A stretch of 64,000 bases of DNA from an uncultured Gemmataceae bacterium (GTDB taxonomy: Bacteria; Planctomycetota; Planctomycetia; Gemmatales; Gemmataceae), in NCBI GenBank assembly GCA_963750165.1, contig CAVVPN010000004.1, positions 480,001-544,000 on the forward strand. Direction: 5' to 3'. The translations under genes and the position numbers were made by a program. Positions 1-64,000 of this stretch are shown here, piece by piece. Below the pieces are notes generated by a model. The model had not been told where the DNA came from. It was given only the letters and a program-made list of their open reading frames with translations, and did not search any database. Each line of letters starts with the position of its first letter. Position 1 is the first letter of the stretch.

Positions 1-617
1 CGAAGATGGCCGAGCGCGAGGGAGCCAACGGGGTTTCCGTCATCACACCGTATTTCGTCAACCCGTCGCAGCAGGAGATCGCGGACCACTATCGCCGCAT
101 CGCCGAGAGCACGTCGCTGCCGGTCATCCTCTACAACAACCCGGCCACCTGCGGCGGCGTCAAGATCGACGTGGACACCGTCGCCCGACTAGCGGAAATC
201 CCGAACATCCTTGGCATCAAGGATTCGAGCGGCGACCTGACGAACACCAACGAGTATCTGCGGGTGGTGCCGGATCGCTTCAGTGTGTTGCAGGGGCGCG
301 ACACGCTGATTTATCAATCGATGCTGTTCGGGGCGCGCGGGGCGGTGCCGGCGACGGCGAACGTGGCGCCGCGGTTGGTCGTGGAGATTTACGAGGCGGC
401 GCAGCGCGGCGACCATGCGGCGGCCAGGGCGGCGCAGGTGAAGCTGAACCCGGTGCGGTTGAGCCTGACGCTGGGCACGGCGCCCGGCGGCGTCAAGGCG
501 GCGCTGGCGCTGCTGGGCCGCTCGATTGGCCCGAGCCGGGCGCCCGTGGGGCCGCTGTCGCCGGAGAAGCAGCAGAAGATGCGGGCCTCGCTGGAATCGG
601 CCGGCCTGCTGCGGTAA
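1..617 (+). CDS. Dihydrodipicolinate synthase (DapA) family aldolase, 5'-partial
   Basis: Motifs ITPYF, VILYNNP and GIKDSSGD (Schiff-base Lys); ORF open at the window edge. Confidence 0.9.
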   Translation, partial: KMAEREGANGVSVITPYFVNPSQQEIADHYRRIAESTSLPVILYNNPATCGGVKIDVDTVARLAEIPNILGIKDSSGDLTNTNEYLRVVPDRFSVLQGRDTLIYQSMLFGARGAVPATANVAPRLVVEIYEAAQRGDHAAARAAQVKLNPVRLSLTLGTAPGGVKAALALLGRSIGPSRAPVGPLSPEKQQKMRASLESAGLLR

Positions 618-646
618 ACTGGAGCAAGATGTTCCAGGTTAAGAAG

Positions 647-776
647 TCCCGTTGTGGCTTGGTCTCCGGACCAAGCCACGGGCTGTGACCGAAGGTCTCC
701 ACAGGTGCCAGGCGCTTGAAGGGGAGACCTTCGGTCGCAGCGGTGGCCCGGTCCGGAGACCGGGCCACAACAGGGA
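647..776. repeat. ~130-bp REP-like composite palindrome
   Basis: Arms ccc(g)ttgtggc..ggtctccggacc..gaccgaaggtctcc / ggagaccttcggtc..ggtccggagacc..gccacaacaggg. Confidence 0.8.
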
Positions 777-797
777 TTGAAGTAAAGGGGTTCGTTT

Positions 798-1289
798 ATG
801 AGTTACGGCGGCGACGAGGGAGCGGGCGTCGGTTTCTCGACGGCGCGCGGCAGGGATTGGCCGAGCGTCCGTCAGTTCAACGTCTTCGTGGAGAACCGGC
901 TGGGCGGCCTGCTCAACGTGGTGCGGCGCTTCGAGACGAGCGACAATCGCATTGTGTCGTTGACGGTGGTGGATTCCGCGGACTGTGCCATCATCCGGTT
1001 GGTGGTGCGCGACCCGGAGCGCGCCCTGGAGGTGCTGCAACAGGCGGGGCTGCCGGTCGCGGAGAGCAACCTGCTGGTGGTCGGGTTGCCGGAGGGACCG
1101 CAACCACTGCTGCAAATCTGCAAGGCGCTGCTCGGCGTCGAGATCAACATCAACTATGCGTATCCGCTGCTGATTGGGCCGCACGGCCAGGCGGCGCTGG
1201 CGCTGCATGTCGAGGACCACGAGACCGCCGCCGCCACACTGCAACAGGCCGGCTTCACGCTGTTCACCGAAGGCGATCTTGAAGAGTAG
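798..1289 (+). CDS. ACT-domain protein (tandem ACT)
   Basis: RQFNVFVENRLGGL ... INYAYPL pattern of ACT repeats. Confidence 0.85.
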   Translation: MSYGGDEGAGVGFSTARGRDWPSVRQFNVFVENRLGGLLNVVRRFETSDNRIVSLTVVDSADCAIIRLVVRDPERALEVLQQAGLPVAESNLLVVGLPEGPQPLLQICKALLGVEININYAYPLLIGPHGQAALALHVEDHETAAATLQQAGFTLFTEGDLEE

Positions 1290-1365
1290 TCAGTAGGCAT
1301 TAGTTCACTGGGTTTCTTCCGACGCCTGAACCCAGTGAACTAATGACTAATGACTAATGACTAAT
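1288..1365. repeat. Hairpin with ACTAATG heptamer tandem repeat between convergent genes
   Basis: cattagttcactgggtt / aacccagtgaactaatg, with (actaatg)x3 + actaat at 1339-1365. Confidence 0.75.
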
Positions 1366-2210
1366 CAGGCAATTTTGCGCCGGCCAATCGTGGCGATTTC
1401 CAGGTTGATTAACTGCCGCACTACTGCCGCCGCGTTCGGCCGGTCGTCCGGCCTGCGCGCCAGCAGACGCTCGACCAGCCGCACCAGCCCCGGCGGCAGC
1501 GGATCGGCCAACGTGCGGAGGTCCGCCGGCGGGTCCGCCTCATGACGGCGAAAGGTCTGGTCGATGGTGCCGGGCGGATAGGGCAACTGGCCGGCCAACA
1601 TCTCGAACAGCATCACCCCCAGACTGAACAGGTCGCTCGCCAGCAGGTCCGCCGGCTCGGGACTGCATAACTCCGGCGCCAGATAGTTCACCGTGCCCAG
1701 GACGTAACCCTGCCGCAACAGCGCCTCGTTCTCGCCGGGCCGGTGCGCGAAACCCAGGTCGAGCAGGACGGCGCGGCCATCGCCAAGCAGACGCACGTTG
1801 TCGGGCTTCACGTCGCCGTGCGCGAAGCCGGCCCGGTGCAGCGCCACCAACGCCTCGGCCACCTGCCGCGTGATCCACAACGCCGTCGGCACGTCGAGCC
1901 GATAGTCGCGCCGCAGGCGCCGCCGCAGCACCTCGCCGGTCAACAACTCCAGCACCAGGAAATACGGCGAGCGCGTGACATGGGCGTCGAGCAGACGGAC
2001 CAGGTGGCGGTGGCGCACGGCCAGGCAGGCGCGGGCCTCACGCTGCAAAAGTTTGATGCCGGTCGGCTGATCCTCCCAGTCGGGCCGCAGCACCTTGACG
2101 GCGCAGGGCTGATCGCTGTCGAGCTGCCGGGCAGCGTAGACGGCGGTCAGGTGACTGCCGCCCAGCAGCGACAGCAACTCGTAGCCCGGTAGTTTCGGCA
2201 GTCCGTGCAT
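1365..2210 (-). CDS. Hanks-type Ser/Thr protein kinase (kinase domain only)
   Basis: AVK, HGDVKPDN, DLG, YLAPE, SDLFSLG; start placed at MHGLPKL. Confidence 0.9.
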   Translation of the reverse strand: MHGLPKLPGYELLSLLGGSHLTAVYAARQLDSDQPCAVKVLRPDWEDQPTGIKLLQREARACLAVRHRHLVRLLDAHVTRSPYFLVLELLTGEVLRRRLRRDYRLDVPTALWITRQVAEALVALHRAGFAHGDVKPDNVRLLGDGRAVLLDLGFAHRPGENEALLRQGYVLGTVNYLAPELCSPEPADLLASDLFSLGVMLFEMLAGQLPYPPGTIDQTFRRHEADPPADLRTLADPLPPGLVRLVERLLARRPDDRPNAAAVVRQLINLEIATIGRRKIA

Positions 2211-2425
2211 GGCAGGAACGTTCGCGGCGACCCGGAAAACGGCGCACGGTAGCAAACCGTGCCTGGGAGGTGTTATCGGCCCGCGCAACAAGGGAAGTGA
2301 ACAAAAAGCGGCTGGGATCCTGCTGGCCTTTTCCTTTCGCAGCTTCCCTGGTATACCCCCACACCTGGAAAAGCACCAAGCGGCCAGGTCGTCGGCCGTA
2401 CCACCGCGGGAGACGGTTGCCAGTG

Positions 2426-3721
2426 ATGTTCGCCACGCTCCCCGCTCCGTTCCAGCGCTTGCGGGCCGCTCCCTGGTGGGCCGTCGGCCTGGCCTGCGCC
2501 CTCGCCGTCGGGGCGGCGCTGCGCCTGGCCTGGGGCCTGGACATCGAATACAAGGCCGACGAGGCCTGGACCTTTGAGCACGCGCTCCGGCTGCTGCACG
2601 GGGCGCCGTGGCCGTCGCTCGGGATGCCGAGCAGCGTCGGCCTGCCCAACCCGGGCCTGAGTTTGTGGGTCTTCGCCGTCCTGGACGCGCTCTTCGCGGT
2701 GCAATCGCCGCCGGACCTGGCGCGGGCGGTCCAGCTGCTGAACGTCGTGGCCCTGGTGCTGCTCTGCGCCGTCGTGCTGCGGTGGCTGCCGGCGGCGGAG
2801 CGCGAGCCGTGGCTGTGGGCGGCGGCCCTGGCGGCGGTCAACCCGATGGCGGTGCTGTTTCAGCGGAAAATCTGGCCGCCCTCGGTGCTGCCGTTGTTCC
2901 TGGTCCTGCTGCTGGCTGGCTGGTGGCGGCGCGAGCGCCGCGGCGGGGCGCTGCTCTGGGGCCTGTGCGGAGCGCTGATCGGCCAGATTCACCTGTCCGG
3001 CTTTTTCTTCGCCGCAGCGCTGGCCGGCGGGACGTTGCTGCGGCGGCGGACGGGCGTGGTCTGGTCCCGCTGGTGGGCCGGCACCCTACTCGGAGCCGTG
3101 CCGCTGATGCCGTGGCTGGCGGATGTGGGCGGCGCACTGCGCGACGGCACCTTCGGCTGGTGGCGGGCGATGGAGGGCAAGTTCTGGCTGCAATGGGCCA
3201 CCGAACCGCTCGGCTTCGGCCTGTGCTACTCCCTCGGCGACCAGTACCAGGAGTTCTTGACCTGGCCCGAGGTGGCGGGACAGCCGTTGTACCTGGTGGC
3301 CCTGCTGCACGCGGTCGTGATCGGCACGGGCGTCGTCCTGCTGCTGCGGGCGCTGCGCCGCGGGTGGCGCGGCGCGGGCGGCGGAGACACCGGTTTCTGC
3401 GTCAACTGGGCCTTCTGGGGCTACGGACTGCTGTTGACGGTCATGGGCCTGCGCTTCTACCGCCATTACCTGATCGTGGCGTTTCCGCTGACGTTCGTCT
3501 GGCTGGCGCAACTGGCGCTGGGCGGCCGGGACCAGGGGCCGGCGGCGCGGGCGGGGGGGCGGAGGCTGCTGGTGGTGCTGTGCGTGGCCCAGGCGCTGTT
3601 GTCGGCCTGCTTTTTGCACTACCTTCATGAGCGCGGCACGGGGCCCGAGTCCGAGTTCGGCGTGCCCTACTCCGGGCAGTGGTCGGTGATTACCGTCGAG
3701 TGGTTCATGGGCGACGAATAA
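2426..3721 (+). CDS. Polytopic membrane protein, GT-C/ArnT-like glycosyltransferase
   Basis: DIEYKADE acidic motif after TM1, NPG motif, many TM helices. Confidence 0.65.
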   Translation: MFATLPAPFQRLRAAPWWAVGLACALAVGAALRLAWGLDIEYKADEAWTFEHALRLLHGAPWPSLGMPSSVGLPNPGLSLWVFAVLDALFAVQSPPDLARAVQLLNVVALVLLCAVVLRWLPAAEREPWLWAAALAAVNPMAVLFQRKIWPPSVLPLFLVLLLAGWWRRERRGGALLWGLCGALIGQIHLSGFFFAAALAGGTLLRRRTGVVWSRWWAGTLLGAVPLMPWLADVGGALRDGTFGWWRAMEGKFWLQWATEPLGFGLCYSLGDQYQEFLTWPEVAGQPLYLVALLHAVVIGTGVVLLLRALRRGWRGAGGGDTGFCVNWAFWGYGLLLTVMGLRFYRHYLIVAFPLTFVWLAQLALGGRDQGPAARAGGRRLLVVLCVAQALLSACFLHYLHERGTGPESEFGVPYSGQWSVITVEWFMGDE

Positions 3722-3892
3722 TGAGGTGGCGGGAATCTGCTTGAGGCGAGGGCGCTCTTTCAGCTCTTCCCTGACCCGGGTGTGCCCCGCCTGGTATAAT
3801 GGAGATAGTGCCAGGGAGGGCTTTCATCTCGTTTCATTTCACAGACCCCCTTGACTGCCCCAGGGGCCGCGCCCATTCCCTATCCTCTCCGG

Positions 3893-3921
3893 TTGACCCA
3901 CCACGCCGCGCCGTCTAGAGT
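3893..3921 (+). promoter_or_regulatory. Sigma70-like promoter of ftsH
   Basis: TTGACC-N17-TAGAGT, upstream of GGAGG RBS and GTG at 3968. Confidence 0.5.
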
Positions 3922-3967
3922 GAAGAGACGGAACCCGCTGAACATTTCTACCGTGGAGGCCGCACCG

Positions 3968-5968
3968 GTGCAGAAGAAAGTTAAAGACCGACTTCGTCCC
4001 TGGCTCATCGGTGCCCTGTGGGTCGTGCTCTCCGTGGGCGTCGGAGCCCTGCTGGTGTGGTTCTTCAACCGCGAGTCGAGCCCCATCACGCTCAAATACG
4101 GCGAACTGATGCAGATTCTACAAACGCCGGAGTCCTCCGTGCGCCTGCAGAACGTGCGCGTCGGCCAGACGGAGATTCGCGGCGAAATCGTCACCACCGA
4201 TCCCGTCTCCGAGGGCGCCGCCAGTCCCGGCCGCTTCACCCAGGTCAAGGCGTTCCGCACACCGCGGCGCGGCGTCGAGGCGGACGCCGGCTTGCTCAAG
4301 CGCCTCAACGAGCGCGTCGGCGCCGGCTATCAGGGCGAGGAAGAGGAGTCCGCCCTGCGCAGTTTGTACTCGATGCTGCTGTCGTTCCTGATGATTTTCC
4401 TGGTGGTGGTCGCCGGCTTCTTCGTGTTCCGCTGGGTCGCGGGCGGCAGTTCGCCGCTGACCTTCGGCCGCAGCCGCCACAAGGTTTATGCTCAGAAAGA
4501 CCTGCACGTCACTTTCCAGGATGTGGCCGGCATCGACGAGGCCGTCGCCGAGTTGCGCGAGATCGTCGATTTCCTCAAGAACCCCGCCAAGTACCAGCTG
4601 CTGGGCGGTCGCATCCCCAAGGGCGTGCTGCTGGTCGGGCCGCCCGGCACCGGCAAGACGCTGCTGGCCAAGGCTGTCGCCGGTGAGGCCGACGTGCCGT
4701 TCTTCAGCCTCAGCGGCTCCGACTTCGTGGAGATGTTCGTCGGCGTCGGCGCCAGCCGGGTGCGCGATCTGTTCGCACAAGCAGAGACAAAAGCGCCCTG
4801 TATTATCTTTATTGATGAGCTCGACGCCCTGGGCAAGACGCGCGGCGGCAGCGTGGTCGGCGGCCACGACGAGCGCGAGCAGACGCTCAACCAGCTGCTG
4901 GTGGAGATGGACGGCTTCGACAGCAACCGCGGCGTCATCCTGATGGCGGCGACCAACCGGCCCGAGACGCTGGACGCGGCGCTGCTGCGGCCGGGCCGCT
5001 TCGACCGCCAGGTGGTTGTGGATCGTCCCGACATCAACGGCCGCGAGGCCATCCTCAAGGTCCACATCCGTCACGTCAAGCTGGCCGACGACGTGGACCT
5101 GCGGCACGTGGCGGCGTTGACGCCGGGCTCGGTCGGTGCCGACCTGGCCAACCTGGTCAACGAGGCGGCGCTGATCGCGGCCCGTCGCGGCAAGGACAAG
5201 GTCAACATGGCCGAACTCAACGAGGCCATCGAGCGCGGCTCCATCGGCCTGGAGCGGCGCAGCCGCATCATGCGCGCCGACGAGAAGCAGCGCGTCGCCT
5301 ACCACGAGGCCGGCCACGCCCTGGTCAGCTGCGCCCTGCCCAACACGCACACCGTCCACAAGGTAACGATCATCCCGCGCGGCGTCGGCGCGCTCGGCTA
5401 TGTCTGGAGCCGGCCCGAGGAAGACCGCTACCTGGTCACACAGTCCGAGCTGGAAAGCAAGATCAAGGAGGCGCTGGCCGGCACGCTGGCGGAGGAGTTG
5501 ATCTACCGCGAAATCTCCAACGGCGCCACCAGCGACCTGGAGAAGGCCAACGAAATTGCCCGCAAGATGGTGATGGAGTTCGGCATGAGCCGGCTGGGCC
5601 GCGTCAGCTTCCGCGACCAGGGCGGCCCCGGCTTCCTGTCCGGCATCCGCGGCGACGGCGAGCGCGCCTACAGCGAGGAGACGGCCCGCGAGATCGACGT
5701 GGAGGTGCGCAAGATCATCGACGACGCCACCGAGGAGGTGCGCAGCATCCTGCGCGAGCGGCGGCCGGCACTGGAGGCGGTGGCGCAGATGCTGATGGAG
5801 CGCGAGACCATTGACGGCAGCGAACTGCGCAGCCTGATCGAACAGCACTCACCGGGGCCGCGCCTGGTGCCGGGCACCCTGCCCACCGGCGACCGCGCCG
5901 CGCAGGGGAGTGGCGCCGGCGTCGTCAGCGCCGACCCACGGCCCGCCGCCGGTTTGAGTGAAAGTTGA
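3968..5968 (+). CDS. ftsH: ATP-dependent zinc metalloprotease FtsH
   Basis: Two TM segments, Walker [21 protein letters not shown] zinc motif. Confidence 0.97.
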
Positions 5969-6024
5969 GCGGAGCAGGTCGCCGACGTGTATCACATGCC
6001 GTTGTCGGGCATGGGAAAAACCGT

Positions 6025-6092
6025 GGCGAGCGGCGCGGCGTCAGCCCGCCGGTACTTTGCGCTACCGGCGGGCTGACGCCGCGCCGCTCGCC
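6025..6092. repeat. REP-like doublet (GGCGAGCGGCGCGGCGTCAGCCCGCCGGT), copy 1
   Basis: Perfect inverted arms; near-identical to 6988-7055. Confidence 0.9.
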
Positions 6093-6156
6093 TTTGGACG
6101 AATGCCCGCCAGTTCCAAATCGCTGCAAGCACCCGGCTTCACGACAGGAGGTGAAG

Positions 6157-6969
6157 ATGGACTTTCCTCGGAGGGCGAACCCGACCGTCGCCCGGAGCAC
6201 GTTTTTCCAGACCGTCGCCCGCTTCCTTCCCTTTAGCCGCCAGACCGAAGCCCCCGCCGTGTTCCACGTCACCCACGCCAAGGCGGGGTCGCAGTGGATT
6301 TACAAAATCCTGCTCGCCTGCGTTCCCGAGCGGATCGTCACGCCGCTGACCTTCCAGGAACAGTTCCTCGAACAAGCCCCGGAACCGGGCAAGGTGTACC
6401 CCACCCTGTACGTCACGAAACAGCAGTTCGAGGCTCGGCCCCTGCCGCGCTCGCGGTGCCGGTTCGTCGTCATTCGCGACCTGCGCGACACCCTGGTGTC
6501 GGCGTACTTCAGCATCAAGTTCAGCCACCCGGACATCGGCAATCCTCTCCTGGGAGAGATGCGCGCGACGCTGGAGCAGCGGAGCGTGGAGGACGGCTTC
6601 CTGTTCTTGCTCGACTGCTGGCTGCCGGAGAGTGCCGCCATTCAGTCGTCCTGGTGCGCGGCGGGCGAACCGCTGATCCGCTATGAAGAGCTGCTGAGCG
6701 CGGACCTGTCGATCCTGAGCCGCGTGCTGTTGCGGCGGTGTCGGCTGGAGGTGCCGGCCAGGCAGTTTGCGGAAATCGTCCAGGCCAACCGCTTCGAGCA
6801 GGTGACCGGCGGCCGGCGCCGCGGCCGGGAAGACCTCGCGGCTCACGAGCGCAAGGGCATCGCCGGCGACTGGCGCAACCACTTCACGCCGCGCGTCGTC
6901 CGCGCGTTCAAGGATCGCTACAGTCGCCTGCTGATTGACACCGGCTACGAGCGCAACCGCGACTGGTGA
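6157..6969 (+). CDS. Sulfotransferase-domain protein
   Basis: 5'-PSB-like THAKAGSQW, IRDLRDTLVSAY, RYEEL, RKGIAGDWRNHF. Confidence 0.88.
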   Translation: MDFPRRANPTVARSTFFQTVARFLPFSRQTEAPAVFHVTHAKAGSQWIYKILLACVPERIVTPLTFQEQFLEQAPEPGKVYPTLYVTKQQFEARPLPRSRCRFVVIRDLRDTLVSAYFSIKFSHPDIGNPLLGEMRATLEQRSVEDGFLFLLDCWLPESAAIQSSWCAAGEPLIRYEELLSADLSILSRVLLRRCRLEVPARQFAEIVQANRFEQVTGGRRRGREDLAAHERKGIAGDWRNHFTPRVVRAFKDRYSRLLIDTGYERNRDW

Positions 6970-6987
6970 GGCCCTGCCCTGGGTTTT

Positions 6988-7055
6988 GGCGAGCGGCGCG
7001 GCGTCAGCCCGCCGGTACTTTGCGTTACCGGCGGGCTGACGCCGCGCCGCTCGCC
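6988..7055. repeat. REP-like doublet, copy 2
   Basis: Differs from 6025-6092 by one base in the spacer. Confidence 0.9.
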
Positions 7056-7168
7056 ACGGTTTTCTTCAGATCTCGGGCAAACCTGGATAGCGTCCGGAGC
7101 GCTTCAACGGTATGATCCTCCCACTTTGAAATACTGCTCGCCCGGGGTTTCTCGACAGGGAGGTCGAA

Positions 7169-7963
7169 ATGGGCAAGGTGCGTGACGCCGGCCGTGGAAG
7201 GCTGTTCCAGTCTCAACCCGAGTTGGCTCCTGCCGTCAGTCGCGGCGAACCGCCGACAGTGTTCCACATCACCCACCCCAAGGCGGGGTCGCAGTGGATT
7301 CACCGCATCCTGCGCGAGTGCATGGGGCCGCGCGTCGTCGTGCCGGAAGAGTTCGGCGAACAATTCCTGGAGCGGCCCCTGCTGCCGCATCAGGTCTATC
7401 CCACGCTCTATCTGACCAAACAGCAGTTTGACAGCGTTCCCCTGCCGACCGACTGGCGCCGCTTCGTGGTCATCCGCGATCTGCGCGACACACTCGTGTC
7501 GGTCTATTTCAGCCTCAAGGTCAGCCACGTCGTCATCTCTGACACCATTCAGGGGTGGCGCGAGCGGCTGCCCCATGTGAGTCAGGAGGAAGGGCTGTTG
7601 CTCATCCTGGAGGAGTGGCTGCACTTCGCAGCCGCCATTCAGTGGTCCTGGTGGGAGGCGGACGAACCGCTCATCCGCTATGAGGATTTGCTCAACAACG
7701 ACCTGGAAATCCTGCGGCGGGTGCTGCTGAAGGAATGTGAGCTGGGCGTACCACGGCAGCGCTTCGAGGAAGTGATTTATGCCTGTCGGTTTGAGCAGGT
7801 CACCGGCCGCCGGCTCGGGCAGGAAGATCGCTCCGCCCATGAGCGCAAGGGCGTCGCCGGCGACTGGCGCAACCACTTCACGCCGCGCGTCGTCCGCGCG
7901 TTCAAGGACCGCTTCGGCGGCCTGTTGATGGACCTGGGCTACGAGCGCGACCTGGATTGGTGA
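7169..7963 (+). CDS. Sulfotransferase-domain protein (tandem paralog)
   Basis: THPKAGSQW, IRDLRDTLVSVY, RKGVAGDWRNHF. Confidence 0.88.
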   Translation: MGKVRDAGRGRLFQSQPELAPAVSRGEPPTVFHITHPKAGSQWIHRILRECMGPRVVVPEEFGEQFLERPLLPHQVYPTLYLTKQQFDSVPLPTDWRRFVVIRDLRDTLVSVYFSLKVSHVVISDTIQGWRERLPHVSQEEGLLLILEEWLHFAAAIQWSWWEADEPLIRYEDLLNNDLEILRRVLLKECELGVPRQRFEEVIYACRFEQVTGRRLGQEDRSAHERKGVAGDWRNHFTPRVVRAFKDRFGGLLMDLGYERDLDW

Positions 7964-7973
7964 CGCGCACCAG

Positions 7974-8460
7974 GAACAACAGCGACCGGAGGGTGCCTCA
8001 GCCAGCTGGCTGAGGCACCCTCCGGTCGCTGTTGTTCGTGGGACGGCTCTGCAGAGCCGTCTCTTTGGCAGCGACGGCTCTGGAGAGCCGTCCTACGGTT
8101 GCACAGCAGGTCCCTTGCAACCTGAGGCACCCTCCGGTCGCTGTTGTTCGTGGGACGGCTCTCCAGAGCCGTCTCTTTGGCAGCGACGGCTCTGGAGAGC
8201 CGTCCTACGGTTGCACAGCAGGTCCCTTGCAACCTGAGGCACCCTCCGGTCGCTGTTGTTCGTGGGACGGCTCTCCAGAGCCGTCTCTTTGGCAGCGACG
8301 GCTCTGCAGAGCCGTCCCACGGTTGCACAGCAGGTCCCTTGCAACCTGAGGCACCCTCCGGTCGCTGTTGTTCGTGGGACGGCTCTCCAGAGCCGTCTCT
8401 TTGGCAGCGACGGCTCTGCAGAGCCGTCCCACGGTTGCACAGCAGGTCCCTTGCAACCTG
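7974..8460. repeat. Tandem array of 4 x 112-bp units, each holding a GTRG-type REP doublet, headed by a 64-bp perfect palindrome (BIME/REPIN-like)
   Basis: Units start at 8010, 8122, 8234, 8346; REP GTRGGACGGCTCTSCAGAGCCGTC; palindrome 7974-8037. Confidence 0.95.
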
Positions 8461-8785
8461 CACCACGATAAATTAGACAAATTCCGAGTTTTTGCTTGAC
8501 AGAGCCAAAAGCGCGTTTATCATTCCCCTTTATGGAAGTGGGTTGAACAAGCAGGACAGCTAATTCCTGAAAAGGAATCGCGCAGGGACGCCCGTGCGAA
8601 TCGATCTGCCGCTTCTGACCACCGGCTCGGCCCGGTGGTGACCTGTCTCCGATCGTCGCACTTCTTCCGCCGCGCTTCATCCTGACTCACCCGCGCGCCC
8701 GCTCTCCAGGCGTCATCCAGCGTTCGTCCCCCGGCGACCCGGCCACAGGGGCACGGCAGCCATTCTTTACAGGAGGTGTTTCAAC

Positions 8786-10091
8786 ATGGATCGGAATCAA
8801 CAAGTCGTTGAGCGGACGCGAGCCATCTTCGCCGAGCGCCTGGACGATGTGCTGCACATGGTGCGGCAGGATCGCCAGGACCTGCGCGGCTGGGAGGAAC
8901 CCGCTCACCTGCGCGCCGTCGTTCGCCGCGCCGTCCGTGAAGGCGGCGAGGGCTACGAAGCCACTGCGGTCAGCGTGGCCGAGCCGGAGTGCGGCCGCTC
9001 CGCCGGCGAGCCCGACCGCGGGCAGCAGCGCGAGGGCATCGGTCAACTCCTCGAGGCCGGCGCCCAGGCCCTGGAGCGCATCAGCCAGGATCGGCAGCCG
9101 CAGCTCACTCCCGCTGAGCGCCTCGGGCTGGAGTGTGTACTGCTCATCTACGGCCGGCCGGCGGTGCTGGTCGCCGGTGATCGCCTGGCCAGCGTGCCGG
9201 CGCTCTGGAACCAGCTGGAAGACCAGCGCGAGGACATCGAGCTGGTGCAGCGCGGCGTCGGCCGCATCGAGCTGTTCGGCCATCCCGAGTACGACTGGGC
9301 CGGCACCGCCTGCCTGGTCAGCGACACGGTGCTGATGACGACGCGGCGCACCGCCGAATTGTTCGTGGAGCAGTTCAACCAGCAATGGCAGTTCCGCCCC
9401 GGCATCACCGCCTGGATGGACTACCGCTCCGAGTACCAGCAGACAGCCAGCGCCGGCTACCGCGTCCGCAACATCATCGGCATGCACCCGGTTTACGACC
9501 TGGCGCTGCTGGAGGTCGAGCCGCCGCAGAGCCAGGACGCCTGCCCGCCGGCGCCGCTGAGCCTGGCCGCCGCGCCGCCGATGCCGATCGAGGGCCGGCC
9601 GGTGTACCTGGTCGGCTACCCGGTGCGCGACGCCCGCCGCAACGAGCCGGAGACGCTGACGCGCGTCTTCCGTGACCTGTACAATGTCAAGCGCGTGCAG
9701 CCGGGCCAGCTGCGCGGCACCTTCGCCTTCCGCGACGTGCAGCTGCTGCGCAACGACTGCGGCCTGCTGGGCTCCACCGGCGGCAGACTGCCTGGTGGAC
9801 CTGGAGACGCATCAGGTGCTCGGCCTGCAACTGACCAGCCGTTACCTCGAACAGGGGACCGCCATTCCGCTGTGGACGCTGCGCGACGACCCGATGTTTC
9901 GCCAGGCCGGCGTGACGTTCTCGGACGCCACCCGCTCGGACCTGCAGATGACCCTGAGCCAGTTGGAGCGGCTGGCCCGGAGCCGCTACTGGAACGAGTT
10001 GCGCGGCGCCATCGAGGGCCTGTATCGCCGCGCCTTCGGTTCGGGCAACAACCCCAACCCGCAGCAGCCGCAGCAGCGCAACGGCCGCTGA
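8786..10091 (+). CDS. Trypsin-like serine peptidase homolog, frameshifted near 9785, with degenerate catalytic motifs
   Basis: LECVLLIYGRPA, VGRIE, YDLALL, VGYP..D.RRN, YNVKRVQPG; continues as CLVDLETHQVLGL in another frame. Confidence 0.75.
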
Positions 10092-10102
10092 CCTGGGCCG
10101 TA

Positions 10103-10187
10103 GAAGCACAGAACCGCCAGGACGCCAGGATGCCAAGAAAACCATTTTTTCTTTGTCTTTCTTGGCGTCCTGGCGGTTCTGTGCTTC
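10103..10187. repeat. Palindrome with CGCCARGA sub-repeats
   Basis: gaagcacagaaccgccaggacgcca / tggcgtcctggcggttctgtgcttc. Confidence 0.75.
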
Positions 10188-10554
10188 CTTTCGCGCCGAC
10201 CGTTCGCTCGTCTTTACTGATTGGACAGTTTAACACCAGGAGGAACAAAAACCCCCCACGTTCCTCCGAACAACGTACTGCCTGGGTGGAAAAAGTTGGC
10301 CACCCCTGACGGAATTACGGTCCCGCAGTCGGTTTTTTCGTTCCAGGATGAGTTTTATCAGTTATACTTTTGCGGTTTTGCCGGGTGACTGCCACCTTTT
10401 ACACCCCGGCGGCACAGACCGGCAGCAAGGCCCGGAACGGGACACCTGGCGAGCGGCGGCAGGGAAGAGATTTTTCTTAAAAACTTCGGACTGAAAGTCA
10501 ACTGTTTCTTGTAGTTAAAGAAAAATCGTGCGAGGCAATTGATTTTTGAAATGA

Positions 10555-10571
10555 TCGGCACCTATATTGCT
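10555..10571 (+). promoter_or_regulatory. Sigma54 (-24/-12) promoter candidate for the dksA-like gene
   Basis: tcGGCACctataTTGCt with exact GG-N10-GC spacing, preceded by an AT-rich tract. Confidence 0.6.
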
Positions 10572-10637
10572 GTGGGAGAAAGAAGTTTTAACCAATCCTC
10601 CAGGATGGATAGCGAACATAGCGAAAGGTTGAGAGTC

Positions 10638-11114
10638 ATGGCACGACGTGATGCTCTGCTTCGCCTGCACAGATCCCTCATGGCGCGCCGCGACGAACTG
10701 CGTAAGCGTCTGGGTGGAGAAATCAAAGACCTACGCAATCAGCAGCACGACAACAACTCCGGCGACAGCGCCGACCTGGCGTTCGACACCGCCGGTGAGG
10801 AGGTTGCTTCGCACCTGGCTGAACTGGAATCGCGCGAGTTGGCCCAGATTGAACGGGCTTTATTTAAGCTCCGGCACGGCAGTTATGGCGTCTGCGAGGG
10901 CTGCGAGAAGCGCATCCCGGTGGCCCGGCTGAACGCCCTGCCGTTCAGTACCACCTGCATCCAGTGCCAGCGCGAAATGGAGCGGACGGGCAGTTTCGGC
11001 GACGGCCGCACCGGCGGCAACTGGGAGAAGGTCCACGACGCCGAGAGTCCGATGGAAGATCAGCGCGACATCGACCTGTCCGAGATCGAGATGGACCTGT
11101 CCGGCAACCGCTGA
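10638..11114 (+). CDS. TraR/DksA C4-type zinc finger protein
   Basis: DSAD coiled-coil tip; YGVCEGC...RLNALP...CIQC. Confidence 0.92.
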   Translation: MARRDALLRLHRSLMARRDELRKRLGGEIKDLRNQQHDNNSGDSADLAFDTAGEEVASHLAELESRELAQIERALFKLRHGSYGVCEGCEKRIPVARLNALPFSTTCIQCQREMERTGSFGDGRTGGNWEKVHDAESPMEDQRDIDLSEIEMDLSGNR

Positions 11115-11125
11115 CCCATTCACCC

Positions 11126-11170
11126 ACGCAAAAAGCCCGCGTCCTGGCGACTGCGGGCTTTTTGCGTTTT
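11126..11170 (+). terminator. Intrinsic terminator (possibly bidirectional)
   Basis: aaaaagcccgc ... gcgggcttttt. Confidence 0.85.
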
Positions 11171-11313
11171 CTGCGGTCCCCTTCCCGCCATTTCCTGTGC
11201 GAATCGGTGCCATTTCCTGAGCGCGTGTGCCGGCCGCCGCCTAAAATTGGGACGCGCCCTTCTCCGCCCGCGCATCTCTCGTCCGAACCTCCATCCGGCT
11301 CCGGAGCGATTTT

Positions 11314-12504
11314 ATGTTCAAACGTGCGCTGTTCGTGCTGTTCCTTGGCGCCTGCGCCACCGTCGGCGGCTCCCTGGTGGCGACCCTTGGTCCCCGACTC
11401 GTCATCCCCGCCGGCGCCCAGGTGCCGGCCACCCCGGCCGTTGTGCCTGTGCCGAGCCCCCAGCCGGCCCCCGCCGAGTTGACCGCCCTCAGCGACCGAT
11501 TCGAGGCGATCACCCGCAAGGTGCTGCCCGCCGTTGTGGCAGTGGAAGCCCGCCGCGTCACCAAGTCGTCTTTCCAGGGCGGCAAGGATCGCGTGGTCGA
11601 TGAATCCGGCTCCGGCGTGCTCGTCAAGCTGGCCGGCTGGACGGGCACCCTGGTGCTGACCAATAACCACGTTGTCACGGGAGCGCGGCCGGACCAGATC
11701 ACGGTTCACCTGGCGGACGGCCGGGTGCTGATCCCCGCCAAGGTGTGGACGGACCCGGAATCGGACGTGGCGGTGCTCGGCCTGAACCCGCCGGGGGCGG
11801 TGCCGGTGGCGTCGCTGGGCGACAGCGACCAGATGCGCGTCGGCCAATGGGTGCTGGCGATGGGCAGTCCGTTTGGCCTGAACCAGACGGTGACGCACGG
11901 CATCCTCAGCGCCCGCGAGCGCGGCCAGGTGAGCCTGGGCAGCGGCATCCGCATCAAGGACTTTTTGCAGACCGACGCGGCCATCAACCCCGGCAGCAGC
12001 GGCGGCCCGCTCGTGAGCCTGAAGGGCGAGGTGATCGGCATCAACACAGCCATCGCGTCGCTGAGCGGCAGCAACAGCGGCGTGGGCTTCAGCATCCCCA
12101 TCAACCAGGTGCAGCGGGTGGCCAAGTACCTGCTGGAGCGCGGCAGCGTGCCGCGCGGCTACCTGGGGATGCAGCTGGCGGCAGCGTTCGAGCCGACGGA
12201 CGCGCTGCGGCTGGGCATGGACAAGGTGCGCGGCGCCTGGGTGGAGCGCGTGTACGCGAACACGCCGGCCGCCGCCGCGGGGCTGCGCGACAATGACGTG
12301 GTGTTGCAGGTCGAGAACGTCGCCATCCGCAGTGACACGCACCTGATTAACCTGATTAGCACGTTGACCGCCGGGCAGCGGGTGCAGTTACAGGTGTGGC
12401 GCGCGGGCAAGCAGCTCACGCTGGAGGCGCAAGTCGGCGACTGGTCCCGGGACAGAGTGCGGTTCGGCGCGCTGAGGAGAGAGGGCGCGGCAGCGTATCG
12501 GTGA
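11314..12504 (+). CDS. HtrA/DegP-family serine protease with one PDZ domain
   Basis: TNNHVV, SDVAVL, QTDAAINPGSSGGPL, C-terminal PDZ, signal peptide. Confidence 0.93.
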   Translation: MFKRALFVLFLGACATVGGSLVATLGPRLVIPAGAQVPATPAVVPVPSPQPAPAELTALSDRFEAITRKVLPAVVAVEARRVTKSSFQGGKDRVVDESGSGVLVKLAGWTGTLVLTNNHVVTGARPDQITVHLADGRVLIPAKVWTDPESDVAVLGLNPPGAVPVASLGDSDQMRVGQWVLAMGSPFGLNQTVTHGILSARERGQVSLGSGIRIKDFLQTDAAINPGSSGGPLVSLKGEVIGINTAIASLSGSNSGVGFSIPINQVQRVAKYLLERGSVPRGYLGMQLAAAFEPTDALRLGMDKVRGAWVERVYANTPAAAAGLRDNDVVLQVENVAIRSDTHLINLISTLTAGQRVQLQVWRAGKQLTLEAQVGDWSRDRVRFGALRREGAAAYR

Positions 12505-12534
12505 CCGCCCGGCGGTGTTCACCGCCGGGCGGTC
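12503..12534. terminator. GC-rich hairpin between convergent genes
   Basis: gaccgcccggcggtg / caccgccgggcggtc. Confidence 0.6.
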
Positions 12535-12563
12535 GTTGTCATTTCGTCCGCCGAAAGAGGGCG

Positions 12564-12704
12564 TTAATCCTCTTCTTTCTTGTTGCGGATCATGAAGAAC
12601 ACGATGACCAGGGCGACGAGGATGACGCCGCCGATGATGAAGAACAACGGGGAGCCGATAAAGTCCTCTTGCGCGAACAACAGCGAGCCGATCGAGTGAT
12701 GCAC
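12564..12704 (-). CDS. 46-aa single-TM small protein
   Basis: GAAAGGAAG RBS, GTG start, hydrophobic helix, RNKKEED tail. Confidence 0.7.
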   Translation of the reverse strand: MHHSIGSLLFAQEDFIGSPLFFIIGGVILVALVIVFFMIRNKKEED

Positions 12705-12992
12705 AGCAGAACTTCCTTTCTTGGCGACTACCACGGGGGGGACCGGAATGACATTGCACCTGCTCACGGACCACGGTGCGAGTTTCTCTCAGAATGCGCC
12801 GACGCGCGTGAGCGGTTTGGATGAGTGTTCTACACCGAGTCGGGCCGCGTTGCAAGCGCCTGCTGATGAAAATTTGGATTTCCGACGGCGGGTCTGGCGC
12901 AGTGTTCGGCCGGCGGTGTCTTTTCGGTCGCGGTTGCATTTCCATTTTTCCCGAACCCGCGCGCAAGTTTCCTCGCCGCCGGCGTTCACCCG

Positions 12993-13118
12993 GTAAGCAC
13001 GCGACGCCCAGCGTCCTCCTGCACGGCCCCGGCGACAGCCCCGGCCGACTCCCACTGGCACCAACTCTTCCCCAAGAGTGAAGACGCCCGGCGGCGTTCG
13101 CCGGGCGTTCTTCTTTTC
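12993..13118 (+). ncRNA. Putative sRNA 1 (5' end approximate)
   Basis: GCAA-N16-CGTT promoter-like motif upstream; CTCTT-CCCC-AAGAG hairpin; terminator with U tract. Confidence 0.5.
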
Positions 13119-13194
13119 CCGGCCCGTCGCCAGGCTCCGCCGAAAAAAATTCCGACAAGCACGCGCAAGTTTGCCGCGGTGGCGCGTTCCTCGT

Positions 13195-13435
13195 GCGAGC
13201 CCAGGAACAGCATTGAGGACTTTCCTTCGGGATGGCCGGACACGCGGTTCAGGCGCGGCGGCGTCGGCTGGTGGGATTCACCACGCGGGTGTGGTGTATG
13301 GCCCTGCCTCGGACGCCATCTTACCGCCGGAGTCGCCGCGCCTGAACCGCGTGCTCTGGCTACCCCGTTCCAGCAGGCACCAACTCTTCCCCAAGAGAAG
13401 ACGCCCGGCGGCGGTCGCCGGGCGTCCTTTTTTTC
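13195..13435 (+). ncRNA. Putative sRNA 2, paralog with an internal ~125-nt hairpin (5' end approximate)
   Basis: Same promoter motif and same ~60-nt 3' module as sRNA 1. Confidence 0.5.
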
Positions 13436-13463
13436 ATGCAGAGACGGTGAGCGGAAGCGGGAC

Positions 13464-13667
13464 TTACGAGTTCAGGTTGAAAACGTCCTCGCACTTGAAG
13501 TCGTGCAGATCGTAAGCGGGGCTGAAGTACACCCCCGCGCCGGCGAACGCCACCGTCGGCTCATCCACCGCGATCTTTCGGCCGTCCCGCAATTCCACGA
13601 CGAACGGAAGAAACGGCTCGCGCTGCAAGAAACTCCGCAGCGTTTGCTGAAACAGTTCCTGCTTCAT
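13464..13667 (-). CDS. Small hypothetical protein
   Basis: GGAGG RBS; REPFLPFVVELRDG pattern typical of small planctomycete proteins; downstream of surE. Confidence 0.7.
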   Translation of the reverse strand: MKQELFQQTLRSFLQREPFLPFVVELRDGRKIAVDEPTVAFAGAGVYFSPAYDLHDFKCEDVFNLNS

Positions 13668-13691
13668 GGCGCCTCCGCGAAAACATCCCCC

Positions 13692-14459
13692 TCACAGCTC
13701 CCACTTCCACGGCTTCATCTTCTCCAGCAGCGCCGCGTGGGTCAAGTTAAACTGCAGCGGCGTAACGGTGATGAAGCCCTCGCCCAGGGCGGTGACGTCG
13801 GTGTCGGGGTGCGGCTCGGGGCAGGTGAAGTCGGGATTGCTCCAGAAGTAGACGCGCCCGCGCGGGTCGGTACGGCGGTCGAACGTCTCCAGGTACGGCG
13901 CCACGTTCTGCGGCACCGTGCGGATGCCGCGGATTGGTCCCTTCTCGAAGCTCGGGATGTTGACATTGAACAAACTGCCGGTTGGCGGCGCCTGAGCGAC
14001 GATCTGCTCGACGACACGGCGGGCCAGTTCGGCGGCGCGCGGGAAGTCGAGCGGCTTGGGTTTGCTGTACTCCAGCGACACGGCGATGCTGGTGCGCTGG
14101 AAGAACGCGCCCTCGATGGCCGCGGCCACGGTGCCGGAGTAGAGCACGTTGATGCCCGCGTTGGAGCCGGCGTTCAGGCCACTGACGATCAGGTCCGGCG
14201 GCTCCGGCAGCAGTTCCATCAGCGCCAGCTTGACGCAGTCGGCCGGCCGGCCCTCGACCGCCCAGCCCATCGGCTGATTCTGCTCGTCGAGCACCTCCTG
14301 CACCAGCAGCGGCGTCAGCAGCGTGATCGAGTGGCCGACGGCGCTCTGCTCGCCCGCCGGCGCCACCACGGTCACCTGGCCCAGCTTCTTCAACTCGGCC
14401 CGCAGCGCCCGCAGGCCAGGGGCGTAAACGCCATCGTCGTTCGTCAGCAGAATCCGCAT
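13692..14459 (-). CDS. surE: 5'/3'-nucleotidase SurE
   Basis: MRILLTNDDG, SGLNAGSN, YSGTVAAA, VTPL. Confidence 0.97.
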   Translation of the reverse strand: MRILLTNDDGVYAPGLRALRAELKKLGQVTVVAPAGEQSAVGHSITLLTPLLVQEVLDEQNQPMGWAVEGRPADCVKLALMELLPEPPDLIVSGLNAGSNAGINVLYSGTVAAAIEGAFFQRTSIAVSLEYSKPKPLDFPRAAELARRVVEQIVAQAPPTGSLFNVNIPSFEKGPIRGIRTVPQNVAPYLETFDRRTDPRGRVYFWSNPDFTCPEPHPDTDVTALGEGFITVTPLQFNLTHAALLEKMKPWKWEL

Positions 14460-14478
14460 GAACAACTCCAACAAAGTT

Positions 14479-14553
14479 ATCCACAGATGACACAGATAAC
14501 ACAGATGAAAACCAGCTCTGTTTTCATCTGCGTTATCTGTGTCATCTGTGGAT
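14479..14553. repeat. CACAGAT-periodic palindrome
   Basis: atccacagatgacacagataac / gttatctgtgtcatctgtggat; same family at 34529-34609. Confidence 0.85.
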
Positions 14554-15908
14554 TTACTCCTGGGTGAATTTTTTCTTCCGCAACAGGTGATGATAATGTT
14601 GCGCGAAGCGATGGGCCTCGTCGCGCACCGACTGCAGCAGCCGCAGCGCCGCCGCGTGCCGGCTCAGCCGCAGCGGCTCCGTCTCGCCGGGTCGGAACAC
14701 TTCCTCCTCGCGCTTGGCCAGCGATAGCAGCACCGGCGGCTCGACGCCCAGGATGCGGAAGGCGTCCAGCGCCGCGTTGAGCTGGCCCTTGCCGCCATCG
14801 ATCAGCAGCACGTCCGGGAAGACCTGCTCCTCCTGTGTCAGCCGCTTGAAGCGCCGCGTCACCACCTCGCGGATGGACGCGAAATCGTCGATGCCCTGCA
14901 CCGACTTGATGCGGTAACGGCGGTAGCCCGGCTTGAACGGCAGGCCGTCGATGAACGACACCAGCGACGCCACCATCTCGTCGCCGCCGAGGTGGGCCAC
15001 ATCGATGCCCTCGATGGTCCGCGGCGTCTGCGCAGGCCGAGCACCTTGCGCAGGCCCGCCAACCCCTTCTTCGGGTCGATGCGGAACACCTCCGGCTGCA
15101 CATCGCGGTCCACATCGCCGCGCAGCGACAGCTTCTGCAGGGCCGCGATCTCGTCGCGCAGCCGGGCCGCCTTCTCGAACTGCATGGCGGCGCTGGCCTC
15201 CAGCATCTGCTGCTCCAGCTCGCGGAACAGCCGGTCCTTCTTGCCCTCCAGCACCAGCCGCAGCGACCGGATCTGGCGGCGGTACTCCTCCCGACTGACG
15301 CGGAAGTTGCACGGCGCTGTACACTGGCGGATGCTGTGCAGGATGCACGGCCGGAACCAGCGCCAGCGCGGGTCCTCCTCGCGGATGTCCAGCGAACAGG
15401 TGCGGAACTGAAAGATGCGCTGCAGCACCTGAATGACGGCCCGCAAACTTTTGGCGCTGGTGAACGGCCCGTAAAGCTTGACGCCACGGCGCCGCGGCGT
15501 GCGCGTGAACTCGACGCGCGGGAACTGTTCACGAGTGCGAATCTGTAAATATGGGAATGATTTGTCGTCCTTGAGCAGCATGTTGAAGCGCGGTTGCGTG
15601 TCCTTGACAAGGCGCGCCTCCAGCAAGAGGGCGTCCACCTCGGTGGGCGCTTCAAGGAAGTCGATGTCGGCGATGACCTTGACGAGGTCGGCGGTGCGCT
15701 GGTCCTCGGTGGCGGCTTTCGTGAAGTAATGGCCGGCGCGGTTGCGGAGGTTCTTGGCCTTGCCGACGTAGACGACGCGGCCCTGCTCGTCCTTCATGAG
15801 ATAGACGCCGGGGCCGGTCGGGAACTGCTTGACCTTGTCCGCGGGGCTGAGCTTGTCGGCGACGGGCGGGGTGGCCTCCGGCGGAATGGGGGGCTCGGCG
15901 CTGGACAT
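14554..15908 (-). CDS. uvrC: Excinuclease ABC subunit C (short form), single-base frameshift near 15030
   Basis: GIY-YIG (GVYLMKD..YVGKAKNL), Cys-rich region, UVR domain, RNase H-like IEGID..DGGKGQL..RDEAHRFA. Confidence 0.93.
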
Positions 15909-16026
15909 GGGACACCTTTCCTGCGGGCGGTCACTCGTCGGCGGGCCAGGGCGCAGGCGGCCGGTCGTCGGTCGGGCGCAGGTTGGGGCGCGGCTTCGGC
16001 GTGCCGGACCGGCACGAGGTCGGCCC

Positions 16027-16119
16027 TCAGCCGCGGTCGCCGCTGTAGCGGATCGCCAGCCAGGCCGCCACGACGGTCAGGCTGCCCACCAGCCAGGGGC
16101 CGAACGTTTCCCAGAGCAT
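16027..16119 (-). CDS. 30-aa hydrophobic small protein (MLWETFGPWLVGSLTVVAAWLAIRYSGDRG)
   Basis: GAGGTG RBS, ATG, GC3-biased codons; below the ORF-track cutoff. Confidence 0.55.
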   Translation of the reverse strand: MLWETFGPWLVGSLTVVAAWLAIRYSGDRG

Positions 16120-16252
16120 AAGCGCACCTCGGCGGACCGATGTTCACTACCCGTTATCGTAGCGGTTGTGGCGCGGTAAAGGCAAGGACGCGGCCGGTTG
16201 ACATGGGTATGTCAACCGGCCGCGTCCGCTCCGTTCCCCGGTCGCTCCTCCA

Positions 16253-17803
16253 TTAACCCAGGTCGCAGCCACCGCCGTGTCGCTGGAGTTGGGCGAGCTG
16301 TTCAAAGAAGGTATCGATGGACTGCAGCGTCGCCCCGCCCTGGTCGCTGCTGCCCTGGTAGAAGGTGTGGGTGTCTCGGAAGAACGCGAGTTCGGCGACT
16401 GCCAGGTCGCCGATGGCCGTGTTCAAGGTCTGGCTGTCCAGCCGCAGCGTGGACGACGGCGCGCGGCTCGTGACATCGCTGATGACGGTCAGCACGTCGA
16501 GCTGGACCACGTCGAGATCTGCCTGCACCGCCTGCGCCGGGGCGGAACCTATCGGGGTGCCGGCGGCCACGGCCGTCAGCGAACCGAACAGGCCGTGGCT
16601 CTCGTGGTCGAGCCCGGCGGTGAAGTACACGGTCTGGCTGTCGCCGCCGTTGCCGCCGTTGCCCACCTTCAGCCCCCACAGCCCGTCGATCTGCAGGGGG
16701 TGGCCGCTGGGGTCCGTCAACTGCCCCATCGGGGCGCCCGTGGTGGCGTTGTAGGCGTTGATGTGCCCGTCGCCGAAGTTGCCCACGAGCAGCGTGCCGG
16801 CGAGACTGCCGAAGCTCGACGGCGCGATGGCCAGTCCCCACGGCGAATCGAGCGCGCCGCCCGAGACCAGGCGCTGCCCCCCCGATCCGTCCAGGTTGTA
16901 CACGTCCACGAAGCCGCGGCCCGGCCCGGCCGCGTCGTCGTGTTTGGCGGCATCCTGCTTGGCGTAGGTGACATAGACCTTGCCGTTCAGGACTTGAACG
17001 TTGAAGGGGGCGTAGCCGTGGGGGAGGTTCGGGTCGGTGAACGCGCCGCTGGGCAGCGTGACCTTGGTAAAGTTCGGGTCGTACACCTCGATCTTGCCGG
17101 AGCGGAAGTTGGAGACGTACAGCACGGTCGTACTGCTGGGGTCGGCCGCGAAGATCGGCGTGGCGTTGCTGGCGATGCTCAGGCCCTTGTAGACTGCGCC
17201 CGTTTGCCGGTCGGGATTCGGCTGGGTGAAGTTGTTGCCCGAGTTGTCCACGGCGATGATGCCGTAGGTGCCGGCATTGGCCGGGTTGAACCCCTGCGGG
17301 TTCACGCCGGGGTTCCAGCCGACGATGGTGCCGTCCTCGGTGGCGAACAGGAAGACCGACGCGGCCGAGGTCGGGGCCGGGGCTCCCGTCGTCGGGTTGG
17401 TGAATCCGGAAACCTTGAACCCGCCCATCGCGCCGCCGTCGATGTTGAAGACGGTGCCGCTGGGGGTGCCGCTGGACCCGAACGGGTCGCCGGGCGTCGG
17501 GATGCTGACGACCAGGCTGCTGATCGATAGCGCGATCGGCGGCGTCTGGCCCGGGTTGGCGCTGTAGAGCGTGGACTTGCCCGAGCCGTTATCGGAGAGC
17601 CAGAACGGGCTGCCGCCGCTTTCAGAGATGCCCCAGGGATTTACCAGGTTGGGGTCCTGAAGTTGGGCCACGCCGGGCAGATCGGACACCAAATTCGTTT
17701 GCAGCACGTTGGCGTCCAGCAGGCTGCGCGCTTCCAGCAACTCCAGGGCCGGGCAGAACGACGGGGCGGGGCGGCGGCGCAGGCGCACCGGCGCTTGAAC
17801 CAT
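16253..17803 (-). CDS. TIGR03118-family extracellular protein with LEPR-XLL-type N-terminus
   Basis: PALELLEARSLL, QTNLVSD, LVNPWG, FLFATEDGTI, YAPFNVQ, LLVGNFGDG, IDGLWGL. Confidence 0.88.
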   Translation of the reverse strand: MVQAPVRLRRRPAPSFCPALELLEARSLLDANVLQTNLVSDLPGVAQLQDPNLVNPWGISESGGSPFWLSDNGSGKSTLYSANPGQTPPIALSISSLVVSIPTPGDPFGSSGTPSGTVFNIDGGAMGGFKVSGFTNPTTGAPAPTSAASVFLFATEDGTIVGWNPGVNPQGFNPANAGTYGIIAVDNSGNNFTQPNPDRQTGAVYKGLSIASNATPIFAADPSSTTVLYVSNFRSGKIEVYDPNFTKVTLPSGAFTDPNLPHGYAPFNVQVLNGKVYVTYAKQDAAKHDDAAGPGRGFVDVYNLDGSGGQRLVSGGALDSPWGLAIAPSSFGSLAGTLLVGNFGDGHINAYNATTGAPMGQLTDPSGHPLQIDGLWGLKVGNGGNGGDSQTVYFTAGLDHESHGLFGSLTAVAAGTPIGSAPAQAVQADLDVVQLDVLTVISDVTSRAPSSTLRLDSQTLNTAIGDLAVAELAFFRDTHTFYQGSSDQGGATLQSIDTFFEQLAQLQRHGGGCDLG

Positions 17804-18024
17804 TTCATCATCGGTCTCTCCTTGAAACGGGGTCATGAGTGGCCCACGACAGAGGGCTGCCCGGGGCGCGCGGGCTCCCAGGGCTGCGGGAGTTCGCCGC
17901 CGGTCAACACCGTCCTTGTGGGCAGAAAGAGTTCCTACACCGCCACGGTGTAGAAAAGGGGCCGTACACAACGAGGAAGGAAAAGGTCAACGCGCATGAG
18001 CCGCAATGGCACGCTGCGTCGGTC

Positions 18025-18957
18025 TTAATGGCACTTGCTTCCACCCGAAAAGGGAGGCGTCCAGCCCGCCGGCGCGGTCAAGGAGGGCCAGCCGGCTCCC
18101 CAGACGTGGTACGCGAGCAGGGCGCTGGCCAGCAGGGCCAGGAGGGCGGCCAACCCGAAGCCCCACGCCCGGCGCGTCCAGGTTCTCTGGGCGAGCGCCC
18201 GCAGGATTTCGTCCGCCACTTCCGCGACGGGGGCGGAGACGGCCGCGGCGCCGTCCGCCGCATAACGGACCGCGGCCCGGGTGGTGGCCTCTGCCAGTCG
18301 GCCCGGCAGGGCCGGCCGCGCGAAGAACAGCAGGGCGGGCAAGCCGCAGGCCAGGGTTAGCCCGCGGTGCGCCAGACGCTTCCGGAGGAGGCCCCGGGCC
18401 CGGTCCAGCCGCCAGGCCATCGACCCCCGTGGGCAACCGACGATGCCGGCGGCCTCCTCGTGCGTCCGGCCTTCGAGGTAACAGAGCACTAACAGAATCC
18501 GATACCGCTCCGGGAGTTGGTTCAGCTCCTCGTTGAGGATCGCCAGAACTTCCCGGTTGTCTTGCTCGTCTCTGGCCTCGAGGTTTGGCATACTCGCGAC
18601 CTGTTGTTCTCGTGCTTTGCGGCTCGCCGCCCGGCCCCGAACGCGCAGAGCCGCCCGGTGCGCCACCCCGTAAAGCCAGTTCCCAAGTAGCTCGGGCCGG
18701 TCGAGCGATCCGGCCTTGCGGGCGAGGACGAGGAACGTGATCTGGAAGGCGTCCTCAGCGTCGTTCAGATCGCCGAGCACCCGGCGGCACACGCCGAGGA
18801 CCATCGGGCCGTGCCGCGCCACCAGGGCCCCGAAGGCGTCCTCGTCCCGGCTCGCGGTGAAGCGTTGCAGGAGTTCGCAGTCGCCCGGCTCCTCGCCCGC
18901 TGCCCGGCAATCTGCCCGGCGCGGCTTCCCGATTGAGCGATGGGTTCCGTTCATCAT
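18025..18957 (-). CDS. ECF sigma factor with C-terminal TM extension (planctomycete-expanded type)
   Basis: DxELLxRF...RHGPMVLGVCRRVL..DAEDAFQ; region 4 LCYLEGRTHEEAA. Confidence 0.9.
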   Translation of the reverse strand: MMNGTHRSIGKPRRADCRAAGEEPGDCELLQRFTASRDEDAFGALVARHGPMVLGVCRRVLGDLNDAEDAFQITFLVLARKAGSLDRPELLGNWLYGVAHRAALRVRGRAASRKAREQQVASMPNLEARDEQDNREVLAILNEELNQLPERYRILLVLCYLEGRTHEEAAGIVGCPRGSMAWRLDRARGLLRKRLAHRGLTLACGLPALLFFARPALPGRLAEATTRAAVRYAADGAAAVSAPVAEVADEILRALAQRTWTRRAWGFGLAALLALLASALLAYHVWGAGWPSLTAPAGWTPPFSGGSKCH

Positions 18958-19056
18958 GTTCCAGCCTCCGAACTTGTCCCAACCCTCGCCCTAATACTCC
19001 CGCGCCAGGGCCGCCCAACTAAGGTTTTTTTCCAGGACGGCAACGCTGGCTGGACA

Positions 19057-19323
19057 GTGACGCGCCAGCACATCTATACAAGGAATCGCCGCGAGCATCA
19101 ACAGGTGCAGGCATTCCGGGCCGCCGTCAAGCGTCACTACAGCGCGGAGCCCGACAAGGTGGCTTGCAACGACCTCATCACTTCGGAGCAGAACCTGGTC
19201 ACGGTCGTGGGCGCTTACCTCACCGTGCGCGGGCTGCAGTGGCAGGCGGTCGTGGACATGGCCGGCCTGCTGCAAACCGATGAGCTGTTCCAGGGAGCGG
19301 AGCGCTTCCAGAAGGCTGAGTGA
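19057..19323 (+). pseudogene. Remnant resembling the C-terminus of a TolC-family outer membrane efflux protein
   Basis: DLITSEQNLV..YL....QWQAVVDMAGLLQTD resembles OEP C-termini; no plausible 5' part. Confidence 0.45.
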
Positions 19324-19380
19324 GGGCTATGGGATCGCAATGGAATTTGGAAGGTGTAACGGCAACAAGTCGCATCGTAG

Positions 19381-19451
19381 TTCGGGGAGAAGGAGTCGAA
19401 CCTTCACGCGCAGATTCAAAGTCTGCGAGCCTACCATTAGCCGATCCCCGA
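19381..19451 (-). tRNA. tRNA-Gln(UUG), no encoded CCA
   Basis: Full cloverleaf: TCGGGGA/TCCCCGA, GCAGA-CTTTGAA-TCTGC, GAAGG-TTCGACT-CCTTC; discriminator A. Confidence 0.93.
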
Positions 19452-19464
19452 ATTGTTGTTCCAG

Positions 19465-19536
19465 CTGCGGTGGTAGGAGTCGAACCTACACTCATCTCCT
19501 TAACAGGGAGCCGCCTTACCGTTAGGCCACACCGCA
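19465..19536 (-). tRNA. tRNA-Asn(GUU), no encoded CCA
   Basis: TGCGGTG/CACCGCA, D-stem GCCT/AGGC, loop CTGTTAA, GTAGG-TTCGACT-CCTAC; G27.A43 mismatch. Confidence 0.93.
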
Positions 19537-19571
19537 ATAGCTATAGCACATCAGCGAACCAACCGCGAAGT

Positions 19572-19613
19572 AATAAAAAGAGCCAGGCGTCTGGGGTCGA
19601 TGACGCCTGGCTC
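19572..19613 (-). terminator. Intrinsic terminator upstream of the tRNA pair (attenuator candidate)
   Basis: Minus strand GAGCCAGGCGTC-atcgacccca-GACGCCTGGCTC-TTTTTATT. Confidence 0.85.
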
Positions 19614-19644
19614 CGGGAAACACTTCCGGGGGAAGGAAGTGGGG

Positions 19645-19692
19645 TCACCACCGCTCGGGGTTCATCAGGGGTTGATTTTGATTACCGAACAT
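19645..19692 (-). CDS. Putative leader peptide MFGNQNQPLMNPERW
   Basis: ATG TTC GGT AAT CAA AAT CAA CCC CTG ATG AAC CCC GAG CGG TGG TGA; no clear SD. Confidence 0.6.
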   Translation of the reverse strand: MFGNQNQPLMNPERW

Positions 19693-19761
19693 AATCTTCG
19701 CCCACTGGTCCGCTGTCGTTTTCGTCTCACCCTTTCAGGACGCGCGGCGTCCACACCAGGT

Positions 19762-21258
19762 TCACGCGAAAAACGCGCTGGCTTGCGCTGCATTTTTCGC
19801 GGCCTCCTCCGTGCGCTGCGCCAGCGCCCGCAGGCACTGCTCCTCTAACAGATGTCGGCTGCCGCGCAGCACCGGATGCTTCGCCACCACCGCGGCCCGG
19901 AGCGCCTCACGCTCGTCCTCGGTCAGCGCCAGCCAGGGCGGCTCCCAGGCGGCGCGGAACTGCTGCTCCTCCGCCTTCTCGCGCGCGAACGCCTCTTGCT
20001 CGCGCCGCTGCCGCTCCTGCTCCTGCTCCTTGCGCTGCTGCCGGCCCTGCTGCGCTGCCGCCGCCTTCAGCGCGTCGGCCCAGTATTTTTGCACCGCGCC
20101 GCTGAACGACCGACACTCCGGCCACTCCTTGCGCAGCACCTGCACCAGCAATGGCAGCAGCGCCTGTAATGGCTCGGCGGTCTGCGTCCGCAGCAGCGCC
20201 TGCGCCTGCTCCAGGTCGCGCGGTCCCGGTTGCGCGACCACGCTGTCCGTCCACAGTTTGTAGAAGCAGCGCACCAGGTCGTGCGCCGCCTCGGTGAACT
20301 CGGGCGGCGCCGGTGGCGGAGCGTCAGGCGGCAAGCCGCAGACAGCGGGCTCGCTCGGTTCGGCAATTTTTTCCGCCGGCGCTTGTTGAACGGCCTGGAA
20401 GTGGACGCGCCAAACGCCCGCCTGCACCTTCTGGAAGCGCTCCGACAACGGCGCCTTTGCCAGAAAGCCGACCTCCTCCAGTTCCAGGATCGCCGGCAGC
20501 AACCGCCGCTTCAGGATCGCAACGTTGTCGCTCTCCGTCAGCCCGACGTGGCCACAGGCGAACTCGATCAGGTCCATCGACAATCGCGGCGTGTTGTAGA
20601 AGCGCTTGTCCAGAAAACGGTACATGCGCTGGGCAGTCGGCGTCCGCAGCGCGAAAAACAACTCCAGGTTCAGCCGTTTGATGTTGCCGTTCTTCAGACT
20701 CTCGTGAAACTGCGGCGTCCAGGTCACCCAGCTCAACGGCGTCGCGCCCGCCTTCTTCGGGCCGCTCACCTGCCGGGCGATCTTGTACGCGCTGATGACG
20801 CCGGTTGCCAGTTCCTCCTCGTAACTGCGGCCGGCGGCATCCCACCAGGCGTTCTCATAACGGATGTTCAACGACTTCAGCCGCCGCAGCACACCGCGCA
20901 GCCGTTCGTAACTGCGGCCGTTCGGCGCCCAGTGCATGATGTCGAACAGCTGGCTCGGACAATAATGCACCACAGGATCGACGAAGTTGGTGCTGTGCTT
21001 GGCGACCCACAGCAGCGCCAGGATCACATGCTCGTCGGCGGGCGTCGGCAGGCCATCCTGCGCCTGCGTCGTCAGCGTGACGCGCTGCGTGACGCGCTGC
21101 CGCGTCTTCGCGTCCAGCCGGCTTGACTCGTAGACGATGCTGTCGAGCTTGCGGCCGGCCGCGTCGCTTGGCTGCTGTCGCTGCAGGATCGAAATCGGAA
21201 AATCCGCCAAATTCATTTCATCGCGACCGTCCTGGTACGTGCGCTTCAGATTCGGCAT
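19762..21258 (-). CDS. Plasmid-type replication initiator protein A (RepA/RPA family)
   Basis: GRDEMNLADFP, GLPT..DE.V, YENAWWD, RMYRFLDKRFY, ACGHVGL. Confidence 0.8.
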   Translation of the reverse strand: MPNLKRTYQDGRDEMNLADFPISILQRQQPSDAAGRKLDSIVYESSRLDAKTRQRVTQRVTLTTQAQDGLPTPADEHVILALLWVAKHSTNFVDPVVHYCPSQLFDIMHWAPNGRSYERLRGVLRRLKSLNIRYENAWWDAAGRSYEEELATGVISAYKIARQVSGPKKAGATPLSWVTWTPQFHESLKNGNIKRLNLELFFALRTPTAQRMYRFLDKRFYNTPRLSMDLIEFACGHVGLTESDNVAILKRRLLPAILELEEVGFLAKAPLSERFQKVQAGVWRVHFQAVQQAPAEKIAEPSEPAVCGLPPDAPPPAPPEFTEAAHDLVRCFYKLWTDSVVAQPGPRDLEQAQALLRTQTAEPLQALLPLLVQVLRKEWPECRSFSGAVQKYWADALKAAAAQQGRQQRKEQEQERQRREQEAFAREKAEEQQFRAAWEPPWLALTEDEREALRAAVVAKHPVLRGSRHLLEEQCLRALAQRTEEAAKNAAQASAFFA

Positions 21259-21458
21259 CGCTTGATGGTGGGTGAGAATTTTCGATAAGTCAAAAACACA
21301 CTGACTCACTATTCCAACGTCGGCAGCGCTTCGCAAGAGAGTTTGCGGTTTTGGTGTGGGTTTTCTTCTTTCCGTTTTGGTTCTGGTTTACGCACGGCGC
21401 TTGCACGCCGTAAAGTCTGAAATAAGTGGGACTTGTTAAGATTGGTCCGAGCTGAACT

Positions 21459-21589
21459 GTGCGCGGTCGCACGGGGATCGGGTGCGCCGCCGCACGCGGA
21501 CGGGCCGGAAAACGTGCCGCCGCCGCACGGCGACGGAATGCGCGACTGCACGGGAACAGCCGCTAAAAGGTGCGCCGCCGCACGGGGAT
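21459..21589. repeat. Five iteron-like ~20-bp repeats (GTGCGCCGCCGCACGGGGA consensus) upstream of repA
   Basis: GCACG cores at 21469, 21492, 21525, 21548, 21580. Confidence 0.65.
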
Positions 21590-21725
21590 TCGGCTGCGTT
21601 TTTCCTGCGCGGCGAAATCAGACATGATTTCGGGGCTGCGCAGCTGCAGCGCAGCTGTAAACGAGCCCGATGCGCAGCTGCGCCGGCCGCCAACCATCAG
21701 CCGGGGCGGCTCATCGACAAAGATC

Positions 21726-21801
21726 CACGATCATCCGCGCACATTTTCCGGGGACGGGCAGACGCCGCTCAACGCAAGTTCACGATCCACCGCGCACATT
21801 T
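21726..21801. repeat. 21-bp direct repeat pair CACGATCNNCCGCGCACATTT
   Basis: 21726-21746 and 21781-21801, 19/21 identical, 55 bp apart. Confidence 0.65.
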
Positions 21802-21803
21802 CA

Positions 21804-21897
21804 GGAGGCGCCGAACAACAACTTCGTAGGACGGCTCTCCAGAGCCGTCGGGACGGCTCTGGAGAGCCGTCCTACGAAGTTGTTGTTCGGCGCCTCC
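21804..21897. repeat. REP doublet (GTAGGACGGCTCTCCAGAGCCGTC) inside a 94-bp palindrome
   Basis: Same REP as in the 8.0-8.46 kb array. Confidence 0.9.
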
Positions 21898-21904
21898 ATA
21901 GCGA

Positions 21905-22678
21905 TCAGCGGCGCGACAACATCGAGCCGAAGATGATCGCCCCCAGTGCCAGGAAAATCAGCAGAAAGATACTGGTCGAAATGCTCAGGAACCACGTCGC
22001 GGTGTTGTTCTCCGGCGTCTCCAGCTTCGCCAGCGCCCGGCCCAGCTCGCGCTCCACCTCGGCACGCAGCGCCGGCGCGAAGACACGCCAGTGCAATGTT
22101 ACGTGGAACAGCGCCGGGAAGGCGTCCAGCTCCACGACGGCCGGCTCGCTCAATCCGAGCGTGGTAGCCGGGCGCGGCGGCGTGGCGGTGATGGCGGTGT
22201 CGTCGGCACCGACGGCCGCCGCCGCCGGGCTGGCGACCTGGATGGTGTAGCGGTCGCCGACCCGGCTGGCGCTCAGGCCGAGGTGCTCCAGCGTCTCCAG
22301 GAAGGTGCGTTCGAGTTCCTCCGGCTCGACGTTGTAGACGACGGTGCTGCGGCCGCGCCACCAGAGCAGAAACGCGCCGCCACCCAGCACCACCAGGAAG
22401 TAGAACAGCCAGATGCCCCACCACAGCGACCAGATGTCGTGCAGCGTCTGGCCCGGCGACGGCCGGCCGAAGGAGAACTCGAACAGGTTGCGATGATACT
22501 GGCCGCTGAGGACCGCCGGGCCGACCACCAGCAGGAAGCCGGACGACGCGAACAGCAGACCGACGAAGTCCCACGCACCGTTGACCATGAGCGGCCGCAG
22601 TCGGCGGTTAATCAGGCCGAGCACGCCACAGTAGACGCCGATGGGGAACAGGAAGACCGCGAGCAATAGGAGAAACAA
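21905..22678 (-). CDS. Hypothetical integral membrane protein
   Basis: About four TM helices; GAGGAG RBS. Confidence 0.75.
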   Translation of the reverse strand: MFLLLLAVFLFPIGVYCGVLGLINRRLRPLMVNGAWDFVGLLFASSGFLLVVGPAVLSGQYHRNLFEFSFGRPSPGQTLHDIWSLWWGIWLFYFLVVLGGGAFLLWWRGRSTVVYNVEPEELERTFLETLEHLGLSASRVGDRYTIQVASPAAAAVGADDTAITATPPRPATTLGLSEPAVVELDAFPALFHVTLHWRVFAPALRAEVERELGRALAKLETPENNTATWFLSISTSIFLLIFLALGAIIFGSMLSRR

Positions 22679-22821
22679 CGGCGGCTCCTCGACAGGGGAG
22701 GTTCGACCCGGCCGACCGGGTAAGACACGTATTCTATGCGGCGGTGCGGGTTAGGGTCAATCAGCGGTCACAAGCGCGCTTGACGGGGCGCCCGACGACG
22801 GCTACAAGGCGCGGCCTGATT

Positions 22822-22885
22822 TTCCGTGAGGCAGACAGGAATGTCTGCCCCACGGAAGAACGGCAGACAGGAATGTCTGCCCCAC
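22822..22885. repeat. Two REP copies of GGCAGACAGGAATGTCTGCCCCAC
   Basis: 22830-22853 and 22862-22885; same REP as 40528-40589. Confidence 0.85.
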
Positions 22886-22918
22886 GGCAAGCAACCCCCA
22901 GCCGCAAGGAGGAACGCG

Positions 22919-23746
22919 ATGACCCATTGCCTGAAACGCTCCCGCTGGTTGGCCTCGCTGGGCGTGGCCTGCTGCACGTTGTTGTTCCCTTACGGGTCGG
23001 CGGTCACCACCGCCCAGGACAAGGCGCCGCCCGGCGACCGCCTGCACCAGCCTTTCACGGTGGCGACCATCGACGAGGCCCCGGAGGGCCAGCGCCTGCT
23101 GGAGCGCACCAAAACCAACCTGAGCGTCGGCAAACTGTACGAGCAGGTCGTTGGCAACGATGGCGTCGGCGGCCTGTGGGAGCAGGTGAAGTTCGTGTCG
23201 CCGGCCGGCAAACGCCTGGCGTACACTGCGACCATCAAGACGGCGCTGGGCGATGTTGTGCTCGAACTGTGGCCGGACGTGGCCCCGAACCACGTGCGCA
23301 ACTTCGTGGCCCTGGCGCGCGCCGGCTATTACAATGGCCTGGGCTTCGACCGCACCGAGTTGACGCAGGTCGAGGGTCAGCCGCTGGAGTGTCTGTACGC
23401 CGGCTGTCCGGAGGGCACGGGCGACGCGGGCCTGGGCAGCATCGGCTACTGGATGAAGCCGGAACTGAGCAAGGCGGTCAAGCACGAGCCCGGCACGGTC
23501 GGCGCCTACCACGAGGAGGAGGTGGAAACGGCGGCCTGCAAGTTCTACATTACCCTGAGCACGGCCCCGTACAAGGATGGCGAGTTTTCGGTGTTCGGCA
23601 AGGTCACGCAGGGGCTGGACGTGCTGCGTGCCATTCGGGGCCGACCCGTACACCAGGACGACCTCAAGGATCGGCCCGTGGAGCCGGTCGTCATGCAGTC
23701 CGTGACGATCGACTGCCGCGAGGTCGAGGCGGCACCGCCGCGGTAA
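22919..23746 (+). CDS. Exported cyclophilin-type peptidyl-prolyl isomerase
   Basis: Signal peptide; VAPNHVRNFVALARAGYY, FYITL, FSVFGKV. Confidence 0.85.
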   Translation: MTHCLKRSRWLASLGVACCTLLFPYGSAVTTAQDKAPPGDRLHQPFTVATIDEAPEGQRLLERTKTNLSVGKLYEQVVGNDGVGGLWEQVKFVSPAGKRLAYTATIKTALGDVVLELWPDVAPNHVRNFVALARAGYYNGLGFDRTELTQVEGQPLECLYAGCPEGTGDAGLGSIGYWMKPELSKAVKHEPGTVGAYHEEEVETAACKFYITLSTAPYKDGEFSVFGKVTQGLDVLRAIRGRPVHQDDLKDRPVEPVVMQSVTIDCREVEAAPPR

Positions 23747-23762
23747 CGAAGGGAAGTGTCCG

Positions 23763-24308
23763 ATGGCCGGCAACGTGACCAAGCAGCAGATCGACGACGC
23801 CCAGAAGGACATCGACCTCGCCAGCAAGACGTACACCGTCGAGCTGACGACGAGCATGGGGCCGATTCGCCTGCAGTTCTACCCGGACGTGGCGCCCGGC
23901 CACGTCAAGAATTTCATCGCGCTGGCACAGACGGGCTTCTATAATGGAGTGACATTCCACCGGGTCATCAAGGGATTCATGAACCAGAGTGGCTGTCCGC
24001 ACGGCACCGGCATGGGCGACGCGGGCTACAAGCTGAAGGCCGAGTTCAACAAGATGCCGCACGAGGACGGCACGCTGTCGATGGCACGCGGTCCGAGTCA
24101 CGATTCAGCCGGTTCGCAGTTCTTCATCTGCGCCGGCCGGCAACGAGGTCTGGACAACGAGTACACCGTTTTCGGCAAGACGGCGGACGCGGAATCGCTG
24201 GAGACCGTCCACAAGATTAACAACGTCAAGACCAGTGGCTCCCCCAATGACCGGCCGCTGCAGCCGGTGGTCATCGAGAAGGCGACGGTGACGGAGCAGG
24301 CGAAGTAA
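23763..24308 (+). CDS. Cyclophilin-type peptidyl-prolyl isomerase
   Basis: FHRVIKGFMNQSG, LSMAR, SAGSQFFI, YTVFGK. Confidence 0.93.
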   Translation: MAGNVTKQQIDDAQKDIDLASKTYTVELTTSMGPIRLQFYPDVAPGHVKNFIALAQTGFYNGVTFHRVIKGFMNQSGCPHGTGMGDAGYKLKAEFNKMPHEDGTLSMARGPSHDSAGSQFFICAGRQRGLDNEYTVFGKTADAESLETVHKINNVKTSGSPNDRPLQPVVIEKATVTEQAK

Positions 24309-24342
24309 ACCATGTGCGAATCACACACGGCCCGCGTCGCGA

Positions 24343-24446
24343 GGCTGGGAGGGGACCCACGCAAAGGGAAGTTGTGAACCTGGTCAGGCCGGAAGGTGCA
24401 GCCATAAGCAGCGGACCCTTGTGCAGTGGATCAGCCTCTCTCAGCC
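24343..24446 (+). ncRNA. ffs: Signal recognition particle RNA (small type)
   Basis: Domain IV TCAGGCCGGAAGGTGCAGC within a long hairpin; canonical position upstream of dnaX. Confidence 0.92.
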
Positions 24447-24478
24447 ATCCCGGTGCGGGCTCGTGTATTTCTTCTGCC

Positions 24479-24545
24479 GGCGAGCGGGGTCGCGTCAGCG
24501 ACCCGTGTTTCCAATTCACGGGGCGCTGACGCAACCGCGCTCGCC
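24479..24545. repeat. REP-like doublet related to the 6025/6988 family
   Basis: ggcgagcgg..gcgtcagcg / cgctgacgc..cgctcgcc. Confidence 0.75.
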
Positions 24546-24582
24546 TCACACAGCGGAGCCCGCCACGTGAGGACCACGCATC

Positions 24583-26370
24583 ATGGCAAAACGGAAGCCC
24601 ACCTCCGACAACGGCGAGGAATCCCCGGTTGAGTCCCCCGGCTACACCGTCCTGGCCCGCCGCTACCGCCCGCAGCTGTTCGGCGATCTCGTCGGCCAGG
24701 AAGCGGTCGCCCAGGCCCTGAGCAACGCCATCACCAGCGACCGCGTCGCCCACGCCTACCTCTTCACCGGCGCCCGCGGTGTCGGCAAAACGAGCACCGC
24801 CCGCATCCTCGCCAAGGCGCTCAACTGCGAACAGGGCCCGACCGTCACGCCCTGCGGTGTCTGCGACAGCTGCCGCCGCATCGCCGCCGGTGAGGACGTG
24901 GACGTGCTCGAGATCGACGGCGCCAGCAACCGCGGCATTGACGAGGTGCGCGAAATTCGTCAGAACGTCCAGTACCTGCCGCAACATTCACGATACAAAA
25001 TATTTATCATTGATGAAGTGCATATGTTGACGGCCCCGGCGTTCAACGCCCTGTTGAAAACGCTGGAGGAGCCGCCGTCGCACGTCAAATTCATCTTCGC
25101 GACCACCGAGGCGCAGAAAATCCCCGTCACGATCCTGTCGCGCTGCCAGCGCTTCGACTTCGCCGGCATCAGCACGCCACGCATCGTCGCACGGCTGCGC
25201 GACATCGTGCGCAGCGAACAGATGAACGCCGACGACGAGGCGCTGGAACTGGTCGCGCACCGCGCCGGCGGCTCCATGCGCGACGCTCAGTCGCTGCTCG
25301 ATCAACTTTTAGCGTTCAGCAAGGACAGGCTGACGGCGGCCCGCGTCCACCAGCTGCTCGGCACCGCCAACGAGGAGCGCGTCGCCAGCCTGGCCGCCGC
25401 GGTCCTGGCGCACGACGGCAAACAGGCCCTGGAACAGCTCGCCCAGGCCGCCGACCAGGGGCTGCAACTCGGCGAACTGCTCGACCAGCTCATCGAATAC
25501 TGGCGCGACCTCATGGTGGTCAACTGCTCCGGCGGTGAGGTGCAGCCGCTGAGCGTCACCGGCGCCCAGCGCGACGCCCTGAAACAGCAGGCGAAAGCGC
25601 TGTCGCTGGACACCATCCTGGCCGGCCTGGACGTGTTGGTCAGCAGCAAGAATCGGCTGCGCTCCAGTCAGCACAGCCGCGTCCTCGTCGAGATGGCACT
25701 GGTGCGGCTCAGCCGGCTGCTCGACCTGGTGCCGCTCGGCCAGCTGGCGCAGTGGCTGACGCAGGGTGGCACGCCGCGCCCGGCCGCTGCCCCGGCCCCA
25801 ATCGCGCCCCGCCCCGCCAGCCCGACGGCGGACAGCGGGGTAAAAAAAAAGCCGCTGAACGGCACAGGTGAGCCCGCCTCAACCACTGCCGCTGTGCTAC
25901 CGTTAACGCGGGAGACGTTGGGGCTGGTGTGGAGCGAAACCTTGGCGAAAATCGGGCCTACGCTGGCCCATGAACTGAAGAATAAGGCAGAGCCTGCAAT
26001 TTTCGGGCCAAACACTCTGGTAATTCGCTTTCCGAGCCGCTATAATCCCCAAAGAGATCGCTGTCAGGAGTCGGCGAACACTGCCAGGCTGGAAAAAGCG
26101 CTCCGCGAGATCACGGGGCAGCCTTGCACCCTGCGGTTCGACACTCTGACGGAGACCTCGACAACCAGCGCCGGCCCCGCGGCTGCGGGTGCGGACTCGG
26201 AAACCGCACAGGCGCGCTCTCGACGTCACAAACAACAGGCGGAGCAGCTGCCGCTGCTGAAGAGCGCCCTGGAGGTGCTGGGCGCCCAGGTCGTCAGCAT
26301 GGATGACGACTTCGGCGCCGCGCCGCCCCCTGCGGACAAACCCCCTGGGCCCGACCCGGGGCAACCTTGA
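24583..26370 (+). CDS. dnaX: DNA polymerase III subunits gamma/tau
   Basis: ARRYRPQ, GARGVGKT, EIDGASN, IIDEVHML, ILSRCQRFDF. Confidence 0.97.
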   Translation: MAKRKPTSDNGEESPVESPGYTVLARRYRPQLFGDLVGQEAVAQALSNAITSDRVAHAYLFTGARGVGKTSTARILAKALNCEQGPTVTPCGVCDSCRRIAAGEDVDVLEIDGASNRGIDEVREIRQNVQYLPQHSRYKIFIIDEVHMLTAPAFNALLKTLEEPPSHVKFIFATTEAQKIPVTILSRCQRFDFAGISTPRIVARLRDIVRSEQMNADDEALELVAHRAGGSMRDAQSLLDQLLAFSKDRLTAARVHQLLGTANEERVASLAAAVLAHDGKQALEQLAQAADQGLQLGELLDQLIEYWRDLMVVNCSGGEVQPLSVTGAQRDALKQQAKALSLDTILAGLDVLVSSKNRLRSSQHSRVLVEMALVRLSRLLDLVPLGQLAQWLTQGGTPRPAAAPAPIAPRPASPTADSGVKKKPLNGTGEPASTTAAVLPLTRETLGLVWSETLAKIGPTLAHELKNKAEPAIFGPNTLVIRFPSRYNPQRDRCQESANTARLEKALREITGQPCTLRFDTLTETSTTSAGPAAAGADSETAQARSRRHKQQAEQLPLLKSALEVLGAQVVSMDDDFGAAPPPADKPPGPDPGQP

Positions 26371-26382
26371 GGAGGCCTGACC

Positions 26383-26724
26383 ATGTTCAAAGAGATCGGC
26401 CAGCTCGCCAGCCTGATGCGCAACCTGCCGAAGATCCGCGAGGAGGTCGGCCAGATGCAGGAGCGCCTGGGCAAGATCGTCGTGGACGGCGACGCCGGCG
26501 CCGGCATGGTCAAGACCCGGGTCAACGGCAAGATCGAGTTGATCGCCTGCACCATCAGCGAGGAAGCGCTGCAGCTGAACGACCGCGAGATGCTCGAAGG
26601 GCTCATCAAGGCGGCGGTCAACCAGGCCATCCAGAAGGCCCGCGAACAGGTCGCCGAGGAGACCGGCAAGATGGCGTCCAACCTCGGTCTGCCGCCGGGC
26701 ATGAACTTGCCTGGGATGGCGTGA
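26383..26724 (+). CDS. ybaB: YbaB/EbfC nucleoid-associated protein
   Basis: GDAGAGMV..VNG, LEGLIKAAVNQA; dnaX-ybaB-recR synteny. Confidence 0.93.
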   Translation: MFKEIGQLASLMRNLPKIREEVGQMQERLGKIVVDGDAGAGMVKTRVNGKIELIACTISEEALQLNDREMLEGLIKAAVNQAIQKAREQVAEETGKMASNLGLPPGMNLPGMA

Positions 26725-26732
26725 GGTGACGT

Positions 26733-26793
26733 GTCGGAGCCCGAGCGCCAGCGCGGTGGCCGCACTGCCCCGCGCTGGCGCTCGGGCTCGGAC
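26733..26793. repeat. REP-like palindrome
   Basis: gagcccgagcgccagcgcgg / ccgcgctggcgctcgggctc. Confidence 0.75.
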
Positions 26794-26813
26794 GAAGAGC
26801 GGTTCGCCCGGGG

Positions 26814-27425
26814 GTGGTGGTCGTGGTCACGGAGCCGTTGGACGCGATTGCCCGTCTGGTCCAGGAATTGACGCGGCTGCCCGGCATCGGGCCCAAGACG
26901 GCGGAGCGGTTGACGCACCATCTGCTGCTCGCCGAGCGCCAGCAGGTGCTGGACCTGGCGGACGCCCTGCGCGGCATCAAGGATCACGTCCACGCCTGCA
27001 AGGAGTGCCACAATCTCACGGAACAGGAACTGTGTAACCTGTGCCGGGACGAACGCCGCGACCGTGGTCTGCTGTGTGTTGTCGAACAGGCACGGGACTT
27101 GACAGCCCTGGAGCGCACGGGTACATACCGCGGCCTCTACCACGTGCTCGGCGGCCGGCTGGCGCCGCTGGAGAACATCGGCCCGGAGCAATTGACCATC
27201 GATTCGCTGCTGCGGCGCGTGCAAAAGGGACAGGTACGCGAGATCATCATGGCGACCAACCCAACACTCGAAGGCGACGGCACGGCGCTGTATCTGTCAA
27301 ACGTGCTGGCGGGAACGGGTGTGAAGATCACGCGATTGGCACGAGGTTTGCCCTCCGGGTCGGTACTTGAGTTCGCCAACAGTCAGATGCTCGCCGATGC
27401 GTTGGAAGGGCGGCGGACGTTTTAA
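26814..27425 (+). CDS. recR: Recombination mediator RecR
   Basis: LPGIGPKTAERL, C4 zinc finger, YHVLGG, ATNPTLEGDGT. Confidence 0.97.
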   Translation: MVVVVTEPLDAIARLVQELTRLPGIGPKTAERLTHHLLLAERQQVLDLADALRGIKDHVHACKECHNLTEQELCNLCRDERRDRGLLCVVEQARDLTALERTGTYRGLYHVLGGRLAPLENIGPEQLTIDSLLRRVQKGQVREIIMATNPTLEGDGTALYLSNVLAGTGVKITRLARGLPSGSVLEFANSQMLADALEGRRTF

Positions 27426-27426
27426 C

Positions 27427-27483
27427 GTGGGGCAGGCTTTCCAGCCTGCCATGCGAGAGGGCAGGCTGGAAAGCCTGCCCCAC
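27427..27483. repeat. REP doublet GTGGGGCAGGCTTTCCAGCCTGCC
   Basis: Inverted pair. Confidence 0.85.
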
Positions 27484-27528
27484 AGGAAGACAGAAATGGC
27501 CTTCATCCTAACTGGGAGTGCTTGAACC

Positions 27529-29049
27529 ATGGGACCGGGCATGGGCATGGGGATGCAGATGCGGCCGGAGCAGCGCCAGATGATGATTCTGGCCCCCCGC
27601 ATGATCCAGTCGATGGAGATTTTGCAACTCCCCATCATGGCGCTGCAAGAGCGCATTCAGCAGGAACTCCAGGAGAACCCCGTGCTGGAGCTGAAGGAGA
27701 CGCCGGTCGAGGATGCGCCCAACGGCGAGTTCGACGACTTCTCCGCCGACGCGGTGGCGCCGGATCGCAAGGACGTGGCCGACCCGCGCAGCGAACTGGT
27801 CATCGACGGCCAGAACGGCAACCAGGAAGACTTTGACCGGCTCGACCGCCTGCTGGAGATCAACAAGGACTGGGCGGATCACTTCAACGAGGAGCGCCGG
27901 CCGAGCAGCAACCGCATCGACGAGGAAGGCGACAAGAAGCACGACTTTGAGCAAAACATGGCCTCACGGCCCCAGTCGCTGCACGACTACCTCGGCGAAC
28001 AGCTCGCCTACCTGGACGCGACGCCGCGGCAGATGGAGCTGGCGCGGTTCCTGCTGACGCACCTGGACGAGAACGGCTACCTGTCCACGCCGCTGGAAGA
28101 GGTGGCCCTCGGCTGGTCCGAGCCGTTGACGACGGCGGACCTGGAGGACGCGCTGCACCTGATTCAGAAGCTGGACCCGCCCGGCGTCGGCGCCCGCAAG
28201 CTGGAGGAGTGCCTGCTGCTGCAGCTGACGCCGGAGACGCCGTTCCGCGACGTGCTCCGCACCCTCGTCGAGCACCACCTCGACGACATTCGCTACAATC
28301 GGCTGCCGATCATCCAGAAGCGCACCGGCTTCGACCTGGACCTGATCCAGGAGGCGATCGCGGCGCTGAAGCGGCTCAACCCGCGGCCGGGCGCACAGTT
28401 CCTGTCCAACAGCACGCAATACGTGGTGCCGGACATCCTCGTCGAGCAGGACGAGCACGGCGAGTACAAGGTCAAGCTGATGGACGACTGGACGCCGAAC
28501 ATTTACATCAGCAAGCGCTACATCGAACTGTACCGCGACAAGGCGGCCGACCCCAAGGCGAAGGAATATTTGAAGCGGAAGATTCAGGCGGCGCAGTGGC
28601 TGATGGAGTCCATCGAGCAGCGGCGGAGCACGCTGGAGAAGGTGACCCGGGCGATTATCCAGCACCAGCGGGCGTTCCTGGACAACGGGCCGGAGCACAT
28701 CGAGCCGCTGAAAATGCAGCAGATCGCCGACCAGGTGAAGGTCCATGTGACGACGGTGAGCCGGGCGGTGGACGACAAGTGGGTGCAGACGCCGCGCGGC
28801 GTCTTCCCGCTGAAGCGTTTCTTCGGCGGCGGCAAGATGACGGCCAGTGGCGAGGTCGCATGGGAGACGATCAAGCAGAAATTGCTGGAGATCATCGGCA
28901 ACGAGGACAAGTCGGAGCCGCTGTCCGACGAGGACCTGGTGAACAAGCTGATGGAGTCCGGCTTCCCGGTGGCGCGGCGGACGGTGACGAAGTATCGCAA
29001 GATGCTCAAGATTCCGTCGTCGCGGCAGCGGAAGGTGTGGACGAAGTAG
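27529..29049 (+). CDS. rpoN: RNA polymerase sigma-54 factor
   Basis: IQSMEILQLP, DPPGVGAR, TTVSRAV, RpoN box ARRTVTKYR. Confidence 0.97.
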   Translation: MGPGMGMGMQMRPEQRQMMILAPRMIQSMEILQLPIMALQERIQQELQENPVLELKETPVEDAPNGEFDDFSADAVAPDRKDVADPRSELVIDGQNGNQEDFDRLDRLLEINKDWADHFNEERRPSSNRIDEEGDKKHDFEQNMASRPQSLHDYLGEQLAYLDATPRQMELARFLLTHLDENGYLSTPLEEVALGWSEPLTTADLEDALHLIQKLDPPGVGARKLEECLLLQLTPETPFRDVLRTLVEHHLDDIRYNRLPIIQKRTGFDLDLIQEAIAALKRLNPRPGAQFLSNSTQYVVPDILVEQDEHGEYKVKLMDDWTPNIYISKRYIELYRDKAADPKAKEYLKRKIQAAQWLMESIEQRRSTLEKVTRAIIQHQRAFLDNGPEHIEPLKMQQIADQVKVHVTTVSRAVDDKWVQTPRGVFPLKRFFGGGKMTASGEVAWETIKQKLLEIIGNEDKSEPLSDEDLVNKLMESGFPVARRTVTKYRKMLKIPSSRQRKVWTK

Positions 29050-29117
29050 GTTGGAAGTTGGGCGCAGAATCTGTTGAGGCTGCGCCCTATCTTTTTCCCG
29101 GATGATGGGGCAAAAGC

Positions 29118-29408
29118 ATGGTTGTTGAGATCGTATTCCGGAACCGGAATGGGATCTATGACAACCCCCAACCACCTATCCAAGATGGTGCCCCAATAAT
29201 CCTGGTGCAAAGAGGGGTAGCTCTCGTTGGGCAATGGTGTGCTGAGGTTGGGGGATTCATCCACCCGAGCAACCAACGCGAACTTGAGAAAGAAGCCTTG
29301 CGTGCGATCCTGACCGCGTACCCCGAAGTGGATCTCACTGCCAATGAGATTCAAACCTTCACCTGTCCTGACTCGATTTCCGGTCGGTTCAACTGGAACT
29401 GGGATTGA
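29118..29408 (+). CDS. Hypothetical protein upstream of vapD (antitoxin candidate)
   Basis: Lower GC than flanks; ends 17 bp before vapD. Confidence 0.6.
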   Translation: MVVEIVFRNRNGIYDNPQPPIQDGAPIILVQRGVALVGQWCAEVGGFIHPSNQRELEKEALRAILTAYPEVDLTANEIQTFTCPDSISGRFNWNWD

Positions 29409-29425
29409 AACAGGAGTCTACCTCC

Positions 29426-29803
29426 ATGACAGTCGCGGCCATACCGGCACCACAGTCCCAGATCCGCCAGGGATTGCCCGCTGACGTTCGGAGGGCCGGC
29501 CGCGTGTACGCCATCGCGTTCGACATGGACATTGACGCGCTCCGCACCAACTACGGCGACCCGTACAACAACGCCTATCTCGAAATCCGCCGCGTTCTGC
29601 AGCGGCACGGTTTCGCCTGGCAGCAGGGCAGTGTTTACTTCGGCGGTGAGGCCGTGACGGCGGTTACCTGCGTGCTGGCCGCCCAGGATCTCGCCCGGTC
29701 GCTGCCGTGGTTCGCGGCGTCGGTGCGGGACATTCGCATGCTGCGGATCGAAGAATTGAATGATCTGATGCCGGCCGTGCAGCAGGTCAGCGGGCAGCCC
29801 TGA
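29426..29803 (+). CDS. vapD: VapD family Cas2-like endoribonuclease
   Basis: YAIAFDMD, AY.EIRR.L..HGF..QQGSVY, PWFAASVRDIRMLRIEE.NDL. Confidence 0.88.
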   Translation: MTVAAIPAPQSQIRQGLPADVRRAGRVYAIAFDMDIDALRTNYGDPYNNAYLEIRRVLQRHGFAWQQGSVYFGGEAVTAVTCVLAAQDLARSLPWFAASVRDIRMLRIEELNDLMPAVQQVSGQP

Positions 29804-29812
29804 ATACTATTG

Positions 29813-29898
29813 AGCGGTCGGCCCCCGCTAACCCGTTTACGTTTCGCGCGGATTGAAAGTCACGCGAAACGTAAACGGGTCAGCGGGGGCCGGCCGCT
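29813..29898. repeat. 86-bp palindrome
   Basis: ggcccccgct.acccgtttacgtttcgcg / cgcgaaacgtaaacgggt.agcgggggcc. Confidence 0.85.
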
Positions 29899-29908
29899 TG
29901 AATCAACC

Positions 29909-30910
29909 TCACTTCTTCTCCACCACCCAGATGTTGCGGTAGTACACCGGGTTGCCGTGGTTCTGCAACTGGATCGGCCCCGGCGTGTTCGCCTCCTTCT
30001 GGCCGCCGGCCGTCGGCCCTTGCAACTCGAAGTCCTTGTGGATCACCCCACCGTTGTGCAGCACCGTCACCCTGGCCCGCTGTGCCCGCTTGCCGTCGCT
30101 GTCGAAGCTCGCCGCGGTGAAGTCGATGTCATACGTCTGCCACTGCAACGGCGGCAGGCACATGTTCACCATCGGCCCCGCCTGCTGGTAGAAGCCGCCG
30201 CACTCATTGTTCGCGCCGCGCAGGCCGAAGCTGTCCAGCACCTGCAATTCGTAGCGGTCCTGCAGATACACGCCGCTGTTGCCGCGGTCCTGGCCGCGGG
30301 CGTACGGCATGAACGGCGTGCGGAACTCCAGGTGCATCCGGAAGCTCCTGAACTTCTTCTTGCTGACAATGTTGCCCGGCGCCAGCGGACTGAGCAGGTT
30401 GCCCTCCACCACCTTGCCGCGCAGCCACTCGTCCGCGTTTTTGCCGTCGAACAGCACCACGGCATCCTGCGGCGGCTTCTGGCCCAGCGTCGGACTCTTG
30501 CGCTCGGTGCGGTTCAGGTCGAATTCCGTCGTGCCGCCGCCGCCGGTCAGCCGGCCGTTCGCGATCTTGCCCGTGAACCCCTTGCCCTTGACCACCACCT
30601 GGGCGCCGTCCGTGCTCGCCTGGCCGCCGAAGCGGTGGGTGCCGTCCCAGCCGGCGCCCGGCAAACCGCCCTGGAAAATCACCACGTCGAATTTGCCGCC
30701 GCCCAGCGCCACCACCTGGGCGCCGCACTTCTCCACCACATCCTTGATCTTGAGCTTGCCCGTGTACTCGCCCTGGATGCGGTAGTCCGGCCCTGCCTTG
30801 GCCGGGTCGGTGAACGTCCGACTCTCTTGCTTCGGCTGCTTCTGGCCGCCCTCCGAGGACAGCCCCGCCAGCGCCAGCACCGCCGCTGTTCCCAGTAACC
30901 ATCGGCTCAT
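29909..30910 (-). CDS. DUF1080 / 3-keto-disaccharide hydrolase domain protein, exported
   Basis: VVLFDG, HLEFR, GNSGVY, YELQVLDS, WQTYDIDF, LQNHGNPV.YRNIW. Confidence 0.88.
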   Translation of the reverse strand: MSRWLLGTAAVLALAGLSSEGGQKQPKQESRTFTDPAKAGPDYRIQGEYTGKLKIKDVVEKCGAQVVALGGGKFDVVIFQGGLPGAGWDGTHRFGGQASTDGAQVVVKGKGFTGKIANGRLTGGGGTTEFDLNRTERKSPTLGQKPPQDAVVLFDGKNADEWLRGKVVEGNLLSPLAPGNIVSKKKFRSFRMHLEFRTPFMPYARGQDRGNSGVYLQDRYELQVLDSFGLRGANNECGGFYQQAGPMVNMCLPPLQWQTYDIDFTAASFDSDGKRAQRARVTVLHNGGVIHKDFELQGPTAGGQKEANTPGPIQLQNHGNPVYYRNIWVVEKK

Positions 30911-31039
30911 GATGCGCCTCCCTTGATGTTTCGGCCGGGCCGCCTCTTGACGACGCCGACTCTGTCCGTCATTCTCATATTGTCCCCGACTGGGCCTACC
31001 TAACATCCTACCAACGCTCCGCCCCGTGAGGAACCTGCC

Positions 31040-32326
31040 TTGAACCGCTGCCGTATCGCACTGTTGAGCCTGTTGTTCGTGCCCCTGCTGCCGGCCGTCG
31101 CCACCGCTGAGGACTGGCCCGGCTGGCGCGGCCCCCGTCTCGACGGCACCTCCGCCGAGAAAAATCTGCCGCTGCGCTGGAGCGCCACCGAGAACGTCGC
31201 CTGGAAAACGCCACTGCCCGGCGTCGGCCACTCCTCGCCCGCCATTCAGGGCGACCGCGTCTTTATCACCACCTGCATCCTCGACAAGCTGCAGCGCGTG
31301 CTGCTCTGCCTCGACCGCCGCGACGGCAAAATCCTCTGGCAGCGCGTCGTCGTCACGGCGCCGCTGGAGCGCAAACACAAGCTCAACAGCTTCGCCAGTT
31401 CGACGCCGGCCGCCGACGGCAGGCACGTCTACGTCACCTTCCTGAACAAGACGGACGCGGTCGTCGCCTGTTACGACTACAACGGCGACCTGGTGTGGAG
31501 CAAATCGCCCGGCCAGTTTTTCTCGCCGCACGGCTTCTGCAGCTCGCCGATTCTTTACAAGGACAAGGTGATCGTTAATCTCGACCAGGATCCGATGCCG
31601 GGCAAGAAGAAGCAGAACGAGGTTGGCTACATCGTGGCGCTGGACCGCGCGACCGGCGCGGAACGCTGGCGCATCGACCGGCCGCACCGCACGCGCTCGT
31701 ACTGCGCCCCGCTGATCGTCGCGGCGGCCGGGCGGAGGCAGCTGGTGCTGTCGGGCAGCAAGTGCTTCGCCAGCTACGACCCGGACACGGGCAAACTGCT
31801 CTGGATCATGGACGGGCCGACGGAGCAGTTCGTCGCATCGCCGGTCTACGGCAACGGCCTGATCTTCCTGACGGCCGGCTTTCCGACCTTCCACAACCTG
31901 GCGGTGCGGCCGGACGGCAGCGGCAACATCACGAAGACGCACGTCGCCTGGCACGAGAGCAAGGTGCGCAAGGAGTGGGCGTCGTATGTGCCGTCGCCGA
32001 TCGCGCACGGGCCGTGGTTCTTCGTCGTTTCGGACCTGGGCATGGTCCACTGCTTCGAGGCGAAGACGGGCAAGCGGCTGTGGCAGCGGCAACTGGGCGA
32101 CCACCACAGCGCTTCGCCGGTCAGCGCCGACGGCTACCTCTACTTCATCGCCGATGACGGTGTGACGCACGTCTTCAAGGCGAGCGACCGCTTCGAGCCG
32201 GTGGCGCAGAACGACCTGGGCGAGGAGTGCTACACGTCGCCGGCGATCTCGCGCGGCCAGCTGTTCATTCGCACGCAGCATCATTTGTGGTGCATCGGCA
32301 CGCCGCGCGGCGCCGGGGCGAAATGA
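31040..32326 (+). CDS. PQQ-binding-like beta-propeller protein (BamB-like)
   Basis: EDWPGWRGP, WKTPLPGVGHSSP, ASSTP, SPAIS..LFIRT. Confidence 0.88.
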   Translation: MNRCRIALLSLLFVPLLPAVATAEDWPGWRGPRLDGTSAEKNLPLRWSATENVAWKTPLPGVGHSSPAIQGDRVFITTCILDKLQRVLLCLDRRDGKILWQRVVVTAPLERKHKLNSFASSTPAADGRHVYVTFLNKTDAVVACYDYNGDLVWSKSPGQFFSPHGFCSSPILYKDKVIVNLDQDPMPGKKKQNEVGYIVALDRATGAERWRIDRPHRTRSYCAPLIVAAAGRRQLVLSGSKCFASYDPDTGKLLWIMDGPTEQFVASPVYGNGLIFLTAGFPTFHNLAVRPDGSGNITKTHVAWHESKVRKEWASYVPSPIAHGPWFFVVSDLGMVHCFEAKTGKRLWQRQLGDHHSASPVSADGYLYFIADDGVTHVFKASDRFEPVAQNDLGEECYTSPAISRGQLFIRTQHHLWCIGTPRGAGAK

Positions 32327-32341
32327 GGCAGGAGGTCGCTG

Positions 32342-33373
32342 GTGGATGACTACGACGCCTTCGTGGACGCCCTCCGCAGCGACCGCGGCAACGACGCCCT
32401 GTTCCTGGTGTTCGCCGACTGGCTCGAAGAGCACAGCGACCCGCGCGCCGATCTGGTGCGCTGGCAGGTCGCGCGCGCCCGCCTCGCCGTGGACGACCCC
32501 GTCGCGCTCGACCTGGACCGCTGTGAACAGGACTGGCTCCGGGAACATGGGGCGCTGCTGCTGGGCGAACTGGAGCCGCACGCCCTCGACTGGCGGCTGG
32601 AGCGCGGCTTCGTGGCCGAGGCGACGGTGGAGGTGTCGGTATACCTGGAGCGGGCCGAGGCGCTGTGCCAGGCGGCGCCGCTGGCGCGATTCCGCGTGGT
32701 GACCGACCGGCAGTGCGACGCGGACGGCAACGAGCTGCTGCGCTGCCTGGCGGAACTGCCGCAGCTGGGCCGCGTCCACGCGCTGGAGGTGCAGCGCTGC
32801 GCCGTGGATGCGGAGGGTGTGGCGGCGCTGGTGGCGGCCGGCGGCCTGGACGGGCTGGTATTTCTGGACCTGAGTCACAACCTGCTGGGTGACGTGGGGC
32901 CGCAGGCGCTGGCGTGGTCGCCGCGGCTGGCGCGGCTGGAGACGCTGGTGCTGCGGCACAGCCTGATCGGCGACCGGGGGCTGGAGGCACTGGCCCGCGC
33001 GCCGTATTTGGGCCGGCTGGAAGTGCTGGACCTGGAGGGCAACAGTGTCAGCGACCTGGGGCTGGCGGCGCTGGCCGATGCGCCGTTACTGCCGCGACTG
33101 ACGACGCTGGACCTGAGAAACAACATGGTGAGCGACCTGGGCGTGCAGGCGCTGGTCGCGGCGGAGCAGCTGGAGGGACTGACGGGCCTGGACCTGGGCG
33201 GCAACCACATCACCAACGCGGGGGCGGCGCTGCTGGCGGGCTGTGTCGGGCTGCGGCACCTGCGCGGCCTGGACCTGGGCGGCAATCATCTGACCGGGGC
33301 CGGCTGGGGCGAACTGCGGCAGTCGCCGTACCTGGGCCATCTCTTCCACGACCGCCATACCCGCGACGCTTGA
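32342..33373 (+). CDS. TIGR02996-domain protein with leucine-rich repeats
   Basis: LVFADWLEEHSDPRADL; LDLxxNxI repeats. Confidence 0.88.
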   Translation: MDDYDAFVDALRSDRGNDALFLVFADWLEEHSDPRADLVRWQVARARLAVDDPVALDLDRCEQDWLREHGALLLGELEPHALDWRLERGFVAEATVEVSVYLERAEALCQAAPLARFRVVTDRQCDADGNELLRCLAELPQLGRVHALEVQRCAVDAEGVAALVAAGGLDGLVFLDLSHNLLGDVGPQALAWSPRLARLETLVLRHSLIGDRGLEALARAPYLGRLEVLDLEGNSVSDLGLAALADAPLLPRLTTLDLRNNMVSDLGVQALVAAEQLEGLTGLDLGGNHITNAGAALLAGCVGLRHLRGLDLGGNHLTGAGWGELRQSPYLGHLFHDRHTRDA

Positions 33374-33399
33374 GTGCGCCACGGAGCGGCGGTCGGTAA

Positions 33400-33576
33400 G
33401 GCCGGATACCACAGCAAATTCCCCGCAATGAAGACGTTGGGGTCGCCGGCGAAGACGGCCTCCAGGCCATGCTTGATGGTGACGATCCACTCCCATTGCA
33501 GCGTATTGTCAGCCATGGGCAGTCCATCGTCTTCGGGGTACTCGATCTCCGCGGTCGGCGTTGCGGGGGTGCTCAT
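33400..33576 (-). pseudogene. Truncated Uma2-family endonuclease (N-terminal fragment)
   Basis: YPEDDGLPMADNTLQWEWI...VFIAGNLLWYP, then similarity is lost before the PD motif. Confidence 0.75.
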
Positions 33577-33774
33577 GGGAATGTTTCTGGAAGGTGTGGG
33601 AGCGCTGAACCACAACCGCATTTTACCCCGTGGGCCGCCGACGGTGATAGGCCAGGTGGTTTCGGACGGCGTCAACCCTCCACGCGCTGGCTGCCCAGTT
33701 GCCAACGCTGTGTTATTATTTCTTTGGCGGCAGATGATCACCCTGCTTAATCGCGGTACAGAGAGAGGACATTC

Positions 33775-34530
33775 ATGAACAACCACGAGTTCGCTGCCGG
33801 AGCGGTCATCTTCCGCGTCGGCGACCCGGGCACGCGCGCCTACCTGATCCACACGGGCAATGTGGAGTTGCTCCGCGGTGGTGCCGACCACCCGGTGCGG
33901 CTGGCGCTGCTGGGCCCGGGTGAGGTCTTCGGCGAAATGAGTCTGGTCGAGGAGCGGCCGCACAGCCTGACCGCGCGGGCGGTGCGCGCGGTCGTGGCCG
34001 AGGGCATGACGCGCGACGAGTTCGAGCGAGCGCTCACCGCCGACCCGGCAAAGTTCCGCGTCTACCTGCGGGCGCTGTTCGAGCGGCTCCGCACCATGGC
34101 GGCCCAGGCCGGCAGCCTGGCGCTCGCTGGCCCGGTGTGCGTGGCACCAAGCGTCAGCATCCATCCGCTGACCCGCCGCGCCGCGGCGACGCTGCCCATC
34201 GACGGTCTGACCGTCACCAAGTTTCCGTTCCGCATCGGCCGCGCCGACCAGCAGCACGAATGGGACGCCGCCGACCTCAACGACCTGTGGCTGATCGATC
34301 AGGTGCCGTTCAACGTCTCGCGCACCCACGCTCAGCTCGACCTGCAGGACGGCGCCGTCGTGATCCGGGACCGCGGTTCACGCCTGGGGATCTACGTCAA
34401 CGAACAATCCATCGGCGGCGCCAGCCTTCACTGGCAGTCGGTGCTCGAGGATGGCGACAACGTCGTCATCCTCGGCGGCTCGCTGTCGCCGTACCAGTTT
34501 CGCGTCCATGTCGAACACAGTAAGCCATGA
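33775..34530 (+). CDS. Cyclic nucleotide-binding + FHA domain protein
   Basis: IFRVGDPG, FGEMSL; FHA motifs IGR, VSRTHA, SRLGIYVN. Confidence 0.85.
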   Translation: MNNHEFAAGAVIFRVGDPGTRAYLIHTGNVELLRGGADHPVRLALLGPGEVFGEMSLVEERPHSLTARAVRAVVAEGMTRDEFERALTADPAKFRVYLRALFERLRTMAAQAGSLALAGPVCVAPSVSIHPLTRRAAATLPIDGLTVTKFPFRIGRADQQHEWDAADLNDLWLIDQVPFNVSRTHAQLDLQDGAVVIRDRGSRLGIYVNEQSIGGASLHWQSVLEDGDNVVILGGSLSPYQFRVHVEHSKP

Positions 34531-34609
34531 TCCACAGATGGCACAGCTGGCACAGATAAAAAACCAATTAAGAGGTCTTTATCTGTGCCAGCTGTGTCAT
34601 CTGTGGATC
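34529..34609. repeat. CACAGAT-periodic palindrome
   Basis: Same family as 14479-14553. Confidence 0.85.
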
Positions 34610-34618
34610 GAATTCTTC

Positions 34619-36583
34619 TCAGCCGTCCACCACCGAATCGAACACGCGCACCCCCGCCCAGTTGTCCTGGTTCTCGGCGATGAACTGCTCGTGCCGCGGC
34701 GCCTCCTGATACTGGTCGTGCGCCGCCTGCTCGGTGAAGACCAGGTGCAGCGCCACGTCGAAGTCGCGGACGTTCACCGCACGGTCGAGCGCCTCTGCCA
34801 GCGTGCCCGCCGCGAAGAACAACGTGCCGGGGTGCCCCGTCAGATACTGCTTGCACGCCGCCACCAACTTCGCCTTCGCCGCGGCGGAACGGTCCTTCAG
34901 CGCGAAATAAACGTTGTGTACCAGCATGTTCAGCGCCTCCGGTTTGGGAAGGGGATTGACCACCGCTTGCAGGTGCTCCCAGCTCCGCAGGAACAGGTCC
35001 TGGGCGTGGTTCTGTTCCGCCTCGTTCAGCGGGGCGTTACTTTCCGCGAACAACTGCAACTGGTAGATGGGCCCGGGCGGGTCCACGGCGTCCGCGCTCG
35101 TCGTGCCGTGCCAGCGGTCCAGCAAGCGGCGGATGGCCTGTTCGTGCCGGCCGAGGGACAACTCCGTCCCACCGATGCGGGGATGCAAGGGACGGCCGCC
35201 GCGGTCGAACTCCGCGAACACCAGGTAGCCCGAACGGTGGCCGGGTTTGACCAGCCAGACCACCCCGTATTCGACGGGCGTCGCGCCGCCGCTGCGATAC
35301 GTCTGTTGCTTTTCGACGACCCAGCCCTGGGAGGTGTAACAGCGCGTCAGGTCGTGCCACCCCGGGAACGGATAGTCCAGGGACAGGATGGCCTGCTGCC
35401 CCCCCTGACGGTAGGACCACACGCCGGAGAATTCGCCGAAGGCACTGCCGGCATTGCGGTTCGCTCTGGAGAACTGTTCACGCTGCCAGCCCCCCAGCTG
35501 CTCCGGGAGCGTGTCCTGGTTCAGCCGCTCCACGACCGGGCCGACGCGATCCTCCGCCGCGGTGCCGGTGCCCTCCGCCGCCGGGCCGTTCAGGAACACG
35601 CCCAGCACGCCCAGCGCCCCGAACGCGGCCGTCGTCACCCAGGGGCCGAGTCCGAGTCCGGCCGCCTCCGGCGCCGGCGCTTCGCCCGGCGTCGGCTCCG
35701 GTGCCGGGCGCGCCCTGCCCCCCCCGGCCAGCAACGCCAGCAAGCGGTCGCTGCTCCAGACCAGCAGCAGCACCAGGCCGAACAGCCCCAGGCCCAGAGC
35801 GTCGTGGCGCCAGCCGCTCGCCAGGTCGATGCCGCGCCGCGAGAACAGGTAGGCGATGACCACCACCCGGGTCACGTTGGCCGCCAGGACCCAGACCACC
35901 GCCGCGGCCAGCAACAGCAGCCCCCAGAGCAGCGGCCGACGAACCCAGAACACGAACAGCAACGTACACGCCACGACCGAAAACAGCGAGTTGATGCCGG
36001 CGCAGGCCTCCTCGACCAGCAGCCGGCGGCCGCTGATTTCCACCACATGGCCGTCCATGACGTGGAAGATACCCAGCAGGTCCAGCACCCCGCTGCTGCA
36101 ACCGCTGGTGAACGATTGCAGACCGAGGATCAGGTTGCGGTCCAGCTCAAACGGCGGCGGCACGACGAGCCACAACAGCACCCAGGCCGGCAACGCCAGA
36201 CGGAACAGCCGCAGACCGCCCACCCCGACCAGGACCGCCGCCAGCAGCACCAAAGCGGCGATCGTCCCGAGCCAGGAAGAGTTGAGCAGCACCGCCGTCG
36301 CCGTCAACAGCCAGGCCAGTGCCCCGAGGCTGTAACCCAGGCCGCGGTTGCCGGGGGGCAGCTGCCTGAGCGCGTGCAGCCGCTGCCAGGCGAGGGCGGC
36401 CGCTCCGAGCAGCACCACGGGGAAGAACTGGTAGTGCGGCCGCAGCCACAGCTGCCGGCCGTGGCTCAGCAGCAGCGGCACCAGGGCCACCGCCACGGCC
36501 AGCGCCGCGGCCACCACCGGCCAGGATATGGGAGGCCCTTTGCCCTGTTCGGCCTCGTGTACGGGAGTTTCAACGCTCGACAT
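34619..36583 (-). CDS. Exosortase U, in-frame with a C-terminal Dabb (stress-responsive A/B barrel) domain
   Basis: HYQFFP, VEEACAGINSL, NVTR, WRHD triad, WHDLTRCY; MLVHNVYF...YQEAPRH..RVFDS. Confidence 0.8.
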   Translation of the reverse strand: MSSVETPVHEAEQGKGPPISWPVVAAALAVAVALVPLLLSHGRQLWLRPHYQFFPVVLLGAAALAWQRLHALRQLPPGNRGLGYSLGALAWLLTATAVLLNSSWLGTIAALVLLAAVLVGVGGLRLFRLALPAWVLLWLVVPPPFELDRNLILGLQSFTSGCSSGVLDLLGIFHVMDGHVVEISGRRLLVEEACAGINSLFSVVACTLLFVFWVRRPLLWGLLLLAAAVVWVLAANVTRVVVIAYLFSRRGIDLASGWRHDALGLGLFGLVLLLVWSSDRLLALLAGGGRARPAPEPTPGEAPAPEAAGLGLGPWVTTAAFGALGVLGVFLNGPAAEGTGTAAEDRVGPVVERLNQDTLPEQLGGWQREQFSRANRNAGSAFGEFSGVWSYRQGGQQAILSLDYPFPGWHDLTRCYTSQGWVVEKQQTYRSGGATPVEYGVVWLVKPGHRSGYLVFAEFDRGGRPLHPRIGGTELSLGRHEQAIRRLLDRWHGTTSADAVDPPGPIYQLQLFAESNAPLNEAEQNHAQDLFLRSWEHLQAVVNPLPKPEALNMLVHNVYFALKDRSAAAKAKLVAACKQYLTGHPGTLFFAAGTLAEALDRAVNVRDFDVALHLVFTEQAAHDQYQEAPRHEQFIAENQDNWAGVRVFDSVVDG

Positions 36584-36646
36584 GAGGACACTCGGGGTTG
36601 TGGTGATTGCCGGCGAACCGAGGGTGTCGGCGACCGAAGGGCGCGG

Positions 36647-38179
36647 TCAACCCTTGGTTTTGGACCTGGCGGCCAGCTGGTCGGCCCGGCTCCGGTGCCT
36701 GGCGGCCAGGTCGGGCACGTCCAGGTGCTCGTACACCGTGGCCAACCGGCGGTGCAGGGCGGGGTTATCCGGGGTCTTGCTCACGGCCGCCAGCAGGTCC
36801 GGGAGGGCCTCCTCCCATTTCCCCATTTTAATGTAAATCTGGCCGCGCGTGTCGCGGTAGTTGGGCTGGTCGGTTTTCTTCAGCACCTGGTTGATGATCT
36901 GCAGGGCACGCGGCAGGTCAGGCGGGTCGGCGTCCGCCAGGTGCATGGCCAGGGTGTTGGCGACCTCGATCAGGTGGGGAGCCAGCTGATACGCCTGCTT
37001 CCAGTAGACGCCCGCCTGTTTCTTGTCGCCGCGCTGCCAGGCGTCCACGCCGAGGGCGAAGTGGGCGACGCCCTGGGCCTTGCCGTCGGTCAGCAAGCCC
37101 TGCAAGGCGGCGCGGGCCTTGTCGGCGTCCGGCCCCTTGGCGGTCGCGGCGGCCAGCAAGCGATTCACCAGCACCAGGTTGGTCGGGTCATTGGCCAGCC
37201 CCTTCTCGACCAGCCCCAGTTGATCCTGGGCCTTTTCCCCCTTCACCTGGACCTGATAATCGCACCAGTCGGCGTAGACCTGGGCGAGCGCCTGTTTGTA
37301 GAGGGGGGCCTTGGTGGTGTTCCAGCCCCCCTCCAGGATGGTCACCGCTTCCTCGAATTGCCGCAGGACCAGGACAGCCCGCATCCAGTGGACGCGGGCC
37401 GCGTGGTCGTAAACGTTCGTCTTGACCCGTCCCTGGAACACCTTGATCGCCGACTGGGCCTGGGCGCGGGCGCTCTCCAGGTTGCCGCGGGCGTAGTACA
37501 ACTGGGCCAGGGGGACGCGAAACTCCGGTAGCGTCCGGGCCGCCCGCAGCAGGTACGGTTCCGCCAGGTCCGGTTGGCCCTCCGCCCAGTACACGCTGCC
37601 GAGCAAGCCGTGGGCCAGTTCGCGGTTCTTCACCTCGCCCTGCAGGGCCCGCAGCAGGTGGGCCAGGGCGATCTGACGCAACGCCTTCGTCTCCGGAGTG
37701 ATCTGGAGCGTGCGCACCGCGAACCACAGGTGCGCTTCACCGTAGCCCTGGCGGTCCGGCGGCGCCAGCTGCCGCATGACCAGCCTGGTGCGCTCCGTCT
37801 GGCCCAGAGCCTCGGCCGTCAGCGCCAGTTCGTAGAGGACTTCCGGCCGCTCCGGGTTCTGGGCGCACACCCGCTCGAAGCAGGTCATGGCCAGAGCATA
37901 TTCCCCGGCCCGGTAGGCGGCTCGGCCCTGTTCCAGGTAGCGCGACTCAACCTCGTGGGCCGGAGCCGTCAGACTGAACGCCGCCAGCACGATCAGCCCA
38001 ACGCCGGCGAGCAGCGCCGGCAATCCTTGCAGGAACAGGCGGAACGTCACGCCGCGAAACCACAGCCGGCAGCGCCGCCATGAACCTGTCAGCAGGTGGC
38101 TCAGCGGCCGCGTGAAGTGCTGGTTCCAGGCACGTCCCCAGCCCCGCAGCCGGCGCGCCATTCGCGAAAGGGATTTCAT
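36647..38179 (-). CDS. Membrane-anchored TPR protein
   Basis: N-terminal TM, TPR repeats, NYRDTRGQI. Confidence 0.85.
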   Translation of the reverse strand: MKSLSRMARRLRGWGRAWNQHFTRPLSHLLTGSWRRCRLWFRGVTFRLFLQGLPALLAGVGLIVLAAFSLTAPAHEVESRYLEQGRAAYRAGEYALAMTCFERVCAQNPERPEVLYELALTAEALGQTERTRLVMRQLAPPDRQGYGEAHLWFAVRTLQITPETKALRQIALAHLLRALQGEVKNRELAHGLLGSVYWAEGQPDLAEPYLLRAARTLPEFRVPLAQLYYARGNLESARAQAQSAIKVFQGRVKTNVYDHAARVHWMRAVLVLRQFEEAVTILEGGWNTTKAPLYKQALAQVYADWCDYQVQVKGEKAQDQLGLVEKGLANDPTNLVLVNRLLAAATAKGPDADKARAALQGLLTDGKAQGVAHFALGVDAWQRGDKKQAGVYWKQAYQLAPHLIEVANTLAMHLADADPPDLPRALQIINQVLKKTDQPNYRDTRGQIYIKMGKWEEALPDLLAAVSKTPDNPALHRRLATVYEHLDVPDLAARHRSRADQLAARSKTKG

Positions 38180-38352
38180 GCTCGCTGCTGTGCCCCGGTG
38201 TCCGTCTCTGGGAAGGAATTTGCTCAACTCAAATTGTATGAAGGTATTTCCAGAGCAGATGAGTCTGCGGTGAAGATTGTATGAGGAGGCGGCAGAACCC
38301 GCATCCCCCACCCCCTTACCTCGCCTTGTGAGAAGACCCGCGTTGCGGTATC

Positions 38353-39834
38353 GTGCCGCACCGGACGCCGCCGGGAGCGTCCGCGCCAGGAGGGCCGTCG
38401 GTGATCGCAGCTGCCGCCACGCACGCCCCAAAACCGCTCACGCTGCTGGTGCCGCTCGTCGCCGTCGCCATCGCCGCGGCCGGCGCCCTGCCCTACGCCG
38501 GCGGCTGGAACGACGGCAGCCGCCTGGCCACGGTCGAGTCCCTGGTGGACCGTCACACCCTGGCCATTGACGATTCCGTCTTCGTGCAGGTGCCTGGCGA
38601 CCTGTCGCAGCCTCCCTATCCCGCCACCGACCCCGGCACGCGCGCTCACGGCACCTACGACAAACTGCTGATCCGCGGCCATTTTTACTCGGACAAGCCC
38701 GCGATCATCTCGATCCTGATGGCCGCGGTTTACCAGGTGTGGGAACTGTGCGGCGGCCCGACCGCCGCCGAGCGCCCGGACCTGTTTTGCCTGCTCATGA
38801 CCATCACGACGAGCGGCCTGGCCTACGCCGTGGCGTGCGGTGGTCTCTGGCTGCTGGGCGGACGGCTGGGCCTGGCGCCGGGCCTGCGGTCGCTGTGGAC
38901 GGCCGCGTTCGCGCTGGCGACAACGGCCCTGCCGTACACGCGGCACGTCAACAACCACATCCTGCTGCTGGGCGTCACGGCACTGCTGTTCGTTCAGCTG
39001 CAAACGCTGGCGGCGGAGAGCCGGGCCGGTCGCGTCCGTCCGAGGTGCATGGTGTGCATCGGCGGGCTGGCGGGGCTGGCGTACTGCCTGGACCTCGGTA
39101 TCGGGCCGGTCCTGCTGCTGTGCCTGGGGCCGCTGCTGCTGTACCGCTGCCGCCGTGTTGCGCCGCTGGCCTGGTGCATCCTCGGGGCGCTGCCCTGGTT
39201 GGCGGCGCACCACACGCTGAACTACCTCATCGGCGGCACCTTCAAACCGATGAACACGGTGCCGGAGTATTCGCAGTGGCCGGGCTGTCCATTCACGCCG
39301 GCGAACATGACCGGCTTTCTGCGGCACGAGGGCTGGGAGTTGCTCGTGTACGCGCTGGCGCTGCTGTTCGGCAAGCACGGCTTCATCGGACACAACCTGC
39401 CGTTGTTCCTGGCGCTGCCGGGCGTGTGGCTGCTGCGCGACCGGCTGTGGCGCGACGCGGAACTGCTGTTCGCGCTGGCGTGGTGCGGCGGCTGCTGGCT
39501 GTTGTACGCGGCGTTTTCCAACAACTATTCAGGCTCGTGCTGTTCGATTCGCTGGTTTGTGCCGCTGTTGGTGCCGGGGTTTTACGTCCTCGGCCTGCTG
39601 CTGCGCGAGCGGCCCGAGTGCCGGTGGGACTTCGCGGTGCTGAGCGGCGGCGGTGTCGTGCTGGCGGCGATCATGTGGTGGCACGGGCCGTGGTGGGGCC
39701 GCATGGTGCCGCTGGTCTGGCCGGTGCAGGGGCTGACGCTGGCCGGCTGGCTCATCGTCCACGTCTGGCGCCGGCGGCTGGAACGAGGGCAAACCGCGGC
39801 AGCGCCGGAACCGCTCGCCGCACGGGCCGCTTGA
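38353..39834 (+). CDS. Polytopic membrane protein (GT-C-like)
   Basis: NDGSRLATVESLVD, HFYSDKP, many TM helices. Confidence 0.65.
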   Translation: MPHRTPPGASAPGGPSVIAAAATHAPKPLTLLVPLVAVAIAAAGALPYAGGWNDGSRLATVESLVDRHTLAIDDSVFVQVPGDLSQPPYPATDPGTRAHGTYDKLLIRGHFYSDKPAIISILMAAVYQVWELCGGPTAAERPDLFCLLMTITTSGLAYAVACGGLWLLGGRLGLAPGLRSLWTAAFALATTALPYTRHVNNHILLLGVTALLFVQLQTLAAESRAGRVRPRCMVCIGGLAGLAYCLDLGIGPVLLLCLGPLLLYRCRRVAPLAWCILGALPWLAAHHTLNYLIGGTFKPMNTVPEYSQWPGCPFTPANMTGFLRHEGWELLVYALALLFGKHGFIGHNLPLFLALPGVWLLRDRLWRDAELLFALAWCGGCWLLYAAFSNNYSGSCCSIRWFVPLLVPGFYVLGLLLRERPECRWDFAVLSGGGVVLAAIMWWHGPWWGRMVPLVWPVQGLTLAGWLIVHVWRRRLERGQTAAAPEPLAARAA

Positions 39835-39855
39835 CCCGGCCGGAGGGAGAAGGGC

Positions 39856-41139
39856 ATGAACGTCACGCACATGCGCCGCATTGACCGCTGGCTCGGCACG
39901 CCAGTCTGTTTCCTGCTGACCTGCTGGCGCCGGCTGTTTGGCCGTCGTCCACCCGCCGCGGAGCGAAAGCCGCGCTCCATTCTGTTCATCAAACTCGCGG
40001 AGCAGGGCTCGACCGTGCTGGCCCAGTCCGCTCTGCGTGCCGCCGTCGAGCGCGTCGGCCGCGATAACGTGTATTTCTTGCTGTTCGCCGAGAATCGGCC
40101 CATCCTGGACCTGCTCGAACTGGTGCCGCCGCGGAACGTCATCGCCATCGACGCCCGCGGTCTGTGCGGGGCGGTGGTTGGGGCGCTGCGGGCGCTGTTT
40201 CGGCTACGTCGGTTGCACGTCGAGGCGGCGCTGGATCTGGAGTTCTTCGCCCGCTCCTCGGCAGCGCTGTGCTACCTGAGCGGCGCCCGCTGGCGCGTCG
40301 GTTTCCACAGCTTCGGCAACGAGGCCGCCTATCGCGGCGACCTGCTGACACACCGTCTGTCCTTCAACGCCTACCTGCACACGAGCCAGACGTTTCGCCT
40401 GCTGGTCGAGGCGCTCGACCGGCCCGCGGCGACGCTGCCGACGTTCCCGCTGGTGCCCGCGGCGCCGGAGCCGGCGGCCGCGTCGTTCGCGCCGGCGGCC
40501 GAGGAACTGGCGGAGGTGCGGCAACTCGTGGGGCAGACATTCCTGTCTGCCAACCTTTCAAAGATGGCAGACAGGAATGTCTGCCCCACGACACCGACCC
40601 AACTGTTCCTGCTCAACGCCAACGCCAGCGACCTGGTGCCGCTGCGCCGCTGGGCCGACGACCGCTATGTCGAACTGGCCCAGCGGCTGCTGAAGCACTA
40701 CCCCGACGCCAGCGTCCTGTTCACCGGTGCTCCCGCGGAGGAGGAAGCGGCCGCGGCGCTGGTGCGGCGCGTGGGTTCGCCGCGCTGCGGCTCGCTGGCC
40801 GGCAAAACCACCCTGCGCCAGCTGCTGGTGCTGTACTGCCTGGCGGATGTGCTGGTCACCAACGACAGCGGCCCCGCTCACTTTGCGACGCTGACGCCCG
40901 TTGACGTGGTGGTGCTGTTCGGTCCGGAGACGCCGTGGTTGTTCGCCGCCGTGTCGCCGCGCACGCACCCGCTCTGGGCCGGCCTGGCGTGCAGCCCGTG
41001 CGTCAGCGCCTTCAACGACCGCCACTCGTCCTGCCGCGACAACGTGTGCATGCAGCACCTCAGCGTCGGCCAGGTGTTCGAGGTGGTGTGTCGGGTATAC
41101 GAGGCCCGCGCCGGTCGGGGGCAACGGCTGGCCGCCTGA
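39856..41139 (+). CDS. Glycosyltransferase family 9 (heptosyltransferase-like)
   Basis: LRRW, LAGKTTL, VTNDSGPAHFA, VVLFGP, CSPC...C..NVCM. Confidence 0.9.
   Translation: MNVTHMRRIDRWLGTPVCFLLTCWRRLFGRRPPAAERKPRSILFIKLAEQGSTVLAQSALRAAVERVGRDNVYFLLFAENRPILDLLELVPPRNVIAIDARGLCGAVVGALRALFRLRRLHVEAALDLEFFARSSAALCYLSGARWRVGFHSFGNEAAYRGDLLTHRLSFNAYLHTSQTFRLLVEALDRPAATLPTFPLVPAAPEPAAASFAPAAEELAEVRQLVGQTFLSANLSKMADRNVCPTTPTQLFLLNANASDLVPLRRWADDRYVELAQRLLKHYPDASVLFTGAPAEEEAAAALVRRVGSPRCGSLAGKTTLRQLLVLYCLADVLVTNDSGPAHFATLTPVDVVVLFGPETPWLFAAVSPRTHPLWAGLACSPCVSAFNDRHSSCRDNVCMQHLSVGQVFEVVCRVYEARAGRGQRLAA
40528..40589. repeat. REP doublet embedded in-frame in the GT9 CDS
   Basis: GTGGGGCAGACATTCCTGTCTGCC-14 nt-GGCAGACAGGAATGTCTGCCCCAC. 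Confidence 0.92.
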
Positions 41140-41157
41140 TACGGCGCGGCGCATCGG

Positions 41158-42570
41158 TCATTCGTTCCGCCCGAAGTACAGGTGCTGCGGAATCAGGTCG
41201 AAGCACGGCAGTTCGATCAGCGGGTGGTTCAGGAACCCCACCATCGGGTCGGCGACGAGGAAATACGACACGAAGACGCGCGCGAAGTACACGACCCACA
41301 CGAGGAACAGCAGCGTGAACAGGATGCGATGCACCGCCCAGCGCACCGTCAGCCGCGCCCACCAGCCGACGCCGATCGGCGCCGCCGTCGGCACGATGGT
41401 CAGCTGGAGTTTGTCGAACCAGCGGGCGAGGACCGGGTGCAGTTCACCGTGCGTGACGGTGCCGCGCCGCAACGCCTTCAGCACCGCCGAGCGGTAAATG
41501 ACTGCCGCCACCCAGCGCAGCAGCAGCAGCAGCGGGAACAGCACGAACAGGCTCCAGCGCCAGAACTCCTCACGGAACGCCTGCAATGCCTGCTGCGGCG
41601 ACAGGTCGGCCCGGTTGGGCGTAAAATGCTCCGCGAACGCATTGAGCCGGATGCCCATGAACACCAGGGACGCGAAGACGATCAGCGCCGCCAGACCGAC
41701 ATAGGCCCCCAGCCGCGCCCGGATCAGCCGCCAGACGAAGCGGAACTCGAAGAACGCCCGCGCCTGGCCGGTCGCCGCCTGGTGCACCTGGGCCATCGGC
41801 ACGTAGAACAGCGCGGCGATCAGCAGCACGCCGCCCGTGAAGTAGAAGACCGCACCGTAGCCGGACTGCTCGTAGCCCTTGTGGAACGAATTCAGCCAGC
41901 CGAACTCCCAGCCGGCCAGCATGAACAGGCAGCCCCAGCCCAGGAGCAGCGCGTCACACAGCAGCGCCTCCGCGCCGAGGCGCGCATTCCGCCAGAACGA
42001 ACCCAGTGGCACCGACAGCACCCGGCCGAGCTGCCGTAGCGGTCCCGCAGGCAGGCCGCCCGGCCCCGGCCGGCGCAGCACCTCGCCGATGCGCTCGCGC
42101 CAGAAGAACCGTGGCCGCGGCACTGGACCGTCCGGGCCAAGCGTGTCGCAGAATTCGCGGAAGGACATCTGCTGACGCAGGGGGCTGCGCCGCCACCAGC
42201 CGCGCAGCACCACGGCCTGCATCCAGCGGTAGGTCCAGCCGACGACCACCACGGCGGTGAAATAGCTCAGCACGAACACGCCGGTGAAGCACAGCGTCGC
42301 GCCGACCAGCCAGCGCCACAGCCAGCCGGCCGTCGCGCGCAGGCCGTGCAGCAGCACCGCGTCCGGCGGCTTCCGCGCCGCGGTGGGTCGAACCGGTTCC
42401 AGGGGCAGCGCCTCCTCGATCAGCTCGGCGTGCTCGGCCTCCTCGACTGGCGGCAGCACTTCCTCCACCAGCGTGGCCTGTTCGACGACCACGACCGAGA
42501 GGGACGGGACCGGCGGCGCCGGCAGTGCCTGGGGGATGGGCAGGACTTCAGGGAATTCTGACGGGTTCAC
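41158..42570 (-). CDS. Hypothetical integral membrane protein
   Basis: Multiple TM segments; FGWLNSFHKGYEQ. Confidence 0.75.
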   Translation of the reverse strand: MNPSEFPEVLPIPQALPAPPVPSLSVVVVEQATLVEEVLPPVEEAEHAELIEEALPLEPVRPTAARKPPDAVLLHGLRATAGWLWRWLVGATLCFTGVFVLSYFTAVVVVGWTYRWMQAVVLRGWWRRSPLRQQMSFREFCDTLGPDGPVPRPRFFWRERIGEVLRRPGPGGLPAGPLRQLGRVLSVPLGSFWRNARLGAEALLCDALLLGWGCLFMLAGWEFGWLNSFHKGYEQSGYGAVFYFTGGVLLIAALFYVPMAQVHQAATGQARAFFEFRFVWRLIRARLGAYVGLAALIVFASLVFMGIRLNAFAEHFTPNRADLSPQQALQAFREEFWRWSLFVLFPLLLLLRWVAAVIYRSAVLKALRRGTVTHGELHPVLARWFDKLQLTIVPTAAPIGVGWWARLTVRWAVHRILFTLLFLVWVVYFARVFVSYFLVADPMVGFLNHPLIELPCFDLIPQHLYFGRNE

Positions 42571-43815
42571 GCGATGGCCTCCTCGAAGGCGGCGGCGCCG
42601 GGGTCAGCGTGCGGCGTCGCGAAGCCCATGATGTGGCCGACGGTTGCTGCGATGCCGGCCTGCTGCCGCAACCGATCAACGGCCAGGACGCGGCCGTGAT
42701 TGAGCGGTCGGGCGATGCCGGGGCCGCAGAACAGGGCGAAAATCTCACGGGCGCTTTGGGTGTTGAAGTGGTGCTGGTACGGCACCGGCATGGCCCGATT
42801 GCTGTCGCGGCCGCAGTCCGGGATGATGACGAAGACGGTGTTGTCACGATATTCCGGGTCCGCCTGCGCGGCGTTGTAAATCTCGCGGATGCCCTCGTCG
42901 ATGATGGAAATGGCGCGCGTGTAAAATTGCGGGTTGCCCCAGTGGACGTAATCGGGATCCTGATAATTAAGCATCATCAGTTTGGGCTTGAGTTCGCGCA
43001 GCGCCTGCACGCGCCAGGGTCGTCAGCAATCGGTCGCCGCGCGGGTTCACCAGTCCGGTGCGGCCGTAGTAGTCGCGCCAGTTGCGCCAGAAGCGGTCCA
43101 GCTCGGGGCCGATGACGGTCGGGTCTGGGTTACGGTAATCGCGCCGCGCCATCTGGTCCAGCTGCCGCTGCTTCTGCCGCCGCTCCTGGTCGGTGAAGTC
43201 GCCGTTGGCCAGTTCGTCGCGGAGCAGGAACGTCTTGAAGCGGAACAGGCTCAGCACGGTCGAACGGTAGTGGACGCCGAAGAGATGGTGATTGCTGAAG
43301 GTGTAAAACTCCTCGTTGATGCGGTCCTCGCCGTTGATGAGCAGCGCTTCGTGCTCCGCGACATGGTAAGCGCGGCGCAGGTACTCGAAGAGCGTCGGCA
43401 CCTCCGCCTCGAAGCGGTCGGCCAGCGGTTGATCGAAAACGTCACGGTAGTGGGCGTACTTGCCGGTTAGAATGTACAGGGTGTTCTGGCCGTGGCTGGT
43501 GGTGTATGGCGACTCGATCTCGACGTTGGAGAACAGCACGCCGCGCTGTCGCTGAAACAATTCGTGATAGACGAACGGACAGTACGTGTGGGCGGCGTCC
43601 TGAATGGTTTCGCGACGGCGGACGCCACCCCCGAACCGAATGAGGATGACGCGCCTCCCCTGATAGGGGGGCCGGTTTTCGGGGACGGGCTCCGCGGCCG
43701 GTTGTTGCCGGATCGGCGGCCTGCCGATCTCGAAGCTGAGGGACAGCCCCGCGGCAAGGGCGCCCACGCCGGCGGTCTGGTAGAGAAAGCGTCTGCGGTC
43801 GAGCGGTTCGCTCAT
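42567..43815 (-). CDS. Tat-exported alkaline phosphatase/sulfatase-superfamily protein, frameshift near 43010
   Basis: DRRRFL signal, VILIRFGGG.R, TSH, DPDYVH, IIPDCGR, QHH. Confidence 0.65.
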
Positions 43816-43930
43816 GGGATGTCTCGCGCAACAAGGGGGGCTGCCGGTTATTCGTTCGGGGGCAACGGTACATTTTGAACTACCCAGGGAATTTCGCCCA
43901 GTTTCCCGTGTGCGGAGGTGGGGTCGCACC

Positions 43931-44350
43931 ATGTTTGAGGTGAACGAGCGGATGACCATCCCTGAAGAGGAGTTCGACTGGAGCTACGCGCGCTCGGGCG
44001 GTCCCGGCGGTCAGAACGTCAACAAGGTCGCCAGCAAGGCGGTGCTGCACTGGGACGTGGCCCACAATGTGACGGTGCCGGCGGAGGTGCGGGCGCGGCT
44101 GTGCGCGCTGCAGCGGCGGCGCGTGACCACCGAGGGCGTGCTGGTGCTGACCTCGCAGCGCTTCCGCGATCAGGAGAAGAACCGTGCCGATTGCCTGGAG
44201 AAGTTGCGCGAACTGCTGATCGAGGCGGCCCATGTGCCGAAGGCGCGCCGGGCAACGAAGCCGTCGCGCGGCAGCAAGGAGCGGCGGTTGCAGGCGAAGC
44301 AGCGGCGGTCGGTGACCAAGGCGGGGCGGCGCGGGCCGGTGGAGGAATGA
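43931..44350 (+). CDS. arfB: Alternative ribosome rescue peptidyl-tRNA hydrolase ArfB
   Basis: RSGGPGGQNVNK, basic C-terminal tail RRATKPS. Confidence 0.95.
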   Translation: MFEVNERMTIPEEEFDWSYARSGGPGGQNVNKVASKAVLHWDVAHNVTVPAEVRARLCALQRRRVTTEGVLVLTSQRFRDQEKNRADCLEKLRELLIEAAHVPKARRATKPSRGSKERRLQAKQRRSVTKAGRRGPVEE

Positions 44351-44513
44351 CGAATGACGCGGGCGTGCCGTCCGCTGGCTTCGTTCGTTCAGATGACGTT
44401 CCTACGCATAATCCTCACTCTATCCTGCAGATGAGAGTGCTTTTCGTTTGCCATCCCCTGCCGCAAATGTGCGGCTGTCAAAGGACGAGGACTTTGACCC
44501 GCAGGCCGGACGG

Positions 44514-44708
44514 ATGACAACCTTTCGCAATCTGCTTGTTTACAACGACAAGGTCCAGTTGATTGAAGAATTCTCTCCGACAACTGAACAACAAGTGATC
44601 GACTTTGATAACTTGTATGCGACGGTAAGACGCTCGGCCTGCAAAACGGACGACGTGCTGGAAAAACTGACGACGGAACTTCGGAAAAAAGTTCACGAAC
44701 CAGCCTGA
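44514..44708 (+). CDS. Small hypothetical protein or fragment, low GC
   Basis: 64-aa ORF in an AT-richer patch. Confidence 0.35.
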   Translation: MTTFRNLLVYNDKVQLIEEFSPTTEQQVIDFDNLYATVRRSACKTDDVLEKLTTELRKKVHEPA

Positions 44709-44727
44709 TCGTTCTTCGGCGACACGG

Positions 44728-45939
44728 TCACCGCAGCTCATGCACCTCCGTCTCGCCCAGCGGCCGGTCGAGGGTGCAACCCAGCTGCCAGACCTTCTCC
44801 GCCAGCTGCTTGACCCAGACCACGCGCACCACCAGCGAGCGACGCTTGATGGTTTCGTTCTCGATCGTGATGGTCAACAGCGTGCCGCGCTCGAAGCGGC
44901 GGTTGAGTTCCAGGCAGACCCCAGTCTCGGAAATGTTAATCACCTTGCCGAACCAGGGCTTGTCCAGGATGGGCTGGAAGGGCTGGCAGGCGGTGTCGCG
45001 CCCGGAGCGAAAGCGCTTCTTGGCCCGCTTGTCGCTCGGCCGCGGGATCCGGCCGGAACTGACCCGCTTGACGCCGGGCAGCGGCGCTGGCGCCGCCGGC
45101 GTGTCCGTCAGGAGCCGCAGGAATTCCTGCACCGACGCCGGCCGTTCCTGGCGCTCCACACGCAGGCCCTGGAGGATGGCAGCGGCGACCCGTTCACTCA
45201 ACTCCGGGACCAGCTGCTGCGGCGGCACCAGTTCGTTCGCGAGCTTTTTCTTGTAAATCGTGGTCACGGCCTTGACCGAGTGCGCCTTGAACGGCAGCAC
45301 ACCGGTGACCGCCATGTACAGCGTCGCCGCCAGCGAATACAGGTCGCTGAGGGCGTCGGCCCGTTTGGCGTCCTCGAACTGCTCCGGGGACATGAAGTTG
45401 GGCGTGCCCAGGCAGCTCATCGTGTGCGTCAGGTTGAAATCGTTGCCCTGGTCCTTGACCAGGCCCAGATCCGTGAGCTTGGCCTGGCCGGCCGTGGCGA
45501 GCAGGATGTTGTCCGGCTTGACATCGCGGTGGATCAGCCGGCACTGGTGCGCCCAGTGCAGCGCCCGGCCCACCTGGCAAATTATCCGCACCGCCTCCGC
45601 CTCGGACAGCTTGCCCGTGCGCTCCAGGCACTGGCCCAGCGTTTCGCCATCCACGAACTCCATCACCAGGAACGGCTTGGTTCCGTCCAGACCGAAGTCC
45701 AGCACCCGTACAATATTAGGGTGGTTCAGCTTGCGGGCCACCTGGCACTCCTGCGCAAAGCGCATGCGCAGCACCGGGTCGTCGGCCACCTCCCCGGGCA
45801 GCACCTTGACGGCCAGCGGCCTGCCCGTGTCCGGATCCTGACTGCGGTAGACCGTCCCCATGCCGCCCCTGCCGATCTTTTCCAGCAACAGATACTTGCC
45901 GACCTGGGTGAGGCTTACCTGAGAAGTCATTCGCGTCAT
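44728..45939 (-). CDS. Ser/Thr protein kinase with C-terminal PilZ domain
   Basis: GRGGMG, HRDVKPDN, DLG, FMSPE; KRAKKRF and NISETG. Confidence 0.9.
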   Translation of the reverse strand: MTRMTSQVSLTQVGKYLLLEKIGRGGMGTVYRSQDPDTGRPLAVKVLPGEVADDPVLRMRFAQECQVARKLNHPNIVRVLDFGLDGTKPFLVMEFVDGETLGQCLERTGKLSEAEAVRIICQVGRALHWAHQCRLIHRDVKPDNILLATAGQAKLTDLGLVKDQGNDFNLTHTMSCLGTPNFMSPEQFEDAKRADALSDLYSLAATLYMAVTGVLPFKAHSVKAVTTIYKKKLANELVPPQQLVPELSERVAAAILQGLRVERQERPASVQEFLRLLTDTPAAPAPLPGVKRVSSGRIPRPSDKRAKKRFRSGRDTACQPFQPILDKPWFGKVINISETGVCLELNRRFERGTLLTITIENETIKRRSLVVRVVWVKQLAEKVWQLGCTLDRPLGETEVHELR

Positions 45940-46335
45940 GGCGGTCCTCAATGCAGCGAACGCGCCCGCGGCGGCGCAGGCGGGGGACAACCGAGGGGCG
46001 TCCTCGGGTTGCCCAAGTTTAGATCATACCGGCACCGAGGGGAAATTTTTACCGGCGCAAAAGTCTCCACCCGGTTGGCTCCCTGGCGCCGGCAGCCCGC
46101 GGCACCACCCGACACACCGCCCCAAACGGACCCCGCCGCCCGCCGCCGCAGCATTGAGGTGCGATAGTTCACTTTTGCATTCCACAACGTTCACCGCTAA
46201 AATAAAGGAATAGATGAAGGTCGTGTGCAACTGACGTGAGTGAATCGTCGTATTCTTGTCGCCCTGACCTGCCGGGCCCTCTCCCGCCGGCTTAACCTAC
46301 CAGGCTCGGTTGCTCAGCTGAACAGGGATCCACCC

Positions 46336-49300
46336 ATGACCCGCCTGCACTGTCTGCTCCTTGCCATCGTCACGGTTTGCTGGGCGACCACCGCGCCGGC
46401 CCAGGAGCCGATCCGCTTCGCCCGCACCCCGGACATCTCACCGGACGGCAAACTGGTCGCCTTCAGCTACCTCGGCGACATCTGGGTGGTCGATGCGGTC
46501 GGCGGCGTCGCCCGGCCGGTGACCATGCACCTCAAGCATGACATCGGCCCCGTCTTCAGCCCGGACGGCAAATGGCTGGCCTTCTCGTCCAACCGCCACG
46601 GCACCTATGACGTGTACGTGGTGCCGGTCGAGGGTGGCAAGCCGCGGCGGCTGACTTTCGACGCCGCCGACGACTTCGTGACCAGCTGGACGCCCGACGG
46701 CAAGGCGGTGCTGTTCACGTCCACTCGCGGCACGGACTTCCCGGTGACGCAGCAGATGTATCTGGTGCCGGTGACCGGCGGCCAGGTGCGGCGCATCATC
46801 GAGGGCCGCGAGGGCGTCGTCGCGCCGGCCGGCAACCGGATCGCCTACGCGCGCGGCTCCGGCACCTGGTATCGCAAGGGCTACCGCGGTTCGTCCAACG
46901 ACGACCTCTGGATTTGCGATCTCGACGGCAACCACAACCGCCGCGTCACCCATTTCGAGGGCCAGGACAATTCGCCGATGTGGTCCCCCGACGGCCGCAC
47001 GCTGTATTACGTCACCGAAAGCTGTAGCGCTGCCGCTGTGGCCAACGTTGTCAAGCAGGAGTTGTCGAGCACCAAGGCCGGGTCGCTGGCGGTCGGCAAA
47101 CCGGAGGCGCTGACCAGCCACAAGGACGACCGCGTTCGCCAGGCGCGCATCAGCGGCAACGGCGCCTGGATCGTCTACGAGTGCGGCCACGATTTGTGGA
47201 TGGTGTCCACGAAAACCGGCCAGTCGCGCAAGCTGGCCATTGAGGTCAACGCCGACGAGAAGTCCGACGCCGAGCGCAACGTCACCTACACCAGCGGCGC
47301 GTCGGAGTTCGCCATCTCAGGCAACGACCGCTGGATCGCCCTGGTGGTTCACGGCGACATCTTCCTGATGCCGCGCGGCGGCGGCAAGGCGAAACGCCTC
47401 ACCGACCACCCCGCCAACGACCACGGCGCGGTCTTCTCGCCGGATTCCAAGAAAATTCTGTTCCTGTCGGATCGCGACGGCCACGAGGACGTGTATCTGC
47501 TGGAGTCGGATGATTCGGAGAGCACGAACTGATGAAGGCGCACAAGTTCAAGGTCCGCCGGCTGACGAACACGCCCGAGGCGGAAATGGGCCTGAATTTC
47601 TCGCCGGACGGCAAGCGCGTGTCATTCCTGCGTGCCGGCAAGTTGCTGACCATGAGCCCGGACGGCAGCGACGTGAAGGTGGTGGTGCCGCAGGGTCTGG
47701 TCATCGATTACGAGTGGTCGCCGGACTCGAAATGGATCGCCTATGCGCGCATGGACGGCAGCTGGGCGAGCGAGGTGTACGTGATCCCGGCCACGGGCGC
47801 CACGCCGGCGGACCCGGCCCGCAACGTCACGCGCTACGCCACCTACAACGCCAGCATCAGCTGGAGCAAGAACAACAAGCTGGCGTTCCTGAGCGAGCGC
47901 CTGGGCAACGGTACGCAGATGCACGTGCTGGCGCTGCAAAAGCCGGCCGTGGCGGGCACGCCCAGCGGCACCGGCATCGACTGGGAGGACGTGCATTTGC
48001 GCGTGACGCAGATTTCGCCGATGGACGCCTGGGGCGGGGCGATTTCGCCGGACGGCACGCGCGTCGCCTTCCGCGGCCGGCAGAACGGCGACGATTTGTG
48101 GGTCGCCAGCGCGGACGGCAAGGAACTGTTGCGCGTGACCAACAGCAACATGCGGCCGACGCAGATTCAATGGTCGCGGAGCGGTTACCTGTCGATGGTG
48201 TACTTCCGGGACACCAGCGGCCACCTGCGCATGACGACAGGCACGGGCGTGAGCACGCCAGCGCTGGTGCCCTTCGAGGCGAAAATGACCATCCGCCGCG
48301 ACGAGGAGTTCAAGGAACTGTTCGCGCAGTGCTGGCGGGCGCTGTACGAGAACTTTTACGATCCCACCTTCCACGGCGCCGACTGGCGGGCGATGCGTGC
48401 GAAGTATCTGCCACTGGTCGATCACGTGGTCATGCGCGAGGATTTTGACGCGCTCATCAGCCTGATGCTGGGCGAGCTGAACGCCTCGCACCTGGGGCTG
48501 ATCCCGCCGCAGTATCCGGCGCCGCAGCAGTACACGGCGGAGCTGGGGCTGATCTTCGACCGCGACTACCGCGGCCCCGGCCTGAAAATCGCGGAAATCC
48601 TCAAGCGCGGCCCGGCCGACAAGCGCGGTATTCAACTCAAGGCGGGCGACGTGATTGAGGCCATCGACCGTGTGCCGCTGACCGAGAAGGTCAACCTGGC
48701 GAAGCTGCTCAACGACAAGACAGGCGAGACGGTGGAGTTGCAGGTGGTGGCCAAGGCGGGCGACAAGGACAGGCGCCGCGTCAACCTGAATACGGTCGGC
48801 CGCGGTACCGTCCGCACGCTGATGTACGACCGCTGGGTGGCGAACAACGCCCGGCGCGTGGCGGAGCTGAGCAAGGGCAAGCTCGGCTACATCCACATCC
48901 CGAACATGCAGGAAGACGGCCTGACGCAGTTCATGCGTTCGCTGTACTCGGACAACTTCGACAAGGAGGCGATCGTGCTGGACGTGCGCTTCAACGGCGG
49001 CGGTTTCACGCACGACAAGGTGCTGAACTACCTGGGCGGCCGCGATCACACGTTCTTCCTGCAGCGCAACGGCGGTGCCGGCAACGTGCTGCGGGCGGCC
49101 GACCGCAAGTGGAGCAAGCCGGTGGTGCTGCTCATCAACAGTCGCTCGTACAGCGACGCGGAGATTTTCCCGCACGCCTTCCGATCGCTGGGCCTGGGCA
49201 AGCTGGTGGGCGAGCCGACCGGCAACCACGTGATCGCCACGTCGAGCGTGCGGCTGATCGACGGCTCGCTGTTCCGTGTACCGGGCACCGGCGTATTCAC

Positions 49301-49568
49301 CGCCGCGGGCGTCAACCTGGAGAAGGTCGGCGTGCGGCCGGACGTGCTGGTCGAGACGCACCCCGACCAGCTGGCGCGCGGCCAGGACGCCCAGCTGGAG
49401 AAGGCGGTGGACGTGCTGCGGCAGGAGGTGGCGGAGTGGAAGAAGAAGCACCCGACACCGGTGGTGCTGCTGCCGGACGGCGCGCCGGCGCCGCGGCCGC
49501 CGGAGGTGGCGCCGCCGACCGCCGTGCCCATGCCGCCGGTGCCGATGGCGCCAGCGCCGATGAAGTGA
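46336..49568 (+). CDS. Tricorn-like S41 protease (PD40 propellers + PDZ), frameshift near 47525
   Basis: Signal peptide, SPDGK repeats, GELNASH, GYIHI, DVRFNGGG, SYSDAE. Confidence 0.9.
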
Positions 49569-49569
49569 C

Positions 49570-50430
49570 ATGCCCGACCTGCGCTACCGCCTGCGCTCCG
49601 GCCGCGTCCTGCTGATGGACGGCGCCATGGGCACGCAATTGCTGGCCCTGGGGCTGCCATCTGGCGCATGTTCCGAAGCGTGGAACCTGACCCACCCCGA
49701 GCGCGTCGCCGGCGTCCACCAGGCTTACGTGGACGCCGGCGCCGCGTGTCTGCTGACCAACAGCTTTCAGGCTCATGCGGCGGCGCTGCGGCGCCACGGT
49801 CTGGACGCGCACCAGTTTGAGATCATAAGCGTGGCCGCCAGCCTGGCCCGCTTCGTCGCCGGCCCTGGTCGCTTCGTGCTCGGCGACATCGGCCCGCAGC
49901 CGGAGCTTGACGAACTGCCGTTGCTGGTGGACGCTTTTGGCGATCAGGTGGACGGCCTGCTGCTGGAGACGTTTTCCGACCGTCAGGCGCTGGCGCTGGC
50001 CGCGGCGCTGGTGCGGGCGGCCCACGACAAGCCGGTGCTGCTGTCGCTGACGTACCGCCATGACCCGGTGACCGGAGCCAGCGCGGCGCTGGACGGCACC
50101 GCCCCCGAGGAGTTCGCCCGGGAGGCGGAAGCGGCGGGCGTCGCGGCCCTGGGCGTGAACTGCGGCCGTGACCTGGGGCTGTCCGCGGTCAGCGACGTGG
50201 TGCGCCGCTACCGTTCGGCGACGACGCTGCCACTGCTGGCGCGGCCCAACGCCGGTACGCCGGTGCGCGACGGCGAGCGCTGGGGGTATCCGGTGACACC
50301 GGGGCAGCTGGCGGACTGGTTACCGGAGGTGGTGCGGGCGGGGGCGGTGCTGGTCGGCGGCTGCTGCGGCACGACACCGGCGCACGTCGCGGCGCTGGCC
50401 GCGGCCTGCGGTGACGTCGCTTCTCCATGA
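49570..50430 (+). CDS. Homocysteine S-methyltransferase family protein
   Basis: DGAMGT, TNSF, GVNC, PNAG, GGCCGTTP. Confidence 0.92.
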   Translation: MPDLRYRLRSGRVLLMDGAMGTQLLALGLPSGACSEAWNLTHPERVAGVHQAYVDAGAACLLTNSFQAHAAALRRHGLDAHQFEIISVAASLARFVAGPGRFVLGDIGPQPELDELPLLVDAFGDQVDGLLLETFSDRQALALAAALVRAAHDKPVLLSLTYRHDPVTGASAALDGTAPEEFAREAEAAGVAALGVNCGRDLGLSAVSDVVRRYRSATTLPLLARPNAGTPVRDGERWGYPVTPGQLADWLPEVVRAGAVLVGGCCGTTPAHVAALAAACGDVASP

Positions 50431-50680
50431 GATTTTGCGGCAGACCGATTCCAACCCTGGCATTCTTGTGATTCGCCCGGGAAATTACGTTGATATCACT
50501 TCTCTTCAAATTACGTCTCGCAAAAACCTCCGGGGTTTTTGGTTGACGGGATCGATCGGATTCGGAGATGATAGATGAAAGGAAGTGGAGGAGAGACAAA
50601 AGGTCGGGAGAAAAAAATGGGGGGGGAAACGAAGGAGTCGGAAGTCGAGAACGAGAATGGTATCGGGAGTGAATGAAAGA

Positions 50681-51439
50681 GAAAAAGGGGTCAGCTTTCT
50701 TTTTGACAGTGGCGAGTGGGTCGGGTAAGCGACGGTCATGGCCAGACGCCTCCGTTGTGCCGACGCCGGCTACGTCTACCACGTCCTGAACCGCGGTGGG
50801 CCGGGGCACGCTGTTTCACAAGCCGGCCGACTACGCGGCCTTCGAGAAGGTCTTGCGCCAGGCCTGGGAGCGGCACGCGATGCGCCTGCTGGCCTACGTG
50901 CTCATGCCCAACCACTGGCACCTGCTGGTCTGGCCCGACCGGGACCGGGCCCTGAGCGCCTACGCCCAATGGCTGACCGTGACGCACGTGCGGCGCTGGC
51001 ACGCCCACTACCCCACGGCGGCCACCGGCTCGCTTTAGCAGGGGCGCTTCAAGTCCTTCCCGGTCGAGCAGGGGCGCGCACTTCCTCACGCTCTGCCGCT
51101 ACGTCGAGCGCAACCCCCTGCGGGCAGGCCTGGTGGACCGGGCCGACCGCTGGCGCTGGTCGAGCCTGTGGCACCGGCGGCATCACACGCGGGTGCCCTG
51201 GCTGAGCGCCTGGCCGCTGCCGGTCCCGCAGGGCTGGGGCGAGCACGTGCAGTGCGCCGAGACGGAGGGGGAGTTGGAGGCCCTGCGGCGCTCAGCGGTG
51301 CGCGGAGCGCCGTTCGGCGCGGCGGCCTGGCAAGTGCAGACGGCGGCGGCCCTGGGGTTGCAGTCCACCTTGCGCCCACGGGGACGCCCAGGCAAACCCA
51401 CGGCGGACGCCGCGGAAAAAGAAACCTGACCCCTTTTTC
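50681..51439 (+). mobile_element. RAYT-like (IS200/Y1 HuH) element bounded by 24-bp terminal inverted repeats
   Basis: GAAAAAGGGGTCAGCTTTCTTTTT at 50681-50704; reverse complement at 51416-51439 with 1 mismatch. Confidence 0.8.
50738..51429 (+). pseudogene. REP-associated tyrosine transposase-like gene, disrupted by frameshifts and an in-frame TAG
   Basis: YHVLNRG, YVLMPNHWHL, QGRFKSFP, RYVERNPLRAGLV, WRWSS across different frames. Confidence 0.85.
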
Positions 51440-51494
51440 CTTTTTGCTCGCCTGATTTATCCCATAAGCCGTCAAGCAAATTAACTTGTATTTC

Positions 51495-53001
51495 GAGACT
51501 TTAGCATAGCCGGTGACCGAATCCGGCCCGACCAGGCGTAAAATGAATATAGGGGGGGCATTTGGGTGTGGAGGGCACAGCCATGTTCGGACCAGGCGAG
51601 TACGTCCCGGACGTCACCGAGGGCATTTCCTCGCCCGAAGACCTCCCCAAGCCGCGCCGCGAACGCCGCAGCCGTAACTACCGCGCACGCCGCTGCCCCC
51701 ATTGTGGTGCCCGCGCCGGCCGCTACAGCATTGACGTCCGCACCTTGCACGACCTGGGCGACCCGCGCGTCGGCCGCCCCATCGACCTCAGCGTCACCTA
51801 CTCCAAACATCACTGCCCCCACTGTGACTGCTACTTCGCCGTCGAGCTCTCCGACCTGGCCTGGCCCAAGTGCCACTACACCCGCCGCGTCCAGGAGTTG
51901 GCCGTCCGCCTGGTGGCCGAGGATGGGCTGCCCTACCAGGCCGCCTCCTGGCATCTCTGGCGCGACCACCGCGTCTTCGTCCCCTACGCCACCATCCAGA
52001 ACTGGGTCGAGGCGGCTGGGGAAAAAAAAGGTGGCCGGCCTGTCCAGCACCTATCTCGACGAGGCCCTGGCTGACTTCTCCGGTTACCTGGCCATCGACG
52101 AAGTCTACGATGGCCCGCACTGCATCCTCAGCGTGGTGGATAACCGCCGCTACCACCGGCTGGCCGTCCGCGTCCTCGAACACGACCCGACGCAGGACGA
52201 CGTCCGCGTTTTCCTCACGGACTTCCAGGCGCAGTTGCAGCAACGCGGCCTGGCCGTGCGCGGCATCACCACGGACGGGTCGCCGCTTTATCCCAAGGTG
52301 CTCAAGGAGTTGTGGCCTGCTGTCCCGCACCAGCGTTGCCGCTTCCACATCCTCAAGGAGATCACCAAGGCGGTACTGCGGGCGCTGGCCAAGTTGCGCA
52401 AGCAGATCAAGGCCACGATCCCCAAGCAGCGGCGCGGCCGACCCCGCCAACAGGACCAAGCCCAGGCGCGGCGGAGCCAGCGGTTGCAGCAGCGCGTCGC
52501 GGACCTGTTCGAGCACCGTCACTTGTTCGTGCGACATCACCTCAGCGCGGCCCAGAAGCAACTGCTGAAGCGCCTGACGCGCGGCCAGCCGCACCTACGT
52601 GTCTTGCGTGACATCATGGACGAAGTATACCGCTTGTTCGACCGCCGTTGCCGGCGAGTGACAGCGCTGTGGCGTCTGCTGAAATTGCGGCAACGGGTGC
52701 GGCGGTTCAAGCGCCTGGCGCGTGCCTTGCGGGAGTTGAATAGTCCCGGTTTGGCCAAGGCGCTGCTGTTTTTGGATGACCGTTTGTTGGGATCGACAAG
52801 CAACGCGGTAGAGCGGGCCAATCGGCGTTTCCGCAAGGCGCAGAAGAGCATCTACGGAGTGCGGACCAAGCAGCACTTGGACCAGCGCCTGGCCTTGGAC
52901 ATGAACCGCGAACTCGCGCTGGCCAACGCGCTCGGACTCTGAAAACCCTGCACCACGCTCGCTCCGATCCTGATTCGGGCCACTGTTGATGCTAAAGTGT
53001 C
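51495..53001 (+). mobile_element. 1507-bp insertion sequence, Mutator-like DDE (IS256/ISH6-related)
   Basis: IRs GAGACTTTAGCAT / ATGCTAAAGTGTC; 8-bp direct repeats TGTATTTC at 51487-51494 and 53002-53009. Confidence 0.92.
51583..52942 (+). CDS. Transposase split at GGGG-A8-G (52018-52030)
   Basis: N-terminal CxxC zinc fingers and HTH; AIDE, TTDGS, QRCRFH, STSNAVERANRRFRK. Confidence 0.85.
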
Positions 53002-53023
53002 TGTATTTCCTTTGTTTTTCCCA

Positions 53024-53671
53024 TCATGGGTTAATGACGACTTCACAGGCAGGACCGCGGAATAGCACTTCCACACGATTCAGAACGTCACGGCCCAAGA
53101 TGCGCTCGCCGCCAACAAAGTCCGCTTGCAGCCGGCACGGGTAATCCTGCCCGTCCAGGTGGGCCCACACTTGAAAGGCGAGCGTTGCCGCGGCACTGCC
53201 TGCAACCCCGCTGAGCAAGCCTTGCACGCCCAAGCTCGGATCCAGTTGAAGGAGTTGGCAATCCGCCCAGGGCAAGACACTGGCATCCGCCCCCGTATCG
53301 GGGATCACCCGATCCAGGACAACGCCGGGCGAGCCGCCGGCCTGTCGGAACTCGACGGTGATGACCGGCGGGGTTTCACCAGGATAACTCGCGTCGTAAG
53401 CGAAGGCAGCACGCCGGATGCGGCACGGTTCCTCTTCCCTCCCAACGCAGATGAAGAACGGGTGCAGTCCCGTCGTCTCGGCGGCGTGGAACACGGTCAC
53501 GGGGCTGGTGCCCGACGCGATCACCCTCCCCTCGGCAAAGCCGATCCACTGGCCGCGGTACTCATCGAGGAGTTGGTCGCGGGCTGCCCAGTATTCCGCC
53601 TCGTTCTTGCGCCGGTCTGGGTGGAGTTGTCGAGCGATTTCTGGCGGCAGCTGATCGGCAATGCTTTTCAT
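53024..53671 (-). CDS. DUF5678-like domain fused to a retropepsin-like aspartyl protease
   Basis: YRGQWIGFAEGRVIASG; IPDTGAD and ILGRDVLN. Confidence 0.7.
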   Translation of the reverse strand: MKSIADQLPPEIARQLHPDRRKNEAEYWAARDQLLDEYRGQWIGFAEGRVIASGTSPVTVFHAAETTGLHPFFICVGREEEPCRIRRAAFAYDASYPGETPPVITVEFRQAGGSPGVVLDRVIPDTGADASVLPWADCQLLQLDPSLGVQGLLSGVAGSAAATLAFQVWAHLDGQDYPCRLQADFVGGERILGRDVLNRVEVLFRGPACEVVINP

Positions 53672-53747
53672 GGGGCACCTTGAGTGAACACCTGGACCGT
53701 CGTCATTTTAGAGTCACTGAGGTCGGGCGTCGATTGACATACCCATG

Positions 53748-55376
53748 TCAATCGACGCCCGACCCCATTTTTCCGCCCAGGAGTTCCTGCCAGTCGGCCG
53801 CGGTCAGGGCCAGGTTGGTCAAGTCTTTCAGTCGCTCCGGGTCATGGATACCAGCCAGCGCAGCGACGACGGCCTCGGAGGGGGGGCCGAGCCGCATTGT
53901 GCCCATGCGCAGCAGTTCTTTGCGAAAGTGATCCAGCCGCGATTTGTCCACCCCCTTCTCGGGCGGCACCAGCGGCTTGCCGGCGTTGACGAACGCCCAC
54001 GCCACCGCCCCCACGAACCACGCGCTCGCCAGAATCGCGAACGTCAGCGCCCAGCGCTGCTGCGGCGATGCCCCCTCGGGCGGGATCGCCTTGAACACCG
54101 GCGTCAGCACCGGACCCAGGAACGCCCCGACGCCGCCCACCATGTTCATGACGCCCGCCACGGTGCCGGCGTAACGGCCGCCCACGTCCGCCGACGCCGC
54201 CCAGATCGGCGGGATGGCCAGATCGTTGATGAAGAACGCCAGGCACAGCAGCGCCACCGCCGCCCACGGACTGGTCGCCAGGCCCGTCAGCGCCACACAG
54301 GTGCCCGCGCCGACGAAGCCGCCGATCCCCACCAGGCTCCGGCCCCAGCGGCGACTGCCCAGCCGCCGCACCAGCCAGTCCGACAATCCACCGCCCGCCA
54401 GCGACCCGAACGCCCCGCACAGGAACGGCAGCCCCGTCGCCAACTCCAGGAACGGCAGCCGCAGTTCCGTGAACAGCAGGTTGATTTGCACCGTCTCGTT
54501 CTTGAAATCGATGCCGTGGACTTCCTCGTAGTAGAACGGCTGCCAGGTCGGGAAGAAGTACCAGCCGAAACTGACACACGCCGCGGCGATGCACAGCGCC
54601 CACATGGTCGGACTGCCCAGCAGTTTGTCCCACGGTGGTTGCGGATGGGCGTGAGCGGCCTCGTCGGCCTTCATCGAGTACGGCCCCGCCCGGATCAGGT
54701 CGCGCTCGGCGGCGTTGCAGCCCGGCTTGTCCTCCGGACGGTCGCGGAACCACGACCGGAAGCCCACTGCCCACAGCACGCCGATGCTGCCCAGCGTCCA
54801 CATCGCCGGCTTCCACGACTCCTGTTCCCAGTGGTCCGCGTACAACCGCACCAGTCCGCCGATCACCAGCGGCGCCATCGCCCCGCCCAGCCGGGCACAC
54901 ATCCACACCGCCCCGGTTGCCAGGCCGCGCTCGCTGAACGGGAACCATGAGCCCACCACGCGCGTGACGTTCGGGTACGCCCCCGCCTCGCCGCAGCCGA
55001 ACAGGAAACGCACCGCCACCAGGGCCACGAAGCTGTTGAGCACCAGCGGCCCCAGCGACAGCGAAAACGGCCAGACGGCGCCGGTCAACGCCGTGAAGGC
55101 GCTCCACCACAGGACGATGCGCGTCAGCACCCGCCGCGGTCCCCAGACGTCGCCCATCCAGCCGCCCGGCACCTCGAACAGTGTGTAACCGACCGCGAAC
55201 GCTCCGAAGACCCAACCGAGCTGCGCTTCGCTGATGTCCAGCGTCGCCCGCAGGTCGCCGGCCACGCGCATGATGCACACGCGGTCCAGGTATGTCAGCA
55301 TCGACAGACTGCACACGAAGCCGAGCACGCCGAGGCGGACGCGGGTCGGACTGGCAGAAATTCCCATAACGGCCAT
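53748..55376 (-). CDS. MFS transporter (ACS-type) with a C-terminal DUF4351/Rpn-like tail
   Basis: YLDRVCI, FEVPGGW.GD, GEAGAYP, WFP..ERG, GVMNM. Confidence 0.9.
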   Translation of the reverse strand: MAVMGISASPTRVRLGVLGFVCSLSMLTYLDRVCIMRVAGDLRATLDISEAQLGWVFGAFAVGYTLFEVPGGWMGDVWGPRRVLTRIVLWWSAFTALTGAVWPFSLSLGPLVLNSFVALVAVRFLFGCGEAGAYPNVTRVVGSWFPFSERGLATGAVWMCARLGGAMAPLVIGGLVRLYADHWEQESWKPAMWTLGSIGVLWAVGFRSWFRDRPEDKPGCNAAERDLIRAGPYSMKADEAAHAHPQPPWDKLLGSPTMWALCIAAACVSFGWYFFPTWQPFYYEEVHGIDFKNETVQINLLFTELRLPFLELATGLPFLCGAFGSLAGGGLSDWLVRRLGSRRWGRSLVGIGGFVGAGTCVALTGLATSPWAAVALLCLAFFINDLAIPPIWAASADVGGRYAGTVAGVMNMVGGVGAFLGPVLTPVFKAIPPEGASPQQRWALTFAILASAWFVGAVAWAFVNAGKPLVPPEKGVDKSRLDHFRKELLRMGTMRLGPPSEAVVAALAGIHDPERLKDLTNLALTAADWQELLGGKMGSGVD

Positions 55377-55407
55377 CCTGTTCGGCGTGAAAAGGCAGGT
55401 TCGCGGA

Positions 55408-56052
55408 TCAAAGGTCTTCGCACACGATGACGCGCCCCGCCGACGCGGAGCGCCGGTAAAAATCCTGCAACGGCGGCAACCACTCGCGCACGAACGCCAG
55501 CTCGTCGGCGCGGTCCTCCGCGGTGTCGAGGTCGGGCAGGCCGGTCAGGTCCGTGGCGCTCCAGCGCTCGGGCTCCAGGGCTTGCAGGTAAGCGTTCAGG
55601 CGCTGCACGTCGTCAGCGGCGTTGTAGCCGGCGTGGTCGGGGCGGTAGTAGCCGCCGCCGAAGCACAGGTCGCGGCTGCCGAAATACACCTGCTGGATAG
55701 AGGCATAGCGGTCGCGCTCGGTGTCGCCGGCCCCGTGCCCCGGCGCCAGCAGGTGGCACAGCGCTGCCGGAGTTATTTGCAGTTCGGGGATTTCCTCTGC
55801 CCCGAACCACAGCAGCTCGCCCACCAGGAAGCGCCAGAAATCGCGGTCGAACGTCAGGCCCGCGGCCACGCGCTGCAGCAGTGGCTCGTCGCCGACGTGG
55901 TAGCGGTCGGCGAAGGCGCGGGCGTGCGGCAGCAACTCGGCACACATCTGCTGGCAGGGCGCGAAACTGTGTCGCCGCCAGGCTGCGGCCAGCGCCGGCC
56001 GCAGCCGCTGCTCGAACAGTTGCCCGTCCAGGGCGAGCAGGTAGAGCGGCAT
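55408..56052 (-). CDS. Hypothetical protein
   Basis: 214-aa ORF in operon, coding-like codon usage. Confidence 0.75.
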   Translation of the reverse strand: MPLYLLALDGQLFEQRLRPALAAAWRRHSFAPCQQMCAELLPHARAFADRYHVGDEPLLQRVAAGLTFDRDFWRFLVGELLWFGAEEIPELQITPAALCHLLAPGHGAGDTERDRYASIQQVYFGSRDLCFGGGYYRPDHAGYNAADDVQRLNAYLQALEPERWSATDLTGLPDLDTAEDRADELAFVREWLPPLQDFYRRSASAGRVIVCEDL

Positions 56053-56055
56053 TGG

Positions 56056-56349
56056 CTAGTCGTCCCGGCGGCGGTAGTCGCGGTCGTCCTCGAAGCGCCG
56101 CAGCGGTGGCGACTCGGGAGCGAGGCCCCACACAATGCCGCCGGCCGCGCCCGCCAGGCCGCCGATCACCGTGGAGGCGCCGCAGGCGATGGCCCAGGTC
56201 AGACCACCGATCAGGTCCTCGTTGACGCCGCGCGGCTTGAAGACGCCCACCGCGGCGGCGCCCGCCATCAGTCCGACGATGACTCCCATGAACGCCCCGA
56301 TGAGCGCCCCGACGACCGTCCAGCCGACCGCCCCGAACGCGCGTCCCAT
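56056..56349 (-). CDS. Small Gly-rich membrane protein
   Basis: Two glycine-zipper TM helices; GGAG RBS. Confidence 0.65.
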   Translation of the reverse strand: MGRAFGAVGWTVVGALIGAFMGVIVGLMAGAAAVGVFKPRGVNEDLIGGLTWAIACGASTVIGGLAGAAGGIVWGLAPESPPLRRFEDDRDYRRRDD

Positions 56350-56427
56350 GATGGTACTCTCCAGCAAACAGGTGCCCCAGTTCGTACCGCCGACGTTACC
56401 CCGCGGCGCCGGCCGCGTCAACGACCA

Positions 56428-58146
56428 TCATGCCTTGCGCTGCCGCAAGGTCGCCAGCAGGTCGAGGAACTCGCTGCGCCAGACCTGGTAGAACTCGAAG
56501 GCACAATCGCACTCGAAGACGAGCAGGTTGTCCGGCTCCGCGACCACCGCCAGCAGCACAAAGCGCTGCGCCTCGCCGGCCAGCTCCAGCCGCAGTTCCA
56601 GCACACGGCCGGGCCGGTCGCCGACCTTCCGGGCCACGCCGTCGTCAGCGTCCGGCGCCGGCTTCACCGCAGCCACGGTCAGCGTCAACTGATCGTTGGC
56701 CGACTCGTCCTGCAATCGCTTCAGCAGCGCCGCGCGGGCCTCCTTGAGCGCCGCCTTCGGCTCCTTCGTCTTCGGAAAGCGCAGCACCAGCACGCGGGCC
56801 ATCTTGGCGTTCTTCAGCGTCGGATCCAGCTCCTTGGGATCGCGGCCTTGCAGGTACAGCACGGCGCTCGGGTCCATCGCGCCCGGGGTATACGGCTTCC
56901 AGACACCCTTGGGGGCGCTGAGGCTCACGCCGCTCTTGACATGGCGGAAGGTCGCCGTCTCCGGCGGCAGCTCGGCCCAGCCCTTGCGCTCCGACACCAG
57001 GATCAGGCCGCCAACCCGCGGCTGTTGCAGATACGCCAGCGTCTCCTGCGCCGTCTCCCGTTTACCTGCCGCGGCGATGAAATAGCAATAACCGACGCCG
57101 TTCCGCGCGAACAGGTAACCGTCGCCGCGCCACGCCACCTCGTTGAGGACGCCCTTGAACTCCAGCCGCTGCGCCTTCACCGCGGGGTGCCCCGGCAGCT
57201 CCGCGGGCTGGGGGCTGGCGGAGGTTTCCAGTTCCTTGAAGTGGCCGCGTAGCCGCTGAATCGCCTCGGTGAACAGCTCAGCGTCGCGCGGGTTGCGTGT
57301 GCCGTAGTCCTTGACCACGACCACCAGCCAGACGAACGGGTCGCTGCGCTGGTAGGCCCATTCGGTGCCCAGGTCGGCCTTCAACCGCGGCTCCGGCGCC
57401 CAGACGCCGCGCGGCAGCTTGAGTCGCAGCACCTGCTCCTTGGTGCCGCTGCGGTTGCTGAGGAAGCCGTTGGTGGTCTCCAGCGGCACCAGCGGGACGA
57501 TCACTTCCTTTTCCTTTTCCTTCTCCTTCTCCTTCTCCTTCTCCTTTCCCTTCTCGCCGGCTTTCTTTTTGGCGACCGCGGCCGGCTTCTCGGGTTCCGG
57601 AGACTCGGCGTTGTTCACGATGTAGAAAATGACCGCCGCCGCGGCACCGCCCAGAAGCAGCACCACCACCAGCACCATGACGAATTTCCAGCCGCCCCCG
57701 CTGTCGTCGCCGAGGTTGTAGCGCTGCACCAGTGGGCCGCGCGTGTTCGCCACCTGGAAGTCGCCCAGCGGGGAATCGTCGTCGGTGCCGGCGGGGGGCG
57801 CGGGCGGCGGAGCGGCGCGCACCGGGGCGGGCGGCGCAGGTTTGGCCACGGGCACGGGCTGGGCGCGCGCCGCCACGGCAGGCGGTGGCGGAGATTTGGT
57901 GGGCGGTGGCGGCGTGGCCCGGCGGTTGGCCGCGGGCGGCAGTGGTGACCTGGTGGGCGGCGGCGGTGTGGCCCGGCGGCTGGCCGCGGGGCGGGCGGGC
58001 GGTGGCGCGGCCGGGGCAGGGCCGCCGCCGAACTGGAAGCGAGTGCCGCAGCGCGGACACGCCAGCGCCCCGGCGGCCTTCACCTCCGCCTGGCTGAACA
58101 CGTGGCTACAGGTGGGATTCGGACAGGGCAGGCCAGTCGGCAGCAT
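56428..58146 (-). CDS. Zn-ribbon / Pro-rich / TM / extracytoplasmic protein
   Basis: CPNPTC..CPRC, 2x18-aa Pro-rich repeat, TM, (KE)n tract. Confidence 0.8.
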   Translation of the reverse strand: MLPTGLPCPNPTCSHVFSQAEVKAAGALACPRCGTRFQFGGGPAPAAPPPARPAASRRATPPPPTRSPLPPAANRRATPPPPTKSPPPPAVAARAQPVPVAKPAPPAPVRAAPPPAPPAGTDDDSPLGDFQVANTRGPLVQRYNLGDDSGGGWKFVMVLVVVLLLGGAAAAVIFYIVNNAESPEPEKPAAVAKKKAGEKGKEKEKEKEKEKEKEVIVPLVPLETTNGFLSNRSGTKEQVLRLKLPRGVWAPEPRLKADLGTEWAYQRSDPFVWLVVVVKDYGTRNPRDAELFTEAIQRLRGHFKELETSASPQPAELPGHPAVKAQRLEFKGVLNEVAWRGDGYLFARNGVGYCYFIAAAGKRETAQETLAYLQQPRVGGLILVSERKGWAELPPETATFRHVKSGVSLSAPKGVWKPYTPGAMDPSAVLYLQGRDPKELDPTLKNAKMARVLVLRFPKTKEPKAALKEARAALLKRLQDESANDQLTLTVAAVKPAPDADDGVARKVGDRPGRVLELRLELAGEAQRFVLLAVVAEPDNLLVFECDCAFEFYQVWRSEFLDLLATLRQRKA

Positions 58147-58300
58147 GGCGGGTCGTCTCGCTTGGGGTTGCACGTCGCGGCGCCTGTTGCAGTGTACCGC
58201 AATTTCCGGCCGTACACAGCGCTTCCGGGGTTCAGACTGTCTTCGCCGCCGTCCGTGCCGTATGATGGCGAAATTCAGATGCCGTCAGGAGGTTCCCCCG

Positions 58301-59065
58301 ATGCCGCAGGATCGCGACGTGCAAGTTCATCTGCTGCCGGACCTCGTGCCGGCCGAGCGCTTGTGCGACGGCGTCGCGGTCGTCATCGACGTGCTGCGCG
58401 CCACGACCACCATCGTCCACGCGCTGGCCGCGGGCTGTCCCTGTGTGCTGCCGTGCGCCACCATCGAGGAGGCGCAGGCCCTGGCGGACGAGATGCGCGT
58501 CGGTCGAGTGCTGCTCGGCGGCGAGCGCGGCGGGTTGCCGGTGTGCGGCTTCGACCTCGGCAACTCGCCGCGCGAGTACACGCCGAAAACCTGTCGCGGC
58601 AAAACCCTGGTGATGACGACGACGAACGGCACGCGCGCCCTGCTGCACGCGGCGGCGGCCGCGCGGGTGCTGCTGGCGGCGTTCGTGAATTACAGCGCCG
58701 TCTGCGAACAACTGGTCCACGAGGCGCGTCCTGTCCACATCATCTGCGCCGGCAGCGACGGCGAGGTCACTCTGGAGGACACACTGCTGGCGGGAGCGCT
58801 GGTGGATCGACTGTGCGACGCGCAGGAGGTGCGGTTGAACGACGGCGCCCGGCTGGCGTGGGACTGCTTCGAGAACCACGGCCAGGTGCTGGCGGGGGCG
58901 CTGGAGGTCAGCCAGGGAGGCGCCGCCCTGCGGCGGCTGGGCTATGATGACGACGTGCGTATGGCGGCACAGGTGGACCTGTTCGCCCTGGTTCCGGAGC
59001 TGCGCCGCGACCCGCTGCGCGTCGAGGTCGGCGCCGTTGGCATCGTCAAGAGCCACTGGAAATAA
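58301..59065 (+). CDS. comB: 2-phosphosulfolactate phosphatase
   Basis: VIDVLRATTT, GERGG, FDLGNSP, TTTNGT, LED.L.AG. Confidence 0.92.
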   Translation: MPQDRDVQVHLLPDLVPAERLCDGVAVVIDVLRATTTIVHALAAGCPCVLPCATIEEAQALADEMRVGRVLLGGERGGLPVCGFDLGNSPREYTPKTCRGKTLVMTTTNGTRALLHAAAAARVLLAAFVNYSAVCEQLVHEARPVHIICAGSDGEVTLEDTLLAGALVDRLCDAQEVRLNDGARLAWDCFENHGQVLAGALEVSQGGAALRRLGYDDDVRMAAQVDLFALVPELRRDPLRVEVGAVGIVKSHWK

Positions 59066-59077
59066 CAAGGGTGCTGC

Positions 59078-60688
59078 ATGGACATGGATAAACTGGTGTC
59101 GCTGTGCAAGCGGCGCGGCTACCTGTTTCAATCGAGCGAGATCTACGGCGGCCTGAACGGCTTCTGGGACTACGGGCCGCTCGGCGTCGAACTGAAGCGC
59201 AACGTCAAGGAGGCGTGGTGGCGCGACATGGTCACCGGCCACGACGACCTGGCGACGCTGCCGGGGGCGCCGTCGCCGTACGAGATGGTCGGCCTCGATT
59301 GCAGCATCATCATGCACCCGCAGGTGTGGAAGTGCTCGGGTCACTACGACCTGTTCCACGACTTCATGGTCGATTGCCGCGAGTCCAAGAAGCGCTACCG
59401 CCACGATCAGGTCAACGGCCGCTGGGTCGAGGCCAAGGGCCAGCGCATCTTCGTCGCGGTCACCAGCGACGGCGCCGAGGGCGAGAAGGAGGCGGAACAG
59501 AAGGCGCTCAAGTTCTTCAACCTCCGGGCCAAGAACATGGACGAGCTGAAGTGGGACGGGCCGCTGGTGGAACTGACGACGGTGCCGGAGTTCTCGAAGG
59601 TGCTGGGGCCGGACGCGAAGGAACTCGGCACGCTGACGCCGCCGCGCGAGTTCAACCTGATGTTCAAGACGTACGTCGGGGCGCTGAGCGGCGAGGAAGG
59701 GGTGGCGTTCCTGCGGCCGGAGACCGCGCAGGGCATCTTCGTGAACTTCAAGAACGTCCTCGACAGCACGCGCGTCAAGATTCCGTTCGGCGTCGCCCAG
59801 ATGGGCAAGAGTTTCCGCAACGAAATCACGCCGAAACAGTTCACGTTCCGCTCGCGTGAATTCGAGCAAATGGAGATTGAGTTCTTCTGCCATCCCAACA
59901 CGTCGGCGCAGTGGTACACTTACTGGCGCAACCGGCGTTTCCAGTGGTACGTCGGCCTGGGGTTGGCGGGCGAGCGGCTGCGGCTGCGCGAACATGAGAA
60001 GGAGGAGTTGAGCCATTATTCGCGCGGCACCGCGGACATTGAATATGCGTTCCCGTTCCTGCCGCCGGGCAAGTTCGGCGAGTTGGAGGGCGTGGCTCAT
60101 CGTGGCGATTTCGATTTGCGCAGTCACATGGAAGGGAAGTTGGACCCGCACAGCAACCCGCTGGTCCTGGAACTGGGGCCGGACGGCAAGCCGCGGCACA
60201 AGGGCAGCGGTAAGGACATGAGCTACTTCGACGACCAGACGCGCGAGAAGTACATCCCGCACGTGATTGAGCCGTCCGCCGGCGCTGACCGCGCCACGCT
60301 GGCGTTTCTGTGCGAGGCGTACCACGAGGACCAGGTGCCGGACGAGAACGGCAAGCCGACCGAGCGCGTCGTGCTGAAACTGCACCCGCGACTGGCGCCG
60401 ATCAAGGCGGCAATCTTCCCGTTGGTGAAGAAGGACGGCATGCCGGAACTCGCCCAGGGGCTGTACCGCGAGTTGAAGAGTGAGTTCAACGTCTTCTACG
60501 ACGAGGGCGGCGCGGTCGGCCGTCGCTACCGCCGTCAGGACGAGGCGGGCACGCCGTACTGCGTCACCATCGACGGCCAGACGTTGCAGGATAAAACTGT
60601 CACGCTGCGCGACCGCGACACGCTGCAGCAGATTCGCTTGCCGCTCAGCAAGGTGGCGGAGGAGATTCGCGGGCGGTTAAGAGGGTAG
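59078..60688 (+). CDS. glyQS: Glycine--tRNA ligase (alpha2 type)
   Basis: IYGG..G.WDYGPLG, LRPETAQG, FRNEITP, HVIEPS, GRRYRRQDEAGTP. Confidence 0.97.
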   Translation: MDMDKLVSLCKRRGYLFQSSEIYGGLNGFWDYGPLGVELKRNVKEAWWRDMVTGHDDLATLPGAPSPYEMVGLDCSIIMHPQVWKCSGHYDLFHDFMVDCRESKKRYRHDQVNGRWVEAKGQRIFVAVTSDGAEGEKEAEQKALKFFNLRAKNMDELKWDGPLVELTTVPEFSKVLGPDAKELGTLTPPREFNLMFKTYVGALSGEEGVAFLRPETAQGIFVNFKNVLDSTRVKIPFGVAQMGKSFRNEITPKQFTFRSREFEQMEIEFFCHPNTSAQWYTYWRNRRFQWYVGLGLAGERLRLREHEKEELSHYSRGTADIEYAFPFLPPGKFGELEGVAHRGDFDLRSHMEGKLDPHSNPLVLELGPDGKPRHKGSGKDMSYFDDQTREKYIPHVIEPSAGADRATLAFLCEAYHEDQVPDENGKPTERVVLKLHPRLAPIKAAIFPLVKKDGMPELAQGLYRELKSEFNVFYDEGGAVGRRYRRQDEAGTPYCVTIDGQTLQDKTVTLRDRDTLQQIRLPLSKVAEEIRGRLRG

Positions 60689-60822
60689 GTGACCTGATGC
60701 CGAACTCAGGATGTGTCAGGAGGACGGGGTTTCCAAAGTGACGGCCATGCGGTTTGCAAGCAACCGCCCCATCCCCGACCGGATGCAAGTCCGGTTGACG
60801 AATAACGGCGCGCGCTGAGCCG

Positions 60823-61071
60823 TCAACGGTCCAAAAAGCCCCATTCGCCGTCGCCGATGACGCGGTAGCCGTTGCGGCCGCCCGCTCCCGGCCCCAGCAA
60901 CAGCGAGCCGTTATTGAGTAGCAGTCCGTTGCCGCCGGCCTGGGATTGCGGCGGAATCGGGGCCGCCGGCAGTGGGCCGTCCCCCGTGCGCTGCGGCGAC
61001 CGGCACCCGACCGCCACGCCCCCCAGCAGCAGCAGTCCGCACACGGCCAGCAGACGGCACAGTCTGTTCAT
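60823..61071 (-). CDS. Small putative lipoprotein
   Basis: Signal peptide with lipobox-like VAVGC. Confidence 0.55.
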   Translation of the reverse strand: MNRLCRLLAVCGLLLLGGVAVGCRSPQRTGDGPLPAAPIPPQSQAGGNGLLLNNGSLLLGPGAGGRNGYRVIGDGEWGFLDR

Positions 61072-61273
61072 GCCACTTCCCCAGCTTCCGTCGAGTCGCG
61101 CGGACGGCGCGGCCCCTGCAACCCCATTCGGCCACGGGGCGGCTGCGCCATCAGCAAAACTTGCCGCCGGGCTGGATCGACCCACGCACGGGCGGCGTCG
61201 TTGTGGCTCTCGGTAGAACCCGGCGGGTATCGGCCTGCCGCATCCGGTCATTTCTGATAAAAGTGCGCGCTTA

Positions 61274-61302
61274 TTGACTTCCCAGGTTCGACCGGTTACG
61301 CT
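61274..61302 (+). promoter_or_regulatory. Sigma70-like promoter upstream of the cassette-like region
   Basis: TTGACT-N17-TACGCT. Confidence 0.5.
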
Positions 61303-61614
61303 CGGTGGGCGCTGTGCTCTGCCAGCGCCCACCAAGCGTTAAACCTGAAACGGCAACCTTGTTAGGGCGCGCGGTGCGCTCTAATCACCCTGGTTCGGCC
61401 GCGCAGAGATGGGGCCATGCGGATTGAGGTTGATCGCGGCCATCTCGGAGTCATCTGGTGCGACCGCTGCGGCAGAGCGGTCAACCTGAATGATCGAAGA
61501 TGTACTTCTCGCGCGTCTGGTCGTCACGGGCCAACTGAGGTTGCAGCTGAGTATTGAGCCGAGCGGCCCGCACGTGAACTGGGTTGTTCGGCGGCGCGAG
61601 GAAAAGGGGTTCGC

Positions 61615-61994
61615 ATGGAACAGGTACTTGGAATCGGCGGTGTCTTCTTCAAAGCGCGCGATCCCAAGGCGCTCGCCGCCTGGTATCGCGAACACCTGGG
61701 CGTGCCCGTCGAACCGGAGCAGACCTACGGGGCTTTCACGTCTGCCGCGGCTGGAGAGCAGGCGGTTTGGTCGGCGTTCCCTGCGGACACCTCCTACTTC
61801 GGTTCGGGCCCGGCACCGTTCATGGTCAACTATCGCGTCCGGAACCTCGACGCCATGTTGGCCCAACTCCGAGCGGCCGGGCGCAGGTAGACGACCGCGT
61901 CGAGGACTACGACTTTGGCCGGTTCGGCTGGGCGACCGACCCGGAAGGCAATCGATTCGAGCTATGGGAGCCGCGCTCACCCGGACACGGGTAA
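61615..61994 (+). CDS. VOC/glyoxalase family protein, frameshift near 61880
   Basis: GIGGVFFKARDP..L..WY, MVNYRV.NLD, GRFGWATDPEGNRFELWEP. Confidence 0.85.
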
Positions 61995-62003
61995 ACGCAC
62001 CGC

Positions 62004-62102
62004 GCTGAACCTACGGCTGAAGCGGACCGGGGCCGCCATCCTGGGTTTTCGTGCTTCAACGTTCTTGCAGGCGGCCCCGGCAGCTTGGCCCTGGCGTTCG
62101 AC
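62004..62102 (+). other. Integron attC-like recombination site
   Basis: GCTGAAC ... GTTCGAC termini; inner stem CCGGGGCCGCC / GGCGGCCCCGG; directly after the VOC stop codon. Confidence 0.65.
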
Positions 62103-62200
62103 CAGGCAGAGAAATGGTTGAACGACTCACGTTGGCGTCGGGCTTCGCAGGCGGTTATGCTATCTCATGTGAATCCACAACCCTACAAGGAGTGTCCGAG

Positions 62201-62644
62201 ATGGCCAAACTGCTGCTCGTCGGGATCGGACTCGTTGCCACGGTTGGGTTCGTTCCAGCCCAGGATAGAAAGGTGGACGACCGTGTGAAGGTCGAGGTGC
62301 TCCTGGCGACCGAGCATGTGCCCCAGGGCCTGAAGGCGGGAACCCGTGTGCATCTGAAGATGGTTACGGGCAAGACCGTCGGGCCCAAGCGCCTGACCCT
62401 CTACAGAACCCTGTTGGTTGCCGGGGACATTGAGGTTGCGTCGGTCGCACTCGTGGAGAAGCCGGCGACCCCGGAAGCGGCGGTGCGGGTGCAACTGTTG
62501 GTGCCCAAAGCCATGGCCGGGAAGGTCGAGCAGACCCGCGACCACATGGTGACAGTCGTCGAGCGGCAGGGGGACGGGAGCGTGCTGCGCAAGAGGAAAC
62601 TGGTCACCCTCCGCCTGGAGATGCCAAAGCCCGACAAGAAGTAG
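62201..62644 (+). CDS. Exported hypothetical protein (possible gene cassette)
   Basis: AAGGAG RBS, signal peptide. Confidence 0.7.
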   Translation: MAKLLLVGIGLVATVGFVPAQDRKVDDRVKVEVLLATEHVPQGLKAGTRVHLKMVTGKTVGPKRLTLYRTLLVAGDIEVASVALVEKPATPEAAVRVQLLVPKAMAGKVEQTRDHMVTVVERQGDGSVLRKRKLVTLRLEMPKPDKK

Positions 62645-62774
62645 CCGGCCCGAAAAAAGGGACATTCGGAATAATAACTCGAACCAGCCGCCTGTCTTGG
62701 CCGCCGCCCCGCTGCTCAGCTTCCCCGTTCGGCCACGGGGCGGCCGCGCTATCAGCAAAAACGGTATGACCCGC

Positions 62775-63719
62775 TCAGCGCCAGGGGAAACGCCCGGCCA
62801 CCAGCACCAGCGCCGCCAACCCCGCCGCCAGCCAGCCGGTCAGCGCCACCATCTGCCACGCCTCCCGCGCCACCGCGGGCGTCAGCGGCCGCAGTGGGTC
62901 GCCCAACGAATACACGCCGCGCTTCTCCAGCCGAACGCCGAGCAGTCCCGCCAGCACCGCCATCGGCCGACCGCCGTTGGGACTCGGCGTCCGCGCCGCG
63001 TCGCGGCGCAGGATGCGCCAGCCCTCCGCGACCCGGACGCCGTGCAGCCACCCAGCCAGCAGCAGCAGGGCGGCCGTCAGCCGGGCGGGGATGAAGTTGG
63101 CCAGGTCGTCCAGACGGGCCGCCGCCTTGCCCAGCGCCTCGAACCGGCCGCGGTAGCCGATCATCGCGTCCAGGGTGTTGATCGCCCGGTAGGCGACGGC
63201 GCCGGGCACGCCGAACAGCAGGTAATAGAAGAGCGGAGCGACGAAACTGTCCGAGGCGTTCTCGGCCACGGACTGCACCGCGGCCGCCAGCAACGCCTCG
63301 CCATCGAGTTGGCTGGGATCGCGGCTGCACAGGGATCGGAGGCCGGCGCGGGCCGCGGGCAGGTCGTCCGCCGCGACGGCAGCGCGAACGCGCTCCGCGG
63401 CGGCCCCCAGCTCGCGCAGGGCGAACGACGCCTTCAGGAAATACACGCTCACCAGGAAGGTGAGCAGCGGCACCACGACGGTCAGGCGGAGCAGCCACCA
63501 GGTTGCCGCGGCGCTGAACGCCACCACGCCCGCCGTCAGCGCCGCCCCGAAGAGGAATTGCCGCCACCAGCCGGCGGTCGGCGCCAGCCGCAGCAGCGCG
63601 GACACCAGCCTGCCGAGCCACACGACCGGGTGCAGCGGCGCCGGGTACTCGGCGAGAGTTTGATCCAGGAACAGCGCCACGGCCAGGACGCCGGCGGGCG
63701 TGAACAGGACCTGCTCCAT
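62775..63719 (-). CDS. cbiB: Adenosylcobinamide-phosphate synthase CbiB/CobD
   Basis: HPVVWLG, SVAENASD, YRAINTLDAMIGY, ARLDD..NFIPARL, SPNGG. Confidence 0.95.
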   Translation of the reverse strand: MEQVLFTPAGVLAVALFLDQTLAEYPAPLHPVVWLGRLVSALLRLAPTAGWWRQFLFGAALTAGVVAFSAAATWWLLRLTVVVPLLTFLVSVYFLKASFALRELGAAAERVRAAVAADDLPAARAGLRSLCSRDPSQLDGEALLAAAVQSVAENASDSFVAPLFYYLLFGVPGAVAYRAINTLDAMIGYRGRFEALGKAAARLDDLANFIPARLTAALLLLAGWLHGVRVAEGWRILRRDAARTPSPNGGRPMAVLAGLLGVRLEKRGVYSLGDPLRPLTPAVAREAWQMVALTGWLAAGLAALVLVAGRFPWR

Positions 63720-64000
63720 CACGCCCCCGCGTCGGTCACACCGGCGGCCGCGAACGTCGCCATCTCGCGCAGGACGCGCAGCGCCGCCTGCGCCAGGTGC
63801 AGCGCCAGCACGGCCCCCGTCCCCTCGCCGAGCCGCAGGTCCAGTTCCAGCAGCGGCCGCAGTCCGAGGTGCCCGAGGGCCGCGACGTGGCCGGGTTCCA
63901 CCGAACGGTGGCCGGCGATCAGGTAATCCTTGACCGTTGGACACAGCCCCGCCGCCACCAGCGCCGCCGCTCCCGTGATGAAGCCGTCCAGCACAACCGG
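63719..64000 (-). CDS. cobT: Nicotinate-nucleotide--dimethylbenzimidazole phosphoribosyltransferase, 5'-partial
   Basis: [31 protein letters not shown]. Confidence 0.93.

What the first reader, a model, noticed from the sequence alone, without database searches (positions are those of the whole stretch)
19381..19692. Candidate codon-matched attenuator controlling a tRNA-Asn/tRNA-Gln mini-operon
Seen, on the minus strand and in this order: a 15-codon ORF MFGNQNQPLMNPERW (19692-19645) containing AAT-CAA-AAT-CAA plus a later AAC; a small hairpin (CACTTCC/GGAAGTG); a 12-bp-stem intrinsic terminator with U tract (19613-19572); then tRNA-Asn(GUU) and tRNA-Gln(UUG). The control codons are exactly those read by the two downstream tRNAs, in the same N-then-Q order, and AAT/CAA are visibly rare in this GC-rich window. 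The sequence over the leader stop (GGTGAC) can pair with GTCATC, which overlaps the terminator 5' arm and loop. Known: trp/his-type attenuators use this logic, but for biosynthetic or synthetase genes. Inference: ribosome stalling at NQNQ would free the antiterminator and allow transcription of the limiting tRNAs, giving a tRNA-supply feedback loop. Caveats: no clear SD or promoter for the leader, and the proposed antiterminator helix is short.
Basis: partly seen in the sequence, partly recalled or inferred. Interest (0 to 1): 0.88.

Follow-up and report, generated by a model that had tools for sequence, protein, structure and literature searches.

The report
Leader-peptide attenuator gating spare tRNA genes
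A tiny 15-codon gene rich in Asn and Gln codons, wired to a stop/go RNA switch, sits in front of a spare tRNA-Asn/tRNA-Gln pair and belongs to a family of such switches heading tRNA arrays in Gemmataceae, so these bacteria probably make spare tRNAs only when ribosomes run short of them.

Summary
The ORF, both hairpins, the U tract and the two tRNAs lie where stated.

They are a short member of a conserved unit I found at 61 places, in 49 of 252 genomes of the family plus one from a neighbouring family. The unit has these parts, in order:
- a GAAC..CGTC promoter-like motif;
- a small ORF, usually 32-33 codons, whose UGA stop lies inside a conserved motif;
- a variable hairpin;
- a terminator;
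- same-strand tRNA genes, within 300 nt in 61/61.

The motif around the stop pairs with the terminator's 5' arm, and this pairing covaries (AU 30, GC 24 of 61).

Leader codons match the anticodons of their own downstream array in 800/1856 cases. The other two frames give 435 and 408 of 1795, and swapped arrays give about 523.

A metagenome homologue of this locus (L223) keeps a 15-codon leader with 6 Asn and 1 Gln codon before tRNA-Asn.

Nothing is shown experimentally, and the window's antiterminator is among the weakest. I found no published account. Earlier notes of this scan describe the same kind of element on other DNA.

The parts
19737..19765 (-). Promoter-like motif. GTGAACC lies at 19765-19759 and overlaps the stop codon of the RepA-like gene at 19764-19762. 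A 15-nt spacer follows, then GCGTCCT at 19743-19737.
   Evidence: GAAC-N15-19-CGTC lies within 160 nt upstream of the leader ATG in 55 of 61 elements, and in 0 of 61 on the reverse complement. It is conserved in the homologue L223. That it acts as a promoter is inferred.
19645..19692 (-). Leader ORF of 15 codons plus a TGA stop: MFGNQNQPLMNPERW*
   Evidence: 61 of 61 family elements have an in-frame ATG with no stop before the motif's TGA. The ATG lies 26-41 codons upstream in 57/61 in this frame, against 1/61 in each other frame. L223 has MSGNRNNNGNNRQRW*.
19641..19648 (-). Motif A (GTGACCCC), the 5' strand of the antiterminator. It contains the leader's TGA stop.
   Evidence: TGAC is invariant in 61/61. 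Columns 14-21 of alignment A2 pair with columns 58-65 in 93.2% of cells, against 20-48% when the partner is slid.
19621..19641 (-). Hairpin 1 (CACTTCC, loop TTCCCCC, GGAAGTG). It is enclosed by the antiterminator when that forms.
   Evidence: A hairpin of variable sequence occupies this place in other members. I did not count its pairs formally.
19600..19607 (-). Partner of motif A: the top of the terminator's 5' arm plus the first two loop bases (GGCGTCAT).
   Evidence: pair 19-60 is AU in 30, GC in 24, GU in 1 and other in 6 of 61. In the window one of the eight pairs is a C-C mismatch.
19579..19614 (-). Terminator hairpin with 13 pairs and a 10-nt loop.
   Evidence: -26.3 kcal/mol. Family helix: 96.7% of cells paired, with compensatory changes at 4 of the 13 pairs; largest at 57-81 (AU 39, GC 18) and 60-78 (CG 29, UA 18, UG 14). 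RNAalifold also predicts it.
19572..19579 (-). U tract (TTTTTATT).
   Evidence: A T run follows the stem in all 61 elements. This was required by the search pattern.
19537..19571 (-). Spacer between the terminator and tRNA-Asn.
   Evidence: No sigma-70-like site was found here. It holds most of the differences from the related contig of run X1: 9 of the 11 listed lie at 19547-19574 (8 in this spacer, 1 at 19574 in the U tract). In 25 of 61 family elements the first tRNA starts 10 nt or less after the matched T run.
19464..19536 (-). tRNA-Asn(GTT), accessory type.
   Evidence: It differs widely from the genome's other tRNA-Asn. Its best matches in relatives lie inside arrays of 10-29 tRNA genes.
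19380..19451 (-). tRNA-Gln(TTG), accessory type.
   Evidence: It resembles the tRNA-Gln(CTG) of the genome's own 16-tRNA array on contig C10.
19762..21336 (-). Context only: a RepA-like replication initiator gene whose stop overlaps the -35-like element.
   Evidence: Pfam PF10134, E 2e-7. Orthologues at 53-62% identity in three other genera have no tRNA gene in the 1.5 kb held on each side and unrelated downstream sequence. L223 shares the repA 3' end.

Best explanation
This is a leader-peptide transcription attenuator whose regulated genes are tRNA genes.

Proposed course of events:
1. Transcription starts at the GAAC..CGTC motif that overlaps the end of the RepA-like gene.
2. The 15-codon leader is translated while RNA polymerase moves on.
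3. If decoding is smooth, the ribosome reaches the UGA that lies inside motif A (GUGAC...) and covers it. The terminator then forms and transcription stops before tRNA-Asn.
4. If the ribosome waits at the Asn/Gln codons (codons 4-7 and 11), motif A is free. It pairs with the top of the terminator's 5' arm, with hairpin 1 enclosed. The terminator cannot form, and the two tRNA genes are transcribed.

The unit would thus be a feedback loop on the supply of usable Asn- and Gln-tRNA.

Shown by computation:
- the conserved architecture;
- the conserved reading frame;
- the frame-specific match of leader codons to the downstream anticodons;
- the covarying alternative helix;
- the strict link to tRNA genes;
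- a homologue with an Asn-rich leader of the same length.

Inferred:
- promoter activity;
- translation of the ORF;
- coupling of ribosome and polymerase;
- stalling;
- regulated read-through;
- the physiological trigger.
For: Family and link to tRNA genes:
- The pattern for motif A plus terminator hits 60 places in 49 of 252 family genomes. The reversed-pattern control hits none.
- With L003 there are 61 distinct elements.
- 58/61 have a same-strand tRNA starting within 150 nt, and 61/61 within 300 nt.
- Among the 80 loci read from a scan of all species, 26 had a same-strand tRNA within 300 nt. Of these, 23 carry Planctomycetota-type labels, and a 24th (L169, labelled Alcaligenaceae) has the same core sequence as a family genome. 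Of the 54 without one, 52 are from other phyla and 2 carry planctomycete-type labels.

The ORF:
- An in-frame ATG lies 26-41 codons before the motif's TGA, with no stop between, in 57/61. The other two frames give 1/61 each.
- Lengths are 33 codons in 20 elements and 32 in 17.
- A GAG lies 4-16 nt before the ATG in 43/61.

Codon match to the element's own array:
- 800/1856 (43.1%) in frame.
- 24.2% and 22.7% in the other two frames, and 26-27.5% in the reverse-complement frames. Frame 0 is strictly best in 51/61.
- Array-permutation null: 523, sd 21.
- With 17 leader clusters the median z is 7.2 and 0 of 2000 permutations reach the observed value.
- A shuffle within codon positions gives z 18.
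- Extreme case: L090, peptide MLHRLHSRSSSSRHHCRASRSHCICS* before Ser-Ser-Arg-His-Arg-Cys genes, 18/25 matched.

The switch:
- Antiterminator: 93.2% of cells paired, and pair 19-60 is AU 30 / GC 24.
- At least 6 of its 8 pairs are in the fragment MFE in 60/61.

This locus:
- 5/14 codons matched, P 0.005 and 0.0013.
- L223 keeps the promoter motif, a 15-codon leader with 6 Asn and 1 Gln codon, TGGTGAC, the terminator and tRNA-Asn. The leader codons are the most diverged stretch of the alignment.
Against: - There are no expression data for this organism. The only RNA-library sequence is one 195-nt contig of a relative, and it may be DNA.
- The window's antiterminator fragment is the third weakest of 61 (-13.6 against a median of -20.4 kcal/mol) and has a C-C mismatch. 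Its terminator is strong at -25.8. Unconstrained and ribosome-masked folds of the full leader all keep the terminator, so any switch must be kinetic.
- The window lacks the GAGG-type Shine-Dalgarno seen in many members, and its ORF is half the usual length.
- Codon matching is not universal. L057 gives 4/31, L062 4/31, L074 4/31, L080 1/31 and L043 0/40.
- Arrays were read only to 1500 nt. The elements are related, and at the coarsest clustering (6 clusters) the median z falls to 3.2, with a worst P of 0.04.
- No conserved anti-antiterminator was found. An untranslated leader should therefore read through, unlike trp.
- L223's contig ends 22 nt after tRNA-Asn, so whether tRNA-Gln follows there is unknown.
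Confidence: 0.65

Rival explanations
1. The hairpin with its U tract only ends transcription of the RepA-like gene. The tRNA pair is silent or has its own promoter, and the small ORF is chance.
For: The terminator lies 150 nt after the repA stop. The window's ORF is short and has no clear Shine-Dalgarno. The leader has no paralogue in the genome and no DNA-level homologue in 251 family genomes.
Against: The same motif-A-plus-terminator unit precedes tRNA genes at 61 places with unrelated upstream genes. RepA orthologues elsewhere lack it. The first tRNA starts 10 nt or less after the matched T run in 25 of 61 elements, which leaves no room for a promoter. No sigma-70-like site was found in the spacer. 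The ORF frame is conserved, and so is the ORF in L223.
Confidence: 0.07
2. It is a real terminator/antiterminator switch, but it is not read by codon-specific stalling. Either a protein or RNA factor sets it, or the leader senses general translation capacity. For example, slow termination or arrest could occur at the conserved C-terminal PLRL/PPRL followed by UGA-C.
For: The C-terminal codons and UGAC are the best conserved part of the ORF in most members. Some leaders show no codon enrichment. The only studied long tRNA array, in Anabaena, responds to general translational stress (PMC8421152, passages read).
Against: The frame-specific match of leader codons to each element's own array, seen along the whole ORF with a ratio of 1.3-1.8, has no role in this model. 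The window and L223 lack the PLRL ending yet keep Asn/Gln-rich leaders.
Confidence: 0.2
3. The two hairpins are a small RNA with C-rich loops, of the 6C / sX13 / Scr3202 type, that happens to lie before the tRNAs.
For: Sub-threshold Rfam matches over 19649-19575: 6C at 35.3 bits (cut-off 47), Scr3202 at 28.7 and sX13 at 20.1.
Against: All matches are below the gathering score. A search of the own genome with RF01066 gave no match at E<=1, though only 150 of 3457 candidates were scored. Six typical family leaders give no such match. Loop sequences are not conserved across the family apart from the first two bases, which pair with motif A.
Confidence: 0.03
4. The window's copy is a decayed remnant of a once functional family member. 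A deletion shortened the ORF and weakened the antiterminator, and its Asn/Gln content is chance.
For: It has the shortest ORF of 61 and the third weakest antiterminator. The match P is only 0.001-0.005 for one locus that was picked out after the fact.
Against: L223 is diverged (many changes in the leader, about 85% identity by eye elsewhere). It keeps exactly 15 codons, the ATG and TGG-TGA, and holds even more Asn codons, 6 of 14. A related contig shows none of the 11 differences listed in 19575-19660 but 9 in 19547-19574.
Confidence: 0.05

Closest known systems
Leader-peptide transcription attenuators of amino-acid operons (trpL, hisL, leuL, thrL, ilvL, pheL). These are recalled from textbook knowledge. 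For pheL I saw only the start of the abstract of PMC3082878, in the listing.
   Same: A short translated leader enriched in diagnostic codons. An intrinsic terminator before the regulated genes. An antiterminator that shares a strand with the terminator. A stop codon placed so that a ribosome which finishes the leader masks the antiterminator strand.
   Different: The regulated genes are tRNA genes, not biosynthetic genes. Most leaders are multivalent and match a whole array of 5-17 or more anticodons. No conserved anti-antiterminator (1:2 helix) was found. The stop codon itself lies inside the antiterminator strand. The phylum is Planctomycetota.
[quoted passage not shown] PCC 7120 trn operon (PMC8421152, passages read; PMC4758250, passages read).
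   Same: Supernumerary tRNA genes that are horizontally spread, reported in Planctomycetes too. In Anabaena they are silent until translation is impaired, which is the physiological logic proposed here.
   Different: [quoted passage not shown] The words 'terminator' and 'leader' do not occur in that paper, and 'terminator', 'leader' and 'attenuat' do not occur in PMC4758250. Here the control element is a leader ORF with a terminator switch, and the window holds only two tRNA genes.
T-box riboswitches (recalled).
   Same: Transcription attenuation that reports on the state of a specific tRNA.
   Different: T-boxes bind uncharged tRNA directly, have no ORF, and regulate synthetase and amino-acid genes. 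No Rfam T-box match occurs here.
Antibiotic-inducible leader peptides such as erm and cat (listing only: PMC5418344).
   Same: Ribosome stalling on a short leader remodels the downstream RNA.
   Different: Those sense a drug-bound ribosome on a specific peptide and mostly act on translation. Here the composition of the leader tracks the tRNA genes downstream.
6C RNA (Rfam RF01066).
   Same: Two hairpins with C-rich loops followed by a U run.
   Different: The score is 35.3 against a cut-off of 47. Other family members do not match.

Membership tests
Leader-peptide transcription attenuator (trp/his type) | Short ORF with a start codon and ribosome-binding site in the 5' leader | tested here: met
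   An ATG-initiated open frame is present in 61/61, and is frame-specific (57/61 against 1/61 and 1/61). An SD-like 4-mer is present in 28/61 and GAG in 43/61. The window's own SD is weak.
Leader-peptide transcription attenuator (trp/his type) | Leader enriched in codons that report on the regulated pathway | tested here: met
   43.1% of leader codons are read by the element's own array, against 28% for other arrays and 23-24% off frame. Window 5/14, L223 7/14 Asn or Gln.
Leader-peptide transcription attenuator (trp/his type) | Intrinsic terminator between the leader and the regulated genes | tested here: met
Leader-peptide transcription attenuator (trp/his type) | Antiterminator helix mutually exclusive with the terminator, supported by covariation | tested here: met
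   93.2% of cells paired; pair 19-60 AU 30 / GC 24. In the fragment MFE in 60/61.
Leader-peptide transcription attenuator (trp/his type) | Anti-antiterminator (1:2) pairing that restores termination without translation | tested here: not met
   RNAalifold on 61 full leaders predicts only the terminator. The ORF part of that alignment is poor, so a weak helix could have been missed.
Leader-peptide transcription attenuator (trp/his type) | Read-through rises when the cognate aminoacyl-tRNA is scarce | not testable with these tools
   No RNA data for this organism. The runs found held only small shares of the stretch.
Leader-peptide transcription attenuator (trp/his type) | Regulated genes are amino-acid biosynthesis or synthetase genes | tested here: not met
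   The genes behind the terminator are tRNA genes in 61/61.
Long tRNA array (L-array) | Many contiguous supernumerary tRNA genes of foreign type | tested here: inconclusive
   The window has only 2 genes. They are array-type by sequence, and the genome has a 16-gene array with the same leader unit on C10.
6C RNA (RF01066) | Score at or above Rfam's gathering cut-off | tested here: not met
   35.3 bits against 47.
ECF-sigma-type promoter (the -35 GAAC / -10 CGTC consensus is recalled and comes from no call) | GAAC and CGTC boxes at promoter spacing upstream of a mapped start | tested here: inconclusive
   The motif is present in 55/61 and in 0/61 on the reverse complement. No start site is mapped. 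A loose form of the motif is not enriched genome-wide (33 hits against 24 for the control). No sigma gene lies next to the other two copies in this genome.

The most novel reading that the evidence does not exclude
Gemmataceae, and at least one Pirellulales genome, carry a self-referential tRNA-supply sensor. Each accessory tRNA array is headed by a test gene written in the codons that array reads. The array is then transcribed only when those particular tRNAs fail, whether through starvation, anticodon nucleases or phage attack. When an array shrinks, its leader is re-written to match, as in the Asn/Gln leader here and the Ser/Arg/His/Cys leader of L090. If this holds, ribosomes must follow RNA polymerase closely in Gemmataceae.
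Probability: 0.5. Interest if true: 0.9.

Novelty: new variant of a known kind. Interest (0 to 1): 0.85.

Why it matters
- How individual tRNA genes are regulated is largely unknown. PMC8421152 says so in the passages read. A codon-matched attenuator would be a direct, gene-specific feedback on tRNA supply. It would use a mechanism known so far for amino-acid and synthetase genes.
- It would give accessory tRNA arrays a testable role as inducible back-up sets.
- It offers 61 natural variants in which leader composition and array content can be compared.
- Attenuation of this kind needs a ribosome close behind the polymerase. Its presence in Gemmataceae therefore bears on the debate about whether transcription and translation are separated in Gemmata-type cells. 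For that debate I saw only the starts of the abstracts of PMC5287468 and PMC5394234; the link to it is my inference.

Tried and rejected
- **RNA evidence.** The run search gave only 4 metatranscriptome runs holding 0.04-0.09 of the sampled words. Laid, they cover mostly the tRNAs. One 195-nt contig of X1 spans 19468-19660 with 12 other letters. It cannot show a start, an end or transcription, and the parts without cover say nothing.
- **6C/sX13-type sRNA.** Below threshold and not shared by the family.
- **Paralogues of the leader in the own genome.** None by blastn or nhmmer.
- **DNA homologues of the leader in 251 family genomes.** Only short chance hits, which lie inside coding sequence in the three I read.
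- **Downstream regions of RepA orthologues.** Unrelated, and no tRNA.
- **Sigma-70 promoter scan of 18800-20200.** 0 sites.
- **AATCAAAATCAA as a repeated site or iteron.** One exact copy only in the window. The iteron-like repeats lie elsewhere, at 21450-21590.
- **First metagenome scan with an exact 40-mer.** 0 hits. In the second scan, 4 of 5 hits were unrelated terminators.
- **ECF sigma gene as a constant neighbour.** Not seen at the other two copies in this genome.
- **Promoter motif as a genome-wide regulon.** Not enriched.
- **Conserved anti-antiterminator.** Not found.
- **My first clustering for the permutation test.** It collapsed to 2 clusters and was uninformative. I repeated it at four thresholds.
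- **Earlier notes of this scan near this place and by sequence.** Nothing.

Full report
**What is there.**
- The ORF at 19692-19645 reads MFGNQNQPLMNPERW*.
- A 7-bp hairpin follows at 19641-19621.
- Next is a 13-bp GC-rich hairpin with a 10-nt loop and TTTTTATT, at 19614-19572. It folds at -26.3 kcal/mol alone.
- tRNA-Asn(GTT) lies at 19536-19464 and tRNA-Gln(TTG) at 19451-19380.
- AAT and CAA are rare in 29 long ORFs of the window, at 3.1 and 5.4 per 1000 codons.

The window is chromosomal. It is contig C4 of a 9.6-Mb, 66% GC genome with 97 tRNA genes. Record titles of related genomes place the family in Gemmataceae. The gene upstream is a RepA-like initiator (PF10134).

**The tRNA pair is a piece of an accessory array family.** The genome has a second tRNA-Asn(GTT) and a second tRNA-Gln(TTG) of quite different sequence. 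The window's tRNA-Gln resembles the Gln gene of a 16-tRNA array on contig C10. In 40 relatives the best matches to the window's tRNAs lie inside arrays of 10-29 genes, and Asn and Gln genes are adjacent in three of them.

**The leader is not an orphan.** DNA searches with the leader found nothing: no paralogue and no homologue in 251 family genomes. Reading the DNA upstream of the relatives' arrays showed the same architecture, however. A small ORF ends at a TGA inside a conserved (T)TGTGACRYC motif. A variable hairpin follows, then a conserved terminator, GGCCRGGYGTC-loop-GAYRCCYGGCC with a T run, just before the first tRNA.

A pattern built on this gave 60 hits in 49 of 252 family genomes. 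Its reversed control gave none. Three hits are in the window's own genome, each before a tRNA cluster. With one element from a neighbouring family there are 61 distinct elements.
- A same-strand tRNA starts within 150 nt in 58/61 and within 300 nt in 61/61.
Of the 54 without one, 52 are from other phyla and read as plain terminators, and 2 carry planctomycete-type labels.
- No Rfam family matches the leader.

**The ORF looks real.**
- An in-frame ATG lies 26-41 codons upstream, with no stop before the motif, in 57/61. The other two frames give 1/61 each.
- Lengths cluster at 33 codons (20 elements) and 32 codons (17 elements).
- GAG lies 4-16 nt before the ATG in 43/61.
- The peptides are poorly conserved. 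The exceptions are the ending (H/Y)PLRL*, a mid-peptide ER and AGQ in many members.
- A GAAC-N15-19-CGTC motif lies within 160 nt upstream in 55/61, and in 0/61 on the other strand. In the window it is GTGAACC (19765-19759, over the repA stop), 15 nt, then GCGTCCT (19743-19737). That it looks like an ECF-sigma promoter is recalled, not tested.

**The switch.** Motif A, which includes the stop codon, is complementary to the top of the terminator's 5' arm plus the first two loop bases.
- On the 61-sequence alignment this helix has 93.2% of cells paired, against 20-48% with the partner slid. One pair switches between AU (30) and GC (24), with 1 GU and 6 others.
- The terminator has 96.7% of cells paired, with compensatory changes at 4 of its 13 pairs.
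- The antiterminator appears in the MFE of the fragment made before the 3' arm in 60/61.
- Geometry: a ribosome at the UGA covers motif A, while one held five or more codons earlier leaves it free. This step is inferred.

I applied wobble rules to the tRNA genes found in the first 1500 nt behind each element.
- Leader codons are read by their own array in 800 of 1856 cases (43.1%).
- The other two frames give 435 and 408 of 1795. Reverse-complement frames give 26-27.5%. Frame 0 is strictly best in 51/61, with 8 ties.
- Pooled-codon expectation is 524. Array permutation gives 523, sd 21. A shuffle within codon positions gives 507, sd 16.
- With one representative per leader cluster the signal holds. 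At 17 clusters the median z is 7.2 and 0/2000 permutations reach the observed value. At 6 clusters z is 3.2 and the worst P is 0.04.
- The excess runs along the whole ORF and is least in the last four codons.
- The clearest case is L090/L092, with Ser-, Arg-, His- and Cys-rich leaders before Ser-Ser-Arg-His-Arg-Cys genes, 18/25 matched each.
- Five leaders before short arrays show no excess: L043, L057, L062, L074 and L080.

**This locus.** It scores 5/14, P 0.005 against pooled leaders and 0.0013 against the window's coding frequency.

A second metagenome scan found L223, a syntenic homologue. It carries the repA 3' end, the promoter motif, a conserved 5' UTR, TGGTGAC, the terminator and tRNA-Asn at +42. 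Its leader is also 15 codons, MSGNRNNNGNNRQRW*, with 6 Asn and 1 Gln codon. The leader codons are the most diverged part of the alignment, yet length, ATG, TGG-TGA and Asn/Gln richness are kept. That is what selection on codon content, not on the peptide, would give. The contig ends 22 nt after tRNA-Asn, so tRNA-Gln cannot be checked there.

A 195-nt contig of an RNA library (X1) spans 19468-19660 with 12 differences. Of the 11 listed, 9 lie in 19547-19574 and none in 19575-19660. It may be DNA and shows no transcript.

**Weak points.**
- Nothing is measured.
- The window's antiterminator is the third weakest of 61 and has a C-C mismatch. All equilibrium folds keep the terminator, even with a ribosome footprint masked.
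- The Shine-Dalgarno is poor and the ORF is half length.
- No anti-antiterminator was found.
- The elements are related, so P values overstate.

**Known or new.** Full-text searches found no leader peptide or attenuator described for tRNA arrays. In the listed tRNA-array papers 'leader peptide' occurs 0 times. PMC8421152 (passages) reports promoter-repeat control of an Anabaena array induced by translational stress. PMC4758250 (passages) does not mention terminators or leaders. Papers outside the library could exist.

Earlier notes of this scan (read after my analysis) describe the same kind of element on other DNA, mostly phages. They agree with this reading but are not independent support.

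**Verdict.** This is a real feature. It is a new variant of leader-peptide attenuation that gates tRNA genes, and the window holds a short Asn/Gln-tuned member.

Noticed in passing
window 21450-21590 and 21804-21897: Upstream of the RepA-like gene lie three or four iteron-like direct repeats (about 20 nt, GGTGCGCCGCCGCACGSGGA) and a 46-nt perfect inverted repeat. Together with repA this looks like a plasmid-type replication module sitting in the chromosome between housekeeping genes.
   Followed up: partly
window 22830-22887: Two exact 26-nt direct copies (GGCAGACAGGAATGTCTGCCCCACGG) lie 32 nt apart, each internally palindromic. They stand before the cyclophilin-type gene at 22826-23746. Function unknown.
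   Followed up: no
window 18025-18957 (-): An ECF-type sigma factor gene with a C-terminal extension lies about 420 nt downstream of tRNA-Gln on the same strand. The leader's promoter-like motif resembles ECF promoters (recalled). The other two leader copies in this genome have no sigma gene nearby.
   Followed up: partly
G000 C10:88560-90125 and C11:2270561-2271153: The genome carries two more copies of the leader unit. One heads a 16-tRNA array and one heads a Lys-Pro-Ser-Cys-His cluster. Their leaders are MRYSVISLVLEQQALQAVAAYQRKLLALDRLNL* and MLTARTNLMQPHSWHKPTSMAPCRCNLRL*.
   Followed up: partly
L090 and L092 (two genomes of one genus): These leaders are made almost wholly of Ser, Arg, His and Cys codons and stand before a Ser-Ser-Arg-His-Arg-Cys tRNA cluster. 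They are the most extreme codon match seen (18/25 each).
   Followed up: yes
L105, L131, L143 (Verrucomicrobiota-labelled records): Three records share a nearly identical TGACCCTGTG... stretch plus terminator, with tRNA genes 195-562 nt downstream. Whether this is a related leader unit in another phylum was not examined.
   Followed up: no
family alignment A2, columns 1-18: In most members the ORF ends ...CC(A/T)(T/C)TGCGCTTG-TGA-C, that is PLRL or PPRL followed by UGA-C. The conservation could be at the RNA or the peptide level. It might add a termination or arrest component to the switch.
   Followed up: no
G000 contigs C3 and C11: ARAGORN lists two tRNA-SeC genes (C3:2455903-2455998, C11:1435205-1435300) and two 'tRNA-???' calls with 2-base anticodons in this genome.
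   Followed up: no
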